In this document: positions 1 to 64,000 of the stretch, in pieces
Layout of the letters: each line of letters starts with the position of its first letter
How positions within the stretch are numbered: the first letter of the stretch is position 1
Assembly: GCA_963793265.1 (NCBI GenBank)
Contig: CAWBZI010000005.1
Coordinates: 352,001-416,000, forward strand
Length of the DNA: 64,000 nt
Direction of reading: 5' to 3'
Origin: an uncultured cyanobacterium
Lineage (GTDB): Bacteria; Cyanobacteriota; Cyanobacteriia; Phormidesmidales; Phormidesmidaceae
Program-made: the position numbers and the translations under genes
The notes under the pieces: generated by a model
Database searches by the model: none
Told to the model about the DNA's origin: nothing
Seen by the model: only the letters and a program-made list of their open reading frames with translations

Positions 1-2138
1 GTAAATTCCTCATCAAAGAGCACCTGAGCATCGACACGGGCAGACGCCTGTTCTAGCTCTGCTTTCACGCCCGGCAGCGCCGAGAATCCATCCCGCGCCT
101 CCGTCAAACCCATCATTAGCGCCTGCAAAGGCTTCGGGTTTTGAAAGTGAGGCCCCAACAATTTGAGCCCAGGCGTAAGGGCTACGCTATATTTTTCTAA
201 TAAATATTGCTGTCCGTCATACAAAGCAGCCATTGGAATGCTGCGGAATTTACCATCTAGTACAAACACCAGCGTGCTTATATTACGTTCACGCAGCGCA
301 GATTCAACCGGCGTGATTAGCCAGTCGTATATTTGCTTAGAGAGCCTTAGCCGCTTGTTAGTAGAGAGTGCCGGATTAAGATACTGAAATAAATCATCAA
401 CTGTTTGATCGGTGACTTCTTTTGCTTGCCAGGTGCGATAGTGACGCAAAGGCAAATCCGGTAGAGATACAATCACCTCTACTCTATCTGCCAATACAAT
501 TGGGTAGAGCACCGCTGCTTTGCTATCTAGCTTATCGACATACTCCGCTGCCGAATCGATACAGGCAGATCTAAAGTAATTCTCTAATTCCGCGAGCTGT
601 AAATCTTCTACAACTTCTCTTGCTTTAAGCAGCGATCGCTGGTCTACTTCATCAGGTAGCAATAGCAAGCTCACTAGCTCGCGATAAACCGGCTCTACTG
701 TCTCGCGAAAAGAATATTGCACGTCTGAGTTAGTAGCGAGCAAATCGCGCCGCACTTCAGAAAGCGTCTCCACAGCGCCCTTATAGCTATCAATAGCCTC
801 TACGTCCTTTCCTTGCTGATGATACGCTTTACCTAGCTGCTGCTGCCAGCGATAGGCGATATCGTTAGCATCAATGGTCTGTGAGAGGAACAATGCTTTT
901 TGTGCTAGCTCTTGAGATGCCTGCCACTGCCGCGTATGTCCATACAGCTTACTCAACTCGCCCAGCGCAAGTGACTGCGCGCGATTGTCCTGTAGTGATT
1001 GGGCCTGGGTTACACTCTCTTTAAGTAAATCTGCGGCCTTATCCACTGAAACCCACGCAACCGGCTGATGCGATTTATCTGCATGAGACAATAAGCTATC
1101 GACCAGATTGACTCGGCTGTAAATCGCATCGCGGCTTGCAGGCAAACTTTTGACTTGAGCGAATACGCGAGGTGCAAGCTGTTGTGCACCCTGCCATTGC
1201 TGGGCCGATAGCATCAGGCTCAAGCGATTGAGCTGAGCCTTGGCTTTGAGAAGGGCGTTTGGCGATCGCACCGCGACGACTTCGTACTGCGCTAAAGCTG
1301 CCTCTGTCTCACCCAATAAGCGAGACGTATTTGCTAAGGCAAACAAAGTATCTACAATGTCAGATTCGTTGCCTATTTGTTCTTGCAAAGCTAAGCTTTC
1401 GGTCAAATACTGGCGAGAGGCTGCTAGGCTACCTGAGGTCTGAAAAACGTTGCCCAGGCTTTTGAGTGCGATCGCCTTTACCGCAGAGTCGGGCTGATCT
1501 TTAAGCCGTTCAACAATTGCCGTAAGCTGTAGGTTTGCCCGTCGATACAGGCCCATCGTTTGCAGCGCCTGAGACTGATTGATTTGAGCCCCAACGCTCC
1601 CAAGCAAGTCATCAGCGCGATCGTAGTCAGCTTCGGCCTGCTGCCAGGTTTCCCAAGCGGCTTCTGGCTTACCTTGCTTTAGGCTCAGCCGTCCTTGAGC
1701 GTTCAAAACCTGCGCGCGAACACGTAATAGCTGAGGTGCTCGTGGACTGCTTGCGATGATAGAAAGGCTTTGGGCGATCGCATCTTCTGCCTGCGCCCAG
1801 TCACCTAAATCCTGCGCTGCAATCGACACATAGCTCAGCAGCACGGCCCGCTGCAAAGACTGAGGCTGCAGTTGTTCTGTGGCCCGCTGCCAGCTCTGCA
1901 AAGCCGACGATATCTGACCAGATTCATACTGCTGCTGGCCTTGAAAAATCTGATTTTGCGAAGGCGCTAGTGATGAACTTACATTGTCCTGAGCGATCAC
2001 CACGCTTTTAGTGCCGACAGAAGCAGCAGGATTTGCCGTAACACCTACCAGGGTCACTAGCATCATTGCCAAAAACAGAACTCTCTTCCAGCTTCTACGA
2101 CTCAAAATCGACCTTCTAAACTTCCAATAGCGATTCAT
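1..2138 (-). CDS. TPR + CHAT domain protein with signal peptide (3' end runs off the window)
   Basis: Absent from the ORF track. Manual translation from ATG 2138 gives MNRYWKF...VLFLAMMLVTLVG (signal-like) and TPR-like helices (GQQQYESGQISSALQSWQRA). The same frame at the window edge reads AQVLFDEEFT, a typical CHAT segment. Confidence 0.85.
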   Translation of the reverse strand, partial: MNRYWKFRRSILSRRSWKRVLFLAMMLVTLVGVTANPAASVGTKSVVIAQDNVSSSLAPSQNQIFQGQQQYESGQISSALQSWQRATEQLQPQSLQRAVLLSYVSIAAQDLGDWAQAEDAIAQSLSIIASSPRAPQLLRVRAQVLNAQGRLSLKQGKPEAAWETWQQAEADYDRADDLLGSVGAQINQSQALQTMGLYRRANLQLTAIVERLKDQPDSAVKAIALKSLGNVFQTSGSLAASRQYLTESLALQEQIGNESDIVDTLFALANTSRLLGETEAALAQYEVVAVRSPNALLKAKAQLNRLSLMLSAQQWQGAQQLAPRVFAQVKSLPASRDAIYSRVNLVDSLLSHADKSHQPVAWVSVDKAADLLKESVTQAQSLQDNRAQSLALGELSKLYGHTRQWQASQELAQKALFLSQTIDANDIAYRWQQQLGKAYHQQGKDVEAIDSYKGAVETLSEVRRDLLATNSDVQYSFRETVEPVYRELVSLLLLPDEVDQRSLLKAREVVEDLQLAELENYFRSACIDSAAEYVDKLDSKAAVLYPIVLADRVEVIVSLPDLPLRHYRTWQAKEVTDQTVDDLFQYLNPALSTNKRLRLSKQIYDWLITPVESALRERNISTLVFVLDGKFRSIPMAALYDGQQYLLEKYSVALTPGLKLLGPHFQNPKPLQALMMGLTEARDGFSALPGVKAELEQASARVDAQVLFDEEF

Positions 2139-2385
2139 ATACGCTCATTCCCAACTGCTTTGCCACAGAAAATCGTTATTTATCTGCCCATTTCAAAGAA
2201 CAAAGCAGCTTTCTACGGTTATTAATGCCCCAATTTGTCAATCGGTTTGCACAAACCTCACACTCTACGGGCCACAAGGGCACCCTAATTGAAAATTACG
2301 CTAGCGTTTTGTAGCTCTTTGTCAACAGTCGTATAGCGCTTCCTACAAAACAACTTTCACAAGGGCTATCTAGAGCTAGAGATTT

Positions 2386-5004
2386 ATGAAAAGTCAGTCC
2401 AAGCATCAGAACTTTCTACTTCTTTGTTCTCTTTTGAAGGTGAGTAGCGGGCTTGCGATAGCAAACGGACTGGTGACGGGTGGTGCGATCGCCCAGTCAA
2501 TCTCAATCGACGGCTCGACACCCACACAGCTCAACGGAACCAATAGCTGTTCGGGTAACTGCACCATTACGGGTGGCTTAAGAGATAGCAACGGCAGCGG
2601 AGTTAATCTCTTTCATAGCTTCGACTACTTTAATATAGATACCGGCTCGACAGTTACTTTCGACGACCCTGGCGTTACTAATATATTCAGCAGAATCACT
2701 GGCGCAGGGAATCTGTCAACTATCGATGGGACTCTCGCTGTAGATGGCGCAGCTAATCTATTTTTACTCAATGCCAACGGCATTATGTTTGGCGAAAATG
2801 CCAGCCTAGATCTTCAAGGCTCGTTTCTCTCTAGCACCGCAGACAGTATCCTCTTTCAAGATAAAACGCCATTTAGTGCAACAAATCCCGCTGAGGTGCC
2901 TTCGCTGCTAACGGTAAGCACACCTATTGGTCTTCAGTTTGGGAGCGCGCCAAACCCTATTGAGATTGAAGGAAGTGGCCACACACTGGCCTATGGCCCC
3001 GCTATTACCAGAAATGCCTTCGGCCCGCCCGCCTCGAGCCTGCAAGTGTCCGCAGGAAAGAACCTAGCGTTCATCGGAGGAGCGATTAGATTGCGTGGCG
3101 GCAACTTAATCGCAGAAGGTGGTCATATAGAAGTTGGGAGCATTGGAGAGGGCGAGCGCGTTATGTTTGATAGCGAGGCTTCTCAATGGCAGTTTGACTA
3201 CGATCAGGTTTCTGCATTCCAAGATATCTCTCTGACACAATCTGCCTTAGTAGACGTTAGTAGTAGCGATGCAGGCAGCGTTCAAATTCAGGGACAACAG
3301 ATTTCCTTAGGTAGCGGCTCATCAGTATTGGCACAGGTAACAGGCAGCGGCAGTGGACATATCACCGTTAATGCTTCTGAAAAGCTTCAGCTCACAGGAG
3401 AGAACATCTTCATGCCGCCAGATGTTTTCACAATGCCTACTAGCATCTATCTCGAAATTGCACCTTTTGGAACGGGCGATGGCACTAGCCTTTTAAGTGT
3501 CAATGCGCCTGAAATTGGTCTTACTGGAGGGGCTCAAATCGGACTCACCATGGCGGGATCTGGCTCAGCAGGCAGCGTACGAGTGCGATCGCAGCTCGCC
3601 AACCTCAACGGCGTCTCTAACGCGGGGCCAAGCGCTATTTTTACAACAGTTGCCCCACTCGAATTTACGCCTACTACCGCATCTGGTGGCGATTTGGACA
3701 TTCGCATTCAGCAGCTCAACGTTACAGATGGCGGCACGGTAGGCGCAAATACCTTTGGCCCAGGCAGCGGCGGCAATCTAGCCATCGTGGCCGAAGAGAT
3801 AACTGTAGACGGAGCTGGCCCATCTTCACCAAGCATACTAGGTACTGCTTCTGAAGTTTCGCCCACCAATCCTTTCCTATCACTCCCTAAGGGTAGCGGC
3901 AACAGCGGCTCAGCGCTGATAGAGACGCATCGATTGAGTGTCACCAATGGAGGACAAGTTGCAACGACTATCGCGAGCAATAACGCGGCTGGCAATCTAA
4001 CGATTCGAGCAACAGAATCTATCACGCTCGACGGAAGAACAGACGCCGGGCGCAGTGGTTTGCTTGCAAATGCCTTTGAAGGAAGTGGTAGCGGAGGAGA
4101 TATTATTGTCACCACCGATGTTTTATCGGTGCTCAACGAAGCGACCATCAACGCGAGTAATTTTCCTAGCAGCGAGTCGGGCGGACGCCCCCCTGGCAGT
4201 GGTTCGGCAGGTAATATCAGGCTGAGCGCGCAAACTTTAGAGGTTAAAGACGGGGGAGTGATTACGGCTAATACGGTGGCGGGCGATCGCGCAAACATCA
4301 TGATCCAAACGGATAGCCTCGTGCTACGCCGAGGCAGCACCGTTACAACAAACGCAAGTGGCAGCGCTACGGGCGGCGATATTAACATTGATGCTGAAGC
4401 CATTGTTGCCTTTGAGAACAGCGACATTACAGCGAACGCGGTTGATGACTTTGGCGGACGAATTGTCATAGATGCCAACGTCATACTAGGCACTACCTAC
4501 CGCGAATCGCTAACGCCTCAAAGCGATATTACAGCGACCTCAGACCTTGGCCCAGCCTTCAGCGGCAGCGTAGAAATTAATAATCCAGAAGTAGATCCGA
4601 CTGAGGGCATCACAGAACTTCCTGAAGGGCTCTCTACAGAAAATCAGATAGCTAATGCCTGTGAAGAGACAGATAGCAATACCTTTGTAGCAACTGGTAG
4701 GGGAGGGCTTCCTGAAAGCAGCAATCTAACGCTTGCAAATCAATCCCTTTGGAATGATTTTCGCCTGTTAGAAAGTATCGAAACGTTGCCCACAGCGCAA
4801 AACGATACTGCGCCATCAATCGCGAACGAACCAAGCACAAATACTGTGTCGCCCGACGCACTTCCAAACATCGTAGAAGCTCAGATGTGGGCGACGAACC
4901 ACAAGGGACAGCTCGTATTGGGTGTCTACAGTGAAACGTTCGTTTCATCACATACTCTACCTAAGTGTTTAGCCCAGCAAGCATCTATGAAACTCATCAG
5001 TTAG
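2386..5004 (+). CDS. Filamentous haemagglutinin-family (TPS/haemagg_act N-domain) secreted beta-helix protein
   Basis: Signal peptide; NLFHSFDYFNI, NIFSRITG and ANLFLLNANGIMFG motifs; repeated GxGGxxxI beta-helix units; C-terminal FVATGRGGLP and IVEAQMW motifs. Confidence 0.9.
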   Translation: MKSQSKHQNFLLLCSLLKVSSGLAIANGLVTGGAIAQSISIDGSTPTQLNGTNSCSGNCTITGGLRDSNGSGVNLFHSFDYFNIDTGSTVTFDDPGVTNIFSRITGAGNLSTIDGTLAVDGAANLFLLNANGIMFGENASLDLQGSFLSSTADSILFQDKTPFSATNPAEVPSLLTVSTPIGLQFGSAPNPIEIEGSGHTLAYGPAITRNAFGPPASSLQVSAGKNLAFIGGAIRLRGGNLIAEGGHIEVGSIGEGERVMFDSEASQWQFDYDQVSAFQDISLTQSALVDVSSSDAGSVQIQGQQISLGSGSSVLAQVTGSGSGHITVNASEKLQLTGENIFMPPDVFTMPTSIYLEIAPFGTGDGTSLLSVNAPEIGLTGGAQIGLTMAGSGSAGSVRVRSQLANLNGVSNAGPSAIFTTVAPLEFTPTTASGGDLDIRIQQLNVTDGGTVGANTFGPGSGGNLAIVAEEITVDGAGPSSPSILGTASEVSPTNPFLSLPKGSGNSGSALIETHRLSVTNGGQVATTIASNNAAGNLTIRATESITLDGRTDAGRSGLLANAFEGSGSGGDIIVTTDVLSVLNEATINASNFPSSESGGRPPGSGSAGNIRLSAQTLEVKDGGVITANTVAGDRANIMIQTDSLVLRRGSTVTTNASGSATGGDINIDAEAIVAFENSDITANAVDDFGGRIVIDANVILGTTYRESLTPQSDITATSDLGPAFSGSVEINNPEVDPTEGITELPEGLSTENQIANACEETDSNTFVATGRGGLPESSNLTLANQSLWNDFRLLESIETLPTAQNDTAPSIANEPSTNTVSPDALPNIVEAQMWATNHKGQLVLGVYSETFVSSHTLPKCLAQQASMKLIS

Positions 5005-5170
5005 CTGCGTTTTTCCGTATGATTGCCTGTTTCTAGCTACGAGCAACAATTTTAGGTTTTTAAGTATAGGTACTTACTGATTGCCGCTATATAAACACTA
5101 CGTAAGAAAAGTGAGTACGCAGATGGCATTAATTAAAGAACGAGGCACTTTATAGACAAGAAGTTTCAAG

Positions 5171-6472
5171 ATGAGAGATAGTTTTATGCAGCTTAGCTCG
5201 CGCGTTCAAAGAGCCTTATTAGCGTCAACGGTGACCGTAGGAATTTTTACGGCACCTGCGGCGCAAGCTGTCACCTTTAGCTTTAGCTACGGCGGTAACG
5301 TCTCTAACGCATATAGATCTGCCTTTGAAGAGGCTGGCTCTATATGGTCGTCATATTTAGAAGATGATGTTCAAATTAATTTAGGGATAGGCGTAGAGAG
5401 CTTTCTTCCCCAAGATGACAGGTCAGGACATGCAATATCAGCGCCAAATGGTACGTTAGGCGAGTTTCTTACATTAGCAGAAGCGGCTCCGGCGTTGAAG
5501 AAAGAGAAATTTGAAAAATATGCAGAATATCTCTACGAGGATATGTCTCGCGACCGTGATTGGGATAGGTCGAACGATAGAGAGGCCATATATAGTTTGT
5601 ACGATCTTTCTGGACGAGATAATGAGTTTAAGAAGTATCTTGCTATGGAAGACAATCGCGTTCGTGAGAAAGAAAAAGTATACATCACGAGCGCTAACAG
5701 TAAGGCAATTGGATTAATTGATGGTTATTCAGACAAGTTAGACGGATACATTCAAGTAAATAACGACGTAGATTTTTACACAGAATATAACTCCCGTGGG
5801 GAAAAGGACAGATCCCGTGGCCGCAATAAGTTAGAAGATAGTGGCAAGCACGATCTTTTGACCGTAGCACTTCATGAAATTGCTCACACTTTGGGTTTCG
5901 TGAGCGGTGTTGATGTCAGGGGCATCGAAGAAGCAACTACGCTAGATCTATTTCGATACTCTGATGAAAGTTTAGACTACGACGATAATGGAGCTTTTGG
6001 TGCAGTTGACTTGAGTCATGATCAAGAAACCTTTCTCTCATTTGATGGAAAGCGTACGAATATGCTGTTTACAGGGAAACGGGATGGCGATACGGATCAC
6101 GAAGCGAGTCACTGGGATTCCAAAGGTGCCTCTGGAATTATGGCTCCAGAACTGATGAAAAATCATCGACTCGAAATCTCGCAAAGCGATCTGAAGGCTT
6201 TAGATATCATTGGGTGGGATGTAGATTACAAGGGGAAAGCAAATTCGACAAGAGGGAAAAAAGCTAAAAAGAAGAAGGAGTACAAAAGCAAAGAGGCTAA
6301 TAAAGCAATCAGGGGAAAAGACGGCGAGGGCAGCGATTACACAATGGGCTTTTGGTCTTGGAAGCAAACAGGTGGCGCAATAGAAGCTCAACAAGTGCCT
6401 GAGCCTGCGTCTGTACTATCACTATTCGGCATAGCATCGTTAGGTTTAGGCGTCCTTCGCAAACGCTCTTAG
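5171..6472 (+). CDS. PEP-CTERM-anchored zinc metalloprotease (zincin)
   Basis: Signal peptide (AAQA), HEIAHTLG HExxH motif, ASHW and GIMAP motifs, C-terminal VPEP + TM + RKRS sorting signal. Confidence 0.85.
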   Translation: MRDSFMQLSSRVQRALLASTVTVGIFTAPAAQAVTFSFSYGGNVSNAYRSAFEEAGSIWSSYLEDDVQINLGIGVESFLPQDDRSGHAISAPNGTLGEFLTLAEAAPALKKEKFEKYAEYLYEDMSRDRDWDRSNDREAIYSLYDLSGRDNEFKKYLAMEDNRVREKEKVYITSANSKAIGLIDGYSDKLDGYIQVNNDVDFYTEYNSRGEKDRSRGRNKLEDSGKHDLLTVALHEIAHTLGFVSGVDVRGIEEATTLDLFRYSDESLDYDDNGAFGAVDLSHDQETFLSFDGKRTNMLFTGKRDGDTDHEASHWDSKGASGIMAPELMKNHRLEISQSDLKALDIIGWDVDYKGKANSTRGKKAKKKKEYKSKEANKAIRGKDGEGSDYTMGFWSWKQTGGAIEAQQVPEPASVLSLFGIASLGLGVLRKRS

Positions 6473-6534
6473 GCCATGACGACTTTAAGACTTACACTTA
6501 AGTTTCTTTTTTCCAATTAGTGCTGATAGAAGTT

Positions 6535-6568
6535 GAGCCGGTTTCTTTAGGAAGTCGGCTCTTTATTT
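6535..6568 (+). terminator. Intrinsic terminator
   Basis: GAGCCGgtttc...gaagtCGGCTC hairpin followed by TTTATTT, downstream of the PEP-CTERM gene. Confidence 0.6.
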
Positions 6569-6664
6569 GTGAATACCTGCTGCGGCCACCATACGCGCAT
6601 CAAAGGAAGTGTAGCGATCGCACAAAGCAGATACACTAATTCTTTGATAGTGCGTTGACAAACC

Positions 6665-8176
6665 GTGGCTTATCCCGATTATCTAGAAAGAATATTAACG
6701 GCTCGCGTTTACGATGTAGCTCAAGAGACGCCGTTAGAAAAGGCTGCTCGATTATCTGAACGACTAAGCAATAACGTCCTACTCAAACGAGAAGACGTGC
6801 AGTCCGTTTTTTCGTTCAAGCTGCGCGGTGCATACAACAAAATGGCTCAGCTTTCGCCTGAATTATTAGGGTGCGGCGTGATCGCAGCTTCGGCGGGCAA
6901 CCATGCGCAAGGGGTAGCACTAGCAGCTCAAAGGCTAGGAACTACGGCGATGATCGTGATGCCAGTGACGACGCCGCAGGTAAAGGTGGACGCGGTAAAG
7001 GCGAGGGGTGGCACTGTGGTGCTGCATGGTGATAGCTACGATGACGCTTATGCTCACGCTCGCCAGCTAGAAGCAGAGAAAGGACTGACGTTTATTCATC
7101 CGTTTGACGATCCTGACGTGATTGCCGGGCAGGGCACGATCGGGATGGAGATTTTGCGGCAGTATCAGCAGCCGATTCATGCTGTTTTTATTGCGATTGG
7201 TGGAGGGGGGTTGATTTCAGGGGTTGCAGCTTATATCAAGCGTTTGCGGCCTGAGATTAAAATTATTGGGGTGGAGCCGGTTGATTCGGATGCGATGAGT
7301 CAGTCTTTGGCGAAGGGCGATCGCGTCACCCTAAAGCAAGTTGGCCTATTTGCAGACGGCGTTGCCGTGCGGCAGGTAGGGGCAGAAACCTTTCGGCTAT
7401 GTCAGCAATATGTAGACGAAGTAATTTTGGTGAGCACAGACGATACCTGTGCGGCGATTAAGGACGTGTTTGAGGATACGCGCTCAATATTAGAACCGGC
7501 AGGAGCGCTGGCGATCGCTGGCATGAAAGCCTATGTGCAAAGGGAAGGAATTGCAGGAGAGACGCTGGTTGCGATCGCCTGTGGGGCCAACATGAACTTC
7601 GATCGCCTGCGCTTTGTCTCTGAGCGCGCTGAACTGGGCGAGGGCCGAGAGGCCGTCTTTGCAGTCACCATTCCAGAACGGCCCGGTAGCCTCAGAAAGT
7701 TTTGCGACATTTTAGGCAATCACAGCATCAGCGAATTTAACTACCGCATTGCCGATCGCGACCGGGCGCATATTTTTATCGGCATCAAGGTAAAAGGCCG
7801 AGCCGACGCGCAGGCGATTGAGCAGACCTTTCGAGACAACGGCTTTAAAACGCTCAACCTCACTGACGATGAACTTGCCAAAATGCATCTGCGGCACATG
7901 GTTGGCGGTAAATCTTCTTTAGCAGACTACGAACTACTCTATCGGTTTGAATTTCCTGAAAGGCCCGGCGCGCTTACCAACTTCGTCTCAGCCATGAGCC
8001 CTAACTGGAACATCAGCCTGTTTCACTACCGTAATCATGGCGCTGACTACGGCAGAATCGTCGTCGGTATGCAGGTGCCACCCGAAGAAATGAGCCAGTG
8101 GGAGGCTTTTTTGGACACGCTGGGCTACCGCTATTGGAACGAAAGCCACAATCCGGCCTATCAGCTCTTTTTATGA
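6665..8176 (+). CDS. ilvA: Biosynthetic threonine ammonia-lyase
   Basis: SFKLRGAYN PLP-lysine motif, ASAGNHAQG, two C-terminal ACT-like domains (PERPG). Confidence 0.97.
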   Translation: MAYPDYLERILTARVYDVAQETPLEKAARLSERLSNNVLLKREDVQSVFSFKLRGAYNKMAQLSPELLGCGVIAASAGNHAQGVALAAQRLGTTAMIVMPVTTPQVKVDAVKARGGTVVLHGDSYDDAYAHARQLEAEKGLTFIHPFDDPDVIAGQGTIGMEILRQYQQPIHAVFIAIGGGGLISGVAAYIKRLRPEIKIIGVEPVDSDAMSQSLAKGDRVTLKQVGLFADGVAVRQVGAETFRLCQQYVDEVILVSTDDTCAAIKDVFEDTRSILEPAGALAIAGMKAYVQREGIAGETLVAIACGANMNFDRLRFVSERAELGEGREAVFAVTIPERPGSLRKFCDILGNHSISEFNYRIADRDRAHIFIGIKVKGRADAQAIEQTFRDNGFKTLNLTDDELAKMHLRHMVGGKSSLADYELLYRFEFPERPGALTNFVSAMSPNWNISLFHYRNHGADYGRIVVGMQVPPEEMSQWEAFLDTLGYRYWNESHNPAYQLFL

Positions 8177-8194
8177 GGCTCTTTTTATAAGGCG

Positions 8195-9547
8195 CTATTG
8201 CAAATCTACCCGCGTGGCATAGGCTTTGCCCTCGATATATTTGATAGCAGCCGTGACTTTAACGCCGCGCTCCAAACGCGGGAAAACATCAGCGTTGATG
8301 TACTTCTGATGGAAGAGAATATCTTTGGTGCCATCGTCGGGTGCGATGTAGCCGTGAAAGTTACCTTCTTTGAGTGTGAAAAGAAGCTTGACGACACCGT
8401 TTTTAACAGGCCGATCTTCAAAGACAGGTGCTATGGATTTACTTCGCTCTGATTGCTTGCTTTGCTTTGCTTCAGGCGCTGTGGTTTGTTCGGCTTCAGG
8501 CAGCGCAAATGTCTTAGTTTGGGCGATCGCCTCGCCTTCAATCGGCGGTGCTAAAGGCTCTATGTCAGCTACATAGTCTTCGGTTGCATAGTCTTCAACT
8601 ACATTGTCTCTATCAACAGGCAGCGACCAGGGATAGGGCAGTGTCTCAACTTTGCCATCTATAGCCGCCTCGTCAGCTACATCGTCTTCCGTCTCAATCA
8701 AAATCTGAGCCGGTAAAGCGGGTGATTCAGCCTCCTCAACTGCTGTCTCGGCCTCAGCGGCTGCTATGCTTTCGTCTAGTGGCTCGTCTTCTAACGACTC
8801 ATCGGCAAGCAGCTCATCACCCCTTTCGTCAGTAGCGATCGCCTCACGCTCAATAATATCGAAGCTAAACAGCGTTGCTTGCTCTAGTTCAACCACCTGT
8901 TCTGGCTCAGTGGCCTGCGTTGAGTCTGGTGAAGATGTATCAAGAGAGGAAGAAGGTTGCAGCGGACTTTCTGAGTTGAAAGGCTCTGGGACTTCATCTA
9001 GGTCTGTAGCTTCTACAGCAGGTAGCAGGTCGTGAATGCCTGGGAGCTGACCATCAGGCATTCTTTTCAGGCTGCGCATCGGCATATCAGCGCTGTTAGC
9101 TTCTGTAGCTGATGATTCGTCAGGCTTTAAGGGAGAGCCCATCAGCTCGGATACCTCTGTCGGAAAGGCTGGGCTGACTATCTTGATGTCCGGTAATGCT
9201 GCCGAAGCGACATCCGCACGCCTGTGGGTGTCGGAAGGCTCAGAAGGTAGCTCGGGCGTAGAGTCACTGACGAGTGGCTGAGGTGACGACCGGTTTATGA
9301 CTGGATCTTCTGTAATTTCGGTAGTGGCTGTAGCTGGCTCAGGAGTCGGCGATACGGCTGGTTTAGAAATTGGATCTATGACCGGCACAGTAGGGCGTGA
9401 GGTGCCGATCGTACGGTTACTGCCTAGCGCAGGCCCTCTGCTGTCAGCATCGCGCTTAGGCTGACTCGGTGCAGGCGAACTGCCGCGCTTTTTGCCTAAT
9501 ATATTCTGCAATTTGTGTAGTAGCCAATTCATAAACCGTTTCAGCAT
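8195..9547 (-). CDS. Cold-shock (OB-fold) domain protein with long acidic low-complexity region
   Basis: C-terminal GVVK...HGYIAPDDGTKDILFH matches RNP1/RNP2-like cold-shock motifs. The rest is P/E/S/A-rich. Confidence 0.75.
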   Translation of the reverse strand: MLKRFMNWLLHKLQNILGKKRGSSPAPSQPKRDADSRGPALGSNRTIGTSRPTVPVIDPISKPAVSPTPEPATATTEITEDPVINRSSPQPLVSDSTPELPSEPSDTHRRADVASAALPDIKIVSPAFPTEVSELMGSPLKPDESSATEANSADMPMRSLKRMPDGQLPGIHDLLPAVEATDLDEVPEPFNSESPLQPSSSLDTSSPDSTQATEPEQVVELEQATLFSFDIIEREAIATDERGDELLADESLEDEPLDESIAAAEAETAVEEAESPALPAQILIETEDDVADEAAIDGKVETLPYPWSLPVDRDNVVEDYATEDYVADIEPLAPPIEGEAIAQTKTFALPEAEQTTAPEAKQSKQSERSKSIAPVFEDRPVKNGVVKLLFTLKEGNFHGYIAPDDGTKDILFHQKYINADVFPRLERGVKVTAAIKYIEGKAYATRVDLQ

Positions 9548-9945
9548 TGCGGCTGGCTCCTATGAATTCTTCATGGGTTGTGCACTGCGGTGGCCCCTTA
9601 TGTTACCAGTCGCTAGGGCTAGTCGCTAAGAAAGATAGGTAGCGCTGAGGGCCAGAAATTGTGTAAAGGCCATTACTTATGGCGTGGCTTCAGAACTTGC
9701 CAAATAATAAATACCGTAAAAGAGAGGTAGGTAATCGTGAACAGCCAATTTTGCCAGCTATCTGAGAGTTCCATAAAGCAGTCGCTAAGCTAAATAACTT
9801 AAGTTCTCATTATTTGTCCATTTTTACGGTTTTGTCGAGATTTTTCACGGTTAGAAATATTGTTACGGGCACTCTGTAAGTAGCTTTCCTCAGCAGCCTT
9901 CTGAGTATTGTCACTTACCCTCTTAAGCACAAAACTTGCATCCGT

Positions 9946-12900
9946 ATGAGCCAGGTATCTGCCAAAGCGATCGCTTCAAAAACCTCTCTAGTACTACTCC
10001 CTTTCCTAAGTATTGTTGCACCTGCTGCTGACGCATTTGCTCAGGTCGTGTCGGCTGAGGGTGTCACGACGGTAGATTTTGTAGGCGATCGCATCGACAT
10101 TACGGGGGGTTATAACACGAGTGACAATACCAACCTTTTCCATAGTTTTGATCAGTTCGATGTCTCCGATGGACAGACCGCTAACTTTGTCATTGCCCCG
10201 ACCGTCCAGAATGTTATTGGCAAAGTAAATAGCAGCAGCGCTTCTACTATCGACGGAACGCTACAAGTGAGCGGTAGCAGTGCCAGCTTGTATCTGATGA
10301 ATCCAGCGGGTGTTTTGATAGGGCCAAACGCACAGCTCAATTTATCAGGCGGGTTTACAGCGACAACGGCAACCAGTCTTGAATTTAACGGCGGCTATGC
10401 AAATGTATTGGGCGCTAGCGACTATAGCGAATTAACCGGAGATCCAACAGCATTTCACTTTGCGACCGATCAACCAGGAGCGATCGTCAACTTGGGCGAC
10501 CTCAGCGTCTCTCAAGAACAGTCGTTGAGTTTGATGGGTGGCACTGTTGTAAATGATGGCAAGTTGAATGCGCCTGAAGGGACAGTAGCGATCGCGGCTA
10601 CAGAAGGCAACAATACTATTCGGATCTCACAAGAGAATCAACTGCTGTCTTTAGAAATAGAAGCAGGCGCTTTTCCAACTGACACAGGCGGCGCGATTAC
10701 AGCCGAAAGTATTAGCCAAATGCTGACAGGTGGAAGCTCAACAAGCGCCACAGCTTTGACGACGCAGGCGAATGGAACAGTACAGCTAGGCCAAACACCT
10801 ATTGATGAAAGCGGCGGCAATGCCGTCATTTCGGGAAGTCTTTCCGCTAATAGTGCGATAGGCAGCAATATCGCCTACATAGCAGCGACAAAAGACATCA
10901 CTCTGACAGAACTCATTAATAATGAACTATACTTTCCGGCGCGCGCATCGCTAACGTTTGCCGCCGATGCCGATAGCAATGGCGTAGGACGCTTTGAAAT
11001 GAATCAAGGTGGTGCTATCGGCACTGATGGCGGCACTATCAACATCTCAGGAGCGGGTATTACAGCAGGTCACCTGAGAACAGACCTGACGAGCAATAAC
11101 AGCAGCAGCGGCGGCGACATTAGGCTTATTAGCAGTCGCGAAGTATCGGTAAACGCTATCAGCACTAACAGCTATTCTTTCAGTAACAACGCTGGCGATG
11201 GCGGCGATATTAGAGTAGAGGCCAACGGCGGTGATATTTTTGTTAGCGATCGAATTAAAACATGGTCTTCGGCAGCAGGCAATAATGCTGGCAGGGGCGG
11301 AGACGTTGACTTAGAGGCTGAAGGTAGTATCACGATTGCCGGAACGAGCAGCGTAGGAATTTCGTCAGGTTCTTATGCAGAGCGAAATAATGCGGGTGCA
11401 GGTGGAAGAATAACACTTACGTCGAGAGCAGGAAACATTGTTGCCGAGAGCGGTCTTTATACGCAATCGCGGGCCGACAGAAACAATACAGCAGCAGGTG
11501 GAGAGATTGCTATATCGGCCTTAGCAGGTGAGGTAAGCGTAGGGGATCTTTTAAGCTCATCGGCGGCGAATAACAACGCTGGCAATGGCGGCGATATCTC
11601 TATAGAAGCAAGAGTTATTCAAGCAGAAAGTATTAACACCAACGCAGGAAGCGATGCTGGCACTATTAACTTGTCAGGGAGCGAGCAGATTGTTGTGAGA
11701 GGAGGGCTATCGGCTATCTCGAACGATGGTGGGAGTGATGCTGATATCACTCTAACAAGCAATTTTATTAATCTCCTCGGAGAAAATAGCTCATCAGTTG
11801 ATGGAAAGAGCGTTTGGTTCAAACCTAGTGATATCGATACGGATATTGCGATAGGAGGACAGAATGAAGTCCCTGGCCTGAATATACTACAAAGAGATAT
11901 TGATACGATTGGCAGCGTAGATGAAATTATTATTGGACTGACGGATGGTGCAGGCACCATTAACATAGAGCCGAGCGTAGTCAACGAGGCAAACGCGAGA
12001 GCCCCCGTTAGCATCATTGGGGGCAAAACACTCGCTGGGCCTAATCAGAGCGATAACCGATTTAGCTTAACGGGATCGGGGCAAGGGAGCCTGCTGGGCA
12101 TCAATCTTGAGTTCTCGAATATTGAGAACTTAATAGGTGGTGATTTAACTAACCGTTTTCTGATAGAACCTGGTGCATCGTTAGAAGACTTTGATCGCAT
12201 TTCGGGAGGTACTGGCATCAGTGCTATTAGCTACGAAAACTCGCCTGGCAGCGTGACCGTTGATTTATCAGCCGTAGAAGTTGAAGATATTAGTCAAATT
12301 GTCGGCAACAGTGGCGGTAGTACGCTGCGCGGTGGAACGGGCGACAACTTTTGGACAATTCTTAGTGAGAATAGCGGCGTTATTAATGGCCTCGTTTTTG
12401 CAGGATTTGAAAATCTGCTAGGTGGCGCAGGACAAAATAGCTTTGTTATTGAAGCGGGTGGTTCTGTTGAAAGCATTGTTGGTGGTGGCAACGATGTGAT
12501 TAGCTACAACTATAGTAGCGAATCAACCGTGAGCGTTTTTGGCGATCGCGCAACTGGGATATCGTCTTTTAGCGACATAGAGCGGATTGAGAGTGGCGAT
12601 CGCAATATTTCATTAATCGGCTCTGACGCAGACGACACTTTTTTCATCACGAGCGATCGCACTGCTAGCTTCAACAGCATTACTGTTTCAGATATTCAAA
12701 GCATAGAGGGAAGAGAGGGCGCAGACACACTTGACTACAGTACGTATAGCGATCGCGTTTTAATCAATGCAGGCGATCAAACGGCAACGGGCGTTCCACA
12801 ATTTAGCAGCGTAGAAACCATCGTCGGCAGTGCTTATGAGGATGTTATTGAGGGATCTAATAACGCTGATATTTTCGAGGTTTTAGATAATAGTAATGTT

Positions 12901-15876
12901 AGAACGCTTGGCATGACGTTTTTTGACTTTGAAGTACTTGAAGGGAAAGAAGGTGCTGATGAAATCACACTGTACGGACTACCTATTGGTGGTGATAGTG
13001 AAGGAATCTATTGGAGCTTTGATGGAGAGCAAAACTCAGTTTTGAGCTTTGAATTCGACGGCTTTGAAAGATTAGTTGGCAGCACAGGTTCAGATACTTT
13101 CGATATCAATGGAGAGAATTTTTCATCCGACTTAACCATCAGAGGTGGCAGTGAAACAGGCAATCGCATTATCTCCAATAGCCGTGATTCAACTTGGAGA
13201 ATTGGTGATGCTGATGCGAATCTTCCTGGCAAAGATAGAGGAGAACTTCGGCAAGGCAACGAAACCTTACTGGCCTTCAGCGAGATTCAAAATATTCAGA
13301 ATGACAGCTTAGACTCTCAAGGACACACCGTAAGCTTTTTGAACTATAGCTCTCAAATCACAGAGTCTATTGACAGTGGCACAGCCGATCTTACGCTAAT
13401 TGGTAACGACATAAATATTGGCGAAGATAGTAGCGCTAATAATATTGGCGGCGGAATCTCAGGTGAAGGCAGGCTTACGATTCGCCCGCAAGACTCATGG
13501 GTTAGCATCGAACTGGGCGAAACAGATACTAGAGGGCCAGCGCTAAACATTACTGAAGGAGAGATTAGTGCTATTCAGGACGGGTTTTCTGAGATTGTTA
13601 TTGGGGGGGCAGAGCAGGTAGGAGAGATTCGTCTGTTAGGCGATGTTAGGTTTTCTAATGGGGTGGTGTTGCGATCGCAAGGCAATATAGATATTGAAGA
13701 CAATGAGCTATTCACCTCACGCGGCAATATTCTACTGGACACATCAGGCAATATCAGCGGCGGCAATATCACCGCGCTTGATGGTAGCGTCACCCTGAGC
13801 GCTTTGGGAAACATTAACGCTGGTACGATTATTGCGCGTGGCGAACAGGGCATTAGCGTGATTAGTGAAACAGGTAGCATGACAGCAACCGGCTCAATTG
13901 ATAGCAGCGGTAGCGTAAACGGAGGAGATGTTGAGATCTCAGCTAAAACCGATATATCTGTCGAGAGCATTACAACAGAAGGGGGGCAAAATAGCGGAGA
14001 CGTGACTATCCGCTCGCTGCAAGGCGGCATTACGGCGCGCGGAATTACAACAGCTAACGGCAATATTAACAACGGTGTGTCGCCTCGTCGCGCAGGCGAT
14101 GTTGACTTAGAAAGCTGGGGAGGCATTTCCGTAGCGTTCATTGATGCGCGTAGTCGAGGCGGCGGCAATACTGAGGCGACTCAGATTGATATTAAAACCG
14201 ACGAGGATTTTAGCGCGACGGGATCTATTGAAAATGCTGAAACGAGGATTTTTGAAGGCGGTTCGAGCACGGCGGCGAGTATCTCTACAGTAGGAGCAAA
14301 AGCAGGCAATATAAATATTAGCTATGGCAATCCTGACCGCGCTGCTACGCTTTTTCAAGTTGGAGCTGACACCGGCAACGGCACCGCTTTTAGACTTGAG
14401 ACTAGCCCAACAAACACTATTGTCTCAGGAGAAATTTTTACTAGCTACTACAGCCAGGGTAATATTCGGCTCTTAAACAGAGGCTATTTCTCAACTGAAA
14501 CCGCCGACGTGCCAGCGACTCGTGTTATCACGACCGTCGCCAATATTCCTGAAATTCGCCAGATAGCCGTTACCGATGATAGTGAAGCTGACGAAATTTA
14601 TCAGCAGATAGAAGAGAGAAACGATCAGGCTTTTGAAGACTACTGGGGTACCACAAGTCGCGATCGCAATCGTAAAACGGTATCGCTTGCAGCGGCACAG
14701 AACGCACTAGGAGAGATTCAACGTTCTACGACTGTCAATCCAGCGCTCGTATATGTTTATTTTGTGCCGGATGCTGAGTTAGAAGCGTCGGTTAGCATCA
14801 GAACAGATGACGAAGCAAGATCAAGTGACCAGTTAGAGGTGATGCTGATTACTCAAGACGGCATACCAGTTCGACAGCGGCAGTGGGGAATCACTCGTCA
14901 GCAGGTAGACGAAGCGAGCTATGCGCTACGGCAACAGGTCACCAGTCAGTTTTCGATCCCTCGGCAGTATCTGCCTCCCGCGCAGCAGCTTTATCGCTGG
15001 ATTGTGGCACCGATTGCCGAAACGCTGCAAGCGCAAAACGTAGATAGCTTGGGATTTGTCATGGATACGGGACTACGAACGCTGCCCATATCGGCTTTGC
15101 ACGATGGCGATCGCTACTTGGTAGAAAACTACAGCTTAGGGCTCCTTCCTAGCTTGAGCCTAGCGCAAATCGGTAGCGCCTCGTATCACCAGAATAATTT
15201 CAGCGAAACAAGGGTTCTCGCAATGGGTGCTTCTCGCTTTAGAGATCAGCCTGATTTACCTGCAGTAGAGGCAGAGGTTAGCCTGATTGCGGAAGGATTG
15301 GGAGAAGGAGATGCTTTCTTGAACGAAGACTTTGTTTTAGAAACGCTACAAAGTCAGATAGACAAAGAAGACTATGGAATCATTCACTTGGCTACCCATG
15401 CTACGTTTGAATCAGGCAATCTGGAGAATTCTTATATTCAGCTTTGGGATGAAAAGCTACCGCTAGAGAAGCTAAATGATCTGCGCTTAGATCAAGAGGA
15501 TTTGAGCATGATTATCTTAAGTGCTTGTAATACGGCGGTGGGCGATCGCTCAGCAGAGTACGGTTTTGCAGGACTTGCAGTCGGCGCAGGCGCGCAGTCA
15601 GCGCTCGCAAGCCTGTGGCCTGTCAATGATGAAGGCACACTCGGCTTTATGACGCAGTTTTACGATCGGTTGGCAGAGGCTACGGTACCGACAGAGGCAC
15701 TACAGCACGCCCAAATTCGATTGATCAGCGGAGATGTCGGTATTCGCGATGGAGAAATCTACGGACTAAACGATGAAGTATTAGCCGATTTACCTGCGCT
15801 CAGAGAGAGCGGTCGCTGGGACTTCTCACATCCGTTTTATTGGTCAGCGTTCACGATGATCGGAAATCCCTGGTAG
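9946..15876 (+). CDS. Filamentous haemagglutinin N-domain / beta-helix / CHAT protease fusion protein
   Basis: NLFHSFDQF and YLMNPAGVLIG TPS motifs; Gly/Asn-rich repeats; C-terminal CHAT with IHLATHATF (His), LSACNTA (Cys) and HPFYWSAF. Confidence 0.9.
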   Translation: MSQVSAKAIASKTSLVLLPFLSIVAPAADAFAQVVSAEGVTTVDFVGDRIDITGGYNTSDNTNLFHSFDQFDVSDGQTANFVIAPTVQNVIGKVNSSSASTIDGTLQVSGSSASLYLMNPAGVLIGPNAQLNLSGGFTATTATSLEFNGGYANVLGASDYSELTGDPTAFHFATDQPGAIVNLGDLSVSQEQSLSLMGGTVVNDGKLNAPEGTVAIAATEGNNTIRISQENQLLSLEIEAGAFPTDTGGAITAESISQMLTGGSSTSATALTTQANGTVQLGQTPIDESGGNAVISGSLSANSAIGSNIAYIAATKDITLTELINNELYFPARASLTFAADADSNGVGRFEMNQGGAIGTDGGTINISGAGITAGHLRTDLTSNNSSSGGDIRLISSREVSVNAISTNSYSFSNNAGDGGDIRVEANGGDIFVSDRIKTWSSAAGNNAGRGGDVDLEAEGSITIAGTSSVGISSGSYAERNNAGAGGRITLTSRAGNIVAESGLYTQSRADRNNTAAGGEIAISALAGEVSVGDLLSSSAANNNAGNGGDISIEARVIQAESINTNAGSDAGTINLSGSEQIVVRGGLSAISNDGGSDADITLTSNFINLLGENSSSVDGKSVWFKPSDIDTDIAIGGQNEVPGLNILQRDIDTIGSVDEIIIGLTDGAGTINIEPSVVNEANARAPVSIIGGKTLAGPNQSDNRFSLTGSGQGSLLGINLEFSNIENLIGGDLTNRFLIEPGASLEDFDRISGGTGISAISYENSPGSVTVDLSAVEVEDISQIVGNSGGSTLRGGTGDNFWTILSENSGVINGLVFAGFENLLGGAGQNSFVIEAGGSVESIVGGGNDVISYNYSSESTVSVFGDRATGISSFSDIERIESGDRNISLIGSDADDTFFITSDRTASFNSITVSDIQSIEGREGADTLDYSTYSDRVLINAGDQTATGVPQFSSVETIVGSAYEDVIEGSNNADIFEVLDNSNVRTLGMTFFDFEVLEGKEGADEITLYGLPIGGDSEGIYWSFDGEQNSVLSFEFDGFERLVGSTGSDTFDINGENFSSDLTIRGGSETGNRIISNSRDSTWRIGDADANLPGKDRGELRQGNETLLAFSEIQNIQNDSLDSQGHTVSFLNYSSQITESIDSGTADLTLIGNDINIGEDSSANNIGGGISGEGRLTIRPQDSWVSIELGETDTRGPALNITEGEISAIQDGFSEIVIGGAEQVGEIRLLGDVRFSNGVVLRSQGNIDIEDNELFTSRGNILLDTSGNISGGNITALDGSVTLSALGNINAGTIIARGEQGISVISETGSMTATGSIDSSGSVNGGDVEISAKTDISVESITTEGGQNSGDVTIRSLQGGITARGITTANGNINNGVSPRRAGDVDLESWGGISVAFIDARSRGGGNTEATQIDIKTDEDFSATGSIENAETRIFEGGSSTAASISTVGAKAGNINISYGNPDRAATLFQVGADTGNGTAFRLETSPTNTIVSGEIFTSYYSQGNIRLLNRGYFSTETADVPATRVITTVANIPEIRQIAVTDDSEADEIYQQIEERNDQAFEDYWGTTSRDRNRKTVSLAAAQNALGEIQRSTTVNPALVYVYFVPDAELEASVSIRTDDEARSSDQLEVMLITQDGIPVRQRQWGITRQQVDEASYALRQQVTSQFSIPRQYLPPAQQLYRWIVAPIAETLQAQNVDSLGFVMDTGLRTLPISALHDGDRYLVENYSLGLLPSLSLAQIGSASYHQNNFSETRVLAMGASRFRDQPDLPAVEAEVSLIAEGLGEGDAFLNEDFVLETLQSQIDKEDYGIIHLATHATFESGNLENSYIQLWDEKLPLEKLNDLRLDQEDLSMIILSACNTAVGDRSAEYGFAGLAVGAGAQSALASLWPVNDEGTLGFMTQFYDRLAEATVPTEALQHAQIRLISGDVGIRDGEIYGLNDEVLADLPALRESGRWDFSHPFYWSAFTMIGNPW

Positions 15877-15919
15877 ATTTCACGTTAGTAAGTCTGATGC
15901 CTATCACTGCGGGCTACGG

Positions 15920-16408
15920 CTACACAGTAGGGCAAGCAAAGAGTGCGCCTCTAGCTTGAAAGTCAGCGATTTGTGCTTCCGATAGCTCTATTGGGGCACT
16001 GAAGATTGTTTTGCTAAAGATAGCGTCTCTAAGATTTGTTCTACGCAAGTCGGCACCGCTAAAATCGGCATCGCACAAGTCAGCTTTGTAGAAGGCGGCT
16101 TCGCTCAGATCGGCGCGGAAGAAGTCAGCTTTACGCAAGTCGGCCTCGCTGAGATTAGCACGATGAAGGTTAGCACCGCTGAAGTTAGCACCCTTCAAGT
16201 TGGCCTTGATGAGATTAGTCTTAGAGAAGTTGGCCCCAAAGAAATCAGCTCCGCTCAGATTTGCTTTGTAGAGATTAGCGCCGCTGAGTTTGGCTTGTGC
16301 TAAGTTGGCATCGGCTAAATCAGGTAGCACTCTAGGATTTTCTCTGCGCCACTGATTCCATGCCTGCGAGCCTTGAGAGAGTTTAAATAGGTGTTTTAGA
16401 TTGGCCAT
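15920..16408 (-). CDS. Pentapeptide repeat protein
   Basis: WNQWR N-terminal cap followed by tandem A(D/N)LxG/A pentapeptides. Confidence 0.93.
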
Positions 16409-16696
16409 AGGGTTATTAAGTTGGCGAAGGCTTTAAAAAAGGTTGAATTAGTTGGGTTTTCTCTAGAAGATAAAAAGCTTATTTTGTAATTATTTGTAAA
16501 TGTGAGATCTGTGATTAAAAGAGTCTTTATGGTATGTATTATTGACTGTTTTAGCAGTCTTTTAACACGTCTTTCAGCGGATTTGTGTCGCCTTTTACAG
16601 TGTCATACTGCCTCTGTAGAAATGTTATTGCGGGAGTCATAGAGCTACTTTCTCGGGTGTACCTGAGAGATGTTACTTAGACAGAGGTTTCAGAGC

Positions 16697-17348
16697 GTGA
16701 GCGGCATCTGTATAGATGGTTTTAATAAGGCAGAGACAGCAGCGTTTTTAGCCCTGTCAAGCTTGCTAGGAATAGGCGCAACTGCGATGCCCTCCTATGC
16801 TTAGACTTTGGTTTGACAGCGCTCAGTTTGACGCGATCGCAAACCCCGACTACAGCATCCTCAACGGAAACCCAACAGCTTTTCAACTTAATAACTCACA
16901 GTCAGGCGCAGTCGTTAATCTTGGAAATTTGCGCGTTGGTTACAGCCAAAATCTGAGCCTAATCGGCGGGACTGTCATCAACACAGATAGCTTAATCGCA
17001 CCAGCAGGCAGTATTAATATTGCAGCAGTAGAGGGCGAAAATATTGTTCGCATCAGCCAAAACAATCAGCTTTTGTCTCTAGAGGTAGAGGCTAGGCCAT
17101 TGCAAACGATGTCAGAGATTACGCCAGAGGGTATCGGAGAGATGCTGACAGGAAGTGGGTTTGAGGATGCAACAGCTTGGGTGAAAGAGGCCAATGGGAC
17201 GGTTCGGTTGAGAAATGCTGAAGTTGCTGTTGATGAAAGGGGAGGGGAGGTGATCGCGACACTCCCTGGGCTAGCAGAAAGTGGCCAGTGGGATTTTTCA
17301 CATCCCTTTTACTGGTCGGCATTCACCATGATCGACAATCCCTGGTAG
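16697..17348 (+). pseudogene. Internally deleted paralogue of the 9946-15876 FHA-CHAT gene
   Basis: GTG 16697 opens a 35-aa signal peptide (...GATAMPSYA) that stops at TAG 16802. ORF 16797-17348 matches the early FHA region (DYS..NGNPTAF..GAVVNLGNL) fused directly to the last ~30 aa of CHAT (WDFSHPFYWSAFTMIDNPW). Confidence 0.85.
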
Positions 17349-17414
17349 AGCCCCATCGTGAGGACGGGGCCTGAGCTTCCAGCACCTTGGAAATTTAGAA
17401 AGCTCGCTAACGCT

Positions 17415-19508
17415 TTACCAAACGCGCCATTCCTCCCAATCTAAGTTGAAAATTGAAGTATTGGGGAAAGCGGTAGGATTGCCGTTTTCATTAAGTTCGC
17501 GCTGAAGCTGTTCAAGCATGGGCTCTTGCGACGGCAGGTCGTCTACCAGTTCGTAGGGGAGCACGTTGTTTCTCAGTGCGAAGTCGAGGGTTGTACCGGC
17601 TGCGGCACCGGCTGACCACTCGAAGGAATGGACGCGGTAGGCAGCGGCAGCGATGTTGCTGGTGGCGATGGTTTTGCCCGCAATCAGAAGGTTATCGATG
17701 TTTTGTGGAATCATGGCGCGCAGCGGAATTTGGCCGGGGTAGGCTTGGCCATGGGCTTTACGGATGTTCGGATATTCCATATTGCCGGGCTTTTCGTGCG
17801 GAGACTCAGTGAGGCAGGGGTGGAAGTCGATGGCGTATTGGGCGATGCCTACGGAGTCAGGGTAGATGGTGGAGCGGGTGCGACGGACAATATCGGCAGG
17901 CGGAACTTTGTCGTCTATTGCTGAGGTGGCGTTGAGTCCGGCGAGGGCGTACCAAAGTTCGCGGTAGCGGCTGGGGCCAAGTGAGGTTTGGTAGTATTCG
18001 TCGCGGTAGTCAGCCCTGGAAATGTCGATTTCGTTGACCATGAAACCGTCAGGAAAGCCGTAGCTAGGACGACCGACAATGCGGCGGGCTTCGCGAATGT
18101 AGGGGAATTTAGAGAGGCCATGGGCTGTACCCATCGGGGCATCTAGCCCGGAAATGAAGCGGTGATTGGGATTGGGTTCTTTGACGCCATCGCCAAGCTG
18201 GGAGTCGGTGTCGCCTGTGGTGAGCCAGTGGTAGTAGCTGTAGGCGTTTTCTTCGGCTTTGCGAAGAGCGTCTACGCGCAGGCCACCCATCCAGCCGCCG
18301 GGCTCTAGCTGGCCGGTAGCGGCAAGCTGATCGGCACTAAAGACGAGGTTGTCTTCGGCAGTGCCGGGACGGTAGTCGTTACCCCATGTCCAGTTTTGCA
18401 TGGAGATATCGCCGGGGGCGACTTTGGTGACGCCAAACTGTCTGCCTTCCGGGCGCGGATCGGGGGCAGCGATGCGGCGGTAGGTGAATACGTAGTCGAA
18501 GTAGTCGTTGTTGTCACGCGGGCGCTCGTAGCTGAAGTAGGGCTCGTACTGCTGGTAGTATTCGGGCTCTGGCTGGGGCTGGGGGTCGGCGGTGCGCTCC
18601 ATGCCGAAGGTGTAGGTGACGCCCTGAACACAGTAGGGATTGCGGGTTTCGGTAGGGGAGGACGGGTTGAGGTAGGAGCGTGGATCTAGGCCAAGCTGGT
18701 AGGGGATGCCAGATAGAGCGATGACTTCGCCGGTTTCGGTGGCTTCGACGACGTACCAGTCAGCGGGGCCGGTTGATTCGCCTGAAGGGGGAACGAACTG
18801 GATGATTTTTTTGGTGAACTGGTCGGAGTCTTCGTAGCTGTAGCTGTCGGTGATTGTTTCGGATAGGAGCCGGGTGTTGAGTGGAGGCGCGCCGGGAGCA
18901 GGGGTGTGTTGGATAGCGATCGCACTATCAATCATCCGACCATCTGCGCTCAGCGCTATCTCTTTAACGACCGTAGAGGGAAACCACTTAAGCTTGCCAC
19001 CGCCTTCTCTAGCTGCATCGTCGAGCATGTCTTCTAAAATAGCGTGGGCATCGCGCGGCAGGAAGCAGGAAACGCTGACCCAGCAGCCGCCGGGGTTTAA
19101 TTCGCCGTAGAAAGATTCGATGCGCTGGCGGAGGGCTTTGTAGCCTTCGGCGTAGAAGAGGAGCGATCGCTGTTTTTTCGCTTCATCTAGTGCAGAGGTG
19201 CCCTGAGAAGAAATTTGGCCGCCTACCCAGTCCGTCAGCTCCGTCATGCAAACGGTACGACCTGCGAGCAAGCTTTCATAAGCAGTTGAGGTGCCCGAGA
19301 GTCCGCCACCTACGATCAGGATTTCGCACTCTACGGTGTCGTCAATATCAACCGGAGCATCTTGCGCTACAGCCTGCCGACTGCCTAGCGGGAAAGAAGT
19401 CGCGGCGATGAGTACACTTAACGCGCCCGCAGAGGAACGACGAAAAAGACGATGTAGGAACCGAGAAGTAGCCATAGGAATGTCAGTATCAAGACGAGTT
19501 GAAATCAT
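17415..19508 (-). CDS. Exported FAD-dependent oxidoreductase
   Basis: Signal-like N-terminus (RRSSA...AVAQ), ILIVGGGLSG Rossmann motif, PYIREARR and IPLRAMIP motifs. Confidence 0.85.
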   Translation of the reverse strand: MISTRLDTDIPMATSRFLHRLFRRSSAGALSVLIAATSFPLGSRQAVAQDAPVDIDDTVECEILIVGGGLSGTSTAYESLLAGRTVCMTELTDWVGGQISSQGTSALDEAKKQRSLLFYAEGYKALRQRIESFYGELNPGGCWVSVSCFLPRDAHAILEDMLDDAAREGGGKLKWFPSTVVKEIALSADGRMIDSAIAIQHTPAPGAPPLNTRLLSETITDSYSYEDSDQFTKKIIQFVPPSGESTGPADWYVVEATETGEVIALSGIPYQLGLDPRSYLNPSSPTETRNPYCVQGVTYTFGMERTADPQPQPEPEYYQQYEPYFSYERPRDNNDYFDYVFTYRRIAAPDPRPEGRQFGVTKVAPGDISMQNWTWGNDYRPGTAEDNLVFSADQLAATGQLEPGGWMGGLRVDALRKAEENAYSYYHWLTTGDTDSQLGDGVKEPNPNHRFISGLDAPMGTAHGLSKFPYIREARRIVGRPSYGFPDGFMVNEIDISRADYRDEYYQTSLGPSRYRELWYALAGLNATSAIDDKVPPADIVRRTRSTIYPDSVGIAQYAIDFHPCLTESPHEKPGNMEYPNIRKAHGQAYPGQIPLRAMIPQNIDNLLIAGKTIATSNIAAAAYRVHSFEWSAGAAAGTTLDFALRNNVLPYELVDDLPSQEPMLEQLQRELNENGNPTAFPNTSIFNLDWEEWRVW

Positions 19509-19689
19509 TTTTCCCTAAAGCTACGCATTTGCAGTCTAGATTGACAACCCCTGGTGTATCAGTTGATCAACCATAACCAGGGGTACAGCTCGTCAAAGTG
19601 GCGCATTCCCGGTGCGGTGTAGGATGGAATTTGACTAAATTTGATGCATCGGTTGTCACAGCATCTTTGTCACGGTGGATCTCACGCAT

Positions 19690-20958
19690 ATGGCTCAAAA
19701 ACTTCTCTACATCAGCAACGGCCACGGCGAAGACAATCACTCCTCGCACATTATTCGGACGCTGCGGGCCATTCGCCCTGACTTAGATATTGCCGCACTG
19801 CCCATTGTGGGAGAAGGCAACGCCTACCGCAAAATTGACGTGCCGATTGTAGGGCCAACGTACACGCTGCCCTCAGGTGGCTTTACCTATATGAACCGGC
19901 TGCGGCTAATTGACGACATTCGCGCTGGGCTGCTGACAATGACATGGAAGCAGTATCAGGCCATGCGTGAGTATGTTGAGCAGGTAGACTTTGTAGCCGC
20001 GACGGGTGACACCATTGGTCAGGCGTTTGCTTTGCTTAGTGGCAAACCGTTTGTGTCTTTTATTTCGCCACTCTCAGCGATGTACGAAGGCAAGCTGAAT
20101 ATGGATCTGATTTTGTGGCAGATTTTGAAGTCGCCGCGATGTAAGGCGGTGGCGACGCGCGATGCCTATACGGCTGAAGATTTGCGCAGGCAAGGATTAG
20201 AGAAAGTGACCTTTGGTGGGATTCCTTCTTTAGATCGGCTGAAGCCTGCGGGCAAGGATATTCAGCTAAGCGAGGGTGAAAAAATGGTGGCGCTACTGCC
20301 GGGGTCGCGAACGGCAGAGGCGGTGAGGAACTTTAAGCTGGAGATGCAGTTGGCGCTAGAAGCCGGGCAGTTGAATGCGGCGATTAAGTTTAGGGCGGCG
20401 CTGGTGCCGAGTGTGATGGCTGAGGTGGCGGCGATCGCATCAGCCCAAGGCTGGCAGTATGAACAGCACAGGCGAGAAGACGGAACGCCCTGGGTCAAGC
20501 TCAGCCACGAGCCCACAGACGAGTATGCAAACCCGGTAGACATTCTTTGCTACAGCGATGCTTTTAGCGATATTGCCTGCCGTACGACGCTTGTGGTGGG
20601 TATGGCGGGGCTAGCGGTGGATCAGGCGATGGCGATCGGGAAGCCGATTGTGCAGATTGCCGGGGAGGGGCCGCAGTTTACCTATGCGTTTGCAGAGGCG
20701 CAGGATCGACTGTTGGGGCTGTCGGTGCAGACGATTGGGAAGCAGGCCGCGACGCCCGCGATTTTGAAAGAGGCGGCTGAGTGTGTGGTGAGGACGATTG
20801 AAGATACTGGTTATTTAGAGAAGTGTGTGGAGAATGGGCTGGCAAGGTTTGGGCCGTTTGGGGCGTCGGCGAGGATTGCGAATTTGATTTTGAAGAATAT
20901 GGATGAGGCGATAAAGGCGGTGGGTAGTGAGGAGTTGGCAATCGGAACCCACCCCTAG
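19690..20958 (+). CDS. Lipid-A-disaccharide synthase (LpxB)-related glycosyltransferase
   Basis: LYISNGHGED, ALPIVGEG, LLPGSR and GPQFTYAFAEAQ motifs of the cyanobacterial LpxB-related family. Start moved to ATG 19690. Confidence 0.85.
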   Translation: MAQKLLYISNGHGEDNHSSHIIRTLRAIRPDLDIAALPIVGEGNAYRKIDVPIVGPTYTLPSGGFTYMNRLRLIDDIRAGLLTMTWKQYQAMREYVEQVDFVAATGDTIGQAFALLSGKPFVSFISPLSAMYEGKLNMDLILWQILKSPRCKAVATRDAYTAEDLRRQGLEKVTFGGIPSLDRLKPAGKDIQLSEGEKMVALLPGSRTAEAVRNFKLEMQLALEAGQLNAAIKFRAALVPSVMAEVAAIASAQGWQYEQHRREDGTPWVKLSHEPTDEYANPVDILCYSDAFSDIACRTTLVVGMAGLAVDQAMAIGKPIVQIAGEGPQFTYAFAEAQDRLLGLSVQTIGKQAATPAILKEAAECVVRTIEDTGYLEKCVENGLARFGPFGASARIANLILKNMDEAIKAVGSEELAIGTHP

Positions 20959-20972
20959 CCCCTCCAGAGGGG
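20948..20972 (+). repeat. Short dispersed REP-like hairpin
   Basis: CCCACCCCTAGCCCCTCCAGAGGGG overlapping the stop codon, with the same architecture as the element at 34184. Confidence 0.45.
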
Positions 20973-21075
20973 ATTTACTTCGGGCTGTGGTGGTTGAAGC
21001 GATCGCCCCAGCCTCAAAACTTTCTATCCTTGATAGAGCGTCAGTTGGCCACGAGCGTTATTTGAGAAAATTGTT

Positions 21076-22830
21076 GTGGAAAAGCCTGTTAAAAACCGTT
21101 CTAGCTATCGCTATCTTTGGCCTTTTTTGCAGGTAGAGTGGCTGCTGTTTATTAAGACATTTGCCTGTGTATTGGGCTATGTAGCAACCGTTTTAATTCT
21201 GCCTGGATTGGTTGGCAACATTACTGATTACATCGCTGCTGGAGACGTTCGTCAAACCGCCTATTGGCTGGGGCTTGCAGCTATTGACTTTACGGTTCAA
21301 AACATCTTTTTGTATGGCGAGAAGGTAAACGCGATTGGCGCTGCGCAAAATGTAGTGCTGGCCGTACGCAAACGGGTCTATGCAAGCCTGCATAAGATGG
21401 ATATTGACTACTTTGCCAGGGCACAAACCGGCGATTTAGCCTATCGAATTACTGAAGATATTGATAAAGTTGGTGAGGTTGTCACCAAAATGTCTCAGCA
21501 GTTTATCTCGTGCGTTCTACAGATTATAGGTCTAGCCGTTTATATCTTCTTACTAAACTGGAAGCTATCTTTAACCGGCATCATTGTTGCGCCACTGATG
21601 GCTTTGCTAATCAGCTACTTTGGCCAAAGGCAGCTATCACTCTCTCGCCGCAATCAAAACGAAATCTCCAACTTATCTTCTCTCTTGACAGAAGTATTCG
21701 GCAGCATCCGCATAGTGCAAGCCTTTGCCGCTCAGGACTACGAAGTTAAAAGATTTTCACAGGAGGCTGAGAACAACAGAGATGCAAAATACCGGACAGA
21801 GCACCTTACGGCCATTCAATATCCAGTATTGGGCTTTTTTGAAGCACTGTGCATCATGCTGTTGTTTTTGGTAGGGGCCTGGCAGATTTCTGTGGGTGCT
21901 TTGACCGGAGCGGGATTTATCAAGTTCCTCACAGCAGTGGTGCTACTCATTTCTCCCATCGACTTAGCGACGCAGCACTACAACCTGTTCAAGCAAACAG
22001 AGGCGTCTGCTGAGCGCATTTTTGAGCTGATGAATTTGCAGCCGACTTTGGTAGAAAGGTCGGATGCGATCGCCCTCCCCCCCATTACCGGTAAAGTAGA
22101 CTACCAGGGCGTCAGCTTCGGCTATCAATCAGAAGAAAGCAGCACCTTAAAGCTCACCCTCACCGATCTTAATTTGATGGTGACACCTGGCGAAGTCGTA
22201 GCTCTAGTTGGCCCATCCGGTGCAGGCAAAACGACGATTGTGAATCTTCTCACTCGCTTTTACGATCCACAAGTCGGGCAAATACTGGTCGATGGCATCG
22301 ACATTAAAACAGTGACAATTCGAAGTTTGCGCCATCAAATCGGCATCGTACCGCAGGAAACGACGCTTTTTTCAGGCACGATCGCGCAGAATATTGCCTA
22401 CGGCCAAACAGAGCTAGACTACGGCGCGATTGAGGCGGCGGCGAAAGTTGCGAACGCGCATGAGTTTATTAGTCAGTTTTCGCAGGGCTATCACACCTGG
22501 GTCGGAGAAAGAGGGACTAATTTTTCGGGCGGGCAACGGCAGAGAATTGCGATCGCCCGCGCCATTCTCCTTAATCCCCGCATTCTCATCCTCGACGAAG
22601 CCACTAGCGCCCTAGACCCTGAATCAGAAGCCCTTGTACAAGAAGCTCTAGAGCGCGCCATGAAAAATAGAACCGTGTTCATCATTGCGCACAGGCTCAG
22701 CACCGTTCGTCAGGCCGACCGCATTTTGTTTTTAGAGAAAGGCAGAATCTTAGAGTCGGGCACCCACCCTGAACTGCTCGCACAAGGCGGGCGATACGCG
22801 CAGTTTTATACGCAGCAGTTTGAAGGGTAG
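21076..22830 (+). CDS. ABC exporter, fused permease/ATPase (MsbA-like)
   Basis: TM domain followed by GPSGAGKT Walker A, FSGGQRQR signature and ILILDEATS Walker B. Confidence 0.95.
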   Translation: MEKPVKNRSSYRYLWPFLQVEWLLFIKTFACVLGYVATVLILPGLVGNITDYIAAGDVRQTAYWLGLAAIDFTVQNIFLYGEKVNAIGAAQNVVLAVRKRVYASLHKMDIDYFARAQTGDLAYRITEDIDKVGEVVTKMSQQFISCVLQIIGLAVYIFLLNWKLSLTGIIVAPLMALLISYFGQRQLSLSRRNQNEISNLSSLLTEVFGSIRIVQAFAAQDYEVKRFSQEAENNRDAKYRTEHLTAIQYPVLGFFEALCIMLLFLVGAWQISVGALTGAGFIKFLTAVVLLISPIDLATQHYNLFKQTEASAERIFELMNLQPTLVERSDAIALPPITGKVDYQGVSFGYQSEESSTLKLTLTDLNLMVTPGEVVALVGPSGAGKTTIVNLLTRFYDPQVGQILVDGIDIKTVTIRSLRHQIGIVPQETTLFSGTIAQNIAYGQTELDYGAIEAAAKVANAHEFISQFSQGYHTWVGERGTNFSGGQRQRIAIARAILLNPRILILDEATSALDPESEALVQEALERAMKNRTVFIIAHRLSTVRQADRILFLEKGRILESGTHPELLAQGGRYAQFYTQQFEG

Positions 22831-22981
22831 CAGGCGAGTAGACAAAAGAAAACCGACGTTGCATCATGCGGCTAGACACTGGGGCAACGTCGGAACAAGG
22901 TGTGAGGAGCTTATCACTCCTGTTATTTATGGTGAAGGGTGGGTGTGACTTTTATATGACAGACGTATGAAATTAGCGTGA

Positions 22982-23875
22982 CTAATGCAGCATCTTAAAT
23001 AGGGTAAAGCCCGCTAAGAGCAAATCAATGCTGAATAGGGCAACCCAGGCCGTGACGACCGCAGCAGTAGCCGATTCACCGACACCGCGCCCGTGCAGCG
23101 CCGCCGTCAGCCCTCGGCTACAGCTCGCAACGGCAATGACGCCACCAAACAAAATGGCTTTGGAGATAATCACGATTACGTCTGTCACACTCAGATAAAG
23201 GCGCACACCGTCTAAAAAGCTAGTCACAGAGAGATCGTAGACATTGGTCGTGATGATACTGCCGCCCGCTACGCCACAAAATAGCGCGAGCACGGTCAAA
23301 ATTGGCAGCATGATACCGCAGGCAATCACCCGAGGCATTACTAAGTAATCAATCGGATCGGTACGAAGCATTTTCAGCGCATCGATTTGCTGCGTTAGCT
23401 TCATCGTTGCAATCTCAGCGGCAAAAGCCGAGCCGACCTGACAGGCCAGCACGCCCGCCGTAAGCAGTGGCGCTAGCTCCCGACAGTAAGCAGCGGCAAA
23501 CACTCCACCCAAAGAGCCCATCGAGCCAAACCGCGCCATCTCACGCGCTGACTGAATTGCAAAAATAATGCCCGCAGCGACGTTAGTCAGCACGACCGGC
23601 GCTAAGCAACGCGGCCCGGCGCTCATCAGGTGATCCATAATCTGGCGCTGCCCCCAACGTCCGCGCAAAAGCCGGTGCATCACCTGCCCCGCCAGCAAAA
23701 CGGCTCTCAGGCTGTGATAGATCGGATTGTCCGCTTCTTCACCAGGAGGCCGACGCCCTAGCCGAGGATGGGGCAAGTTGCCATGGGCGGAACGTCTCAA
23801 CAGCTTGGAAAGTCTGTTAGAAATGAGTTCATCAGCTTTAGTCATTAAAACGAACACGCTCCTCTGCGATGCCAA
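22982..23875 (-). CDS. MlaE/Ycf63-family ABC permease (start uncertain)
   Basis: RELAPLLTA, GSAFAAEIATMK..QIDAL, DPIDYLVMPR and GVGESAT motifs. Confidence 0.9.
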   Translation of the reverse strand: MASQRSVFVLMTKADELISNRLSKLLRRSAHGNLPHPRLGRRPPGEEADNPIYHSLRAVLLAGQVMHRLLRGRWGQRQIMDHLMSAGPRCLAPVVLTNVAAGIIFAIQSAREMARFGSMGSLGGVFAAAYCRELAPLLTAGVLACQVGSAFAAEIATMKLTQQIDALKMLRTDPIDYLVMPRVIACGIMLPILTVLALFCGVAGGSIITTNVYDLSVTSFLDGVRLYLSVTDVIVIISKAILFGGVIAVASCSRGLTAALHGRGVGESATAAVVTAWVALFSIDLLLAGFTLFKMLH

Positions 23876-24281
23876 CCTTAGCCACTAATGTTACTACTGC
23901 GAGTATTACTAAAAAGTGCATGAAGTAGCCCGTACTCGTTATCTATATCTTAGAGAACCCTACACACCTGCACTCATCAAAAGTTCGACCCCTTACCCAG
24001 TGGGAGAAAAGCGCCGACAGAAGCACAGAGATGTAGCCATATAGGTATACCTTCTCTATGCTTCCCTTTGCATTCTTCAGAGTCAAAATACTTGATGGTA
24101 GCTGCTTAAAAAGTTGCCTGCGGCTAACTGTACTATCAGAGGCACTAGAGGTGCTGATATCAACCTATCGTACTAAGTTGAATTAATTAGTTGCTTATGC
24201 ACTACTTTTATAGTACATTTGTACCAAGAACGAAAAAGAACCGCTTTTCGGTACTTTTACGCTTTGATTGCGTTTTTGGTT

Positions 24282-25400
24282 ATGAAACACACTGATATGG
24301 AACTTCAGGCTATTCGAGAAAAACTACAGATGCTTCAAGCAGAGCCTCCGGCTGCGGAGACGCTCACAATCCCGTGGTCAGCAGCGAAAGCTGAGACTAG
24401 CACCGAAGTAAACGCTAGCGAGAGCCCACAAGTAATAGCCATCGAAACCCTTAAGCAGCGATCGCGTGGCGGTGATCAGGCTGACAAGGCTCGAATGGAC
24501 TACTTAGTCTTGCAAGAGCTGTCTCGAATAGAAGCGCAGGCCAGCCATATTAATGAGCGATCGCAGCAGCAGGCCAGAGATATCATGGCGCTGAAGCGTT
24601 CGGCTCAGGCGGCAGCGGTAGGGCTGCGGCGACAGGGCATTCATGACCACCCGCAGCTTGCAGCTATCACCCAGTTTTTAGATCGCTATGAGTCTGCATC
24701 TGTTCCCCATATCGAGCGCAATGAGCAGGGCCTTTTCGATCTCTTTTACAACACGATTGACTTTCACCAGGCAGAGCATGAAGCAATAGATACTGCTAAT
24801 GCTTTGCGCAGTCGTAGGCGCATTTATCAAACACTGCCTTTCACACAGCCTATCAAATCTAGTACTGCAGATCTATCTCTAGCAGAGCCTAGCGTTAGCG
24901 ATCACAGCGACAAAGAAGCCTCTAAAGACAAGCAGTCCAGACACACAGGAAACAAGCTAGGCCAATCGATTCCGACTTCGAGCGCATGGATTAAAGCAAC
25001 CTTTGAGGGTGTTATGAGTACCGTCAATTCACGAAGTTTCAATCCGATTGGAAAAATGACTAAGAGTAGACGACACAGACGTAGACGACCTGTGCCCATA
25101 CCGCCGGGTGAAGCGTTTAGCGCTGATTCATCAGTAGGTCACTATCCGGGTAACGCCTATAGCAGTCAATTCACCTGGCTAGACGGCACTATTTGGTTCA
25201 GTGGAGCAGCGATCGCTCGCATCATTGTTCAATCTTTGCTGTCTGGGTTCCCCATGGTTGAGACAGCCCTGCTTGTTGGCCTTATTAGCGTTATTGCCTT
25301 TGCCCTCTACCGAGTGGTCATCGAAAAATCTCCTAATTATACGCTGGTGTATCGGCTATGTATTGGCATGATGGGATTGTTCTTAGGCGGTTTGTTTTAG
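24282..25400 (+). CDS. Hypothetical protein: coiled-coil N-terminus, C-terminal membrane segments
   Basis: Long ORF with three hydrophobic segments at the C-terminus. Start moved to ATG 24282. Confidence 0.75.
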   Translation: MKHTDMELQAIREKLQMLQAEPPAAETLTIPWSAAKAETSTEVNASESPQVIAIETLKQRSRGGDQADKARMDYLVLQELSRIEAQASHINERSQQQARDIMALKRSAQAAAVGLRRQGIHDHPQLAAITQFLDRYESASVPHIERNEQGLFDLFYNTIDFHQAEHEAIDTANALRSRRRIYQTLPFTQPIKSSTADLSLAEPSVSDHSDKEASKDKQSRHTGNKLGQSIPTSSAWIKATFEGVMSTVNSRSFNPIGKMTKSRRHRRRRPVPIPPGEAFSADSSVGHYPGNAYSSQFTWLDGTIWFSGAAIARIIVQSLLSGFPMVETALLVGLISVIAFALYRVVIEKSPNYTLVYRLCIGMMGLFLGGLF

Positions 25401-25406
25401 CATCAG

Positions 25407-25428
25407 AAAAATTCAACAAAAATTCAAC
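25407..25428. repeat. 11-bp tandem duplication
   Basis: AAAAATTCAAC x2 in the intergenic region. Confidence 0.7.
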
Positions 25429-25457
25429 AATATATAATTTAAGAAGGAGGTTCTCAT

Positions 25458-25901
25458 ATGGCTATATCTAGCTCTGTTCAAGATTCTATTAAGCCGCTGA
25501 TTAAGCCTTTGCTAGCTGGCGGCCTCATGTTCTCACTGATCACTATCTTGCTAGACATCAACGGCGCTAAATCGCTGTTCAACAATCCTGCTTTGTTTGC
25601 TAACTTTTCTGTGCAAAAGAGTTCGATGGAGTCTCTGGCAAAGTCTTGTGAAGGCACTATCAATAAAACGGCTCAGCTTTCGCGAGAGCAGCTACTACAG
25701 CTATTAGCCGTACCCGAGCGCAGCAGCGCGTCGAAAGCGCGTCAAATTCTAAAAGAGCCTTACTGTCAGCTTTCTACACTACAGGTTCGGGCTGGTGCAG
25801 CGTCGCAAAGAGAGGCTTATCCTCTCGCTTTTGACCCGACAACCGCGCTGGTGATCCTTTATGAGAACGATGAATATGCAGGCTATCGTTTTAAGTACTA
25901 A
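25458..25901 (+). CDS. Hypothetical membrane-anchored exported protein
   Basis: AAGGAGG ribosome-binding site, N-terminal hydrophobic helix, two Cys, EAYPLAFDP motif. Confidence 0.8.
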   Translation: MAISSSVQDSIKPLIKPLLAGGLMFSLITILLDINGAKSLFNNPALFANFSVQKSSMESLAKSCEGTINKTAQLSREQLLQLLAVPERSSASKARQILKEPYCQLSTLQVRAGAASQREAYPLAFDPTTALVILYENDEYAGYRFKY

Positions 25902-25917
25902 TTTGTCTGAGGTGCCA

Positions 25918-26385
25918 ATGGGTTTGTGGCGATCGCGACATCTCATCAGCACCTTCTCTCTGCTGGTTATCAGCGTTTTGCTCAGTAGTTGCAAAGCCAG
26001 ATTAGACCCAGCAGTAAGATCTATCACGCTTCAGCAGCATTGGGCGTTGAACCCTGGTGATGAAATCGCCGGTAGTGCTGTAACCGGCAGCTTAGGCGAT
26101 ATCTCATTACAGCTAAAGAAGAACAAAATAGAAGCACCTTTCGACGGCGAGCTTGAGCCCAGTGCTATCGAGCAGTGCGCGCTGTATTCTACCCCAGAAA
26201 TTCCAGCCTACCTATTTAGATTGTGTGGGCTTAAAAGCTTCACCTATGGCACTGTGAAAGCTGGTAAGCCAATGGGGAAAGGAGACTATCTAAGCTTTGC
26301 CACGCTAAGACGACAGCCTGACGGCACCTGGACAATTGTAGAACCGGCTGAAAGCGTTTTGGAAAAAGTACTCGGCGCGAGCTGA
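25918..26385 (+). CDS. Predicted lipoprotein, possibly a degenerate M23/hybrid-motif fold
   Basis: GAGG ribosome-binding site before ATG 25918; LLSSC lipobox; IEAPFDGEL and GTVKAGKPMG segments. Confidence 0.7.
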   Translation: MGLWRSRHLISTFSLLVISVLLSSCKARLDPAVRSITLQQHWALNPGDEIAGSAVTGSLGDISLQLKKNKIEAPFDGELEPSAIEQCALYSTPEIPAYLFRLCGLKSFTYGTVKAGKPMGKGDYLSFATLRRQPDGTWTIVEPAESVLEKVLGAS

Positions 26386-26433
26386 GCTGATACAAATTGT
26401 TTTATCTATTCAAACCTCACCTTATACAGGACG

Positions 26434-27903
26434 ATGTTGAAATTCCCCCTGCTTTTTTCAGTTAGTTTAGTGGCCTTGTTTGGCTGGATAAATCCTGCTA
26501 AGGCAAAAGGAGAACCCATGGGACTTAACTTTGCCTTACCGCCTGCGGGAGAAGTATCAACTGACCAGGAGCCTACTGTTCAGGAACTAACCGTGCCAGA
26601 GTCAACTGTTCAGGCGGTTGACTTGGTACGGGTCAGTGAGACGCTGCCGCCTTTGATGAACATAGCGCAGGTAAAAGAAGCAGAAGTTAAGGTTGTAGAT
26701 GTTGCATCAGAAGTCTTTGAGGTAGAGGAACCTACAGAGATAAAAAAGATTGGCTTACAGTTCTCTGAAGACTCGCTACAGATGCCGGTAGAACAAAAAG
26801 AAGAACAAACGGCTTCTTTGTTCGAAGACGGTACTTTTATAGGGCTCTCTTTTGGTGAGGATTTGGTTTCGAGGGATAGAACTTTGGAAGCAGATAGGGC
26901 GATCGCAACACCCATCACGAGCCAAGAAGCTTGGACTGGGTTAGACGATTGGATCTTTGAAGGGGGATCGCGATCGCTCGTCGCCCATACGGTCGGCAGC
27001 GCTGAAGGCACCAGGCGGTGGAATGGCGATCGCACTCAAGCCTACTACGGTCATGTTGATCCGGGTAATGGCGTGTGGAACTTAGGCACATTTTCTTATC
27101 AGCACGGGGCCAAATCGCCAGAAGAAGCTGACGAAAAGCAGATCAGGCGGCTTAAGTCTCAGAGCTTTGAGCTAGTAGAAAAGGCCGATCAGCAGGGACT
27201 AAAGCTCTCTTTGACTGAGAAACTAAACGGGATAGACCTAGCAAATCAGGCTCCGGTGGCCGCACTAGGAAAAGGCGGCTATGTGGAGCGGCTGGCAGAA
27301 GCTTATGAGTCCAATATGCATGGGGAGGAGGCGATCGCCTTTGCTAGAACTAAAGCCTATATCGACCCCGATACGAAGCGATGGGATGCGCCTGGCCTTG
27401 GTAACAATCTGTACAGCATTCGTCAAGATCAGCAGCGGCGGATGTCGGCAATTGATAGTGCCTTGCAAGCTTATGAGCGGGCTGGGAGCGATCGCCTAGC
27501 GGTATCGAATCTGGAGCGCATCAGCGTAGAAAGCTCTAATCCAAGCGAGATGGCAGTACTCAACGAAGATAGCGTAGCCGTAACATTCGCACTGCCGCCT
27601 GCACCTGCGGTCACGTCAGAACCAAGCACTTTAGAGCCAGTTGTAGCGACAGAGGGTGGTGCCCTAGACGACATTGGAGAAACGAGCCTATCGGATTCGA
27701 TACCTGAACCAGTTAGTGAAGCTGCTGAAAGTGAAGCAATTAACCGCGAGGCGGCTACACCTAGCCGGTTAAGCGAGCTGAGAGCTTCAGTACTCAAGCC
27801 GGTCGAGCCCGCAGCTCGTGAGCTTGTAGCGGACTCAAACGCTGACTGGTCACGGACAGAAGACAAAATAGTCAACAAAAATGAGTCAATAGACAATTTC
27901 TGA
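26434..27903 (+). CDS. Exported hypothetical protein with a central, possibly lysozyme-like domain
   Basis: Signal peptide (PAKA); globular core AEGT...YYGHVDPGNGVWNLGTFSYQH flanked by acidic low-complexity arms. Confidence 0.75.
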   Translation: MLKFPLLFSVSLVALFGWINPAKAKGEPMGLNFALPPAGEVSTDQEPTVQELTVPESTVQAVDLVRVSETLPPLMNIAQVKEAEVKVVDVASEVFEVEEPTEIKKIGLQFSEDSLQMPVEQKEEQTASLFEDGTFIGLSFGEDLVSRDRTLEADRAIATPITSQEAWTGLDDWIFEGGSRSLVAHTVGSAEGTRRWNGDRTQAYYGHVDPGNGVWNLGTFSYQHGAKSPEEADEKQIRRLKSQSFELVEKADQQGLKLSLTEKLNGIDLANQAPVAALGKGGYVERLAEAYESNMHGEEAIAFARTKAYIDPDTKRWDAPGLGNNLYSIRQDQQRRMSAIDSALQAYERAGSDRLAVSNLERISVESSNPSEMAVLNEDSVAVTFALPPAPAVTSEPSTLEPVVATEGGALDDIGETSLSDSIPEPVSEAAESEAINREAATPSRLSELRASVLKPVEPAARELVADSNADWSRTEDKIVNKNESIDNF

Positions 27904-27955
27904 ATGTTCGAGCTAAAGTGGTAGTGACTATGGATAACAAACTGCGCCGCATACC

Positions 27956-28423
27956 ATGCAACCTTTAGCTGATACCGTCTCGCCAATTGAATCATTCGAG
28001 GATGCGATCGAGCGGTGCCAGTCGTTGGGAATGCGATTGAGCAAGCAGCGGCGATATATTTTAGAGCTTTTGTGGCAGGTTCAAGAGCATCTGTCGGCTC
28101 GTGATATATATGATCGGCTGAATCGTTTGGGCCGAGAGATCGGACATACCTCGGTTTATCAAAACTTAGAGGCGCTTTCTGAGCAGGGCATTATTGAATG
28201 CGTGGAGCGCTCGGATGGCAGGCTGTACGGGCACATCAGCTCGTCGCATAGTCATGTGAACTGCATGGATACGCAGCAGATTATTGATATTAACATTGAG
28301 CTACCGGCAGAGCTGATTGCGCAGGTAGAGGCTCAAACGGGTGTGAAAGTTTCGGACTATCGGATTGATTTTTTTGGGACTAAAGCTGGTGACCCGGCTG
28401 TGGTTGAGGCGGCGACTAGTTAG
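27956..28423 (+). CDS. furC: Fur-family regulator, cyanobacterial FurC/PerR type
   Basis: EHLSARDIYDRL, IGHTSVYQNLEAL and HSHVNC motifs; no CxxC pairs, as in FurC. Confidence 0.85.
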   Translation: MQPLADTVSPIESFEDAIERCQSLGMRLSKQRRYILELLWQVQEHLSARDIYDRLNRLGREIGHTSVYQNLEALSEQGIIECVERSDGRLYGHISSSHSHVNCMDTQQIIDINIELPAELIAQVEAQTGVKVSDYRIDFFGTKAGDPAVVEAATS

Positions 28424-28438
28424 TAGCTTTAGTTATTA

Positions 28439-28600
28439 GGGAGCTGCGCTCAAATAAAGTACCGGCAAACCGACAAATATTGCCCTGGGCATAGCGTGCT
28501 AAGCCCCTACGTCACCGTCAATTTCTGTAGGGGCTTAGCACTGCTATGCCCGAGGCAATGAACAGCGCTATCAGCGGTACTTTATTTAGACGCATGTCCC
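28439..28600. mobile_element. MITE-like 162-bp element with an internal REP-like inverted repeat
   Basis: Imperfect terminal IRs GGGAGCTGCGCTCAAATAAAGTACCG / CGGTACTTTATTTAGACGCATGTCCC, flanked by TTA on both sides; inner IR at 28479-28510 / 28527-28559. Confidence 0.75.
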
Positions 28601-28620
28601 TTAGTACGCTTTATACAAGA

Positions 28621-28663
28621 AAACCCGAGCAACCTTCTCGAAAGAGATCTGTTGCTCGGGTTT
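28621..28663. terminator. Bidirectional terminator hairpin
   Basis: Perfect 13-bp stem AAACCCGAGCAAC...GTTGCTCGGGTTT between convergent furC and the small ORF. Confidence 0.7.
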
Positions 28664-28692
28664 ATTAGTTAATAGCATTCGGCTGAGCCGAT

Positions 28693-28767
28693 CTAACTGT
28701 TCAGTACTTCTTTGCTAAAGACAAATAACACTGCGCCAAACATCAAAATAGCGAAGATAGGATCCAT
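28693..28767 (-). CDS. Putative 24-aa single-TM small protein MDPIFAILMFGAVLFVFSKEVLNS
   Basis: ATG 28767 to TAG 28693, one hydrophobic helix, terminator 30 bp downstream. Below the ORF-track size cutoff. Confidence 0.55.
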   Translation of the reverse strand: MDPIFAILMFGAVLFVFSKEVLNS

Positions 28768-28942
28768 GGTCTTTCACTTGCAAAATCGACAACGGTAGGC
28801 ATATAGCACAACTACACCTGAGACATAGCACGCTACCAATACCTGTACTAACGTACCCCGATTTTGAATCGACTGAATGCCTCTAAGATAACCGTTTCAT
28901 CAAGGTTTCTTGATGTTTGTGTGAGGCACAGGCGAGCAGTAT

Positions 28943-30079
28943 CTAGCTCCGAATCTGTACTGGCATGACTAAATACGTCATCTTAGTACCGCCTAACGGC
29001 GTTAGTACAGAAGGACTTGTCGCCGTATTGCACTGAATTTGAATCTCAGAAGTGGGCAATGCTTTGAGCCCTTCTAGCAAATAGCGCACGTTAAAAGCAA
29101 TATCCAAATCTTCGCCTGTGATTTGAGCAGGCATTGTCTCAAGCCCGCTACCCACCTCTTGCGCCTCTACAGATAGCGCTAGCGACTGGGTTTCGTTAGC
29201 CACGGAGAGCTTGACAATGTTATTGCGCTGGTCGGCCATCACAGCAATCCGCTCTAGCGAAGACACAAGCTGCTTGCGATCAACCGTAAGCTGTCGCTCG
29301 AACTGCTTGGGAATAAGCTGTCGGTAGTTGGGATATTGACCTTCTAACAGCCTTGTGGTGATGCGCTGCTGGCCCAAATCAAAGACGACTTGGGTTGAGT
29401 CGAGCTGAAAGGCGACTGGCTCGTTGCTAGGGTAGATTTGCAGAATTCGCTCCAGCTCGCGGAGAGCTTTGCCTGGAATCGTCACGTCCATTTTGAGCGT
29501 AGAAGCAGCGCCTCCGGCTTCATCAACCGTTTGCACTACTGCCAATCTATGACCGTCTGTCGCCGCAAATTCTAAGCTCTCATCATCAGCCGTTAGATGA
29601 ACGCCTGTTAGCACCTGCTTAGTTTCATCAGAGCTAGTAGCAAATAAAGCGCCCCGTAGCCCTTCAATCAATGCGTCGGCAGACACTTTAATCGGCTCAC
29701 TCGTTTCTACCTCAGGGAGCTTGGGATAGTCTTCGGCGCTCAGGCCCCGCACCTGATAGCGACCGGCTGAGCAAGAGAGCGTGACTACTGGCTCATCATC
29801 GTCTTCGCTAATATCGAGTTCTTCGTTGGGCAATCGGGAGACGATATCGCCTAAAAGCTTGGCTGGCAGTGTCAGCGATCCACTTTGGTGAACCTGCGCG
29901 GTAAACGTGGTTTGAATGCCCAGGGTTTCGTCAAATCCAGTTAGGGTTACTTGCTGCGTATCTGTGCTGGCGCTGACTAACACGTTGCCTAAAACCGGCT
30001 TGCTGGGCCTAGAAGGGACTGCCCGGCTCACTAGCGAAAACTGGGTGCTAAATTCGGCCTGCGGGCAGCTAAATTTCAT
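28943..30079 (-). CDS. dnaN: DNA polymerase III beta sliding clamp
   Basis: AATDGHRLA, LLEGQYPNY, IAFNVRYL and YLVMPVQIR motifs; next to dnaA. Confidence 0.98.
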   Translation of the reverse strand: MKFSCPQAEFSTQFSLVSRAVPSRPSKPVLGNVLVSASTDTQQVTLTGFDETLGIQTTFTAQVHQSGSLTLPAKLLGDIVSRLPNEELDISEDDDEPVVTLSCSAGRYQVRGLSAEDYPKLPEVETSEPIKVSADALIEGLRGALFATSSDETKQVLTGVHLTADDESLEFAATDGHRLAVVQTVDEAGGAASTLKMDVTIPGKALRELERILQIYPSNEPVAFQLDSTQVVFDLGQQRITTRLLEGQYPNYRQLIPKQFERQLTVDRKQLVSSLERIAVMADQRNNIVKLSVANETQSLALSVEAQEVGSGLETMPAQITGEDLDIAFNVRYLLEGLKALPTSEIQIQCNTATSPSVLTPLGGTKMTYLVMPVQIRS

Positions 30080-30102
30080 CGGGATCTAAATTTCATCGGG
30101 AT
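30069..30102. repeat. 17-bp perfect tandem duplication across the dnaN start codon
   Basis: CTAAATTTCATCGGGAT at 30069-30085 and 30086-30102. Confidence 0.9.
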
Positions 30103-30227
30103 GAGGAGTGAAGGGCATCGCTAGAGAGCGAACCTTTGAGAAACTGACCTGAGTTGCCAAATATATCACCTAACTGACCCTGGTCAAGCGGGCTAAAAAT
30201 TCATTCTTTTTGAACTACTCTGGACTC

Positions 30228-30476
30228 TTTCTTTTTAAAAAGCTTATTTAAAAGTAGTAGTAGTAGAGCCTGTGGAAAATGTGGAAAACTCGACTTTTTT
30301 CCTAATATATGGTCATCCTAGCCATTTCTAGACTGTGGAAAACCTGTGGAAAAAGTCCCGAGTTTTCCACAGGCTCAGAAATGTGGAAAAAGTTTTCCAC
30401 AAGGGCCCCAAAGTTTTCCACAATTTCTCCACAAAAGGGAAGGGGGTTTTCCACAGAAAAAGGGGGTTTTTCCACA
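30228..30476. promoter_or_regulatory. oriC: Chromosomal replication origin oriC
   Basis: Ten perfect cyanobacterial DnaA boxes TTTTCCACA/TGTGGAAAA (30271, 30280, 30334, 30345, 30363, 30382, 30393, 30414, 30447, 30468), one 1-mismatch box (30425), (TAG)4 trios at 30255-30266 and an adjacent AT-rich tract, all between dnaA and dnaN. Confidence 0.93.
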
Positions 30477-30525
30477 GGCAATCCCCCTATGTTTTGTAAT
30501 ATTTCTTTACTCTATTTCGGCAAGA

Positions 30526-30579
30526 AGAAGCCTCTGCACACTCTGGTCAATATCCAGAGGTCAATGTGCAGAGGCTTCT
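30526..30579 (-). terminator. Long hairpin downstream of dnaA
   Basis: 15-bp stem AGAAGCCTCTGCACA...TGTGCAGAGGCTTCT with an inner CTCTGG/CCAGAG stem. Confidence 0.65.
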
Positions 30580-30646
30580 ACGTTCGATATTTGGTTTGAT
30601 ATTTGTCGGTTTGGTATTTGATGGTGGGATTTAGTGATCGCCCGCG

Positions 30647-32071
30647 CTAATGCCCAGAGACAACCATAATGTGATCGCTCACTTCCTGAATCTTCTGAGC
30701 CAGGTTTGGATCTCGCTTGACGATTTGCGTAATCTTGTCGCAGCTATACATCACCGTCGTATGGTCTTTGCCGCCAAACTGATCGCCTACCTTCGGCAAA
30801 CTCAGGTCTGTATGCTTTCGCATGAGATACATGCCCACCTGCCGCGCCAGGCTGATCTCACGGCGACGAGAGTGGCTTTTAAGATCGTCAATAGAAATTT
30901 TGAACGCGTCAGAGACGGCTTTGATGACTGTTTTGGGCGAGCACTCTAGCCGCTCTGCGGGTGGGTCAAGTACGGGGATCAGATTTTCTACGGTCATCGG
31001 TAAGCCTGCAATTGAGGTGTAGGCGATAGAGCGGGTGAGGGCTCCTTCTAGCTCACGGATGTTAGAGGTGTAGGAGGAGGCGATGTATTCAGTCACGTCT
31101 CTAGAGAGCGTCACCTGCTCGTACTCTGCCTTTTTTTGCAAAATGGCGATGCGGGTTTCAAAGTCGGGCGCTTGAATGTCAGCGATGAGGCCCATTGAAA
31201 ATCGGGAGCAGAGCCGGTCTTGCAGGCGGGGAATTTTATTCGGCGGTCGATCGGAGGCGAGTACGATTTGCTTACCTGCCTGGTGGAGCGAGTTAAACGT
31301 GTGGAAAAACTCTTCTTGGGTGTATTCTTTGCCCTCAATGAACTGGATATCGTCTACTAAGATCACATCGACTTCGCGATACTGCTCTCTAAAGCGCTGC
31401 ATGGAGTCGCGGCGGATAGAGGCAATCAGGTCATTGGTAAAAGTTTCGGTGGAGACATAGGCCACTCGTGCGTTTTTGTCGCTTTCCATGCGGTATTGGC
31501 CGATGGCCTGCATGAGGTGGGTTTTGCCTAAGCCGACGCCGCCGCATAGAAATAGCGGGTTGAATTCTTGGCCGGGCGATTCGGCTACGGCTAGCGCTGC
31601 TGCGTGGGCCATACGGTTGTTTGCGCCGACGACAAAGCGCGAGAAGACGGCCTTGGGGTTGAGATCGGATGAGTCGATACTGCTGTGGCTCGTTTGGCCT
31701 GAGCTGGTGGCGATCGCATCCGTTGCCGGGGCTGTGGGTGCTAAGGATAGAGTAGGACTGCCGTCGCTGGGCCGTCCTTCACTGACCCGTCCTTCGGGTG
31801 CCATCTCAGCCTGCATGGTTTCGTTCGTAACAATGACGACGACATTAACGCGATGGCCGAGGACTTCTTCAGCAAGCTCTGAAATATGGCCTAAGTAATG
31901 CTTTTGTAGCCAGTTGCGAGCAAAAGGATTGTCCGTGAGGAGCACAAGCTCTTGGTCGGATAGTGACTGAACGCGGGTGGGCTTAATCCAGGTTTCAAAG
32001 GTAGGGCCGCTGAGCTGAGCTTCTAACCTTGTTAGGATTTCTTTCCAAAGCTCTTCTTTGATCTGGGCCAC
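30647..32071 (-). CDS. dnaA: Chromosomal replication initiator
   Basis: [31 protein letters not shown] and FGGKDHTTV motifs. Start set at GTG 32071 (GAGG ribosome-binding site upstream). Confidence 0.98.
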
Positions 32072-32762
32072 AGATTTACCTCGACTGTTTGCTTTGACTT
32101 CTAGGATTTTCTTAGGGGGTGTTCCGATTTTCGGTGAGGCAAAAGACGCGCATGGACGAAACGTATCCATGCGCTTTGCAGTGCGTTTGAGGAGGTATAT
32201 AGCTATCAGTAATGACTAGAGAACGGTCTGAAGTACTGAATGAATGAGGCGGCTTGCCTACTCGCTGACTTCTAAGGACTTTCTAGACTACTAGATATAG
32301 CGCCTAAAAAGACGGCAGGAATCTATACGTAGTGTGAGTGATTGGAAGATACAAAGACGTGTGTTTAAATTTGGTTTCTGAATTATAGGGGGTTTATCTT
32401 CTCGGAGGTGCATTTTTCAAGAGACTTTTACATTTTTTGAAAGCGATCGCGCTGAATCAGATTTTTGCGGGTGCGATCGCACTACAAGAGAAAGCGATAC
32501 CTGCAAACCAGCACAACTATCAATTGTTGTTCTGTGTGATCGCATACTTTTTATATGGAAATAGGAGATTTATTTTTAAGCGAGCTGAGGTGCGATCGCA
32601 TATCCCAAAACAAGACTTTCCTCTACCGATCCATTCCATAGAACTGTCACTGCTAAAGTCCACAGTCCTCAACCCCTTCTGTTAGAACAAAAATGATTGA
32701 ATAGTCACCTGCTGCTATTTAATCATTTTTGTTAATATCCATCATTTAGTAGAGAATTCAGC

Positions 32763-34130
32763 ATGAAATTGTCTGACAAGCCCCATCGCTCTCAAAACGT
32801 CGAAACCCCTAGCAGACGTAAAGTACCTTGCTGGCTGCGTCAGTCTATGACTTACGGGCTGATGACAGCGGCGAGTACAGGCACTGTGCTGCTGCTAACC
32901 GGCCAAGAATTCTCTAATAAAGCCCATAATTTTGCCTACGAGCCGCTGCAATACGAGTCCGCTCCTCTCACCACTGGGCAGATCGAAGGCGCTCAGTACG
33001 ATCAGGTGCAGCTTGCCGATGAGGCGACGACCAGAACCGCTGCCGATGAGCCTGTGCTGTTGAGCCAGGCAATCGGCACGGAGCGTCTGATTGGCGGTGC
33101 GAACTTTATTGCTTCGGCGGCGGAGCGAGTCGGCCCAGCGGTGGTGCGAATTAATTCAGCGCGTACGGTGACCGCGCGGCGGCGTCCCAGCATTTTTAAC
33201 GATCCGTTTTTCCGTGAGTTCTTTGGTGAGCAGGGCATTCCTGAGCAGCCTGCACAACGGGTAGAGCGCGGTACAGGGTCGGGCTTTATTTTGGATGCGA
33301 ACGGGACGATTTTGACGAATGCTCACGTGGTAGAAGGCGCTGACGAGGTGACGGTGACCCTCAAGGATGGTCGGGAGCTACGCGGTGAGGTGATGGGTGA
33401 AGATCCGCTGACGGACGTGGCGGTGATTAAGATTGACGCGAGCAATTTGCCGACGGTGAGCATTGGGGATTCGGATGCGCTGCGGCCTGGGGAATGGGCG
33501 ATCGCGATCGGTAATCCTTTGGGCCTAGATAATACGGTGACGGCGGGGATCATCAGTGCGACGGGTCGGACGAGCGCTCAGATTCGTGTGGCTGATAAGC
33601 TCGTGGAGTTTATTCAAACGGATGCGGCGATTAATCCGGGTAACTCGGGCGGGCCGCTTTTGAATGACAGCGGTGAGGTGATTGGCGTGAATACGGCGAT
33701 TATTGGTGGCGGCGCTCAGGGGCTGGGCTTTGCGATTCCGATTAATCAGGCGCGGGCGATCGCAGGTGAGCTGATTGCAAATGGCAAGGTCGAGCACGCC
33801 TACCTGGGCATTCAGATGCGGACGCTGACCTCGGCGCTGAAAGATGAGATTAATGCCGATCCGAATGCGAATATCAACGTGCAGGCTGAAGAGGGTGTTG
33901 TGATACTAGGGATTGCCCAAGGTTCGCCAGCGGCACAGTCGGGATTGCGTCTGGGGGATGTGATTTTGACGATGGATGGTAAGACGATTACGGAGGCGAC
34001 TGAGGTGCAAAACTTGGTGAAAGCAAAAGCGGTGGGCGATGCGATCGCGGTGAGTGTGAATCGAGGCGGGCAGACGGTGCAGCTTTCGGTGCGGCCAGGG
34101 GCGTATCCTGTTGAGACGACGCGACGCTAG
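32763..34130 (+). CDS. HtrA/HhoA/HhoB-family serine protease with PDZ domain
   Basis: TNAHVV, DVAVIK and [15 protein letters not shown] catalytic-triad motifs; C-terminal PDZ domain. Confidence 0.95.
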
Positions 34131-34183
34131 GATCTTGGGGGAGTTGTGCTTGAGTGGTGTGCTTAGCTATTGATACGCTGGAG

Positions 34184-34221
34184 CCCTCATCCCCAGCCCT
34201 TCTCCCCGAGGGAGAAGGGAG
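34184..34221 (+). repeat. Short dispersed REP-like hairpin
   Basis: CCCTCATCCCCAGCCCTTCTCCC-CGA-GGGAGAAGGGAG, a recurrent cyanobacterial repeat architecture. Confidence 0.6.
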
Positions 34222-34236
34222 TTAGAGCCTATTTTT

Positions 34237-35016
34237 ATGGATTTCCCTGTTTACTTTCCTCTCGGGCCTGTGCGCCTCCATCCGCATTTTGTGATGGAGG
34301 CGTTGGCTTATGGGGTGGGTTTGTATGTGAGCTTGTTTCGACGGCTCAGGCAAAAGGATGCGGCCGATCAGATAACCGGATCTCAGCGGACTTCTATTTC
34401 GGTGGGGGCGTTGGTGGGTGCTTTGATTGGCGCGAAGCTACTGGTGACTGTTCAGCATATTGATTTGCTGTGGCAGGACTGGCGGCTATTTGGGCTGATG
34501 GTGCTTCAGGGCAAAACGATTGTGGGGGCTTTGCTGGGCGGCCTGATTAGCGTGGAGGTGACGAAGAAATGGATCGGCGTGCGGCGCTCTACGGGCGATA
34601 GCTTTGTGTATTCGGTGCTGTGGGGAACGGCGATTGGGCGGGTTGGGTGCTTTTTGACGGGGTTGAGCGATCGCACCTACGGCATCGCTACGTCCTTACC
34701 CTGGGGCATTGATTTTGGTGACGGCATTGCGAGGCATCCCACCCAGCTTTATGAGGTAGGTTTTTTAGTGCTGTTATTTTTCGGCTTGCGGTGGTGCGAT
34801 GCCAAACCGCGCCGAGAAGGCGACTTATTTAAGATTTATATGATTGCCTACTTGAGCTTTCGCTTTTTTATAGACTTCATCAAACCTGAATTTCGTCCGC
34901 TCCTTGGCCTCAGTGCTATCCAGATTGCCTGTGTGGGTGGGTTAATCTACTACTTTCCCAGCGCTCTACGACTTGTGAGGCAACTGCGCTCAGATCCTTT
35001 AGAAAAACTGCACTAG
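34237..35016 (+). CDS. Divergent prolipoprotein diacylglyceryl transferase (Lgt)-family protein
   Basis: Multi-pass membrane protein with IGAK, GRVGCFL, LPWG, RHPTQLYE and RFFIDF motifs; lacks the usual (S/A)xHGG His motif. Confidence 0.88.
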   Translation: MDFPVYFPLGPVRLHPHFVMEALAYGVGLYVSLFRRLRQKDAADQITGSQRTSISVGALVGALIGAKLLVTVQHIDLLWQDWRLFGLMVLQGKTIVGALLGGLISVEVTKKWIGVRRSTGDSFVYSVLWGTAIGRVGCFLTGLSDRTYGIATSLPWGIDFGDGIARHPTQLYEVGFLVLLFFGLRWCDAKPRREGDLFKIYMIAYLSFRFFIDFIKPEFRPLLGLSAIQIACVGGLIYYFPSALRLVRQLRSDPLEKLH

Positions 35017-35024
35017 GAACCCTT

Positions 35025-36446
35025 ATGCCTACTCGCCCCTATCTGTTTTATGCCCTGACTAACAGCGTGTGCTCTACGTGCATGAATAAGCTAGAGGCCA
35101 AGATCATCTTTCGCGATGACAAGGTGTATTTGATTAAGCACTGCCTGATTCACGGGCGCGAGGAGGTGCTGATTGCAGATGACGTGGCGTATTACAAAAA
35201 GTGCAACGCCTTTATTAAGCCTGCGGATATGCCGCTGAAGTTTAATACGCCGATTAAGTACGGCTGTCCTTATGACTGCGGTCTGTGTCCCGACCATGAG
35301 CAACATAGCTGCCTGACTTTAATTGAGGTGACGGATCAGTGCAATCTGGCCTGTCCGATTTGCTATGCCGATTCGGGGGCAGAAAATGAGGCGGGCCACG
35401 TGCCGCGAAAGCATCGATCTTTGGCGCAGATTGCCGAGATGATGGATGCGATTGTGGCCAATGAAGGGTCGCCGCAGGTGGTGCAGATTAGCGGTGGCGA
35501 GCCGACGGTGCATCCTGAGTTTTTTGAGATTTTGGATTTGGCGAAAGAAAGGCCGATTCAGCATTTGATGATTAATACAAACGGGGTGCGGATTGCGAAA
35601 GACCGGGCGTTTTGTGAGCGCCTGGCGGAATATATGCCGGGGATTGAGATTTATTTACAGTTCGATAGCTTTGAGGCGGCGGCGCTGAAGGAGCTACGGG
35701 GGGCTGATTTGCGGGAGGTGCGATCGCGCGCGTTATTAAACCTGAATGAGTTCAATATTTCGACTAACCTTGTGGTCACTGTGAAGAAGGGGCTGAACGA
35801 TAGCGAGATTGGTAAGATTCTCGATCATGCTTTAGTGCAGAAGTGCGTGCGAGGGGTGACGTTTCAGCCGATTCAGGCGGCGGGACGGTTGGAAGGGTTT
35901 GAGAAGGGGCGCGATCGCTACACCCTCACCGAAGTTCGCCGCTCCATCCTCGAACAGTCCAACCACTTTCAGCCTGAAGACATCCTGCCGGTACCCTGCC
36001 ATCCTGACTGCCTGGCGATGGCCTACGCGCTCAAGGTAAAAGGACAGGTAATTCCTCTAACTAGCCTGATCTCTCCCGAAGCCTATGTTGAAACTGTTCC
36101 AAACAGCATTTTGTACGAACAAAGCGAAGGCTTAAAGCAAAAGATATTCGATCTCTTTTCTACAAAGCATTCGCCCGCATCGGCAACAACCTCACTCAAG
36201 CAGCTACTTTGTTGTTTACCTTTACTGCCCACGCCCGCAGGCATCACCTACGAAAACGTTTTTCGCATCACAATCGTACAGTTTCTAGACGCTTATAACT
36301 TTGACGTACGCTCGGTTAAGCGTTCCTGCATTCATATCGTGCATCCCGACGGGCGCATTATTCCTTTTGATACGTTCAATATGTTTTACCGCGAAGGAAG
36401 TGCGGGCCATCATTTGGTGACTAATCGAGAGATGGTATCTCAATAG
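35025..36446 (+). CDS. Radical SAM enzyme of the Tes/GDGT-MAS (MJ0619)-like family
   Basis: N-terminal CxxC...KHCLIHG; GCPYDCGLCPDH; CNLACPIC radical SAM motif; SGGEPT; IYLQFD; FQP; C-terminal FLDAYNFD...CIH...DGRIIPF. Confidence 0.88.
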   Translation: MPTRPYLFYALTNSVCSTCMNKLEAKIIFRDDKVYLIKHCLIHGREEVLIADDVAYYKKCNAFIKPADMPLKFNTPIKYGCPYDCGLCPDHEQHSCLTLIEVTDQCNLACPICYADSGAENEAGHVPRKHRSLAQIAEMMDAIVANEGSPQVVQISGGEPTVHPEFFEILDLAKERPIQHLMINTNGVRIAKDRAFCERLAEYMPGIEIYLQFDSFEAAALKELRGADLREVRSRALLNLNEFNISTNLVVTVKKGLNDSEIGKILDHALVQKCVRGVTFQPIQAAGRLEGFEKGRDRYTLTEVRRSILEQSNHFQPEDILPVPCHPDCLAMAYALKVKGQVIPLTSLISPEAYVETVPNSILYEQSEGLKQKIFDLFSTKHSPASATTSLKQLLCCLPLLPTPAGITYENVFRITIVQFLDAYNFDVRSVKRSCIHIVHPDGRIIPFDTFNMFYREGSAGHHLVTNREMVSQ

Positions 36447-36479
36447 GCTGTTGGTTGTGACGCAAATAAGGAGAAAGCT

Positions 36480-36803
36480 ATGGAACGTCGAAATAGAAGA
36501 TGGGAAGTGCTGCAGGGCATATTGTTGCTGTTTGGTTTTCACATCCTAGTATGGGGGCTGGTATGGCTTGTATCATATCTATTCACGTTTCTACTTGGCA
36601 TCTCTTCTTTGGCCCTTGTGTCGTCCGTTTTGTTCGTAGGCATTGGATTGTCACAGCTTTTTTACGTTTTGCCGCTATGCCTGTGGCTACAACGACGTGG
36701 CCGTGCCGAGCTTGCAAAAGGCGTCGTGATTGGCGCTGTAATTACTTTTCTGCTGAACGGTAGTTGTTTCGCATTCGTTCTGTATTCTCTTAATAATTAT
36801 TAG
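36480..36803 (+). CDS. Small 3-TM membrane protein with C-terminal LLNGSCF motif
   Basis: AGGAG ribosome-binding site; three hydrophobic helices; paralogous to 36910-37269. Confidence 0.8.
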   Translation: MERRNRRWEVLQGILLLFGFHILVWGLVWLVSYLFTFLLGISSLALVSSVLFVGIGLSQLFYVLPLCLWLQRRGRAELAKGVVIGAVITFLLNGSCFAFVLYSLNNY

Positions 36804-36909
36804 GGCTTTGTCCTGTCGAGAACTGTCCTACAGCGGGAGCTGAAAGCCCATACAAGCCGGTTTGAGGCTATCTCGGCTTTAATACTAGCGATATCTGTGA
36901 GGTAAGTTT

Positions 36910-37269
36910 ATGAAAGACAACTTCTTCAGCCGTGCTTTAAAGCGCGTTATGATGTTTCCAAAAAATCTCTCAGTTGGAGTAGACAAAGGCATAGGCTGGT
37001 TACTGCTGTGCCATCTATTAGCTGAGGCGCTACTGCTAACGGTAGGTGTGTCGATGTCGCCCATCATGATAGGCAGCTATCCGTCAGATGAGCTGTTATT
37101 GGCCGCTATGCTTTGTATTGGCATCACACAGCTAATCTATGCCATTCCGCTTTGCCTATGGTGTGCCTCTCGCAGACGCTTTGAGACGATGAAGGGCGTT
37201 TTAATCGGTATGCTGATCACGGCTTTTTTGAACGGGACTTGCTTTCTCGGCGTGGTGCTGACTGGATGA
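36910..37269 (+). CDS. Small 3-TM membrane protein with C-terminal FLNGTCF motif
   Basis: GAGG ribosome-binding site; shares IG.(S/T)QL.Y..PLCLW...RR....KGV.IG..IT..LNG(S/T)CF with the preceding gene. Confidence 0.8.
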   Translation: MKDNFFSRALKRVMMFPKNLSVGVDKGIGWLLLCHLLAEALLLTVGVSMSPIMIGSYPSDELLLAAMLCIGITQLIYAIPLCLWCASRRRFETMKGVLIGMLITAFLNGTCFLGVVLTG

Positions 37270-37347
37270 CTGCTTTGTTGCATTCTTTTAATAAGAACCG
37301 ACTTATAGCGCGAACTGCAAATCTGTATAAGCCGGTTCGAGTGGGCT

Positions 37348-37650
37348 TTAATTACACGGTTTGCGTAGCAGGCTGATGGCTTCGCTTTGAGCAGGCGAAA
37401 TGGTCAGCGGTTCTTCAATCGTTAGAACAGGCGTCCATAGGATCGTTTCGGCATAGTGCAGGGTGTGTAGCAAATGAATGGTTTGCTGGATTGCGCTGGG
37501 AGAGCCTAGCAGTATGTGCCGGATATGTTCTTTGGAGGGTGTGCCATCGGCGGTGAGTTGTACGGCAGTTCTCAGGGCCGATGCGTCAGTCTGAAGTAGC
37601 CCTGTGCCTGTGCCTGTAGGCTCAGCGGTCAATAAATATGAGGGTTTCAT
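37348..37650 (-). CDS. Conserved cyanobacterial hypothetical protein (HILLGSP...TIHLLH...YAE...W family)
   Basis: GGAG ribosome-binding site before ATG 37650; the motif is a recurrent small-protein family in filamentous cyanobacteria. Confidence 0.7.
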   Translation of the reverse strand: MKPSYLLTAEPTGTGTGLLQTDASALRTAVQLTADGTPSKEHIRHILLGSPSAIQQTIHLLHTLHYAETILWTPVLTIEEPLTISPAQSEAISLLRKPCN

Positions 37651-37691
37651 GGGTTTCTCCGAGTGGTTGCTTTGATACGGGAACGGTGGAA

Positions 37692-37742
37692 GAAAACCAC
37701 GAAAAAAATAGCCACCCTGAACTTGTAACAAGTCAGAGTGGC
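37692..37742 (-). terminator. Terminator/attenuator hairpin in the leader of 37348-37650
   Basis: Minus strand GCCACTCTGACTTG-TTA-CAAGTTCAGGGTGGC followed by TATTTTTTT, about 40 nt upstream of the ATG. Confidence 0.6.
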
Positions 37743-37762
37743 AAATGGCATATGATATGCCA

Positions 37763-37845
37763 TAAGCCCCTGAACTGGTTTCGACAGTTTTCGGGTGAGC
37801 TGGCGGTGTTGGTTGCACCCAACATCGTCAGTGACTAAATTTTTC
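37763..37845 (+). ncRNA. Candidate two-hairpin small RNA (strand inferred)
   Basis: TATGAT -10-like box at 37751; hairpins CCCTGAACTG...CAGTTTTCGGG and CTGGCGGTGTTGG-TTGCAC-CCAACATCGTCAG; T-run at the end. Confidence 0.4.
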
Positions 37846-38076
37846 GAGGCGGTTGATTGTTGCTCGTGCCTGAGCGATGTGCCCAAACGGTTTGCAACAA
37901 CCCTATAAAACAGCGTATCACAGGACGCTTTTTATGGTGCTAATTGTTTCATAGGAAATCATCACAATTACGTAGGATGAAGATATTGCCCTGCTGCTGA
38001 CTGGCCGGAATTGTGATGAAGAAAATTGATGTAGGGTTTAAGAACAAACTATTTTAATTTTCTAAAGGTGGCGCTT

Positions 38077-38451
38077 ATGGAACCGATTACTTTGGCGATG
38101 GTCGCGCTGACGGTGGTAGCGACTAAGGCGACGGAAAAGGTGGGTGAAACGCTGGGAGAAGGAGTGATTGCTTCGGCGCAGCGATGGTTAGAACGGCTAA
38201 GGCGACATTCTCCCGATACGGCTATGCGCCTGGAAGCGGCGACGGATGCTGAGGTGATTGAGGCGGAAATTATTGCAGAAGTGACGCGAGTGTCGGCGAA
38301 GCATCCAGATGTGCAGATGGCGATGGATGCGACGGCGGCGGCAGTTGCGCTAGACCAAAGTTCGTTTCAGAGCTTGACCAAGTTAGCTGACAAAATTGGG
38401 GTTGTTAATCTTGGCAATGTGACAACTCAAAACAACACTATTAATCTTTGA
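38077..38451 (+). CDS. Bell-like helical protein with C-terminal amyloid-like motif, upstream of an NLR
   Basis: Hydrophobic N-terminal helix MEPITLAMVALTVVATKA and N/T/Q/G-rich tail KIGVVNLGNVTTQNNTINL; directly precedes the NB-ARC-TPR gene. Confidence 0.7.
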   Translation: MEPITLAMVALTVVATKATEKVGETLGEGVIASAQRWLERLRRHSPDTAMRLEAATDAEVIEAEIIAEVTRVSAKHPDVQMAMDATAAAVALDQSSFQSLTKLADKIGVVNLGNVTTQNNTINL

Positions 38452-40349
38452 CTGAGTTCGGCGGGAGGGGCACCGCCAGAGTTAAGCACCCCTAACAATT
38501 TGCCTGTGAGTAATGTCAGCGTGTTTGTTGGTCGCGATGACGACTCGCGGGCGGTGGATGCTTTGCTGATGGAAAATCAGCAGGCTAATATTGCGGCGGC
38601 TGTGGGCATGGGCGGCGTGGGCAAAACGGAGCTGGCTTTGCAGTATGCGCGGTGGCGCGGCGAGGCGTTTGCAGGTGGGGTGTGCTGGCTGCGAGGGATA
38701 GAGCCGATTGCCTCGCAGATTGTGGGTTTTGCGCAGGCTTATTTGAATTTGGATGTGCCGGAGCAGGTGGATAATCCGGTGGCCTGGTGCCTTCAGCGGT
38801 GGCCGAATACGGGAGCCAGAAAAGGGCCGGTGCTGATGGTGGTAGACGACGTGCAGGACTATGGCGCGCTGAAGGCGATGCTGCCGAGTAGCGGGCGGTT
38901 TCGGGTGCTGCTGACGACGCGGCGGGCGATTTTGCCAGTGGGGCAGCGGTTGGCGCTTGCGGTGCTGATGCCGGGGGCGGCGCTGTTGCTGCTGAAAAGC
39001 CTGGTGGGTGCGGCGCGGGTTGAGGCGGAGATAGCAGAGGCAGCGGCGCTGTGCGAGTGGGTGGGGCGGCTGCCGCTGGGCATTGAGCTGGTGGGCTGAT
39101 ATTTGTCGGAGCGGCCTGAGCTGACGGTGGCGAGGTTGTGATACAGCGGCTAGAAGATAAGCGGCTGGCGGCTAGGGCGCTGATGGAAACGCATCCAGAG
39201 ATGACGGCGACGTTGGGCGTGGCGGCGGCGTTTGAGGTGAGCTGGGAGCCGCTGTCGGCAGAGGCAAAGATGCTAGCCGGGCTGTTGGGGCTGTTTGCGG
39301 CTGCGCCTGTGGCGTGGGAATGGGTGCAGCGGGCTTGCGAGCAGGCGGCGGTGCTGGATGAGGAAGCTTTAGAAGATGGGCAGGCGGCGTTGCTGCGGGT
39401 GAATTTGCTGCAAAAGCAAGGGGTGCAGGGTGAATTGCGCTATCAGGTGCATCCGCTGGTGCGGGAATCCTTTGGGATGAAGCGAGCGGATTTGGCAGAG
39501 GCTGAGGCTTTGCAGCGGGGCTTTGCGAAGGCGATGACGGATGTGGCGAAGGCGATACCGCCAGTTGTGACGCTAGATGTACGAGCGTGGGTGGTCGTGG
39601 CTGTGCCGCATTTCGAAGAAGTGACGCAGCGGTGGACAGAGGTTTTGAGCGGCGGTGACAAAACTTGGTGCTGTACGGGACTATCGCGGTTTTATGAAAG
39701 TTTGAGCCAGTGGGACGAGGCGGAGCAGAGCTATAAGAATGCCCTCAAAATTAGTAAAGAGCAGTTAGGCGATCGCCATCCTGACACCGCTAGTAGTCTG
39801 AATAACTTGGCGTTACTGTATCGTTCGCGGGGCCAGTATGCAGCCGCAGAACCGTTGTATGTAGAAGCGCTGGAAATCTGCAAAACAGAGCTGGGCGATC
39901 GCCATCCTGCCACCGCTACGAGTCTGAACAACTTGGCGTTACTGTACGAGTCGCAGGGCCAGTATGCCGCCGCAGAACCGTTGTATGTAGAAGCGCTGGA
40001 AATCTGTAAAACAGAGCTGGGCGATCGCCATTCTGTCACCGCTACAAGTCTGAACAACTTGGCGGGACTGTATCGTTCGCAGGGCCGGTATGCAGCCGCA
40101 GAACCGTTGTATGTAGAAGCGCTGGAAATTAGCAAAACAGAGCTGGGCGATCGCCATCCTGACACCGCTGGAAGTTTGTTCAATTTTGCCGCGCTTTACT
40201 ACCAAACCCAGCGACATCAACAAGCCCTATCTTATATCCAACAGGCCTTAGACATCTACGTTCAAAAGCTAGGTTCCGAGCATCCAAATACACAAGCCGC
40301 CCATAGCTGGCTTCTATCCATTCAACAGGCAATTGATGGGTCTGCGTAG
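38452..40349 (+). pseudogene. NB-ARC + TPR (bacterial NLR) pseudogene
   Basis: PNNLP...FVGR, GMGGVGKTELA, VVDDV, LLTTR and LPLGIEL motifs; in-frame TGA at 39097; 2-bp frameshift near 39138; C-terminal LGDRHPDTA TPR repeats. Confidence 0.88.
39769..40170 (+). repeat. 126-bp near-identical tandem TPR-coding repeats
   Basis: HIP1-containing GCGATCGCCAT recurs at 39769, 39895, 40021 and 40147 (period 126 bp = 42 aa). Confidence 0.92.
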
Positions 40350-40363
40350 CTAACTTGTCATTC

Positions 40364-40714
40364 TTACTTTGAATCTACGATCTCTTTTAATTCTCGAACA
40401 GCTTGTTCTAACCCTGGCAGGTAATTCTCTACGGCATCCCATATCCTTTCCATATCAATGCCTCTTAAATAATCATGAACCAACACGTTCCGAAAACCTG
40501 CGAGTGCTCTCCAATCAACATCTGGCGCACTTGCTTTCAAATCATCAGAGAGTCTTTGAGTCGATTCTGCCATCGTCTGCAATCGCCGTAATACCGCATC
40601 TTGAATCAGTACATCGCTCAAAAAGTCAGACTTACCACCTCTGGTATAGTCACGAATCAGCGCAGCGCATTCTGCAATATACTTTAAATGGACAAGGCTA
40701 TTCCCATCAGTCAT
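40364..40714 (-). CDS. HEPN (DUF86/HepT-like) RNase toxin
   Basis: RNVLVHDY Rx4H-Y motif; ATG 40714 overlaps the MNT stop codon (ATGA). Confidence 0.9.
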   Translation of the reverse strand: MTDGNSLVHLKYIAECAALIRDYTRGGKSDFLSDVLIQDAVLRRLQTMAESTQRLSDDLKASAPDVDWRALAGFRNVLVHDYLRGIDMERIWDAVENYLPGLEQAVRELKEIVDSK

Positions 40715-41001
40715 AGTGGCCGCGCTTCTGCTAAAACCTGCTCTCGAATTAATGGACTGATTCCGTTTTCTGTCAGTATGTCTACCTTTCGCCCCAACAA
40801 ATCCTGCCAATCCATCAGCAGCCCACCCGGAAACCAGGGCGTTGTCTTCTCCCGATCGTAATCAATCAGAAAATCAATATCACTCTCTGAAGTCTCCTCA
40901 CCCCTCACTACTGAGCCAAACACCCGCACATTGGACGCACCATGGCTTGCTGCAATCTGCAAAATCTCGGCTCGTTTTTCGTGCAAGGTGTCTAATAGCA
41001 T
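40711..41001 (-). CDS. Minimal nucleotidyltransferase (MNT/MntA-like) antitoxin
   Basis: VFGSVVRGEE..SDIDFL motif and LLGRKVD. Confidence 0.92.
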   Translation of the reverse strand: MLLDTLHEKRAEILQIAASHGASNVRVFGSVVRGEETSESDIDFLIDYDREKTTPWFPGGLLMDWQDLLGRKVDILTENGISPLIREQVLAEARPL

Positions 41002-41090
41002 AAGGGCATCTACCTTTTTAACTCAACAGCAACGTTGCTCCTTCAAGTATACAAGGGTCGATCTAAACATACGTGTTCAGCCCGCAACAG

Positions 41091-42521
41091 TTACTGCGGC
41101 TTCGGCTCGTAAAAGATAGTTTCAATCGGCTGAGAGTAGGCAGGCGGCTTAGTCACCAAACGGTTAGACCGCTCGTACAGAGAGTTCGACTGCTTTTTAC
41201 CATATCCAAACAGGGTGTCAACGTCTCCAGAGTCCTCTTGCTTTGAGGGTTGATAGAACGTGTCTTTTTGAAACTGATAAGCCGTTTGGTATAGCGTCTT
41301 TTCAACGCCGTTAATTGTGGTTAGATTAGAGCGATCGCCTCCCCGAACAGGCCGATAGAAGTTATCTGAATGCTGCGTTTGCTTAATGCGATCGCCACCC
41401 CTATCATCCGCTACACCATAATCCAACGCTGCCAAAGATTTAGGCTGCAACAGCTTTGAAGCCTGGTAAGTCAGCGTAGGATTTTCACTAGAGGCAATCC
41501 AATTGTTCTTCCAGTTTTCCGACACACTGTTGATATCAAAGCCTGCTGCCCTCTGAAAATGCCATAGGCCGCCCTGCAAAAAGAAAAAAGCCAGGTAGAA
41601 GTGAGCATTGGCTAGCCATACACGAGTCGTATAGCCGTCGGCCAGGGTCGGTTGAGCCTCAAAATAGCGCGGTAGCAGTAACGGTCTGAGTTCTAGGGTG
41701 GGGCCATAGAATTTCTCGGGATAGGCCAGCGAGTCGAAGCCGCAGTACAAGGAGGCCGCAAAGCCTGCGATCGCAATACCAAACAGTGAATAAGCTAAAA
41801 TCCCGTCTCCCGAGAAAAAGAAAACCTGCTTAACCCACTGAAAGGGAGGCACCAAAATATGCCAAATGCCACCGACGAGCAGCAGAGCGGCGACATAGAT
41901 ATGGCCACCCACAAGATCTTCAAGACTGCGAACATCAAACAGATGCGTTCTGTAGTCCCAAATAACAGCCGGATCGAGGGTCGGAGCGGTAACCAGCCTT
42001 GCTGAGTCCGAGTAAGCATCGTAGAGCCCGCCGAAAAACTGCGCTTTGGCAACGAGCAGCAGTGCGCCCAAGCCCAAAAAGATAAGATGGTGCCCTAAGA
42101 TAAGACCTAGTTTTCCAGCATCTTGCCATTCAAAATGAAATTTCTCGGCTCTGTTGTTGGTGGCTTCTAGGCTAGCGGGTAGCCGCGTATAGTGAAAAAA
42201 GGCCCCAGCCGCTAGCACAGCCGCTGCAACAATGTGAATGGCACCAATTGAAAACCAAACGCCGGTATCAACAATAGCGCCCTGTGGGCCAATGCCCCAG
42301 CCCTCAGTCGCCAGATGCGGCAGCAAGATTAGCCCTTGAGTGTAAATCGGCGCGCTCGGAGAATAAACTGCTAGCTCAAACAGCGTAAAGGCTCCAGCCC
42401 ACAGCATAATCAGCGCAGCTTGAGCTACATGCGCCACGATGAACGTATTGGAGAGATCGATAAATCGGGCGTTTCCAGCCCACCAGGGATATTTTTCCTG
42501 GGCTTTGTTAGAAGCGTACAT
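41091..42521 (-). CDS. isiX: IsiA/CP43-family chlorophyll-binding antenna protein with long C-terminal tail
   Basis: YPWWAGNARF, AHVAQAAL, LILGHHL, LEDLVGGH and WLANAH motifs; follows apcD/apcB paralogues. Start set at ATG 42521. Confidence 0.85.
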   Translation of the reverse strand: MYASNKAQEKYPWWAGNARFIDLSNTFIVAHVAQAALIMLWAGAFTLFELAVYSPSAPIYTQGLILLPHLATEGWGIGPQGAIVDTGVWFSIGAIHIVAAAVLAAGAFFHYTRLPASLEATNNRAEKFHFEWQDAGKLGLILGHHLIFLGLGALLLVAKAQFFGGLYDAYSDSARLVTAPTLDPAVIWDYRTHLFDVRSLEDLVGGHIYVAALLLVGGIWHILVPPFQWVKQVFFFSGDGILAYSLFGIAIAGFAASLYCGFDSLAYPEKFYGPTLELRPLLLPRYFEAQPTLADGYTTRVWLANAHFYLAFFFLQGGLWHFQRAAGFDINSVSENWKNNWIASSENPTLTYQASKLLQPKSLAALDYGVADDRGGDRIKQTQHSDNFYRPVRGGDRSNLTTINGVEKTLYQTAYQFQKDTFYQPSKQEDSGDVDTLFGYGKKQSNSLYERSNRLVTKPPAYSQPIETIFYEPKPQ

Positions 42522-42616
42522 GGCAGTAGGTTTGCAGATTAGGAGTATTCGGGTAGAGGGCCTGCGCTTACGGGCAGACCCTAGACTAAGCAATGACTGA
42601 TAGAAGGTGCGATCGC

Positions 42617-43102
42617 CTATCTCAAACCCGCAATGATGTGATCGAGATAAACGTCCATTTCCTGACCTGCCTCAGCGCCTACCCGTTGAGTCACCACCTC
42701 CTTCATTGCCTGTATGGCTTGAATAGTCGGCTCAATCGGCACGCCGAGTGATGAGTACGTATCCTTCAGGCCATTGAGAATTCGCTCGTCCAAAATAGAC
42801 GTATCGGCAGCCAGCATGGCGTAAGTCGCATAGCGCAAGAAATAGGTAAGATCTTTGAGACAAGCCGCGTAGCGCCGGGTGGGATACATATTGCCACCAG
42901 GGAGCGTAATGTCTTTGTATAGCAGGCTTTTCTCGACAGTTTTGCTAATAATGCTGTCAACACTTTCGCCAATCTTGCTAGCTGCTTTGACGCGCAAAGC
43001 GCCGGTTTCGAGATATTGCTTGAGCTGGTTAAGGTCGTTACTTTCTAGATACTGACCTTTTTCATCAGCCGGATTAATCAAGGACGTAATGGTGTCTTGC
43101 AT
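42617..43102 (-). CDS. apcB3: Allophycocyanin beta-type subunit (low-light paralogue)
   Basis: [27 protein letters not shown]; operon context. Confidence 0.85.
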
Positions 43103-43154
43103 AGTGGTTTCTAGTTTGTTCTATTCTTGAAAAAACAAGTAAAACGGATAGGCA

Positions 43155-43628
43155 TTAAAAAGAACGCACAAGCTGATCGAAGTAGGGGCCAGCAAGCGCA
43201 GCTTCTTCAGAGCCTAAGCGAGCCATAGCAGCTTGCTTCAGGCAGCGCATTGCCATTTTTAGGTTAGTTAAAGGAACGCCTAGAGAAACGTACATATCGC
43301 GCATTCCATCCAAGCCAATATCTTCTAAGGGCTTAGAATTACCGGCCAGAATGCAATAGCTGACTAAACGGATATACCACCCTTGATCTCGTTGGCAGAG
43401 GGCTGTTTTTTGCTTATCCCCTCTATTGCTAGGCGTATCAGGACACTGGGCCCAGAACTGCTGGCTGCCCTCTTCAACAATCTTTTGTTGGCTTCCTGCC
43501 AGCTTTTGAGCAGCGCTAATTCGCGCACTACTGTTACTAAAAAAGTCTTGAAGCTGAGTCAGCTCAGCGCTCCCTAAAAAACGATCGGCGCGATCCGACT
43601 GAGCAATCACTTTAGCGACAATACTCAT
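43155..43628 (-). CDS. apcD4: Allophycocyanin alpha-type subunit (low-light, red-shifted paralogue)
   Basis: MSIVAKVIAQSD, CPDTPSN, ALCQRDQGWYIRL; operon context. Confidence 0.85.
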   Translation of the reverse strand: MSIVAKVIAQSDRADRFLGSAELTQLQDFFSNSSARISAAQKLAGSQQKIVEEGSQQFWAQCPDTPSNRGDKQKTALCQRDQGWYIRLVSYCILAGNSKPLEDIGLDGMRDMYVSLGVPLTNLKMAMRCLKQAAMARLGSEEAALAGPYFDQLVRSF

Positions 43629-44107
43629 TGACTAAACCTCCTGAGACTTGAATTTATTTTGCTTTAAAGAAGAACGTATTTTTGCGTTGATTCCAGTAAG
43701 ACAAAGCTTTCTGATACTAGACAAATCGTGACAAAGTAGACGATTTTCCCAATCGAGAACCTAGATATATATTCTTTTAGGAACAACATATCCAATGGCT
43801 TGTACTGGCTCAAACACTTATCAAAAGATGTCTGAGTTGATAGGTATTTCTACTTGTCTTTCTTTCACTAACCATAAGAGCCCTCGAACCTATAGGCACA
43901 TTCTGTTAATAAACTAAACACATAAGTTCAAGGATATTTATCTTCGAGTAGAAAATTTTGATGAACCCAATTCTATGGATAGATAAGGAGATAGCCGCGA
44001 TCGCTTTTATAACTCATAGCGGTTTTGCTATTGCCGCGCACGAGTCTATGAAAATACGTGGGTATTTCGATAAAATAAAGCCATGGACTTCGTTGAGATA
44101 TGGACAT

Positions 44108-44638
44108 ATGGCAAAGGTTTTAAAGGTTGCAGAAATAGGGAATCCGGTATTGCGATCGCCCGCCCACCCCATTGAAAACATCCAGTCTCCCACCGTCCAA
44201 AAGCTCATAGACAACCTCATCTACACCGCAAAGAAAACCAACGGCGTCGGCATCGCGGCTCCTCAAGTCTTTGAAAGCAGCCAGCTCTTTATTGTTGCTT
44301 CTCGACCTAATCTTCGCTACCTAAACGCACCCACCATGGAGCCCACACCTATGATCAACCCTAAGATTTTGGCTTTTTCAGATGAGAAAGAGAAAGGGTG
44401 GGAAGGCTGCTTGAGCGTACCGGGGATGAGAGGACTGGTGGAGCGTTCTAAAGAGATTGAAGTGATGTATTGCGATCGCTATGGAAACCAACACCAAAAA
44501 GTATTCACTGACTTTGTGGCTCGCATTATCCAGCACGAATTCGATCATATCAACGGCAAAGTCTTTCTAGACCGCGTAGAGAGTACGCTAGATTTGATGA
44601 GTGACGCCGAATATCATTCGCAAATTGTCTGTGGCTAA
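44108..44638 (+). CDS. def: Peptide deformylase
   Basis: GVGIAAPQV, EGCLS and QHEFDH motifs. Start set at ATG 44108. Confidence 0.95.
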   Translation: MAKVLKVAEIGNPVLRSPAHPIENIQSPTVQKLIDNLIYTAKKTNGVGIAAPQVFESSQLFIVASRPNLRYLNAPTMEPTPMINPKILAFSDEKEKGWEGCLSVPGMRGLVERSKEIEVMYCDRYGNQHQKVFTDFVARIIQHEFDHINGKVFLDRVESTLDLMSDAEYHSQIVCG

Positions 44639-44680
44639 GACCGATGGCGATACTTATATTTATGCGTAGCGATATGCTTG

Positions 44681-45235
44681 CTAGCTAATAATCCAGCTAT
44701 ACACCTCGGCTAAATCATTCAACTGATAGTGCGCGTTTAGGCCGCTAGGGTTCGGCAGTGCCCATACCTGGGTGCCTTCCCAGTCGGGCTGAGGGCCAAT
44801 TTTGGCTTTAGGCTGAGCAAAGGCGATGCGGTAGGCCGTGATGCCTAAGAAGGCCAGACATTTAGGTTTGTATTGATGCACTTTGGCGGCGAGGAGCTTG
44901 CGGCCTTCCTTTATTTCGTCTTTGCTCAGCTCGTCAGCGCGGGCAGTGGCGCGAGGGGCCATGTTGGTGATGCCGTAGCCTAGATCGATCAGGCTAGCGT
45001 CTTCGCGCGGGTCGTACAGGCGCGGGGTGATTCCGGCCTTGTGGAGGGCGGGCCAAAAGCGGTTGCCGGGTCTGCCGAAGTGGTGGCCGATGGCGACGCT
45101 GTAGAGGCTGGGGTTGATGCCGCAGAAAAGGACTTTGAGGTTTGGGGCAATGACATCCGGCATGGTTTCGCCGTGGCAGGCGGCGACTTCGGCTTTGCTG
45201 GGGCCTTTAGCGGGCGCTTTACGTTTTGAGGGCAT
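44681..45235 (-). CDS. mug: G/U mismatch-specific DNA glycosylase
   Basis: LFCGINPS, GNRFW and LPNPSGLNA motifs. Confidence 0.93.
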   Translation of the reverse strand: MPSKRKAPAKGPSKAEVAACHGETMPDVIAPNLKVLFCGINPSLYSVAIGHHFGRPGNRFWPALHKAGITPRLYDPREDASLIDLGYGITNMAPRATARADELSKDEIKEGRKLLAAKVHQYKPKCLAFLGITAYRIAFAQPKAKIGPQPDWEGTQVWALPNPSGLNAHYQLNDLAEVYSWIIS

Positions 45236-45290
45236 GGAGGATGAGGCAGGGTATATGATTATTGTGCACTAGATGCTGTATTACATACTT

Positions 45291-45354
45291 TAGCGATCGC
45301 CCCGCCAAACAAACACGCCTAATAGCGATCGCCCCGCCAAACAAACACGCCTAA
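45291..45354. repeat. 32-bp perfect tandem duplication upstream of argS
   Basis: TAGCGATCGCCCCGCCAAACAAACACGCCTAA x2. Confidence 0.92.
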
Positions 45355-45361
45355 TAACGCC

Positions 45362-47119
45362 ATGAAATCTACGCTAAATGAACTTAAAAAACGTGTGCAG
45401 GCTGCACTAGCGGCTGCGTTTGGTGATGAGTATCAGGGTACCGATCCTATTTTAGTCAGTACGAATAATCCTAAGTTTGGCGACTATCAGGCCAATGTAG
45501 CGATGTCGTTAGCTAAGCCGCTGAAGAGTAACCCGAGAGCGATCGCCACTCAAATTGCCGAAAATCTAGACGTATCAGACTTCTGCGAGCCGCCTGCGAT
45601 CGCTGGCCCTGGGTTCATTAACTTCAAGCTAAAAACTGAGTATTTAGAGGCGCAGTTAAAGAAGGTGCATGGGAGCGATCGCCTCGGCATTGAAAGAGCA
45701 AACCCGCCGCAAAGAGTGATTGTTGAATACCCAAGCCCTAACATCGCTAAAGAAATGCACGTGGGCCACCTGCGCCCGGCAATTATGGGGGAATGCTTCG
45801 CTAGAATCATTGACTTTCAAGGGCACGACCTTTTAAGAGTCAACCATGTAGGCGACTGGGGCACACCCTTTGGCATGTTGATCACCTACCTGCAAGAGGC
45901 TTATCCTGACCCGCAGCAGGCGGCAGAAGCCTCTACTTCTGGCGATTTGGCAACATTTTACCGACAGGCCAAAAAGCGCTTTGATGAGGACGAAACTTTT
46001 AAGGAGAACGCTCGGCAGGCCGTTGTAAAGTTGCAGGCAGGTGACCCGGAGATTTTAGAAGCCTGGGAGCGCGTCTGCAATCTCTCCAAACGAGCGTATC
46101 GTAAAATCTACGATCTGTTGAATATTTCACAAGAGATTGTTGATCGCGGTGAGTCTTTTTACAATCCATACTTACCAGATGTGATTACGGATTTGGATAA
46201 AGCTGGGCTGCTGGTTGAAGACGATGGTGCGCAGTGCGTCTTTTTAGAAGGCTTTACTAACAAAGATGGCGATCCGCTGCCGATGATTGTACAGAAGTCT
46301 AACGGCGGCTACAACTATGCAACAACAGATTTGGCCGCGATTCGCTATCGTGTGACTCAAGATAAAATAGACCGAGTGATATATACCACCGATGCCGGTC
46401 AATCTAATCACTTTACGCAAATTTTTCAGGTGGCGAGAAGGGCCGGTTGGGTGCCTGAAACCGTGTCGCTAGATCATGCGCCGTTTGGACTGGTGCTAGG
46501 TGAAGACGGGAAGCGGCTGAAGTCTCGAACGGGGGAGGCGGTGCCGCTGAAGGCTTTGTTGGATGAGGCGATCGCTCGCACCCGTAAAGATATAGAACAA
46601 CGCTTAGAAGCTGAAGAAAGAACAGAATCAGACGAGTTCATTCAAAACGTGGCTGAGAAAGTCGGTATTGGCGCGGTGAAATATGCAGATCTGAGTCAAA
46701 ACCGTGTAAGTGACTACACCTTTAGCTACGACAGAATGCTTGACTTAAAGGGGAATACGGCTCCTTATATGATGTATGCTTACGTGCGGGTGCAGGGGAT
46801 TAGCCGTAAGGGCGGCGTAGATCTTTCTACGTTAGATGCTGAGCTGAAGCTGACTGAAGAGAGTGAATTTACGCTGGCAAAGCATCTGTTGCAAATGGAT
46901 ATGGTGCTTGATGAAGTAGAAAAAGAGCTGCTGCCTAACCGCCTGTGCCAGTATTTGTTTGAGCTGAGCCAAAAGTTCAATCAGTTCTATGATAAGTGCA
47001 GCGTGCTTCAGGCCGATGAACCTGCGCGCACGTCTAGACTGGTGCTGTGTGATTTGACTGCCAGATCTTTGAAGCTGGGGCTATCGCTGCTTGGCATTGA
47101 AGTGCTCGAACGTATGTAG
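45362..47119 (+). CDS. argS: Arginine--tRNA ligase
   Basis: [32 protein letters not shown] and LGIEVLERM motifs. Confidence 0.98.
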
Positions 47120-47133
47120 GCTATCTGAAAGCT

Positions 47134-47796
47134 ATGAGAATTACAAAACTAAGCGTTCGGCCCGTCATGGCGATTTGGCGGCGGTCACTTGCAAAGCTGC
47201 TAGCTTTTTATGATCGCAAGCGCGGAAAGCTGTTCTTTTTCTTTCCGAAGCTGTTCTTTGCCTTTGTATTGGTGAATATGGCCTGCTTTTGGCTAGCGAT
47301 ACTGACCACACACCCCGAAGAATTTGCAGGCGATGAGCGGCTTGAATATTTGCTCATGCAGTTTCCAGTAGGTGTTTTGGGCGCTGTATTCGACAGCTTG
47401 TCGTTCTTTATAACCGTGTGGATTGCGCGCAGGGCGCTGAAAACAACTTCGCTGCCGAGCTATGTGGCGCATTTAAGTATTGATGTGCTGATTGCGATCG
47501 CTGCTACCGGCTGGGTGCTCATGGTGTTCTCAGTATCCGGCTGGCTAGTCGGCACCCTCCTACAGTTTTTCCTACAGGCACCAGAGGCCGCAACGTCTAT
47601 CGCGCAAAGCTCTGCTAAATACGAATCTCGGGCCACCGCAGCGATTCGAGATCCGTTAGGAAAAGAGAATATTAAAAACATCTACTTTGGCGTAATTATG
47701 GGCTTTAGCGCCATGATTCCAACGCTGACCCACCTTTATCTCTCTGCGCAGTCAGTGTTTTTGTATGCCAGAAAAGTAGCTAGGCGTCGGCTTTAG
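47134..47796 (+). CDS. Hypothetical membrane protein
   Basis: About four hydrophobic helices; starts 14 bp after argS. Confidence 0.75.
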   Translation: MRITKLSVRPVMAIWRRSLAKLLAFYDRKRGKLFFFFPKLFFAFVLVNMACFWLAILTTHPEEFAGDERLEYLLMQFPVGVLGAVFDSLSFFITVWIARRALKTTSLPSYVAHLSIDVLIAIAATGWVLMVFSVSGWLVGTLLQFFLQAPEAATSIAQSSAKYESRATAAIRDPLGKENIKNIYFGVIMGFSAMIPTLTHLYLSAQSVFLYARKVARRRL

Positions 47797-49109
47797 GTAA
47801 GCTGCAAGACGATAAAGAGGACGCTGAAGCCAGATAGGTATATGAGGCCAGCGATCGCTAGTCTAGAAAGCCATAATCCAGGCCGATCCACTTCGTCGAG
47901 TGTGGCAATACTGCGCATGTTAAGCCACGCGTAAAAAGGCGCGGCAACAAAGGCAATGATAGTAATGCTGTCGATCAGCGGCTCGAATCCGGCGGTGAAG
48001 ACGGTGAGGAGTAGGCCCGCTAGGGCGATGAAGGTGAGGGCTAGGCCCTGACGGATTGAAAAATTGTAGGTCTGGGTCGTAGGAAATAGTTCGTGGAGGC
48101 CAGCGGCGAGGGTGCGGGGGAAGGCGTCTACGACGGTGAAAGTGGTGGAGAAAATGGCAGCGATCGCACACAGTCCAATCACCGGCTCTGCCCAAGCGCC
48201 AATGTAGCTCGTATACATACCCACAAGCTGCCCCGCAAACTCAGCCGGTTCACTTGCGAGCCCCTGCCCCGGCAGCGTCAGCGTTCCTAACGTCAAAAAC
48301 AAACAGGCCAGCACCACCGTCAGCACATAGCCAAAATTAAAGTCAAAACTCGCCGCTGCCACCGAAGCCCTCTCGCCACTGTCTTCACCATCCGCCTGCA
48401 CCCACAGCGACTGCCAAATCGACAGCTCCAAACCGCCCGGCATCCACCCCATAAACCCAATCAAAAACGGCACCGCCGCCCAAGAGAAAATAGACCCTCT
48501 AGAAGACGTTGTATCTACAACTATTTTGGGTATCCCTTCCATAATGCTGGAACTCGCAGCGCCTGCAAGCTGCACATTTGCTGGAAAAACAGACGTATAC
48601 ATTGCCATAAAGACTGCACTAACAGTTGCTACAGATAGGAAAATAACGCACCATTTTGTAATCTGCTCGAACAAACGGTAGCGACCTACGGCAATCAGCA
48701 TCCAGCAAAACAGCAGTACGCTAACGGCCAATACAGTTGAAGAAACCTGAGGAAACCATAGATATTGCAGCAGCATAGCGGCGACAAACGCATCTACTGC
48801 AAAGCTACCCACCGCGCTGACAAAGCTAATGGCTAAGAACGGAATAAAAAACCGCTTGCCCTGCTGCCGGTATGCCTGAATCAGGTTTTGCCCAGAAGCC
48901 GCCGCGTACCGATGCCCGTATTCATAAAACGGATACTTCATCAGGTTAGCCAGCAGCACGAAAGCCAGTGCCCCCCAGCCGTACAGCGCCCCAGCCCTCG
49001 TACTCTGCACCAAATGAGAGACGCCAATTGCTGCGCCTGCCATCAGTAGCCCTGGCCCGAGCTGCGAAAGCGAAAACATAAGGCTCTTTTTGTCTGTCGC
49101 TGTCGTCAT
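47793..49109 (-). CDS. NRAMP-like divalent cation transporter
   Basis: LGPGLLMAGAAIGVSHLVQSTRAGA, KYPFYEYG and GWMP motifs; about 11 TM helices. Confidence 0.85.
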   Translation of the reverse strand: MTTATDKKSLMFSLSQLGPGLLMAGAAIGVSHLVQSTRAGALYGWGALAFVLLANLMKYPFYEYGHRYAAASGQNLIQAYRQQGKRFFIPFLAISFVSAVGSFAVDAFVAAMLLQYLWFPQVSSTVLAVSVLLFCWMLIAVGRYRLFEQITKWCVIFLSVATVSAVFMAMYTSVFPANVQLAGAASSSIMEGIPKIVVDTTSSRGSIFSWAAVPFLIGFMGWMPGGLELSIWQSLWVQADGEDSGERASVAAASFDFNFGYVLTVVLACLFLTLGTLTLPGQGLASEPAEFAGQLVGMYTSYIGAWAEPVIGLCAIAAIFSTTFTVVDAFPRTLAAGLHELFPTTQTYNFSIRQGLALTFIALAGLLLTVFTAGFEPLIDSITIIAFVAAPFYAWLNMRSIATLDEVDRPGLWLSRLAIAGLIYLSGFSVLFIVLQLT

Positions 49110-49171
49110 TTCTTAGGGCTGCTACATCAGGTCTGGTCAATAGTATTATTAAGGAATATGACGCCCCAAAG

Positions 49172-50182
49172 ATGGAGTTTATGAATCTGCTTCTTTCACT
49201 GCTGCTGGTGCTGCCGGTTATTGGTATTGCCGTTTACCTGCTCACCCCCCGCCGCTACGACTCTTCAGACTCCGTGGCGACCTCTTACGACGAATGGACG
49301 CAAGACGGCATCCTGGAGTTTTACTGGGGCGAGCATATTCACCTGGGCCACTACGGCTCGCCGCCGAGGCAGAAGGACTTTCGGCAGGCGAAGTTTGATT
49401 TTGTACATGAGATGGTGAAGTGGGGCGGTTTGGATCAGTGCGCGCCAGGAACGACGCTGCTGGACGTGGGCTGCGGGATTGGCGGCAGTAGTCGGGTGCT
49501 AGCACGTGACTATGGCTTTGATGTGACGGCGGTGACGATTAGTCCGCAGCAGGTAGAGCGGGCAACGCAGCTGACGCCAGAGGGGCTGAGCGCACAGTTT
49601 TTAGTAGACGATGCGATGGCGCTGTCGTTTCCTGATGAGAGCTTTGACGTGGTGTGGTCTTTAGAGGCGGGGCCGCATATGCCGGATAAGGCGGTGTTTG
49701 CGAGGGAATTATTGCGAGTGCTGAAGCCAGGCGGGCGGCTAGTGGTGGGCGATTGGAATCAGAGGGATGACCGCCGCAGGCCGCTGAACTTTTGGGAAAA
49801 GCCGGTGATGAAGCAGCTTTTAGATCAGTGGTCGCATCCTGAGTTTTCGAGCATAGAGGGGTTCTCAGAGCTGTTGGAAGAGACAGGGCTAGTGAAGGGC
49901 CAGGTGGAGACGGCGGACTGGTCGCAGGAAACGCTGCCGTCTTGGATTGATTCGATTTGGCAGGGAATTATTCGTCCGAAGGGACTGATTAAATTTGGCT
50001 TTTCAGGCTTTGTGAAGTCTGTGCGAGAAGTGCCGACGCTGCTACTGATGCGGTTGGCTTTTGGCAATGGGCTATGCCGGTTTGGCATGTTTAGGGCGGT
50101 ACGGGCTGAGGTACCCTCTGAGGCGTCAGGTGAGAAGCAAGATGCGATCGCTCAAAACAAAGCTGCGATCTCTAGCCACTAA
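49172..50182 (+). CDS. MPBQ/MSBQ methyltransferase-like SAM methyltransferase (tocopherol pathway)
   Basis: WGEHIHLGHY, LDVGCGIGG, EAGPHMPDK and DWNQRD motifs. Confidence 0.85.
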   Translation: MEFMNLLLSLLLVLPVIGIAVYLLTPRRYDSSDSVATSYDEWTQDGILEFYWGEHIHLGHYGSPPRQKDFRQAKFDFVHEMVKWGGLDQCAPGTTLLDVGCGIGGSSRVLARDYGFDVTAVTISPQQVERATQLTPEGLSAQFLVDDAMALSFPDESFDVVWSLEAGPHMPDKAVFARELLRVLKPGGRLVVGDWNQRDDRRRPLNFWEKPVMKQLLDQWSHPEFSSIEGFSELLEETGLVKGQVETADWSQETLPSWIDSIWQGIIRPKGLIKFGFSGFVKSVREVPTLLLMRLAFGNGLCRFGMFRAVRAEVPSEASGEKQDAIAQNKAAISSH

Positions 50183-50377
50183 CATTATCCTTAAGCTATT
50201 GCACTGTTCTATCCCTGTACGAAAAATGTCATTGACATACGGACGTGTAAAATCAATCTTAGCTTTATACTAAGCCTCAGTTATTATGCCTACCGTAGTT
50301 ATACGGTTTTGTATTGACTTATCTTCCTCTGATGTCCATCAAAGGAATCGTTTTCATGTGCGCTACCCCTTTTTTCT

Positions 50378-50983
50378 ATGAGTTTTATCCGACTGCTGCT
50401 TGACGAAAGCGTAGACAACTGGAACCAATGGCGAGCCGAAAATCCTAATACACCCTGTAGCCTAGCTGGAGAGGATCTGAGCTTAGGCTACTTTTATGAA
50501 GGCGACTTTAGCGGTGCAAATCTAAGAGGCGTGAACCTACAGCGAGCCTGCCTCATTGGTGCAGACTTAAGATGGGCCGATCTGCGAGGGGCAAAGCTGA
50601 ACGGCGCTTATCTCGATGAGGCCAACTTCTACGGTGCGAATCTGACGGATGCTGAATTTGTCGGTGCAAGTTTGGATCGGGCTAATTTGCGGCGCGTTCA
50701 CTGGTTTGGAAAGCAGATAGCCTGTGCTGATGCGGGTGTTTTAGGTGTGGATTTGGCGATCGCTGAGAAGCCAACTGTACTAAAAGCCTCTTCAGCTAAC
50801 AAGATTAGTCCGCAGCTCAGTCAAGCGTCCAGCCACCCAACGAACCAGCCGTTTGAGCAGCCACTCGAACAACAGGTTGAACGACGAAAAACCAGCCAGT
50901 TCGATCGAATACTCGCCTGGCGGCTTCGGCCTCAGCTCCGCATCGCTAAACCTCTCCCCATCCTGGGTTTAGGCGCTTCATAA
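50378..50983 (+). CDS. Pentapeptide repeat protein
   Basis: WNQWR cap and ANL/ADL repeats; 3' end overlaps the convergent gene by 38 bp. Confidence 0.85.
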   Translation: MSFIRLLLDESVDNWNQWRAENPNTPCSLAGEDLSLGYFYEGDFSGANLRGVNLQRACLIGADLRWADLRGAKLNGAYLDEANFYGANLTDAEFVGASLDRANLRRVHWFGKQIACADAGVLGVDLAIAEKPTVLKASSANKISPQLSQASSHPTNQPFEQPLEQQVERRKTSQFDRILAWRLRPQLRIAKPLPILGLGAS

Positions 50984-52094
50984 TTGGGTTATAAACTTTG
51001 AAGTAAGCAATCGAACCGACCTGTCGTAAAAGAGACTTTTGCTTAGTATCAGCGCCCATGCAGCGCTGACAAACAGGGTTAGTCACCTGAAACTTATCGA
51101 AGCCAGAACGCAGGCCGCAGGCCGGAGCTTGCCGATCAAGGATGTCGAGCAGCGTATTGTTGTTTAAGTTGCCCAACGGAATTTTGCCATCGTAGTCTTT
51201 ACAGCAAGGAACAACGGTTCCGTCGTATAGAATGCCTGCCTGGTCGGTGGTGCCGTTGCAATAGCCAAAGGTGGCCGGTACAACAGTTGTGCTTTCGACG
51301 TTGCCCCAACTATCAAGCGGAAAGGTTTCAAGGGCGAGTTTTGGGGTGAGTTCTATCACCTGCCATCGACCGGGCTTATGAGTGGCTAGTTTCTGTTGTA
51401 TTTCTGTTGGTGATGGGCGGTCAGGTAGGTTTGAAAGGAGGCGATCGCTCCACTCTTTTAACTGCTGCTGCATCTGTTCTTTTCCTTCTACTACGTGCAT
51501 CGTTTTGTGCGGTACCAGGAAAGGATGCGGCGTCGTATCTAGGAATTTCAGATGCACACGCGTTTGCGAAGTCTCGTCTGCAAGGTTTGCCTGCACATAT
51601 TGAGTAATGCCTTCAAAGTATTGCTGCGGCTGAAGGTTTGGCGGTGCGCCTCGAATGATGAATGTGTCAGGGTCGGGCGTTTGCAGTGAGATAGTGACTT
51701 TGGGGATGCCGGAAGCTACGAGTTTAGAGATATGCTCGGGGCGGATGTGGAAGGTGCTGCCGTTGGTGGTGAGATGAAGGTTGAGATTGCGTTCGGTGGC
51801 CAGTGCGATCGCCTCAAAAATATGCGGATAGATCAACGGCTCGCCCATCAAATGAAAGGCCACAATCTTAGCGACGTTGTTATCGGCAATCTCATCTAGC
51901 GCTTTAGTCAGCAGCGCTTTGTCCATATGCCCGCGCTTGCGTTCCATAATCGCATCCGGGCAAAACTCACACTTAAAGTTACACACATTCGTAACTTCTA
52001 AATGAATGCGCTCTAGCCGGTAGCCTTTGTCTTTCTGAGAAGACTGCTGAGAACGTGTGCTCGCTGGTGACGCGGTACGATAGGCCGTAGACAT
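50946..52094 (-). CDS. Radical SAM/SPASM domain protein
   Basis: CNFKCEFC, MGEPL and TTNG motifs; SPASM/twitch YC...DGTVVPCC...LGN...CQRC. Confidence 0.9.
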   Translation of the reverse strand: MSTAYRTASPASTRSQQSSQKDKGYRLERIHLEVTNVCNFKCEFCPDAIMERKRGHMDKALLTKALDEIADNNVAKIVAFHLMGEPLIYPHIFEAIALATERNLNLHLTTNGSTFHIRPEHISKLVASGIPKVTISLQTPDPDTFIIRGAPPNLQPQQYFEGITQYVQANLADETSQTRVHLKFLDTTPHPFLVPHKTMHVVEGKEQMQQQLKEWSDRLLSNLPDRPSPTEIQQKLATHKPGRWQVIELTPKLALETFPLDSWGNVESTTVVPATFGYCNGTTDQAGILYDGTVVPCCKDYDGKIPLGNLNNNTLLDILDRQAPACGLRSGFDKFQVTNPVCQRCMGADTKQKSLLRQVGSIAYFKVYNPIMKRLNPGWGEV

Positions 52095-52205
52095 ATAGAA
52101 ATCACTGCTGCTATAGAGATCGCGCTTCTTACTTTAGCAACGGAGCCTAGATAGTTGCTGAGAGCGTGGTGAAAATTTTAGGGTTGAGGCAAGAGGACAG
52201 GCACG

Positions 52206-52778
52206 ATGAGCAAAACGATTGAGGCGGCAGTGGCATACCTAAAAGGAGAGGGTGAAAAGCCGAAGCCTGCTGATGTAGTGGCGGCTTTGCTAGCAGCAGA
52301 GAAGCAGAGCAAAAAAGAAAAGCTGCGCTATGACTATGATCAGTTTGTAGGAACCTGGCGGTTGGGGTTTGTCTCGGGTACGAAAACTGTACGGTCTGGC
52401 CCTAAATCTACACCCGTCAAAAGACCTGGAAAGGGTCGGTTTCTGCCCGGTTTTGCAAAGATAGAAATTACCTACACTGATGCAAATACTGTAAAGAATG
52501 CTGTCAGCGCTGGGCCGCTACGGCTGCAACTGAGTGGGCCCACTCGATTTTGGCGCAACACAAACAGCTTAGCGTTTGACTTTACGCATTTGAATGCTGG
52601 TATAGGGCCGCTGACGGTTTACAACGGTGACATGCGTGGCGGTGACGCTCAAGCGCAAACGTTTCTCAGTCAATCTTTAAAGGATCAAGCCTTTTTTACG
52701 TTTTTCATCGTGGAAGAAACGTTTATTGCCGCTAGAGGTAAGGGCGGTGGGCTGGCACTGTGGACTGCGGTGGGCTAG
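52206..52778 (+). CDS. Hypothetical protein, PAP/fibrillin-like
   Basis: GTWRL N-terminal lipocalin-like motif and ARGKGGGLALW C-terminus. Confidence 0.65.
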   Translation: MSKTIEAAVAYLKGEGEKPKPADVVAALLAAEKQSKKEKLRYDYDQFVGTWRLGFVSGTKTVRSGPKSTPVKRPGKGRFLPGFAKIEITYTDANTVKNAVSAGPLRLQLSGPTRFWRNTNSLAFDFTHLNAGIGPLTVYNGDMRGGDAQAQTFLSQSLKDQAFFTFFIVEETFIAARGKGGGLALWTAVG

Positions 52779-53266
52779 CCAGCTTCTAGATTTTGGACGC
52801 GATCGCCTATCCTTCTCACATCTTGATTCGTAGCTACTAGCTCAGCAAGAAGCCTCTGAATAACTTCCTGTTGGGCGTCAAACCGCTGTCTATACTCTTC
52901 ACGGTTGAGTTCGTCTTGTCGTCTGCTTGCTTCAAATCGCTGCCTGTACTCCTCACGGTCGAGTTCGACCTGCTGCCTATCAGCGATCGCTTCATCCCGC
53001 AAATTGTTAAACCGCTGCCGATCTTCTTCTATCTTGCGATCTATTCGCTGCCGATCGGCGATTGCATCGGCGCGTAAGTTATCAAAACGCTGATTACTTT
53101 CAGCCATATTGCGAGTAAGGTTTCGTATTTCTACCTCGTTCGTAGAAATTGCGCCTAGCAAAGTATCTATTTCATCGGTATGTCTCGCCTGCTGGGCTGC
53201 TGTTTCGTTTAGGCGATCGCCTATCACAATTAGCAATGCTTCAAGCCGATCTAGCCGTTCACTCAT
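52775..53266 (-). CDS. Coiled-coil repeat hypothetical protein
   Basis: MSERLDRLE start; internal repeats QRFxNLRxxAIADRQ x2 and ELxREEYRQRF x2. Confidence 0.75.
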   Translation of the reverse strand: MSERLDRLEALLIVIGDRLNETAAQQARHTDEIDTLLGAISTNEVEIRNLTRNMAESNQRFDNLRADAIADRQRIDRKIEEDRQRFNNLRDEAIADRQQVELDREEYRQRFEASRRQDELNREEYRQRFDAQQEVIQRLLAELVATNQDVRRIGDRVQNLEAG

Positions 53267-53339
53267 CTCACTTCGTTTCCTAAACTTTTGTCTGAATAGC
53301 TGCCCTTTAAAATACTACCAACTCGTTCTTTATTGAGAC

Positions 53340-53373
53340 AAAAAAAGGGTCAGGCACCTATCAAGCCTAACCC
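53340..53373 (-). terminator. Intrinsic terminator of acsF
   Basis: Minus strand GGGTTAGGC...GCCTGACCC hairpin followed by T7. Confidence 0.65.
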
Positions 53374-53401
53374 CCTCTTAATAGCTGTTTTCGTGAGCGA
53401 A

Positions 53402-54499
53402 TTACTTCACAATCTCGCGGTTGCTTTCCATGCTGATAGGCTTGATGAAGTACAAGCTAATGAGCTTAGAGCCAATCGCAGTGATGTGAGGAATCTTGCG
53501 GAGGGTCTGGAGCACTTTGTTTTGACCAGATTTGCTGATGTTGGCGATCGCAGCCGTATGCTTCGTACAGCTATCAAGCTGACTAAAGAACTTAGGATGC
53601 TCAACATCCAAAATCACCGGGAACAAGCGACCGGCTGATTCGTTGGTTTTGATGATCACTTCCGTGTCGTACTCGCGCGCATTTAGGCCCAAAGACTCGT
53701 AAAAAGCCCGGCGCTGAATGTCGTTGAGGTACATGGTTGCAAATACCGAGAGCAAGAAGAACCGGCACCACAGTCGCGCTCTGAGATCGTTCAAAAACTG
53801 GGGCTGAGACTTCATCATCGCGGCAAAAAAGTCGCCGTGACGGTTTTCGTCCTGGCACCAGTTGTCGAAGAAGTTGAAGATAGGATAGATGGTATCTTCA
53901 GGGTTTTGCTGCAGGTGGCGGAAGATGGTGATGTAGCGCCAGTAGCCAATTTTCTCGGAGAGATAGGTGGCGTAGAAGATGAACTTAGGTTTGAAGAACG
54001 TATAGCTTTTGCTCTTGGTTAAAAAGCCAAGATCGAGCTGAAGGTCGAAGTCAGACATGGCTTTGTTGAGAAAGCCTGCGTGACGCGCTTCGTCGCGGCT
54101 CATCAAGTCAAAGCCTTCTGCCAGGATAGGATTGCGGCCTTTGAGCTTGCGCGCGAGTTCTTTGTACAGCAAAAAGCCGGAGAATTCAGCGGTGCAGGAG
54201 CGCTCTAAGAACTCGACAAACACCTTGCGCTTTTCACCTTGAATATGATCCCAAGCGCCGTCGAACTGGTCGTTGCGCACGAAATGGTGGCGGTTGTAGT
54301 CCTCTTTGAACTCGGCAATGATAGCCATGAGTTCTTCTTCGTTTGAAGAGACATCCATGTTGGCCATCTCTTCAAAGTCGGTGGTGTAAAACCGGGGCGT
54401 TAGGATGCTGTCCTTGGCCGGTGCTTTTACGCCGGGGCGAATCTCAGAGAATTCATTTTCTAACGAAGGTTTTGCCGGTTTCTTCAGGGAATCTACCAT
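53402..54499 (-). CDS. acsF: Mg-protoporphyrin IX monomethyl ester oxidative cyclase
   Basis: [36 protein letters not shown] and DENRH diiron motifs. Start set at ATG 54499 (GAGG upstream). Confidence 0.96.
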
Positions 54500-54732
54500 T
54501 GAGTCCTCTTGCCTGTGCCTTGAGCTTTTATATTTTAGGGGTGTTTGCGGGCTTGATTGGCAGGCCGTTACGAACACTTTACGATTCACTATTTCTGAAG
54601 TGCTGACTTCAGAATATGAATACTTAGTGTACAAGATAAAAACTTTTGATCGGTGGTTTTAAAGAATTGCAACAATTTGGCTGACAAGAGAGTCAACGAT
54701 TACGGGTAAGCGTCGGTGCAAAGGGTTCAGTT

Positions 54733-55188
54733 ATGAATGATCGAGGTCGGGCGTTTGTAAAGCTTCTCTGGAACTGGGCTTGGGCCTATCCCTTGGTGAT
54801 GATTTGGGGCGTGGATTTGATGGTGAGTGCGGCGCTACGGCGCGATATGGCGCTGGCCTCTGAGTGGCTACCTAAGCTGTTTCAAAGTGTGATTGCAGCT
54901 CTCCCGTTCATTGCTTTGGCCGTATGCGCTCAGACGCTTTTGGCAAGGGGCCAGGGCCAGGGCGATCGCCGCACAATAGACGGCCTGAGATTTGCAGCGG
55001 TGAGTGTAGTGGCGGCTTCTATGGTGCTTTGGTGCGCCTACTACTGGAATAGCATTGCGACCTACACCCAGCGATCGGTAGGCGGCGCGAATATTGGCTT
55101 GGGGATACTCATCCTGCTTTCCCCCATTTTGCTATCACTGCTGATTCCGGTGGCCTATCTAATTGGGGTCAGGCTATCAAAGGCGTGA
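54733..55188 (+). CDS. Hypothetical 4-TM membrane protein
   Basis: Four hydrophobic helices, GGANIGLG motif. Confidence 0.7.
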   Translation: MNDRGRAFVKLLWNWAWAYPLVMIWGVDLMVSAALRRDMALASEWLPKLFQSVIAALPFIALAVCAQTLLARGQGQGDRRTIDGLRFAAVSVVAASMVLWCAYYWNSIATYTQRSVGGANIGLGILILLSPILLSLLIPVAYLIGVRLSKA

Positions 55189-55207
55189 TGGCTAGCTGAG
55201 GGGCCAG

Positions 55208-56854
55208 CTACCAGTCAAACTTTTCGACTGCATCGTACAAATCTGTTGTCTGTGTCTCTTCAGCCTCAACTTCTTCAGCCTCAGGATCGTCTGTCTCCAC
55301 CTCGACCCTCTGCCTCGCCTCATAAGCTGCTAGCTCACGCGCCACAATCGCCTGAATTTCTTCGTGTGCCGCTACGCCCTCATAGACATAACGGTCGTAG
55401 CCGCCGCGCTCTACCAAGCTTTGCAAGTACGTCACCCGGTCTTCAGGGTTGGGATGGGTAGATATCCAGGCAGGGGCTCTAGGGCCATCACTTTGCTCGT
55501 TCAGCGTCACCATCACGTTGTACAGCCCGTCTGCTGCATAGCCACCTGCCGCTAAAATTTGGGTGCCGACAATATCTGCCTGGCGCTCCATGCCGCGAGA
55601 GTAGCCGCTGATAAAGACGTTGTTGATTAGCCCGCCGTAGGGAATGTGCTGGGCGACGCTGCTGCTGAGATTGCCTCTGGTCGCAATTTGAAAGCCGTGA
55701 GAGAGGACGCTGTGTGAAAGCTCATGGGCCAGCAGTCCGGCTAGCTCGGCTTCGGAGTTGGTGTCGAGAATTGCGCCCGCGTTGACGAATACTTTGCCGC
55801 CAGGCAGGGCGAAGGCGTTGAGAGTAGGATCTAGGATGACGAAAAATTCGTAGTCCAAGTCGCTGCGGCCTGTGGTGGCAGCTAGGCTGTTGCCGATACG
55901 GCGGACGTAGCCCAAAGCTTCGGGGTGCTCTAGCATCGGGAGCTGTTGCTGAATGCGATTGGCGTACTGGTTGCCAATGTTGTTTTCGCCTTGCAGCAGC
56001 ATCACCGCTGAGTTAGCGGCGGTGAAGGGGCCGAAAATGCTACCGGTGAGGGCGTAGCTGAGGATGCCTGTAAAGGCGTTGGCGATCGCACCTTCTCGCA
56101 AATCACCTCGAGTCTCACGCTGGAAGCGCGCTTGGTTCTCAGCGGCTAGGGCGGCTTGCGTAGGGGCTTGGGGATGGTCGGGGTTTAGGGCGACGAACTG
56201 ACGAGAGGCGATCACAGCTTCTAACCACTGCGCTTGAGACATCAGCAAATCGACCTGCGCGCTCAGTAAGTCAGCCTGCGCCGGGTACTGCGTTAGCGCC
56301 GCCTCTAGCACAGCATTGGCCTCATCAGCGCGACCGTCAGCTTCTAGCATCTGCGCATACTTCAGATGGCCCGGTATAAAGGCAGGTTCTTGGTCACTCA
56401 GCAGCGAAAAAGCCACCAGCGTTTGCGAAGGTCTTTCATTCGCCATCCCTGCTTGAGCTTCACGCCAATACACCGCGCCCGCAGGCGAAAGCAGCCTCTC
56501 ATCACTGAAAGGCTCTGGTGGCAGCTTTCCAAATCGATTAAACGGTAGCCAGTTTTCGTCTTTGGCCTGTCGGTACAGCGCCCGCGCTGCTGCAAAGTTA
56601 CCGGCTGCGTATTCTGCATCTCCCCGTATTAACAGCTTCCGGCGAGTGCGCTCAGCTTCTGTCAAACGCGGCGCTTCGTTCTCCTCAACCGGCTCAGTTG
56701 GAACAGATTGCTCAACCGGCTCGGTTATAACAGGGTCTTCAGGCGCTGCTGTAGGTTCACTGGTTTGCGCGATCGCAGGCGCGATATATCCGCTGGCAAC
56801 AGAAAAGGTAAAACTGCTAATCACCGCCAACAGGAATGCCGTAGTGCGCTTCAT
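55208..56854 (-). CDS. M48-family metalloprotease with N-terminal TPRs
   Basis: Signal peptide; NAFALPGG, LAHELSH, YSRGMERQAD and STHP motifs. Confidence 0.92.
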   Translation of the reverse strand: MKRTTAFLLAVISSFTFSVASGYIAPAIAQTSEPTAAPEDPVITEPVEQSVPTEPVEENEAPRLTEAERTRRKLLIRGDAEYAAGNFAAARALYRQAKDENWLPFNRFGKLPPEPFSDERLLSPAGAVYWREAQAGMANERPSQTLVAFSLLSDQEPAFIPGHLKYAQMLEADGRADEANAVLEAALTQYPAQADLLSAQVDLLMSQAQWLEAVIASRQFVALNPDHPQAPTQAALAAENQARFQRETRGDLREGAIANAFTGILSYALTGSIFGPFTAANSAVMLLQGENNIGNQYANRIQQQLPMLEHPEALGYVRRIGNSLAATTGRSDLDYEFFVILDPTLNAFALPGGKVFVNAGAILDTNSEAELAGLLAHELSHSVLSHGFQIATRGNLSSSVAQHIPYGGLINNVFISGYSRGMERQADIVGTQILAAGGYAADGLYNVMVTLNEQSDGPRAPAWISTHPNPEDRVTYLQSLVERGGYDRYVYEGVAAHEEIQAIVARELAAYEARQRVEVETDDPEAEEVEAEETQTTDLYDAVEKFDW

Positions 56855-56980
56855 GACGCCTGATATCTCCTAACTCAAAGTGCAATTTAAATACGTCTAG
56901 ATAGGAAAGCGATTTATAGGGATATGCCATCCAGTGATTGCTATACTAAATCCTGTAGAGATTCTTAAGACATATACACT

Positions 56981-57466
56981 ATGAGTTCCGAAACCCTAGA
57001 AGCTATTAAACCATGGCTTAATTTTATCCACCCTATATTGATGTGGGGAATTTTGGGGCTGACGCTTTATGCGGGTTGGCTAGGGTATCAGCACCGACAA
57101 ACTCGCTTGGCGACAGGTGAAGAGAAGAAGGCGCTGATAAAAGGCAAGTTTTTGGCGCGTCACCACAAGGCAGGCTCTATTTTGCTGGCCTCAATGGTCG
57201 TTGTTAGCATTGGCGGTATGGGCGCGACGTACCTCAACAATGGCAAGCTGTTTTTTGGCCCTCATCTGCTTGCAGGCTTAGGCATGATGGGCCTGATCGC
57301 CACGTCGGCTTCGCTAGTTCCCTTTATGCAAAAAGGCAACGATTCGGCCCGCTACACGCATATTGGACTAAACACGGTGCTAGTGGGCTTGTTTGGCTGG
57401 CAGGCATTTAGCGGCGTGCAAATTGTACAAAAGATTCTAAACGGGATGTTTGGGTGGTTCGCTTAG
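56981..57466 (+). CDS. DUF4079-like membrane protein
   Basis: FIHPILMW, RHH..GS, GKLFFGPHL and ARYTHI motifs; His-containing TM helices. Confidence 0.85.
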   Translation: MSSETLEAIKPWLNFIHPILMWGILGLTLYAGWLGYQHRQTRLATGEEKKALIKGKFLARHHKAGSILLASMVVVSIGGMGATYLNNGKLFFGPHLLAGLGMMGLIATSASLVPFMQKGNDSARYTHIGLNTVLVGLFGWQAFSGVQIVQKILNGMFGWFA

Positions 57467-57514
57467 GCGCTGCGCTGGCTAGAGTCTAAAGTAAGTAGCA
57501 ATTTAAGTGAATAC

Positions 57515-57556
57515 AAAAAAAGGCAGACTCTAGGCTTCTTCTAGGGTCTGCCTTTT
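57515..57556. terminator. Bidirectional terminator (longer U-tract on the minus strand)
   Basis: A7-GGCAGACTCTAG...CTAGGGTCTGCC-T4. Confidence 0.8.
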
Positions 57557-57680
57557 GGCTTCTTACACTGCGGGTTCACGCAGAGCAGTCGATGGAGGTT
57601 GGATTTCTGTCTGGCTAGAAATTTTGTAATCTCTTTTGGATCAGAATGCTGCTATCGGCTGCTCGTTTTGCAGTGGTTTA
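57515..57680 (-). ncRNA. PsrR1-like small regulatory RNA candidate (5' end approximate)
   Basis: Minus strand carries AATCCAACCTCCATCGACTGCTCTGCGTGAACCCGCAG (anti-SD followed by a hairpin) ahead of a U7 terminator; an HLR1-like repeat lies upstream; no ORF. Resemblance to PsrR1 is from memory. Confidence 0.5.
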
Positions 57681-57691
57681 CTTCGCTATGA

Positions 57692-57709
57692 ATAACATGC
57701 CCTTACATC
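57692..57709. promoter_or_regulatory. HLR1-like (RpaB) direct repeat
   Basis: TAACAT (57693) and TTACAT (57703) with 10-bp period; imperfect match to (G/T)TTACA(T/A)(T/A)-N2 x2. Confidence 0.4.
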
Positions 57710-57945
57710 AAAAAAACTTGCTGTTAAAAGCCGTGATTTAAGGATTGTTTAATTTTACTTCTGTAGAAAAAAAGGGGGGGACAGTTCTGTAACCTTACTA
57801 AGCTTACCTTTTTGACTCGCAGAGATAGATCTACCCAGATAGATATACTCAGAAATTTTGCTCTAAGATTTTGCCCCTATACGCTTGCGGAGCTACAGGG
57901 CAACTCAGTAATGTAAATTTGTCAGTAAGAATACGGAAAATCGTC

Positions 57946-58344
57946 ATGGAGAAGCAACAAACCAGGAAGCTATCGGCCCTGATAGCCTCAGTGGGATTAG
58001 GAGGCTGCGGCCTAGTTGGAAGCCTATTGGCCTCTGGTGTGAGTGCTCAGACCAGGGTTGTAAATCCAGCTCGTGACCCTGAGCAGGTGCCTACAGCTCG
58101 CTACGGACGAGGTGAATCGGTGGATTTGTCTTTGATCGTTGAAGAATGGCGCGATCGCTACCCAGCCACACCTATTTTCGTTTGCACCTGCAATGCCTTT
58201 GCCTGCGGTGATACAACCGCCTGGCCCTTTAGAGTCTTTACCCGCTATCAGCCCTTTGTAGCACTTGGCGATAACAACGCGGCGAGCAATGAGGATAACG
58301 GCTTCAACTGTTTTGATATGGAGACGGGCGATCGCCCCCGATAA
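57946..58344 (+). CDS. Secreted small protein with a four-Cys domain
   Basis: Signal peptide (VSAQ); domain shared with the next gene. Start set at ATG 57946. Confidence 0.75.
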   Translation: MEKQQTRKLSALIASVGLGGCGLVGSLLASGVSAQTRVVNPARDPEQVPTARYGRGESVDLSLIVEEWRDRYPATPIFVCTCNAFACGDTTAWPFRVFTRYQPFVALGDNNAASNEDNGFNCFDMETGDRPR

Positions 58345-58410
58345 GACTAGCCAGATCAAAATTCAGTTAAATAGTTTTAAATAATTTGAACATCGTTTGG
58401 GTTACAAAAC

Positions 58411-59625
58411 ATGCGGCATCTTTTCTCACGCGCACAATCTTCCCTGCTACCGAACTCAATACGGGCTTCTAAAAAGAAGGGTTACAGGCTAGCGATCGCC
58501 CTTGCAGCAAGTCTCTCTCTTACCCTAGCTCCTAGCTTGCTAACCGCCAGCTCAATACAGGCCCAATCTATTGAAGAGGAGCCTGTCGCTGAGCCTGAGC
58601 CCGAACCGGCTCCGGCAGCGCCAACCGTTCGGTTTGCCAGAGGCGAAGATGTTGACTTGGCTGAGATTGTTGCAGAGTGGCGCGGCTATTACGAAGACGT
58701 GCCGGTGTATCAGTGTGTATGTCAAGAAGCCGTTTGCGACCAAACCGCGCAGTGGCCCTACCGGGAGTTTGACCGCTTTCAGCTCAGCTTAGCGCTGGGG
58801 CCAACCAATGGCCTGATTGCCGAAAGCTCAGGCTTAAACTGTTTTGATATTGCTGATGGCTCGCGGCCTGGCGATCCTAGAGCCTTTTCGGCAGCAGAGC
58901 GATCACCTGATGAAGCGGCTAGTGAAACCGCCGATCAAACCGCCGATGAAACCGCAGATCAAACAGGCGAAGTCGCCATAGCGCCACCGCGACCTGAAGC
59001 CGCTCCCGCACCGCCAACGCCCGCAACATCTGTCCCTCCCACTTCAGAACTTGCCCGACCAGCCTCTGGTGTTCAGGTGGCGGCCAGTAGTATTCCGCAG
59101 GCGATCGCTATCAACGATGGTGCAGCTATTCAGCTCACCTGGCCCAGTGGCACAATCAACACAATTGACGTATCGGGTCGCAACTGGAACATCAACGTGC
59201 TTGACGCGGTGGAATGTGAGAGTTTGAGTCAGGTTGATCAAAAGACGCTATCGGCTCAAAAGGTGGTGGGTACGCCTGTGGTCGATGGCGTGACTGGGAA
59301 TGTGGCGGTGCCAGTGCTGCTCGATTCTTGTGTGGATACCGATCAGTCGGCGGTGTTTGTTTTGGATGCGAATGAGGGCGGCGGCTACGCGCTGTATCGG
59401 GCTCAGCTACCGGGCGATCGCACCTTGCCCGATGAGTTCTCAACCTACGCTTTTAGCAGCCTTGATGGTTTGAGCTATTGGGACGGCGCGCTACTGGTTC
59501 GTCAAAACGATGCTTCTGGGGCCGAATCGCTAGTTATTTTTCGACCGAGTACCAACCCGGCGGGCGAGTATGCAGGCTGTGGCATTGTGAACCCTGGAGA
59601 AGGGGCTGGTGTGCTGTGCCCTTAA
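58411..59625 (+). CDS. Secreted protein: four-Cys domain, Pro/Ala linker, C-terminal beta-rich domain
   Basis: Signal peptide (IQAQ); N-domain paralogous to 57946-58344. Confidence 0.8.
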   Translation: MRHLFSRAQSSLLPNSIRASKKKGYRLAIALAASLSLTLAPSLLTASSIQAQSIEEEPVAEPEPEPAPAAPTVRFARGEDVDLAEIVAEWRGYYEDVPVYQCVCQEAVCDQTAQWPYREFDRFQLSLALGPTNGLIAESSGLNCFDIADGSRPGDPRAFSAAERSPDEAASETADQTADETADQTGEVAIAPPRPEAAPAPPTPATSVPPTSELARPASGVQVAASSIPQAIAINDGAAIQLTWPSGTINTIDVSGRNWNINVLDAVECESLSQVDQKTLSAQKVVGTPVVDGVTGNVAVPVLLDSCVDTDQSAVFVLDANEGGGYALYRAQLPGDRTLPDEFSTYAFSSLDGLSYWDGALLVRQNDASGAESLVIFRPSTNPAGEYAGCGIVNPGEGAGVLCP

Positions 59626-60053
59626 CAGAAGTAACCCTCGCTATCTTGTACCGCGAGGGCAGATTTTTGATGCAGCTACGAGATGATTTCCCACACATTA
59701 TCTTTCCAGGAATATGGGGCTTTTTTGGCGGTCATATTGAGCCGGGAGAGAATGCAGATGTGGGGGTGCATCGAGAGCTGATGGAGGAGCTGGGGTATGC
59801 GCCGCCAAAGCTAGAGCTATTCTATGAAATGGCAGATAGTAAGGTGCGGCGCTATTTTTATCACGGTGAGCTGACGGTGCCGGTGAGTGAGTTGCAGCTT
59901 AATGAAGGGCAGGATTTGGCGCTTTGTTCTGTTGCAGAAATTGAGAAAGGAGAGAAGTATTCAAAGAAACTGGGAGAGGTGCGATCGCTTGGCAAACCGC
60001 ATCAAAAGGCGCTCTTGAGCTTTATTGAAAGCGGGCTGATGACAGTGGATTAA
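59616..60053 (+). CDS. NUDIX hydrolase
   Basis: Nudix box GGHIEPGENADVGVHRELMEELG, MQLRDD. Start set at GTG 59616. Confidence 0.92.
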   Translation: MPLTEVTLAILYREGRFLMQLRDDFPHIIFPGIWGFFGGHIEPGENADVGVHRELMEELGYAPPKLELFYEMADSKVRRYFYHGELTVPVSELQLNEGQDLALCSVAEIEKGEKYSKKLGEVRSLGKPHQKALLSFIESGLMTVD

Positions 60054-60102
60054 TGTGGCCCCCGTCCCATACTGGGGCTCTGAGACAAGATGTGCTGAAT
60101 AT

Positions 60103-61212
60103 TTACTGCGCAGACAAATCGGTGTTTTTTGAATTTGTTGTGTTTCCTAATTTCTTCAATAGCCGATACCAGCTATGCAACGGGCTCACCAAGCTCGCTA
60201 AATACAGCGTCATTTCACTCGCTGTCACAGTGTCCGTGATAACCTGCTGACGATATTTCAGCACGTGACGAACAATCTTTTTCACATCATTAAGCGCATA
60301 GAGCAGCACCATTAAAGGACGCTGCCAACGTGCGAAACTGAGCATCCGTGTATGATAGCGGCTAAGGCCAATACCCCGGCAGAGCTTTACTAAATACTCT
60401 CGTGTTAGCCGATGCCCTGGAATATCGTGGTGCATCCACATATGCGCGTTGTACCAAACCGGCCAGCCTGCCTGCTGAATGCGCAGCACCACTTCTAAGT
60501 CTTCACCCGCTTCTCTGGCCCCAAATTTATCGGCCAGCGTGCGTTCTTCAGGCACGTTGTCTAGCCAAGCTTGCCTTCTAACCACCAGGCCCGCGCCGGG
60601 TGGCAAGATTTTAGCTTCGGGTTTGTATGGAATGGGCTTTGGGCCGCGATCGGTGAGCGCCAAGAAGGCGGCAATTCTCTCGAAGTTGGCGGGCGGGGTG
60701 GTTGAGAACTTTCCTCTGATACGACTGCCAAAAACGCCGACTTCAGGGTACTGCTGGCCGAATCGATAGGCCGATCGCACCCAGTTGATCCAGGGCAGAT
60801 TATCGTCGTCTAAGTAGCCAATCAACGGGCTATTAGCAACTTTGGTGCCGTGCTGACGGGCATAGCCTGCGCCCTGTTGCGGCTCGAATTCGTAGCGCAA
60901 AGGAATGGTTTTGGGCCAGTTAGCCTGGTAGCGGCGGACGACTTCTTTGGTGCGATCGCTGCTGTTATTATCGACAACAATCACCTCCCACTCGATGCTG
61001 TCAGTATCAATTTGGCAGCGTAACCGGTCAAGCACCGCGCCAATGCGATCTGCGCCGTTGTAGGTAGCGATTACGACTGTGAAGTCTGAGGCAATGCGAT
61101 CGGGGAAGAGCTGGCGGAAGACGGGCCTGAGCCCCTGAAGTCGCTGAAGCGCTGAGCCTGATAAGGCGGGAGAGGCGGGCTGCGGCTGACGAGGTAAAAG
61201 AGTAGCAGTCAT
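60103..61212 (-). CDS. hpsE: GT2 glycosyltransferase, hormogonium polysaccharide HpsE type
   Basis: DFTVVIATYNG, VVDNNS, LDDDNLP, LPPGAGL and GEDLE motifs. Confidence 0.8.
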   Translation of the reverse strand: MTATLLPRQPQPASPALSGSALQRLQGLRPVFRQLFPDRIASDFTVVIATYNGADRIGAVLDRLRCQIDTDSIEWEVIVVDNNSSDRTKEVVRRYQANWPKTIPLRYEFEPQQGAGYARQHGTKVANSPLIGYLDDDNLPWINWVRSAYRFGQQYPEVGVFGSRIRGKFSTTPPANFERIAAFLALTDRGPKPIPYKPEAKILPPGAGLVVRRQAWLDNVPEERTLADKFGAREAGEDLEVVLRIQQAGWPVWYNAHMWMHHDIPGHRLTREYLVKLCRGIGLSRYHTRMLSFARWQRPLMVLLYALNDVKKIVRHVLKYRQQVITDTVTASEMTLYLASLVSPLHSWYRLLKKLGNTTNSKNTDLSAQ

Positions 61213-61283
61213 GGGCTAGGGCAATTCTTTTCCCTTTAGGGTGCCCAAATAGCGCTGTGAAATCTAAAAAAGTTGATTGGTCT

Positions 61284-64000
<2,717 letters not shown>

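Follow-up and report, generated by a model that had tools for sequence, protein, structure and literature searches.

A conserved cassette of an Lgt paralogue, a Tes-like radical SAM enzyme and cysteine-bearing miniproteins: a candidate system for protein lipid modification

Lgt transfers a diacylglyceryl group from phosphatidylglycerol to the cysteine of a lipobox, and is viewed as a housekeeping enzyme with a single function, encoded once per genome. The radical SAM enzyme Tes (GDGT-MAS; MJ0619, pdb 7TOL/7TOM, NCBIfam NF045702) joins two lipid tails by a C–C bond to give membrane-spanning or macrocyclic lipids, and its C-terminal [4Fe-4S] site is formed by three cysteines and one methionine. 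Homologues of Tes in bacteria have mainly been discussed as candidate makers of branched tetraethers, which serve as palaeoclimate proxies. A radical SAM (seleno)protein, TrsS (NF045646), was reportedly named by Haft and Tolstoy in 2025. Lipid tails are also coupled in bacteria by Mss of Thermotoga/Thermoanaerobacter, again a radical SAM enzyme, which the available text of PMC13159169 describes as only remotely related to Tes and for which that text reports no Lgt partner.

The locus described here lies in a 64,000-nucleotide stretch of DNA (the window) from an uncultured cyanobacterium. Between positions 34237 and 37269 it contains four co-oriented ORFs on the + strand, and the ORF listing confirms the gaps of 8, 33 and 106 bp given in an earlier, sequence-only reading. 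ORF1 (34237..35016, 259 aa) encodes a divergent prolipoprotein diacylglyceryl transferase paralogue, termed LgtP, and ORF2 (35025..36446, 473 aa) a Tes/GDGT-MAS-like radical SAM enzyme. ORF3 (36480..36803, 107 aa) encodes a three-helix protein, miniprotein 1, and ORF4 (36910..37269, 119 aa as called) its paralogue, miniprotein 2. The latter has approximately 14 surplus N-terminal residues relative to the family alignment, so translation may begin further in, at one of two Met codons (36949 or 36952); the last gap would then measure ~145 bp. LgtP is a second copy; the separate canonical lgt that the sequence-only reading had asked after is present at G000:C1:1305350-1306099 and scores 274 bits against 94 for the copy in the window. 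An Rfam scan of 33800-37800 gave no match at E ≤ 1, a promoter and terminator scan of 33900-37700 found no more sites than in shuffles, and the sequencing-run contigs matching 34237-37269 came from DNA metagenomes only, with no RNA set listed. On the analysis that follows, this locus is a single instance of a self-contained and horizontally mobile cassette, and it is quite possible, though short of probable, that LgtP lipidates the miniprotein cysteine and the radical SAM enzyme remodels the lipid tails.

LgtP shares both the Pfam family (PF01790) and the seven-helix fold of E. coli Lgt (pdb 5AZB/5AZC). It matches the LGT model with 94.3 bits, above the cut-off of 24.9, but lies far below the cut-offs of all NCBIfam lgt equivalogs (TIGR00544, NF000778 and others; 55.2 bits vs 118.9, and 71.8 vs 334). 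The AF2 model of LgtP (pLDDT 86.2) matches 5azb with E = 7.2e-07, probability 1.00 and TMq 0.59, and this is its sole PDB fold match at E ≤ 0.001. In an alignment of 74 loci, R135, C138 (codon 34648-34650, + strand), Y205 and R209 are each found in 74/74 relatives. R135, R209 and Y205 are the equivalents of R143, R239 and Y235 in the E. coli enzyme; the position of E243 (LgtP 213) is D or E in 72/74, that of Y26 (LgtP Y25) is kept in 69/74, and the RHPxQLYE stretch is also retained. Mutants of R143, R239, Y235 and E243 in E. coli Lgt are inactive, with the exception of Y235T, which has partial activity; these four and Y26 are donor-site residues on which the E. coli enzyme depends (PMC4728403).

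Other active-site positions differ. H103 of the HGGL motif is replaced by Val in 70/74 relatives, N146 by Cys (the invariant C138) in 74/74 and E151 by Leu in 68/74, and R246 has become Lys; the canonical Lgt of the same genome retains H, N and E at the first three positions. The Lgt signature motif G142RLGNFINGELWG154, which includes N146 and E151, is therefore not matched by LgtP, and, judging by the alignment, its counterpart of the periplasmic head has about half the length. As H103, E151 and N146 are essential in E. coli Lgt, LgtP may not carry out the classical diacylglyceryl transfer.

ORF2 is a full-length homologue of Tes, aligning to 7tol_A over residues 12-325 and 325-457 (E = 1.6e-62), and is recognized by the Pfam models Radical_SAM (PF04055, 82.1 bits) and Zn_ribbon_HMPTM (PF23545, 56.5 bits). 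Its best NCBIfam matches are to TrsS, aligned end to end (query 12-459, model positions 3-437 of 441) with 315.4 bits against a cut-off of 490, and to Tes, spanning residues 12-336 only, with 277.4 bits against a cut-off of 450. The gene has no in-frame stop, so ORF2 is not a selenoprotein, a further difference from TrsS. All of 17 Lgt-linked relatives behave similarly (Tes 259–299 bits, TrsS 300–336 bits, all below the cut-offs), and none of 30 classified representatives lies above either cut-off. The Tes-likeness noted from the sequence thus stands as homology but does not extend to membership of the NCBI Tes or TrsS families.

The enzyme consists of an N-terminal Zn-ribbon/rubredoxin-like site, an N-terminal cluster motif, a CX3CX2C motif and a C-terminal domain with four conserved cysteines. 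The rubredoxin-like ligands (C16, C19, C40 and H43), the cluster motif (C81, C85, C88 and H91) and the radical SAM motif (C106, C110 and C113) are conserved among the radical SAM relatives, and correspond to the three Cys plus His, CX3CX2C..H and CX3CX2C of Tes, whose metal-site ligands, including the rubredoxin-like and cluster motifs, are given in the available text of PMC13459092. The Lgt-linked clade differs from Tes in two additional conserved residues, H94 and C96, and, as aligned, in its C-terminal cysteine pattern: the Cys of the Tes ‘ISC’ stretch aligns with Ile417 (Ile in 73/74), and the clade has its own conserved C325, CC pair C396/C397 and C435. Elsewhere in the superfamily, fusions to methyltransferase, NTP-transferase/HD or DUF5714 domains occur, so C–C coupling is not the only conceivable chemistry.

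Neither ORF3 nor ORF4 matches a Pfam or NCBIfam family. They are paralogues, with 25/43 identical residues over the C-terminal half (BLASTP, E = 2e-16), and the small ORFs have homologues with E down to 1e-44. ORF3 ends with LNGSC followed by 11 residues and ORF4 with LNGTC followed by 8. The cysteine of this motif, Cys96 in miniprotein 1 (codon 36765-36767, + strand) and its counterpart Cys111 in miniprotein 2 (codon 37240-37242, + strand), is invariant in 31/31 aligned relatives, as the sequence-only reading had expected, but the motif is broader than the NG[ST]C it proposed, being L-[NSD]-[GA]-[GSTA]-C-[FW]. A second candidate acceptor, the Cys of a ‘PLC’ sequence, was rejected; it is not conserved in the family alignment, where its position varies (V, I, T, S, L and others). 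The AF2 model of miniprotein 1 (pLDDT 89.9) has helices at residues 3-39, 44-72 and 76-105, the invariant Cys being predicted approximately two thirds up the last transmembrane helix, and a fold search with this model returned 0/16 matches at E ≤ 0.001. Complex prediction for LgtP with the miniprotein scored 0.00 against a mark of 0.32, a value that bears on binding neither way. A protein atlas gave only unnamed cyanobacterial clusters and one automatic ‘Lipoprotein family protein’, a result that carries no evidential weight.

The invariant Cys follows a signal-peptide-like arrangement of a basic loop, a hydrophobic stretch and small residues, and because of the basic loop and hydrophobic stretch the segment resembles an internal lipoprotein signal peptide. 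This is the likeness to classical maturation by Lgt, LspA and Lnt. The differences are that here the box is carried by the C-terminal helix of a three-helix protein instead of an N-terminal signal peptide, that it is non-canonical (0/31 family members fit [LVI][ASTVI][GAS]C, the lipobox as defined in the available text of PMC12462473) and that classical maturation includes nothing equivalent to the radical SAM partner.

Such a layout bears on what becomes of the protein. In one reading LspA or some other peptidase would cut the lipidated miniprotein ahead of its modified Cys, as in RiPP maturation, to release a hydrophobic lipopeptide of 6–17 residues, the three-helix body serving as the leader. 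The alignment of 31 sequences, with its conserved body and short, variable post-Cys tail of 6–17 residues, the signal-peptide-like segment and the presence of one LspA copy in the genome favour this. It is nevertheless unlikely, since the LspA-type canonical lipobox is absent throughout the family, the tails are hydrophobic helix ends unlike typical cores, and no conserved peptidase or exporter accompanies the cassette: the flanks of 16 diverse loci are unconserved, and Pfam searches of their 135 ORFs gave no peptidase, exporter or other lipid-enzyme partner.

LgtP, the Tes-like radical SAM enzyme and one or more Cys miniproteins are inherited as a set, and the set is maintained throughout bacteria and in some archaea. 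Among 401 Cyanobacteriota genomes the radical SAM gene is present in 27, LgtP in 25, both in 24 and neither in 373, and the two genes are adjacent in 20 of the 24 genomes that have both. They are kept yet unlinked in G016, G028, G073 and G076; G004 (95% complete) has the radical SAM gene and a small Cys protein with no LgtP found, and G242 keeps LgtP with no radical SAM match. LgtP relatives occur at at least 593 of 599 matched stretches in the genome collection. Of the best 80 LgtP loci, which cover at least 10 bacterial phyla together with archaeal MAGs, 71 have a radical SAM gene within the flank. Synteny of the Lgt paralogue and the radical SAM gene, which the sequence-only reading had put forward as a check, is thus strongly conserved, but the module is not confined to cyanobacteria. 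The pairwise identities of LgtP and the radical SAM enzyme across 74 loci are correlated (Mantel r = 0.87, reached by 0/999 permutations), and the main groups are common to the two trees.

The gene arrangement is far beyond chance, with the identical order recurring across phyla. A chance neighbourhood, with a redundant lgt next to a radical SAM gene that has nothing to do with it and two small ORFs that are spurious, would agree with the generic names in public databases, which are ‘prolipoprotein diacylglyceryl transferase (family protein)’ and ‘radical SAM protein’ only. Such an accident is scarcely credible, and is refuted by the synteny data: each of the two genes is accompanied by the other in nearly every genome (24/25 and 24/27), adjacency extends across phyla, LGT–radical SAM fusions occur, and the small ORFs are backed by the homologues noted above.

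Two further features of the distribution concern how the parts work together. Three natural LGT–radical SAM fusions (P0121, P0124 and P0248) demonstrate that one polypeptide can comprise both LgtP and the radical SAM enzyme. Where the module is split, the miniprotein gene stays by the radical SAM gene and not by LgtP; in all five of the exceptional loci that were tested the radical SAM gene is located elsewhere in the genome, where it precedes a miniprotein-profile match (four strong, one with E = 1.3e-4). The small protein, proposed earlier as the partner of the Lgt paralogue, is therefore linked more tightly to the radical SAM gene, which is also compatible with its serving the radical SAM enzyme as a dedicated partner.

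Peptide maturation is common among radical SAM enzymes, and this tight coupling could mean that the enzyme acts directly on the miniprotein Cys or an adjacent residue, with LgtP as a dock or an unrelated lipid helper. Thioether formation is among the radical SAM reactions in the available text of PMC13459092. Direct modification is nonetheless decidedly improbable: the enzyme is a full-length Tes homologue and not a SPASM or RiPP-recognition-type maturase, the AF2 model and a positive-inside reading place the Cys far from the cytoplasmic face, and the conservation of the LgtP donor residues would be left without explanation.

Small proteins beside the LgtP–radical SAM pair in other lineages look unrelated to the miniproteins and also contain a hydrophobic stretch followed by a small residue and Cys, and co-encoded Cys proteins with N-terminal signal peptides are found at L045, L050 and L055. 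Under a Cys-motif rule that was defined after examples had been seen, 65/187 neighbouring small ORFs carry the motif, compared with 10/329 control ORFs. The strict rule gives no motif-bearing neighbour at 34/82 loci, including the archaeal L135, L136 and L143 and several gammaproteobacterial loci.

These loci, together with the fusions, leave room for a different substrate. A complex of LgtP and the radical SAM enzyme may modify ordinary membrane phospholipids, for example by cross-linking their tails, in which case LgtP would be an intramembrane lipid-presenting or anchoring subunit, the miniproteins a scaffold, membrane anchor or regulator, and the miniprotein Cys catalytic or redox-active rather than a lipid acceptor. 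The fusions show that the two enzymes act as one unit, LgtP lacks H103 and E151, the miniprotein goes with the radical SAM gene where LgtP is unlinked, and many loci, archaeal ones included, have no motif-bearing small ORF. To our knowledge, however, membrane-spanning lipids are not known from such hosts as cyanobacteria, Paenibacillus and Mucilaginibacter, and the single feature that never varies among the very divergent small neighbours is a Cys behind a helix resembling a signal peptide, which is what marks an Lgt acceptor. Tes itself works on free lipids according to the available text of PMC13459092, but ORF2 is bacterial, and bacterial Tes homologues do not track membrane-spanning lipids, being detected in only 3/14 iso-diabolic-acid-producing acidobacteria in the part of PMC13159169 available. 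A free-lipid substrate is accordingly regarded as conceivable but rather doubtful.

The preferred reading, that of a lipidated miniprotein with remodelled tails, would proceed as follows. LgtP, with the Lgt fold and the donor-binding arginines and tyrosines of E. coli Lgt kept and its acceptor-side residues changed, would move diacylglyceryl from a membrane phospholipid onto the single invariant Cys of the miniprotein, whose last helix would act as an internal lookalike of a lipoprotein signal peptide with a non-canonical box. The radical SAM enzyme, presumably at the cytoplasmic face and docked to LgtP, would activate C–H bonds in the attached tails. By analogy with Tes, the attached lipid would most likely acquire a C–C bond, either internally or with a second lipidated miniprotein or a further membrane lipid. 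This would yield a small membrane protein, or a lipopeptide of 6–17 residues if cleavage follows, with an unusual lipid. In its most specific form, advanced here only tentatively, a specialised LgtP S-lipidates the intramembrane Cys and the radical SAM enzyme welds the tails into a protein-bound macrocyclic or membrane-spanning lipid; the partner of a tail in this bond may be another tail of the lipid, a second lipidated miniprotein or a lipid in the opposite leaflet. Counting against the proposal is the predicted position of the Cys near the outer leaflet, as the radical SAM enzyme must be cytoplasmic. The earlier interpretation of the locus is, as a whole, partly supported.

The module is widespread and seemingly undescribed in print. 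A literature search, outside which lay the Tes/Mss supplementary tables and Haft & Tolstoy 2025, turned up no paper that connects an Lgt paralogue to a Tes-like radical SAM enzyme; Haft & Tolstoy 2025 may describe TrsS neighbourhoods that bear on novelty. Whatever the chemistry, genes of this module stand in databases under the plain names of ‘prolipoprotein diacylglyceryl transferase’ and ‘radical SAM protein’, and a large clade of Tes homologues is locked to a dedicated LgtP and a Cys miniprotein from cyanobacteria to marine archaea; counts of Tes homologues would then be unsafe as evidence for tetraether production. The Lgt-family genes on archaeal contigs also bear on the statement, in the available text of PMC12462473, that archaea have no Lgt homologue. 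If the proposal is true, some archaea carry an Lgt-family enzyme, and many orphan ‘Tes homologues’ in bacteria and in archaea that do not make GDGTs would be explained by the cassette. It would then represent a new kind of protein lipidation, combining a new post-translational lipid modification with a new use of radical C–H activation.

The cluster consists of four genes in the same orientation, and the gaps of 8, 33 and 106 bp that the sequence-only reading gave between them are the same in the ORF listing. The first gene (ORF1, 34237..35016, +) encodes LgtP, a divergent Lgt paralogue of 259 aa that falls far under every NCBIfam lgt equivalog cut-off in the family scans despite a Pfam LGT match of 94.3 bits. 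The second (ORF2, 35025..36446, +) encodes a Tes/GDGT-MAS-like radical SAM enzyme of 473 aa with Zn_ribbon_HMPTM and Radical_SAM domains. These are followed by miniprotein 1 (ORF3, 36480..36803, +, 107 aa) and miniprotein 2 (ORF4, 36910..37269, +, 119 aa), which are mutually paralogous (E=2e-16) and have no Pfam or NCBIfam family match. Among named proteins, the closest relatives of ORF1 and ORF2 come from Phormidesmis-like cyanobacteria. The cluster is surrounded by unrelated genes, with an HhoA/HtrA protease gene upstream and, downstream, ORFs without a match in the family scans.

By eye, an inverted repeat with perfect 10-bp arms and a loop of 3 bases can be made out at 34197-34219, in the gap that separates LgtP from the HhoA-like gene; some 12 bases further on there is a T-rich stretch. 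This repeat, which is not among the sites of the terminator scan, may be the terminator of the upstream gene or may mark the start of the cassette transcript. Some cyanobacteria have a further conserved ORF of approximately 126-134 aa upstream of LgtP (L037:11944-12336, L103:5518-5919 and L109:5300-5677) that carries ...GLG[RQ]SWAIS.G.IAC some 15-19 residues before its end; the window has no equivalent at the same place. Elsewhere in the window, eleven DnaA-box-like 9-mer matches (ten exact, one with 1 mismatch) lie at 30271-30476, between a dnaN-like ORF (28943-30079, -) and a dnaA-like ORF (30647-32170, -), both named from their translations. The whole window holds 25 such matches against 13.8 expected, and the 30271-30476 region is probably the chromosomal origin. 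Judged by their translations and motifs, two consecutive ORFs downstream of the cluster at 38500-40349 (+) resemble a split P-loop/TPR (STAND-type) protein, and the ORF pair at 40364-41001 (-) resembles a nucleotidyltransferase/HEPN toxin-antitoxin pair.

LgtP is a spare Lgt, additional to a canonical copy. The check for a separate canonical lgt, which the sequence-only reading had called for, located one in the same genome (G000:C1:1305350-1306099) that scores 274 bits, where the copy in the window scores 94, and retains H, N and E at the classical motif positions; the genome has one LspA. The co-occurrence and synteny that had been anticipated were likewise found among 401 evenly drawn Cyanobacteriota genomes (thresholds E<=1e-20 for the radical SAM enzyme and E<=1e-15 for LgtP), 27 of which contain the radical SAM gene, 25 LgtP, 24 both and 373 neither. 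The radical SAM gene occurs without LgtP in G004 (95% complete), G118 (66% complete) and G133, the last with distant matches only (29-33% identity), and LgtP occurs without the radical SAM gene in G242. The two genes are adjacent in 20 of the 24 genomes having both; G038 has them on opposite strands, and G016, G028, G073 and G076 retain both at separate places. The distribution is patchy, since the sample's two further genomes from the family of the window have neither gene. Two broken modules were seen. L050, in G004, retains the radical SAM gene together with a Cys protein of 67 aa that has a signal peptide; LgtP is absent from the spot where congeners have it and was not found elsewhere in the genome. 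At L063, in G242, a membrane protein of 191 aa comes after LgtP, and the radical SAM gene has no match.

A wider scan of the LgtP alignment against one genome per prokaryotic species matched at least 599 stretches, at least 593 of them confirmed as LgtP relatives. The best 80 of these at least 593 loci belong to cyanobacteria, Acidobacteriota, Bacteroidota (Mucilaginibacter, Chitinophagales), Bacillota (Paenibacillus, Fictibacillus, Cohnella, Saccharibacillus), Planctomycetota, Verrucomicrobiota, Omnitrophota, Eisenbacteria, Gammaproteobacteria, a Thermochlorobacter and four MAGs of archaea (Halobacteriales, Thermoplasmatota, Thalassarchaeaceae and Euryarchaeota UBA226). At 71 of these best 80 loci the 6-kb flank contains a close radical SAM homologue, nearly always immediately downstream. 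In all five of the nine exceptions that were tested (L084, L104, L107 and L108 were left out) the radical SAM gene is elsewhere in the genome, and each time a match to the miniprotein profile follows it (four strong, one at E=1.3e-4). LgtP and the radical SAM enzyme are fused in a single 753-residue ORF at L126, and P0124 and P0248 are further LGT, Zn-ribbon and Radical_SAM fusions among the 50%-identity representatives. Across 16 diverse loci, the genes that flank the module have nothing in common. Chance adjacency is excluded.

Over 74 loci the pairwise identities of LgtP and of the radical SAM enzyme are correlated (Mantel r=0.87, reached by 0 of 999 permutations); some correlation would also be expected from kinship alone. 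In midpoint-rooted FastTree trees of the two proteins, of which the topology alone was read, the sequences of the window's class form one clade in each tree. In either tree, the three groups from other Cyanobacteriota classes are placed with Bacteroidota, alongside Planctomycetota/Verrucomicrobiota and near Acidobacteriota, respectively. This pattern of placement suggests that the two genes move jointly as a cassette. LgtP-type Lgt-family genes were also seen on the archaeal MAG contigs of L111, L135, L136 and L143 (207-226 bits to the window protein), the last flanked by the archaeal-type families DUF1297/DUF1246, KaiC and DUF7121; according to the available text of PMC12462473, archaea have no identified Lgt homologue.

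An alignment of 31 miniprotein relatives from cyanobacteria, Bacillota and Acidobacteriota contains two invariant columns, G13 and C96, and eight further columns conserved at 90% or above (Q59, Y62, P65, G81, I84, A86, T89 and L91). The invariance of C96 agrees with the cysteine conservation proposed for the small proteins. The NG[ST]C motif described around it stands as to the cysteine and not as to its exact residues, the family having N/S/D/C at -3 and G/A at -2 in 29/31. Leucine is present at -4 in 24/31 and G/S/T/A at -1 in 29/31, the residue after C96 is F or W in 24/31, and the tail beyond it measures 6-17 residues. None of the 31 sequences fits the canonical lipobox. The 'PLC' cysteine, which the window's two copies also have in common, varies across relatives and was rejected as a conserved site.

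An AF2 model of the miniprotein (pLDDT 89.9) consists of three long helices (3-39, 44-72 and 76-105), and a fold search with it gave no significant match. The positive-inside rule would put the N-terminus and the loop preceding helix 3, both of them basic, on the cytoplasmic side, so that C96 is predicted to lie where helix 3 crosses the outer leaflet; in the available text of PMC4728403 the active site of E. coli Lgt is at this same membrane depth. The basic loop is followed by approximately 11 hydrophobic residues, then by small residues and the Cys, a layout that resembles a lipoprotein signal peptide moved to the C-terminus. Different small proteins beside the pair in other lineages show the same hydrophobic-then-Cys feature, with G[FIV]PSC and IGF[SG][STGA]C endings in Cyanobacteriota of other classes and in Bacteroidota, and N-terminal signal peptides ending ...GWAC, ...SMAC, ...SEAC or ...TQAC at L045, L050 and L055. 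A rule set after examples had been seen (a hydrophobic 12-mer then [GAST]C) is matched by 65/187 co-oriented small ORFs beside the pair against 10/329 control ORFs more than 2.5 kb off, and at least once at 48/82 loci. The 34 loci it misses include some matched by the miniprotein profile (e.g. L085 and L119), along with three archaeal and several gammaproteobacterial loci at which no candidate was seen.

It is quite possible, and is tentatively proposed, that LgtP would lipidate the miniprotein at its invariant Cys and that the Tes-like enzyme would next perform radical chemistry on the attached lipid tails. The main rival, that both enzymes act on free lipids with the miniprotein as an accessory subunit, is considered rather unlikely. 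It is favoured by the tighter linkage of the miniprotein to the radical SAM gene and by loci without a recognizable miniprotein. Variants in which a lipopeptide is released, or in which the peptide is modified directly, are less likely.

LgtP was aligned to E. coli Lgt and its columns were tallied over 74 sequences. R143 (R135 in LgtP), Y235 (Y205) and R239 (R209) are common to the two in 74/74, E243 is D or E in 72/74, Y26 is retained as Y25 in 69/74, and the RHPxQLYE stretch is kept. In contrast, H103 is replaced by Val (70/74), N146 by Cys (74/74), E151 by Leu (68/74, with a near-invariant Asp two residues on) and R246 by Lys (72/74). In the available text of PMC4728403, mutation of H103, R143, E151, Y26, R239, E243 or R246 abolishes complementation in E. 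coli, H103GGL is the proposed peptide-binding site and R143 the proposed centre of the donor site. Taken with these mutant data, the residue pattern suggests that the donor side of LgtP is preserved and its acceptor side rebuilt. The loss of H103 and E151 also favours action on free lipids. The new invariant Cys is one helical turn from the catalytic Arg, and the sole PDB match of the LgtP model (pLDDT 86.2) is Lgt 5azb (E=7.2e-07, TMq 0.59).

The alignment of ORF2 to GDGT-MAS (7tol_A, E=1.6e-62) spans residues 12-325 and 325-457. Of the Tes metal sites, as the available part of PMC13459092 describes them, the rubredoxin-like site (3 Cys and His) corresponds to C16, C19, C40 and H43, the N-terminal cluster (3 Cys and His) to C81, C85, C88 and H91, and the radical SAM cluster (3 Cys) to C106, C110 and C113. 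The region of the C-terminal cluster (3 Cys and Met in Tes) differs: the Tes 'ISC' Cys aligns with Ile417 (Ile in 73/74), and the clade has its own C-terminal cysteines, a C396-C397 pair (73/74 each), C325 (73/74) and C435 (72/74). H94 and the enzyme's own C96 (74/74 each) lack an equivalent in the Tes sequence of that alignment. ORF2 scores highest on the NCBIfam models TrsS (315 bits, with a cut-off of 490) and Tes (277 bits, with a cut-off of 450), and 17 Lgt-linked enzymes from all groups score 300-336 and 259-299 bits respectively, all under the cut-offs. In a representative library of 1.84 billion proteins ORF2 matches 672 clusters at E<=1e-30, with gradually declining identity (63, 48, 48, 45, 44 ... 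%), and none of 30 classified representatives passes either cut-off. This makes the Lgt-linked clade a branch without a name of its own within a large superfamily, most of which is uncharacterised. Fusions elsewhere in it (P0262, P0252, P0271, P0266) to SAM-dependent methyltransferase, MobA-like NTP-transferase plus HD, or DUF5714 domains suggest that it has several uncharacterised functions.

Literature searches of article full texts returned no paper in which an Lgt paralogue is tied to a radical SAM enzyme of the Tes-like kind. The available text of PMC8941075 counts Tes homologues, of unknown function, in bacteria (456) and in Halobacteria without GDGTs (20); that of the Mss paper (PMC13159169) places Tes homologues in only 3/14 acidobacteria producing iso-diabolic acid. 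Neither Lgt nor lipoproteins are mentioned in the available portion of PMC13459092, a review from 2026 on radical SAM enzymes that modify lipids. The components belong to known families and their combination seems to be undescribed; that the cassette represents a categorically new lipid modification of proteins is doubtful. The comparisons show the module to be a conserved, apparently mobile and self-contained cassette, the two enzymes of which act jointly.

Follow-up and report, generated by a model that had tools for sequence, protein, structure and literature searches.

The cyanobacterial radical SAM enzyme analyzed here is a Tes-fold variant inside an undescribed three-gene system, in which it is accompanied by an Lgt paralog and by small membrane proteins that carry a cysteine at the end of a hydrophobic helix. 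The reading we prefer is that enzyme, Lgt paralog, and small proteins form a dedicated system that lipidates the helix-end cysteine with a radical-tailored lipid, and we put its probability at roughly 0.4, that is, somewhat short of even odds. The initial annotation of this DNA dealt with the enzyme; the flanking Lgt paralog and small cysteine proteins, which are the informative part, were absent from it. Feature coordinates within the window, meaning the whole 64-kb stretch of DNA that was analyzed, are given in Table 1.

Table 1. Features of the locus, with positions counted in the window
Feature	Coordinates	Strand	Remarks
Lgt paralog, 259 aa	34237..35016	+	Gap of 8 nt to the radical SAM gene
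Tes-fold radical SAM enzyme, 473 aa	35025..36446	+	Single copy in genome
Rubredoxin-like site C16-x2-C19-x20-C40-x2-H43	35070..35153	+	190/190 orthologs
N-terminal auxiliary cluster C81, C85, C88, H91 (MJ0619 C73, C77, C80 and His)	35265..35297	+	190/190 orthologs
Radical SAM motif C106-x3-C110-x2-C113	35340..35363	+	190/190 orthologs
C325 (invariant; four-Cys set) and C329 (MJ0619 C338 position)	35997..36011	+	C329 is Cys in 64/190 orthologs
C396-C397 pair of the four-Cys set	36210..36215	+	187/190 orthologs; inside low-pLDDT segment 379-403
Altered Tes C-terminal site: V418 (Met439), S434 (Cys455), C435, I438 (Tyr459), D449 (Cys470)	36276..36371	+	
Small membrane protein 1, 107 aa, helix ending LLNGSC, Cys96 codon 36765-36767	36480..36803	+	Candidate lipidation substrate
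Small membrane protein 2, 119 aa, helix ending FLNGTC, Cys111	36910..37269	+	36% identical paralog of protein 1

Fold, family, and distribution of the enzyme

Pfam domains PF23545 and PF04055 were matched on the 473-aa enzyme and, with PF13353, were the sole matches at E<=0.1; no SPASM or peptide-recognition domain was matched at that threshold. The best PDB match was GDGT-MAS 7TOL (E 1.6e-62), and three others followed at E ~2e-4. An AlphaFold2 model built from a 99-row alignment had a mean pLDDT of 91.2, with values below 50 in residues 379-403 only. The model superposed on 7TOM with a Z score of 46.2 (rmsd 1.9, 400 aligned residues, 33% identity, TM-score 0.81) and on 7TOL with 44.5, after which came MoaA at 19.9. 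As modeled, then, the enzyme has the four-domain Tes/GDGT-MAS fold, and the Tes/GDGT-MAS-like architecture assigned to it at the outset was correct. The closest structure binds two phospholipids (PMC9433317).

The proposed relation to Tes was examined by profile, structure, and tree. TrsS (NF045646) was the best-scoring NCBIfam profile, at 315.4 bits against a cut-off of 490, and Tes (NF045702) gave 277.4 bits against 450. In a scan of 75 representatives, the Tes cut-off was reached by none and the TrsS cut-off by 11. The Tes cut-off was passed by 8/8 tested bacterial proteins of the Tes clade (about 540-620 aa, drawn from phylum scans; 493-619 bits) and by 3/3 intein-bearing proteins (595-723 bits). 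A 30-row IQ-TREE placed the query within a clade of eight orthologs (support 100/99), recovered a small clade with E434/S449 as its sister (96/94), and kept the Tes and TrsS side separate from the query clade (99/99); a 123-row FastTree agreed on these clades. Both trees were midpoint-rooted and lacked MJ0619, for which bacterial Tes-clade proteins stood in. By these profiles and trees the enzyme is best described as a relative of Tes but not Tes. That it could be an ordinary Tes or TrsS with incidental neighbors is hardly credible, since its two best NCBIfam matches both fall below cut-off, its branch stands apart, and neither the absence of the Tes cysteine triad from all 190 orthologs nor the Lgt linkage, fusions, and co-occurrence presented below would be accounted for.

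A homolog search scored 8000 candidates, every one of them with E<=0.001; identity to the query was 74-94% among the top 120, and the nearest named relatives were from Phormidesmis (91-94%). Allophycocyanin-type and chlorophyll antenna genes lie within the window; the host is an oxygenic cyanobacterium near Phormidesmis. The initial annotation had stressed an oxygenic phototroph as host, and that much held. The presence of a radical SAM enzyme is in itself nothing unusual for this phototroph, however, because three weaker radical SAM matches occur elsewhere in the genome, and the phototroph angle proved weak. At E<=1e-40 the enzyme was found in 21 of 301 Cyanobacteriota genomes (nine of its own class, twelve of other classes) and in 28/251, 37/151, 8/151, 11/351, and 2/121 genomes of five further phylum samples, each centered on another host. 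Close matches (E <1e-140, centre genome included) numbered 2, 8, 2, 10, and 1 in those samples, and the remainder were mostly TrsS, Tes, and other distant kin. Orthologs 47-67% identical occur in several non-phototroph phyla, and Paenibacillus, Acidobacteriota, Melainabacteria, Leptospiraceae, and Gammaproteobacteria are among the named records. In the one genome of the host's family (G247, 99% complete), the enzyme, paralog, and small-protein queries all went unmatched. A phototroph-specific role was rejected on the basis of this genome and the patchy distribution. Calothrix sp. NIES-2100 and Leptolyngbya sp. NIES-3755 are already listed among Tes homologs (PMC8941075 supplement).

Metal sites and the C-terminal cysteines

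Conservation was assessed in 307 distinct sequences, from which loci with matches of fewer than 420 residues had been left out; 190, including the query, were at least 45% identical to it and are called orthologs, and the remaining 117 are called other relatives. All motifs named in the initial annotation were present in the 473-aa ORF: CSTC at residues 16-19, KHCLIHG at 38-44, GCPYDCGLCPDH at 80-91, CNLACPIC at 106-113, VPCHPDC at 323-329, LLCCLP at 394-399, IVQFLDAYNFD at 417-427, RSCIH at 433-437, and IPFDTFN at 446-452. The N-terminal and radical SAM ligands (residues 16, 19, 40, 43, 81, 85, 88, 91, 106, 110, and 113) were invariant in 190/190 orthologs, and the spacing of the rubredoxin-like site matches that of MJ0619 C9/C12/C33/H36 (PMC9433317).

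The C-terminal region is different. The archaeal motifs CMHFMDAYNFD, RCCIH, and IPFCTYN, cited in the initial annotation, were found at the aligned places of the 7TOL chain (E 1.6e-62). Using MJ0619 numbering, obtained from this alignment with a 20-residue offset set by the C9/C12 positions, C338, C438, M439, C455, C456, Y459, and C470 correspond to C329, I417, V418, S434, C435, I438, and D449 of the query. The C-terminal cluster of Tes has three cysteines and a labile Met439, and one of its sulfurs is the proposed storage site of the first lipid radical (PMC9433317, PMC13459092); judging from conservation, the cysteine ligands would be C338, C455, and C470. The corresponding triad at query positions 329/434/449 is complete in 17/17 Tes-clade proteins (8 of them score-tested), 11/11 TrsS proteins, and 3/3 intein-bearing Tes proteins. 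It is complete in 0/190 orthologs. Position 434 is Cys in 0/190, and position 449 is likewise Cys in 0/190 (184 Asp, 6 Glu). The altered C-terminal site called in the initial annotation is confirmed, with Cys455->Ser and Cys470->Asp, and the Tes C-terminal cluster site looks to have been lost in the ortholog clade. Position 418 is Met in 59/190 orthologs, and Tyr is outside the four commonest residues at 438. Met439 and Tyr459 are reported to be invariant in 1,000 archaeal homologs and dispensable in vitro, where M439A and Y459F/L Tes variants stay active (PMC9433317). Their loss was rejected as proof of altered chemistry for this reason.

A second set of cysteines, C325, C396, C397, and C435, occurs together in 187/190 orthologs, 0/17 Tes-clade proteins, and 0/11 TrsS proteins. 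Extra cysteines had been noted in VPCHPDC and LLCCLP; the LLCCLP pair and C325 are indeed new, but C329 of VPCHPDC aligns with an MJ0619 Cys. All seven cysteines, the four-Cys set alongside the full triad, were found in 15 of the 117 other relatives. We infer that the set and the triad are separate sites, the triad being retained in Tes and the four-Cys set in the ortholog clade.

This distribution bears on the earlier proposal that the C-terminal cluster had been re-ligated, which we do not favor: loss of the Tes site fits better because the four-Cys set coexists with the triad, and re-ligation, though possible, is less parsimonious. A cluster held by C325, C396, C397, C435, and perhaps D449 could still support Tes-like coupling of two acyl tails and yield a membrane-spanning lipid or lipid anchor, and the Met439 and Tyr459 losses would be immaterial to it given the active Tes variants (PMC9433317). 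The Tes fold over 400 residues at rmsd 1.9, the near-universal four cysteines, the acidic residue (D/E) at position 449 in 190/190 orthologs, and the closeness in sequence of C325 and C435 to the old ligand positions are consistent with such a cluster. However, cysteines that coexist with the triad would not have arisen as its replacements, four Cys ligands would leave no open iron, and we know of no report of membrane-spanning lipids in cyanobacteria, which we count against acyl-tail coupling. Tes homologs also went undetected in the diabolic-acid producers screened in one study, and only 3 of 14 acidobacterial producers had them (PMC13159169). We consider re-ligation with retained coupling quite improbable. 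That substrate or chemistry differs from those of Tes, as the initial annotation also held, is probable. N184, E208, and R414 are fixed in the ortholog clade (52/52 dereplicated), whereas A, T, and L predominate at these positions in Tes, which hints at greater polarity of the barrel pocket.

The Lgt paralog and the small membrane proteins

The protein encoded immediately upstream matched PF01790 at 94.3 bits (cut-off 24.9) and TIGR00544 at 55.2 bits, below the equivalog cut-off of 118.9. Its model (pLDDT 95.3) superposed on E. coli Lgt (5AZB) with a Z score of 13.7 (rmsd 5.5, 243 aligned residues; next row 7.5), and in the ESM Atlas it falls in PF01790 clusters. It is not the housekeeping enzyme, which is encoded elsewhere in the same genome (274 bits vs 94 for the paralog), and two or three Lgt matches were present in 4/5 other genomes checked. 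In the 5AZB alignment the paralog retains equivalents of E. coli R143, H196, E202, Y235, and R239; among Lgt paralogs, R135 and R209 are kept in 134/134 and H167, E173, and Y205 in 133/134. R143, R239, and Y235 form the lipid head-group network of E. coli Lgt (PMC4728403, PMC8689077), and the retained head-group residues would support the lipidation reading. Three residues essential in E. coli, H103, Y26, and N146 (PMC4728403, PMC8689077), are replaced, by V96 in 125/134, H17 in 127/134, and C138 in 134/134, respectively, and the His103-GGL motif is missing. These losses appear to count against the paralog as a transferase. Four other Lgt copies of the genomes with the paralog carry Tyr or Phe at the H103 position, and because they too lack His there, loss of H103 is no proof of an inactive Lgt; a dead Lgt deduced from that loss was rejected.

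Linkage was defined as an Lgt paralog on the same strand within 1.5 kb, and a locus was counted when both of its flanks reached 800 nt, which dropped 42/186 ortholog loci; dereplication was at 80%. The paralog was linked to the enzyme at 118/144 ortholog loci (39/44 dereplicated), compared to 0/16 Tes-clade and 6/52 distant loci. Two fusions of Lgt and enzyme were found on different branches (P0123, 48%, and P0247, 35%), with Lgt N-terminal in both. The 15 matches to longer forms of the enzyme (829-2365 aa) comprised fusions of the TrsS type, Tes proteins with inteins, and a single protein with PF00501, and none of these 15 joined the enzyme to a small membrane protein. Among 301 Cyanobacteriota genomes, the enzyme was present in 21, the paralog in 21, and both in 20, a pattern that holds also for unlinked genes, in a sample where kin genomes are not independent. 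The exceptions were G004 (95% complete), with the enzyme only, and G225, with a paralog only, located in a neighborhood that elsewhere houses the trio. An ICMT/PEMT-family methyltransferase was added at three sister-clade loci. A promoter and terminator scan of positions 34000-37500 gave 3 and 4 sites, respectively, vs 3.5 and 4.7 in shuffles. An origin of Lgt linkage before triad loss was considered and rejected, since the triad-bearing, Lgt-linked L103, L179, and P0247 were not resolved in the IQ-TREE.

The small proteins share a layout in which a basic loop is followed by a hydrophobic helix with an LLNG[GAST]C end. Cys96 is conserved in 99/101 family members, Y62 and P65 in 101/101, and Q59 is also invariant; in the cyanobacterial family the chain ends only some 8-12 residues beyond the Cys. 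The genes occur in tandem as diverged copies, as many as three at one locus, and small membrane protein 1 matched no Pfam family at cut-off. Topology prediction rests on the positive-inside rule, by which the helix-end Cys is predicted to face outward. The family was detected in 10/301 Cyanobacteriota genomes, of which 9 were enzyme-positive and one (G273) has the small gene alone; its profile was unmatched in 2/9 enzyme-positive genomes of the host's own class. Small partners in other phyla were likewise unmatched by the profile, and agree with the family in having a basic patch, a helix, and the Cys, with helix ends such as LGAGSC, LLAGGC, WAGIC, and GFPSC; what they have in common is the helix-end Cys and not the QxxYxxP motif. 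Small neighbors at distant Lgt-linked loci repeat the pattern. In the ESM Atlas, the small-protein neighbors have no common Pfam family; one cluster is auto-named 'Lipoprotein family protein', which is a lead only.

A detector for small ORFs with a basic patch, a helix, and a small-residue Cys was positive for 21/33 flanking small membrane ORFs, covering 20/44 dereplicated loci, with no motif-bearing neighbor by this detector at the other 24/44. The motif was enriched compared to small ORFs at distant loci (3/14) and across the host's own genome (24/577, two window genes included), a contrast that is inflated to an unquantified degree because the detector was written after the sequences were inspected. 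The lipobox consensus is [LVI][ASTVI][GAS]C (PMC8689077). The canonical signature in an N-terminal signal peptide was not found in the small proteins: Cys96 and Cys111 are near the C-terminus, and position -3 is N in 79/101, which breaks the lipobox rule. Lipidation of an atypical lipobox has been described in cyanobacteria and attributed to the single Lgt present (PMC8038367); because the housekeeping Lgt tolerates atypical lipoboxes, a dedicated lipidation enzyme may be unneeded.

These observations could also be explained by a pathway confined to lipids, in which the paralog would be a lipid-binding or head-group-exchange partner feeding the radical enzyme; the small proteins would then be accessory subunits, with a structural or redox role for their Cys. 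Loss of His103, Tyr26, and Asn146 would fit such a role, as would phospholipid-methyltransferase-like genes at sister loci and the co-occurrence of enzyme and paralog (20/21), which is tighter than that of either with the small family (9/21). Yet small proteins that no single profile covers have converged on a Cys resembling that of a lipobox, and they are encoded next to an Lgt-type enzyme, whose known substrate is such a Cys; we regard a lipid-only role as decidedly unlikely.

A proposed lipidation system in the context of known systems

According to the lipidation reading, the Lgt paralog would transfer the diacylglyceryl moiety of a phospholipid to the helix-end Cys of the small membrane proteins, forming a thioether, and the Tes-fold enzyme, working on the cytoplasmic side, would tailor one of the acyl chains of that lipid. 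The enzyme would abstract one hydrogen from the lipid chain and, unlike in Tes, the resulting lipid radical would be resolved without parking on a cluster sulfur, for example by addition to an unsaturated chain or with aid from the four-Cys site. H17 of the paralog may replace the missing His103 base. Lgt acts at the outer face of the membrane (PMC4728403), where the small-protein Cys is predicted to lie; the Fe-S enzyme would be expected in the cytoplasm, and in the fusions it comes after the last Lgt helix. Because the two active sites are expected on opposite membrane faces, a lipid would be the simplest shared substrate. The phospholipid-binding closest structure and the methyltransferase at sister loci provide a lipid context that also supports lipidation.

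The invariant polar residues of the barrel could instead mean a non-lipid substrate. If so, the enzyme might modify the small protein in a RiPP-like manner (by cross-link, epimerisation, or other backbone chemistry), with the Lgt paralog lipidating it and signal peptidase II perhaps freeing a short lipopeptide. The small genes resemble precursor genes in being diverged tandem copies, invariant Q59, Y62, and P65 lie near the predicted cytoplasmic loop, few residues remain beyond the Cys, and both the polar barrel and the loss of the Tes triad would suit a new substrate. On the other hand, QxxYxxP is confined to part of the small partners and the helix-end Cys alone is general, the shared Cys is predicted to be across the membrane from the enzyme, no peptide-recognition domain was matched, and peptide maturases reach Z scores of only ~19-20 vs 46.2 for Tes. 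RiPP-like maturation is doubtful in our estimation.

We return to lipidation, and in its wider form suggest it tentatively: a radical enzyme derived from Tes may, together with a dedicated Lgt, constitute an undescribed post-translational system, present in several bacterial phyla, in which small polytopic membrane proteins receive a new lipid anchor on an internal Cys outside any lipobox. The anchor might be tail-linked and span the membrane, and the radical chemistry would do without the radical-storage cluster of Tes. No description of the trio was found in a full-text literature search, which covered titles and the starts of abstracts and had most subscription papers outside it, and nothing on the ortholog clade was found in bioRxiv 10.64898/2026.02.09.704826 or PMC4758666. 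In one survey, 456 bacterial Tes homologs were proposed as branched-GDGT makers (PMC8941075). With residues 329/434/449 and the adjoining Lgt paralog as markers, a large aerobic clade can be told apart from that of Tes, a separation that matters for biomarker attribution. In the ortholog clade, nature would have deleted the very cluster that the proposed Tes mechanism requires; the clade also brings its own candidate substrate, and a new lipid modification of proteins is conceivable.

Compared to Tes (MJ0619, 7TOL/7TOM, NF045702), the enzyme shares the fold, domain order, rubredoxin-like C3H site, N-terminal C3H cluster site, and CX3CX2C motif. It differs in having Ser for Cys455, Asp for Cys470, Val for Met439, Ile for Tyr459, and a variable residue at the Cys338 position, and in having the four-Cys set, the polar N184/E208/R414, and Lgt linkage, the set being absent from all 17 Tes-clade proteins and the linkage from all 16 Tes-clade loci. 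TrsS (NF045646) has the same N-terminal metal sites as the enzyme; however, TrsS keeps the triad (11/11), the enzyme falls below the TrsS cut-off of 490, and TrsS is fused to a DVU_1556-type methyltransferase, a DVU_1551-type NTP transferase, or DUF5714, none of which is present in the enzyme. E. coli Lgt (5AZB) and the paralog are alike in fold and in the equivalents of R143, H196, E202, Y235, and R239, whereas the paralog lacks His103-GGL, has His for Tyr26 and Cys for Asn146, falls below TIGR00544, and is a second copy beside the housekeeping lgt; the candidate substrates, unlike those of E. coli Lgt, are polytopic and lack a canonical lipobox. The peptide maturases SuiB and SkfB likewise have a radical SAM core adjoining small, diverged, repeated genes, but their similarity to the enzyme (Z ~19-20) is limited to the core, the enzyme had no SPASM match in Pfam, and it is accompanied by membrane proteins and an Lgt paralog.

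Relatives of the enzyme with other C-terminal residues

All seven C-terminal cysteines, that is, the triad at positions 329, 434 and 449 and the separate set C325, C396, C397 and C435, were carried by uncharacterised relatives of the Tes-fold radical SAM enzyme (P0129, P0142, P0150, P0155 and 11 more). These proteins are candidates for having five metal sites. In a sister clade (loci L164, L165, L166 and L141), the triad positions were occupied by R, E and S, and these loci were likewise Lgt-linked. Three of them had a gene for an ICMT/PEMT-family methyltransferase, and L164 had a DUF4395 gene.

Partner proteins and incomplete loci

At one locus (L284, genome G038), a gene for a DUF4870 protein (6120-6638) was found between the enzyme and the Lgt paralog on the opposite strand. 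This protein had a cysteine at a helix end, as in the small membrane proteins, and could possibly be a substitute substrate. At another locus (L220, 3650-4313), the downstream partner had a single helix ending in VVLWSAC fused to repeats, which we take to be of the WD40-like type; this suggests that the helix-end cysteine can also be borne by larger proteins. Two loci appeared to be relics: L282 (G225) had the paralog and lacked the enzyme and small gene, and L283 (G273) had the small gene and lacked the enzyme and paralog.

Genes around the trio in the window

Genes near the trio
Feature	Position	Strand	Remarks
dnaA and dnaN, tandem	28943-32170	-	Both over cut-off
HhoA/HhoB/HtrA protease	32763-34130	+	Family profile, over cut-off; adjoins trio upstream
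127-aa ORF	38068-38451		Precedes NTPase-TPR ORFs
NTPase-TPR, first ORF	38500-39099	+	The two ORFs match consecutive parts of NF040586
NTPase-TPR, second ORF	39138-40349	+	
HepT-type RNase and upstream 96-aa ORF	40364-41001	-	Probable type VII toxin-antitoxin pair
Two allophycocyanin-type subunits, then chlorophyll a/b antenna protein	41091-43628	-	Both subunits below cut-off

The protease neighboured the trio at only 9 of 81 loci, those of close relatives. A replication origin may lie near dnaA-dnaN. The NTPase-TPR ORFs, in a region of high GC skew, are probably a single split gene. The HepT-type RNase scored 58.7 bits, below the cut-off of 60; its 96-aa partner, probably nucleotidyltransferase-like, had no hit at E ≤ 1e-12.

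Both allophycocyanin-type subunits were divergent, with scores below the ApcA/ApcB cut-offs. The antenna protein matched TIGR03041 (374 bits) and had a C-terminal extension of approximately 150 aa. The cluster resembles the low-light apcD4-apcB3-isiX operon.
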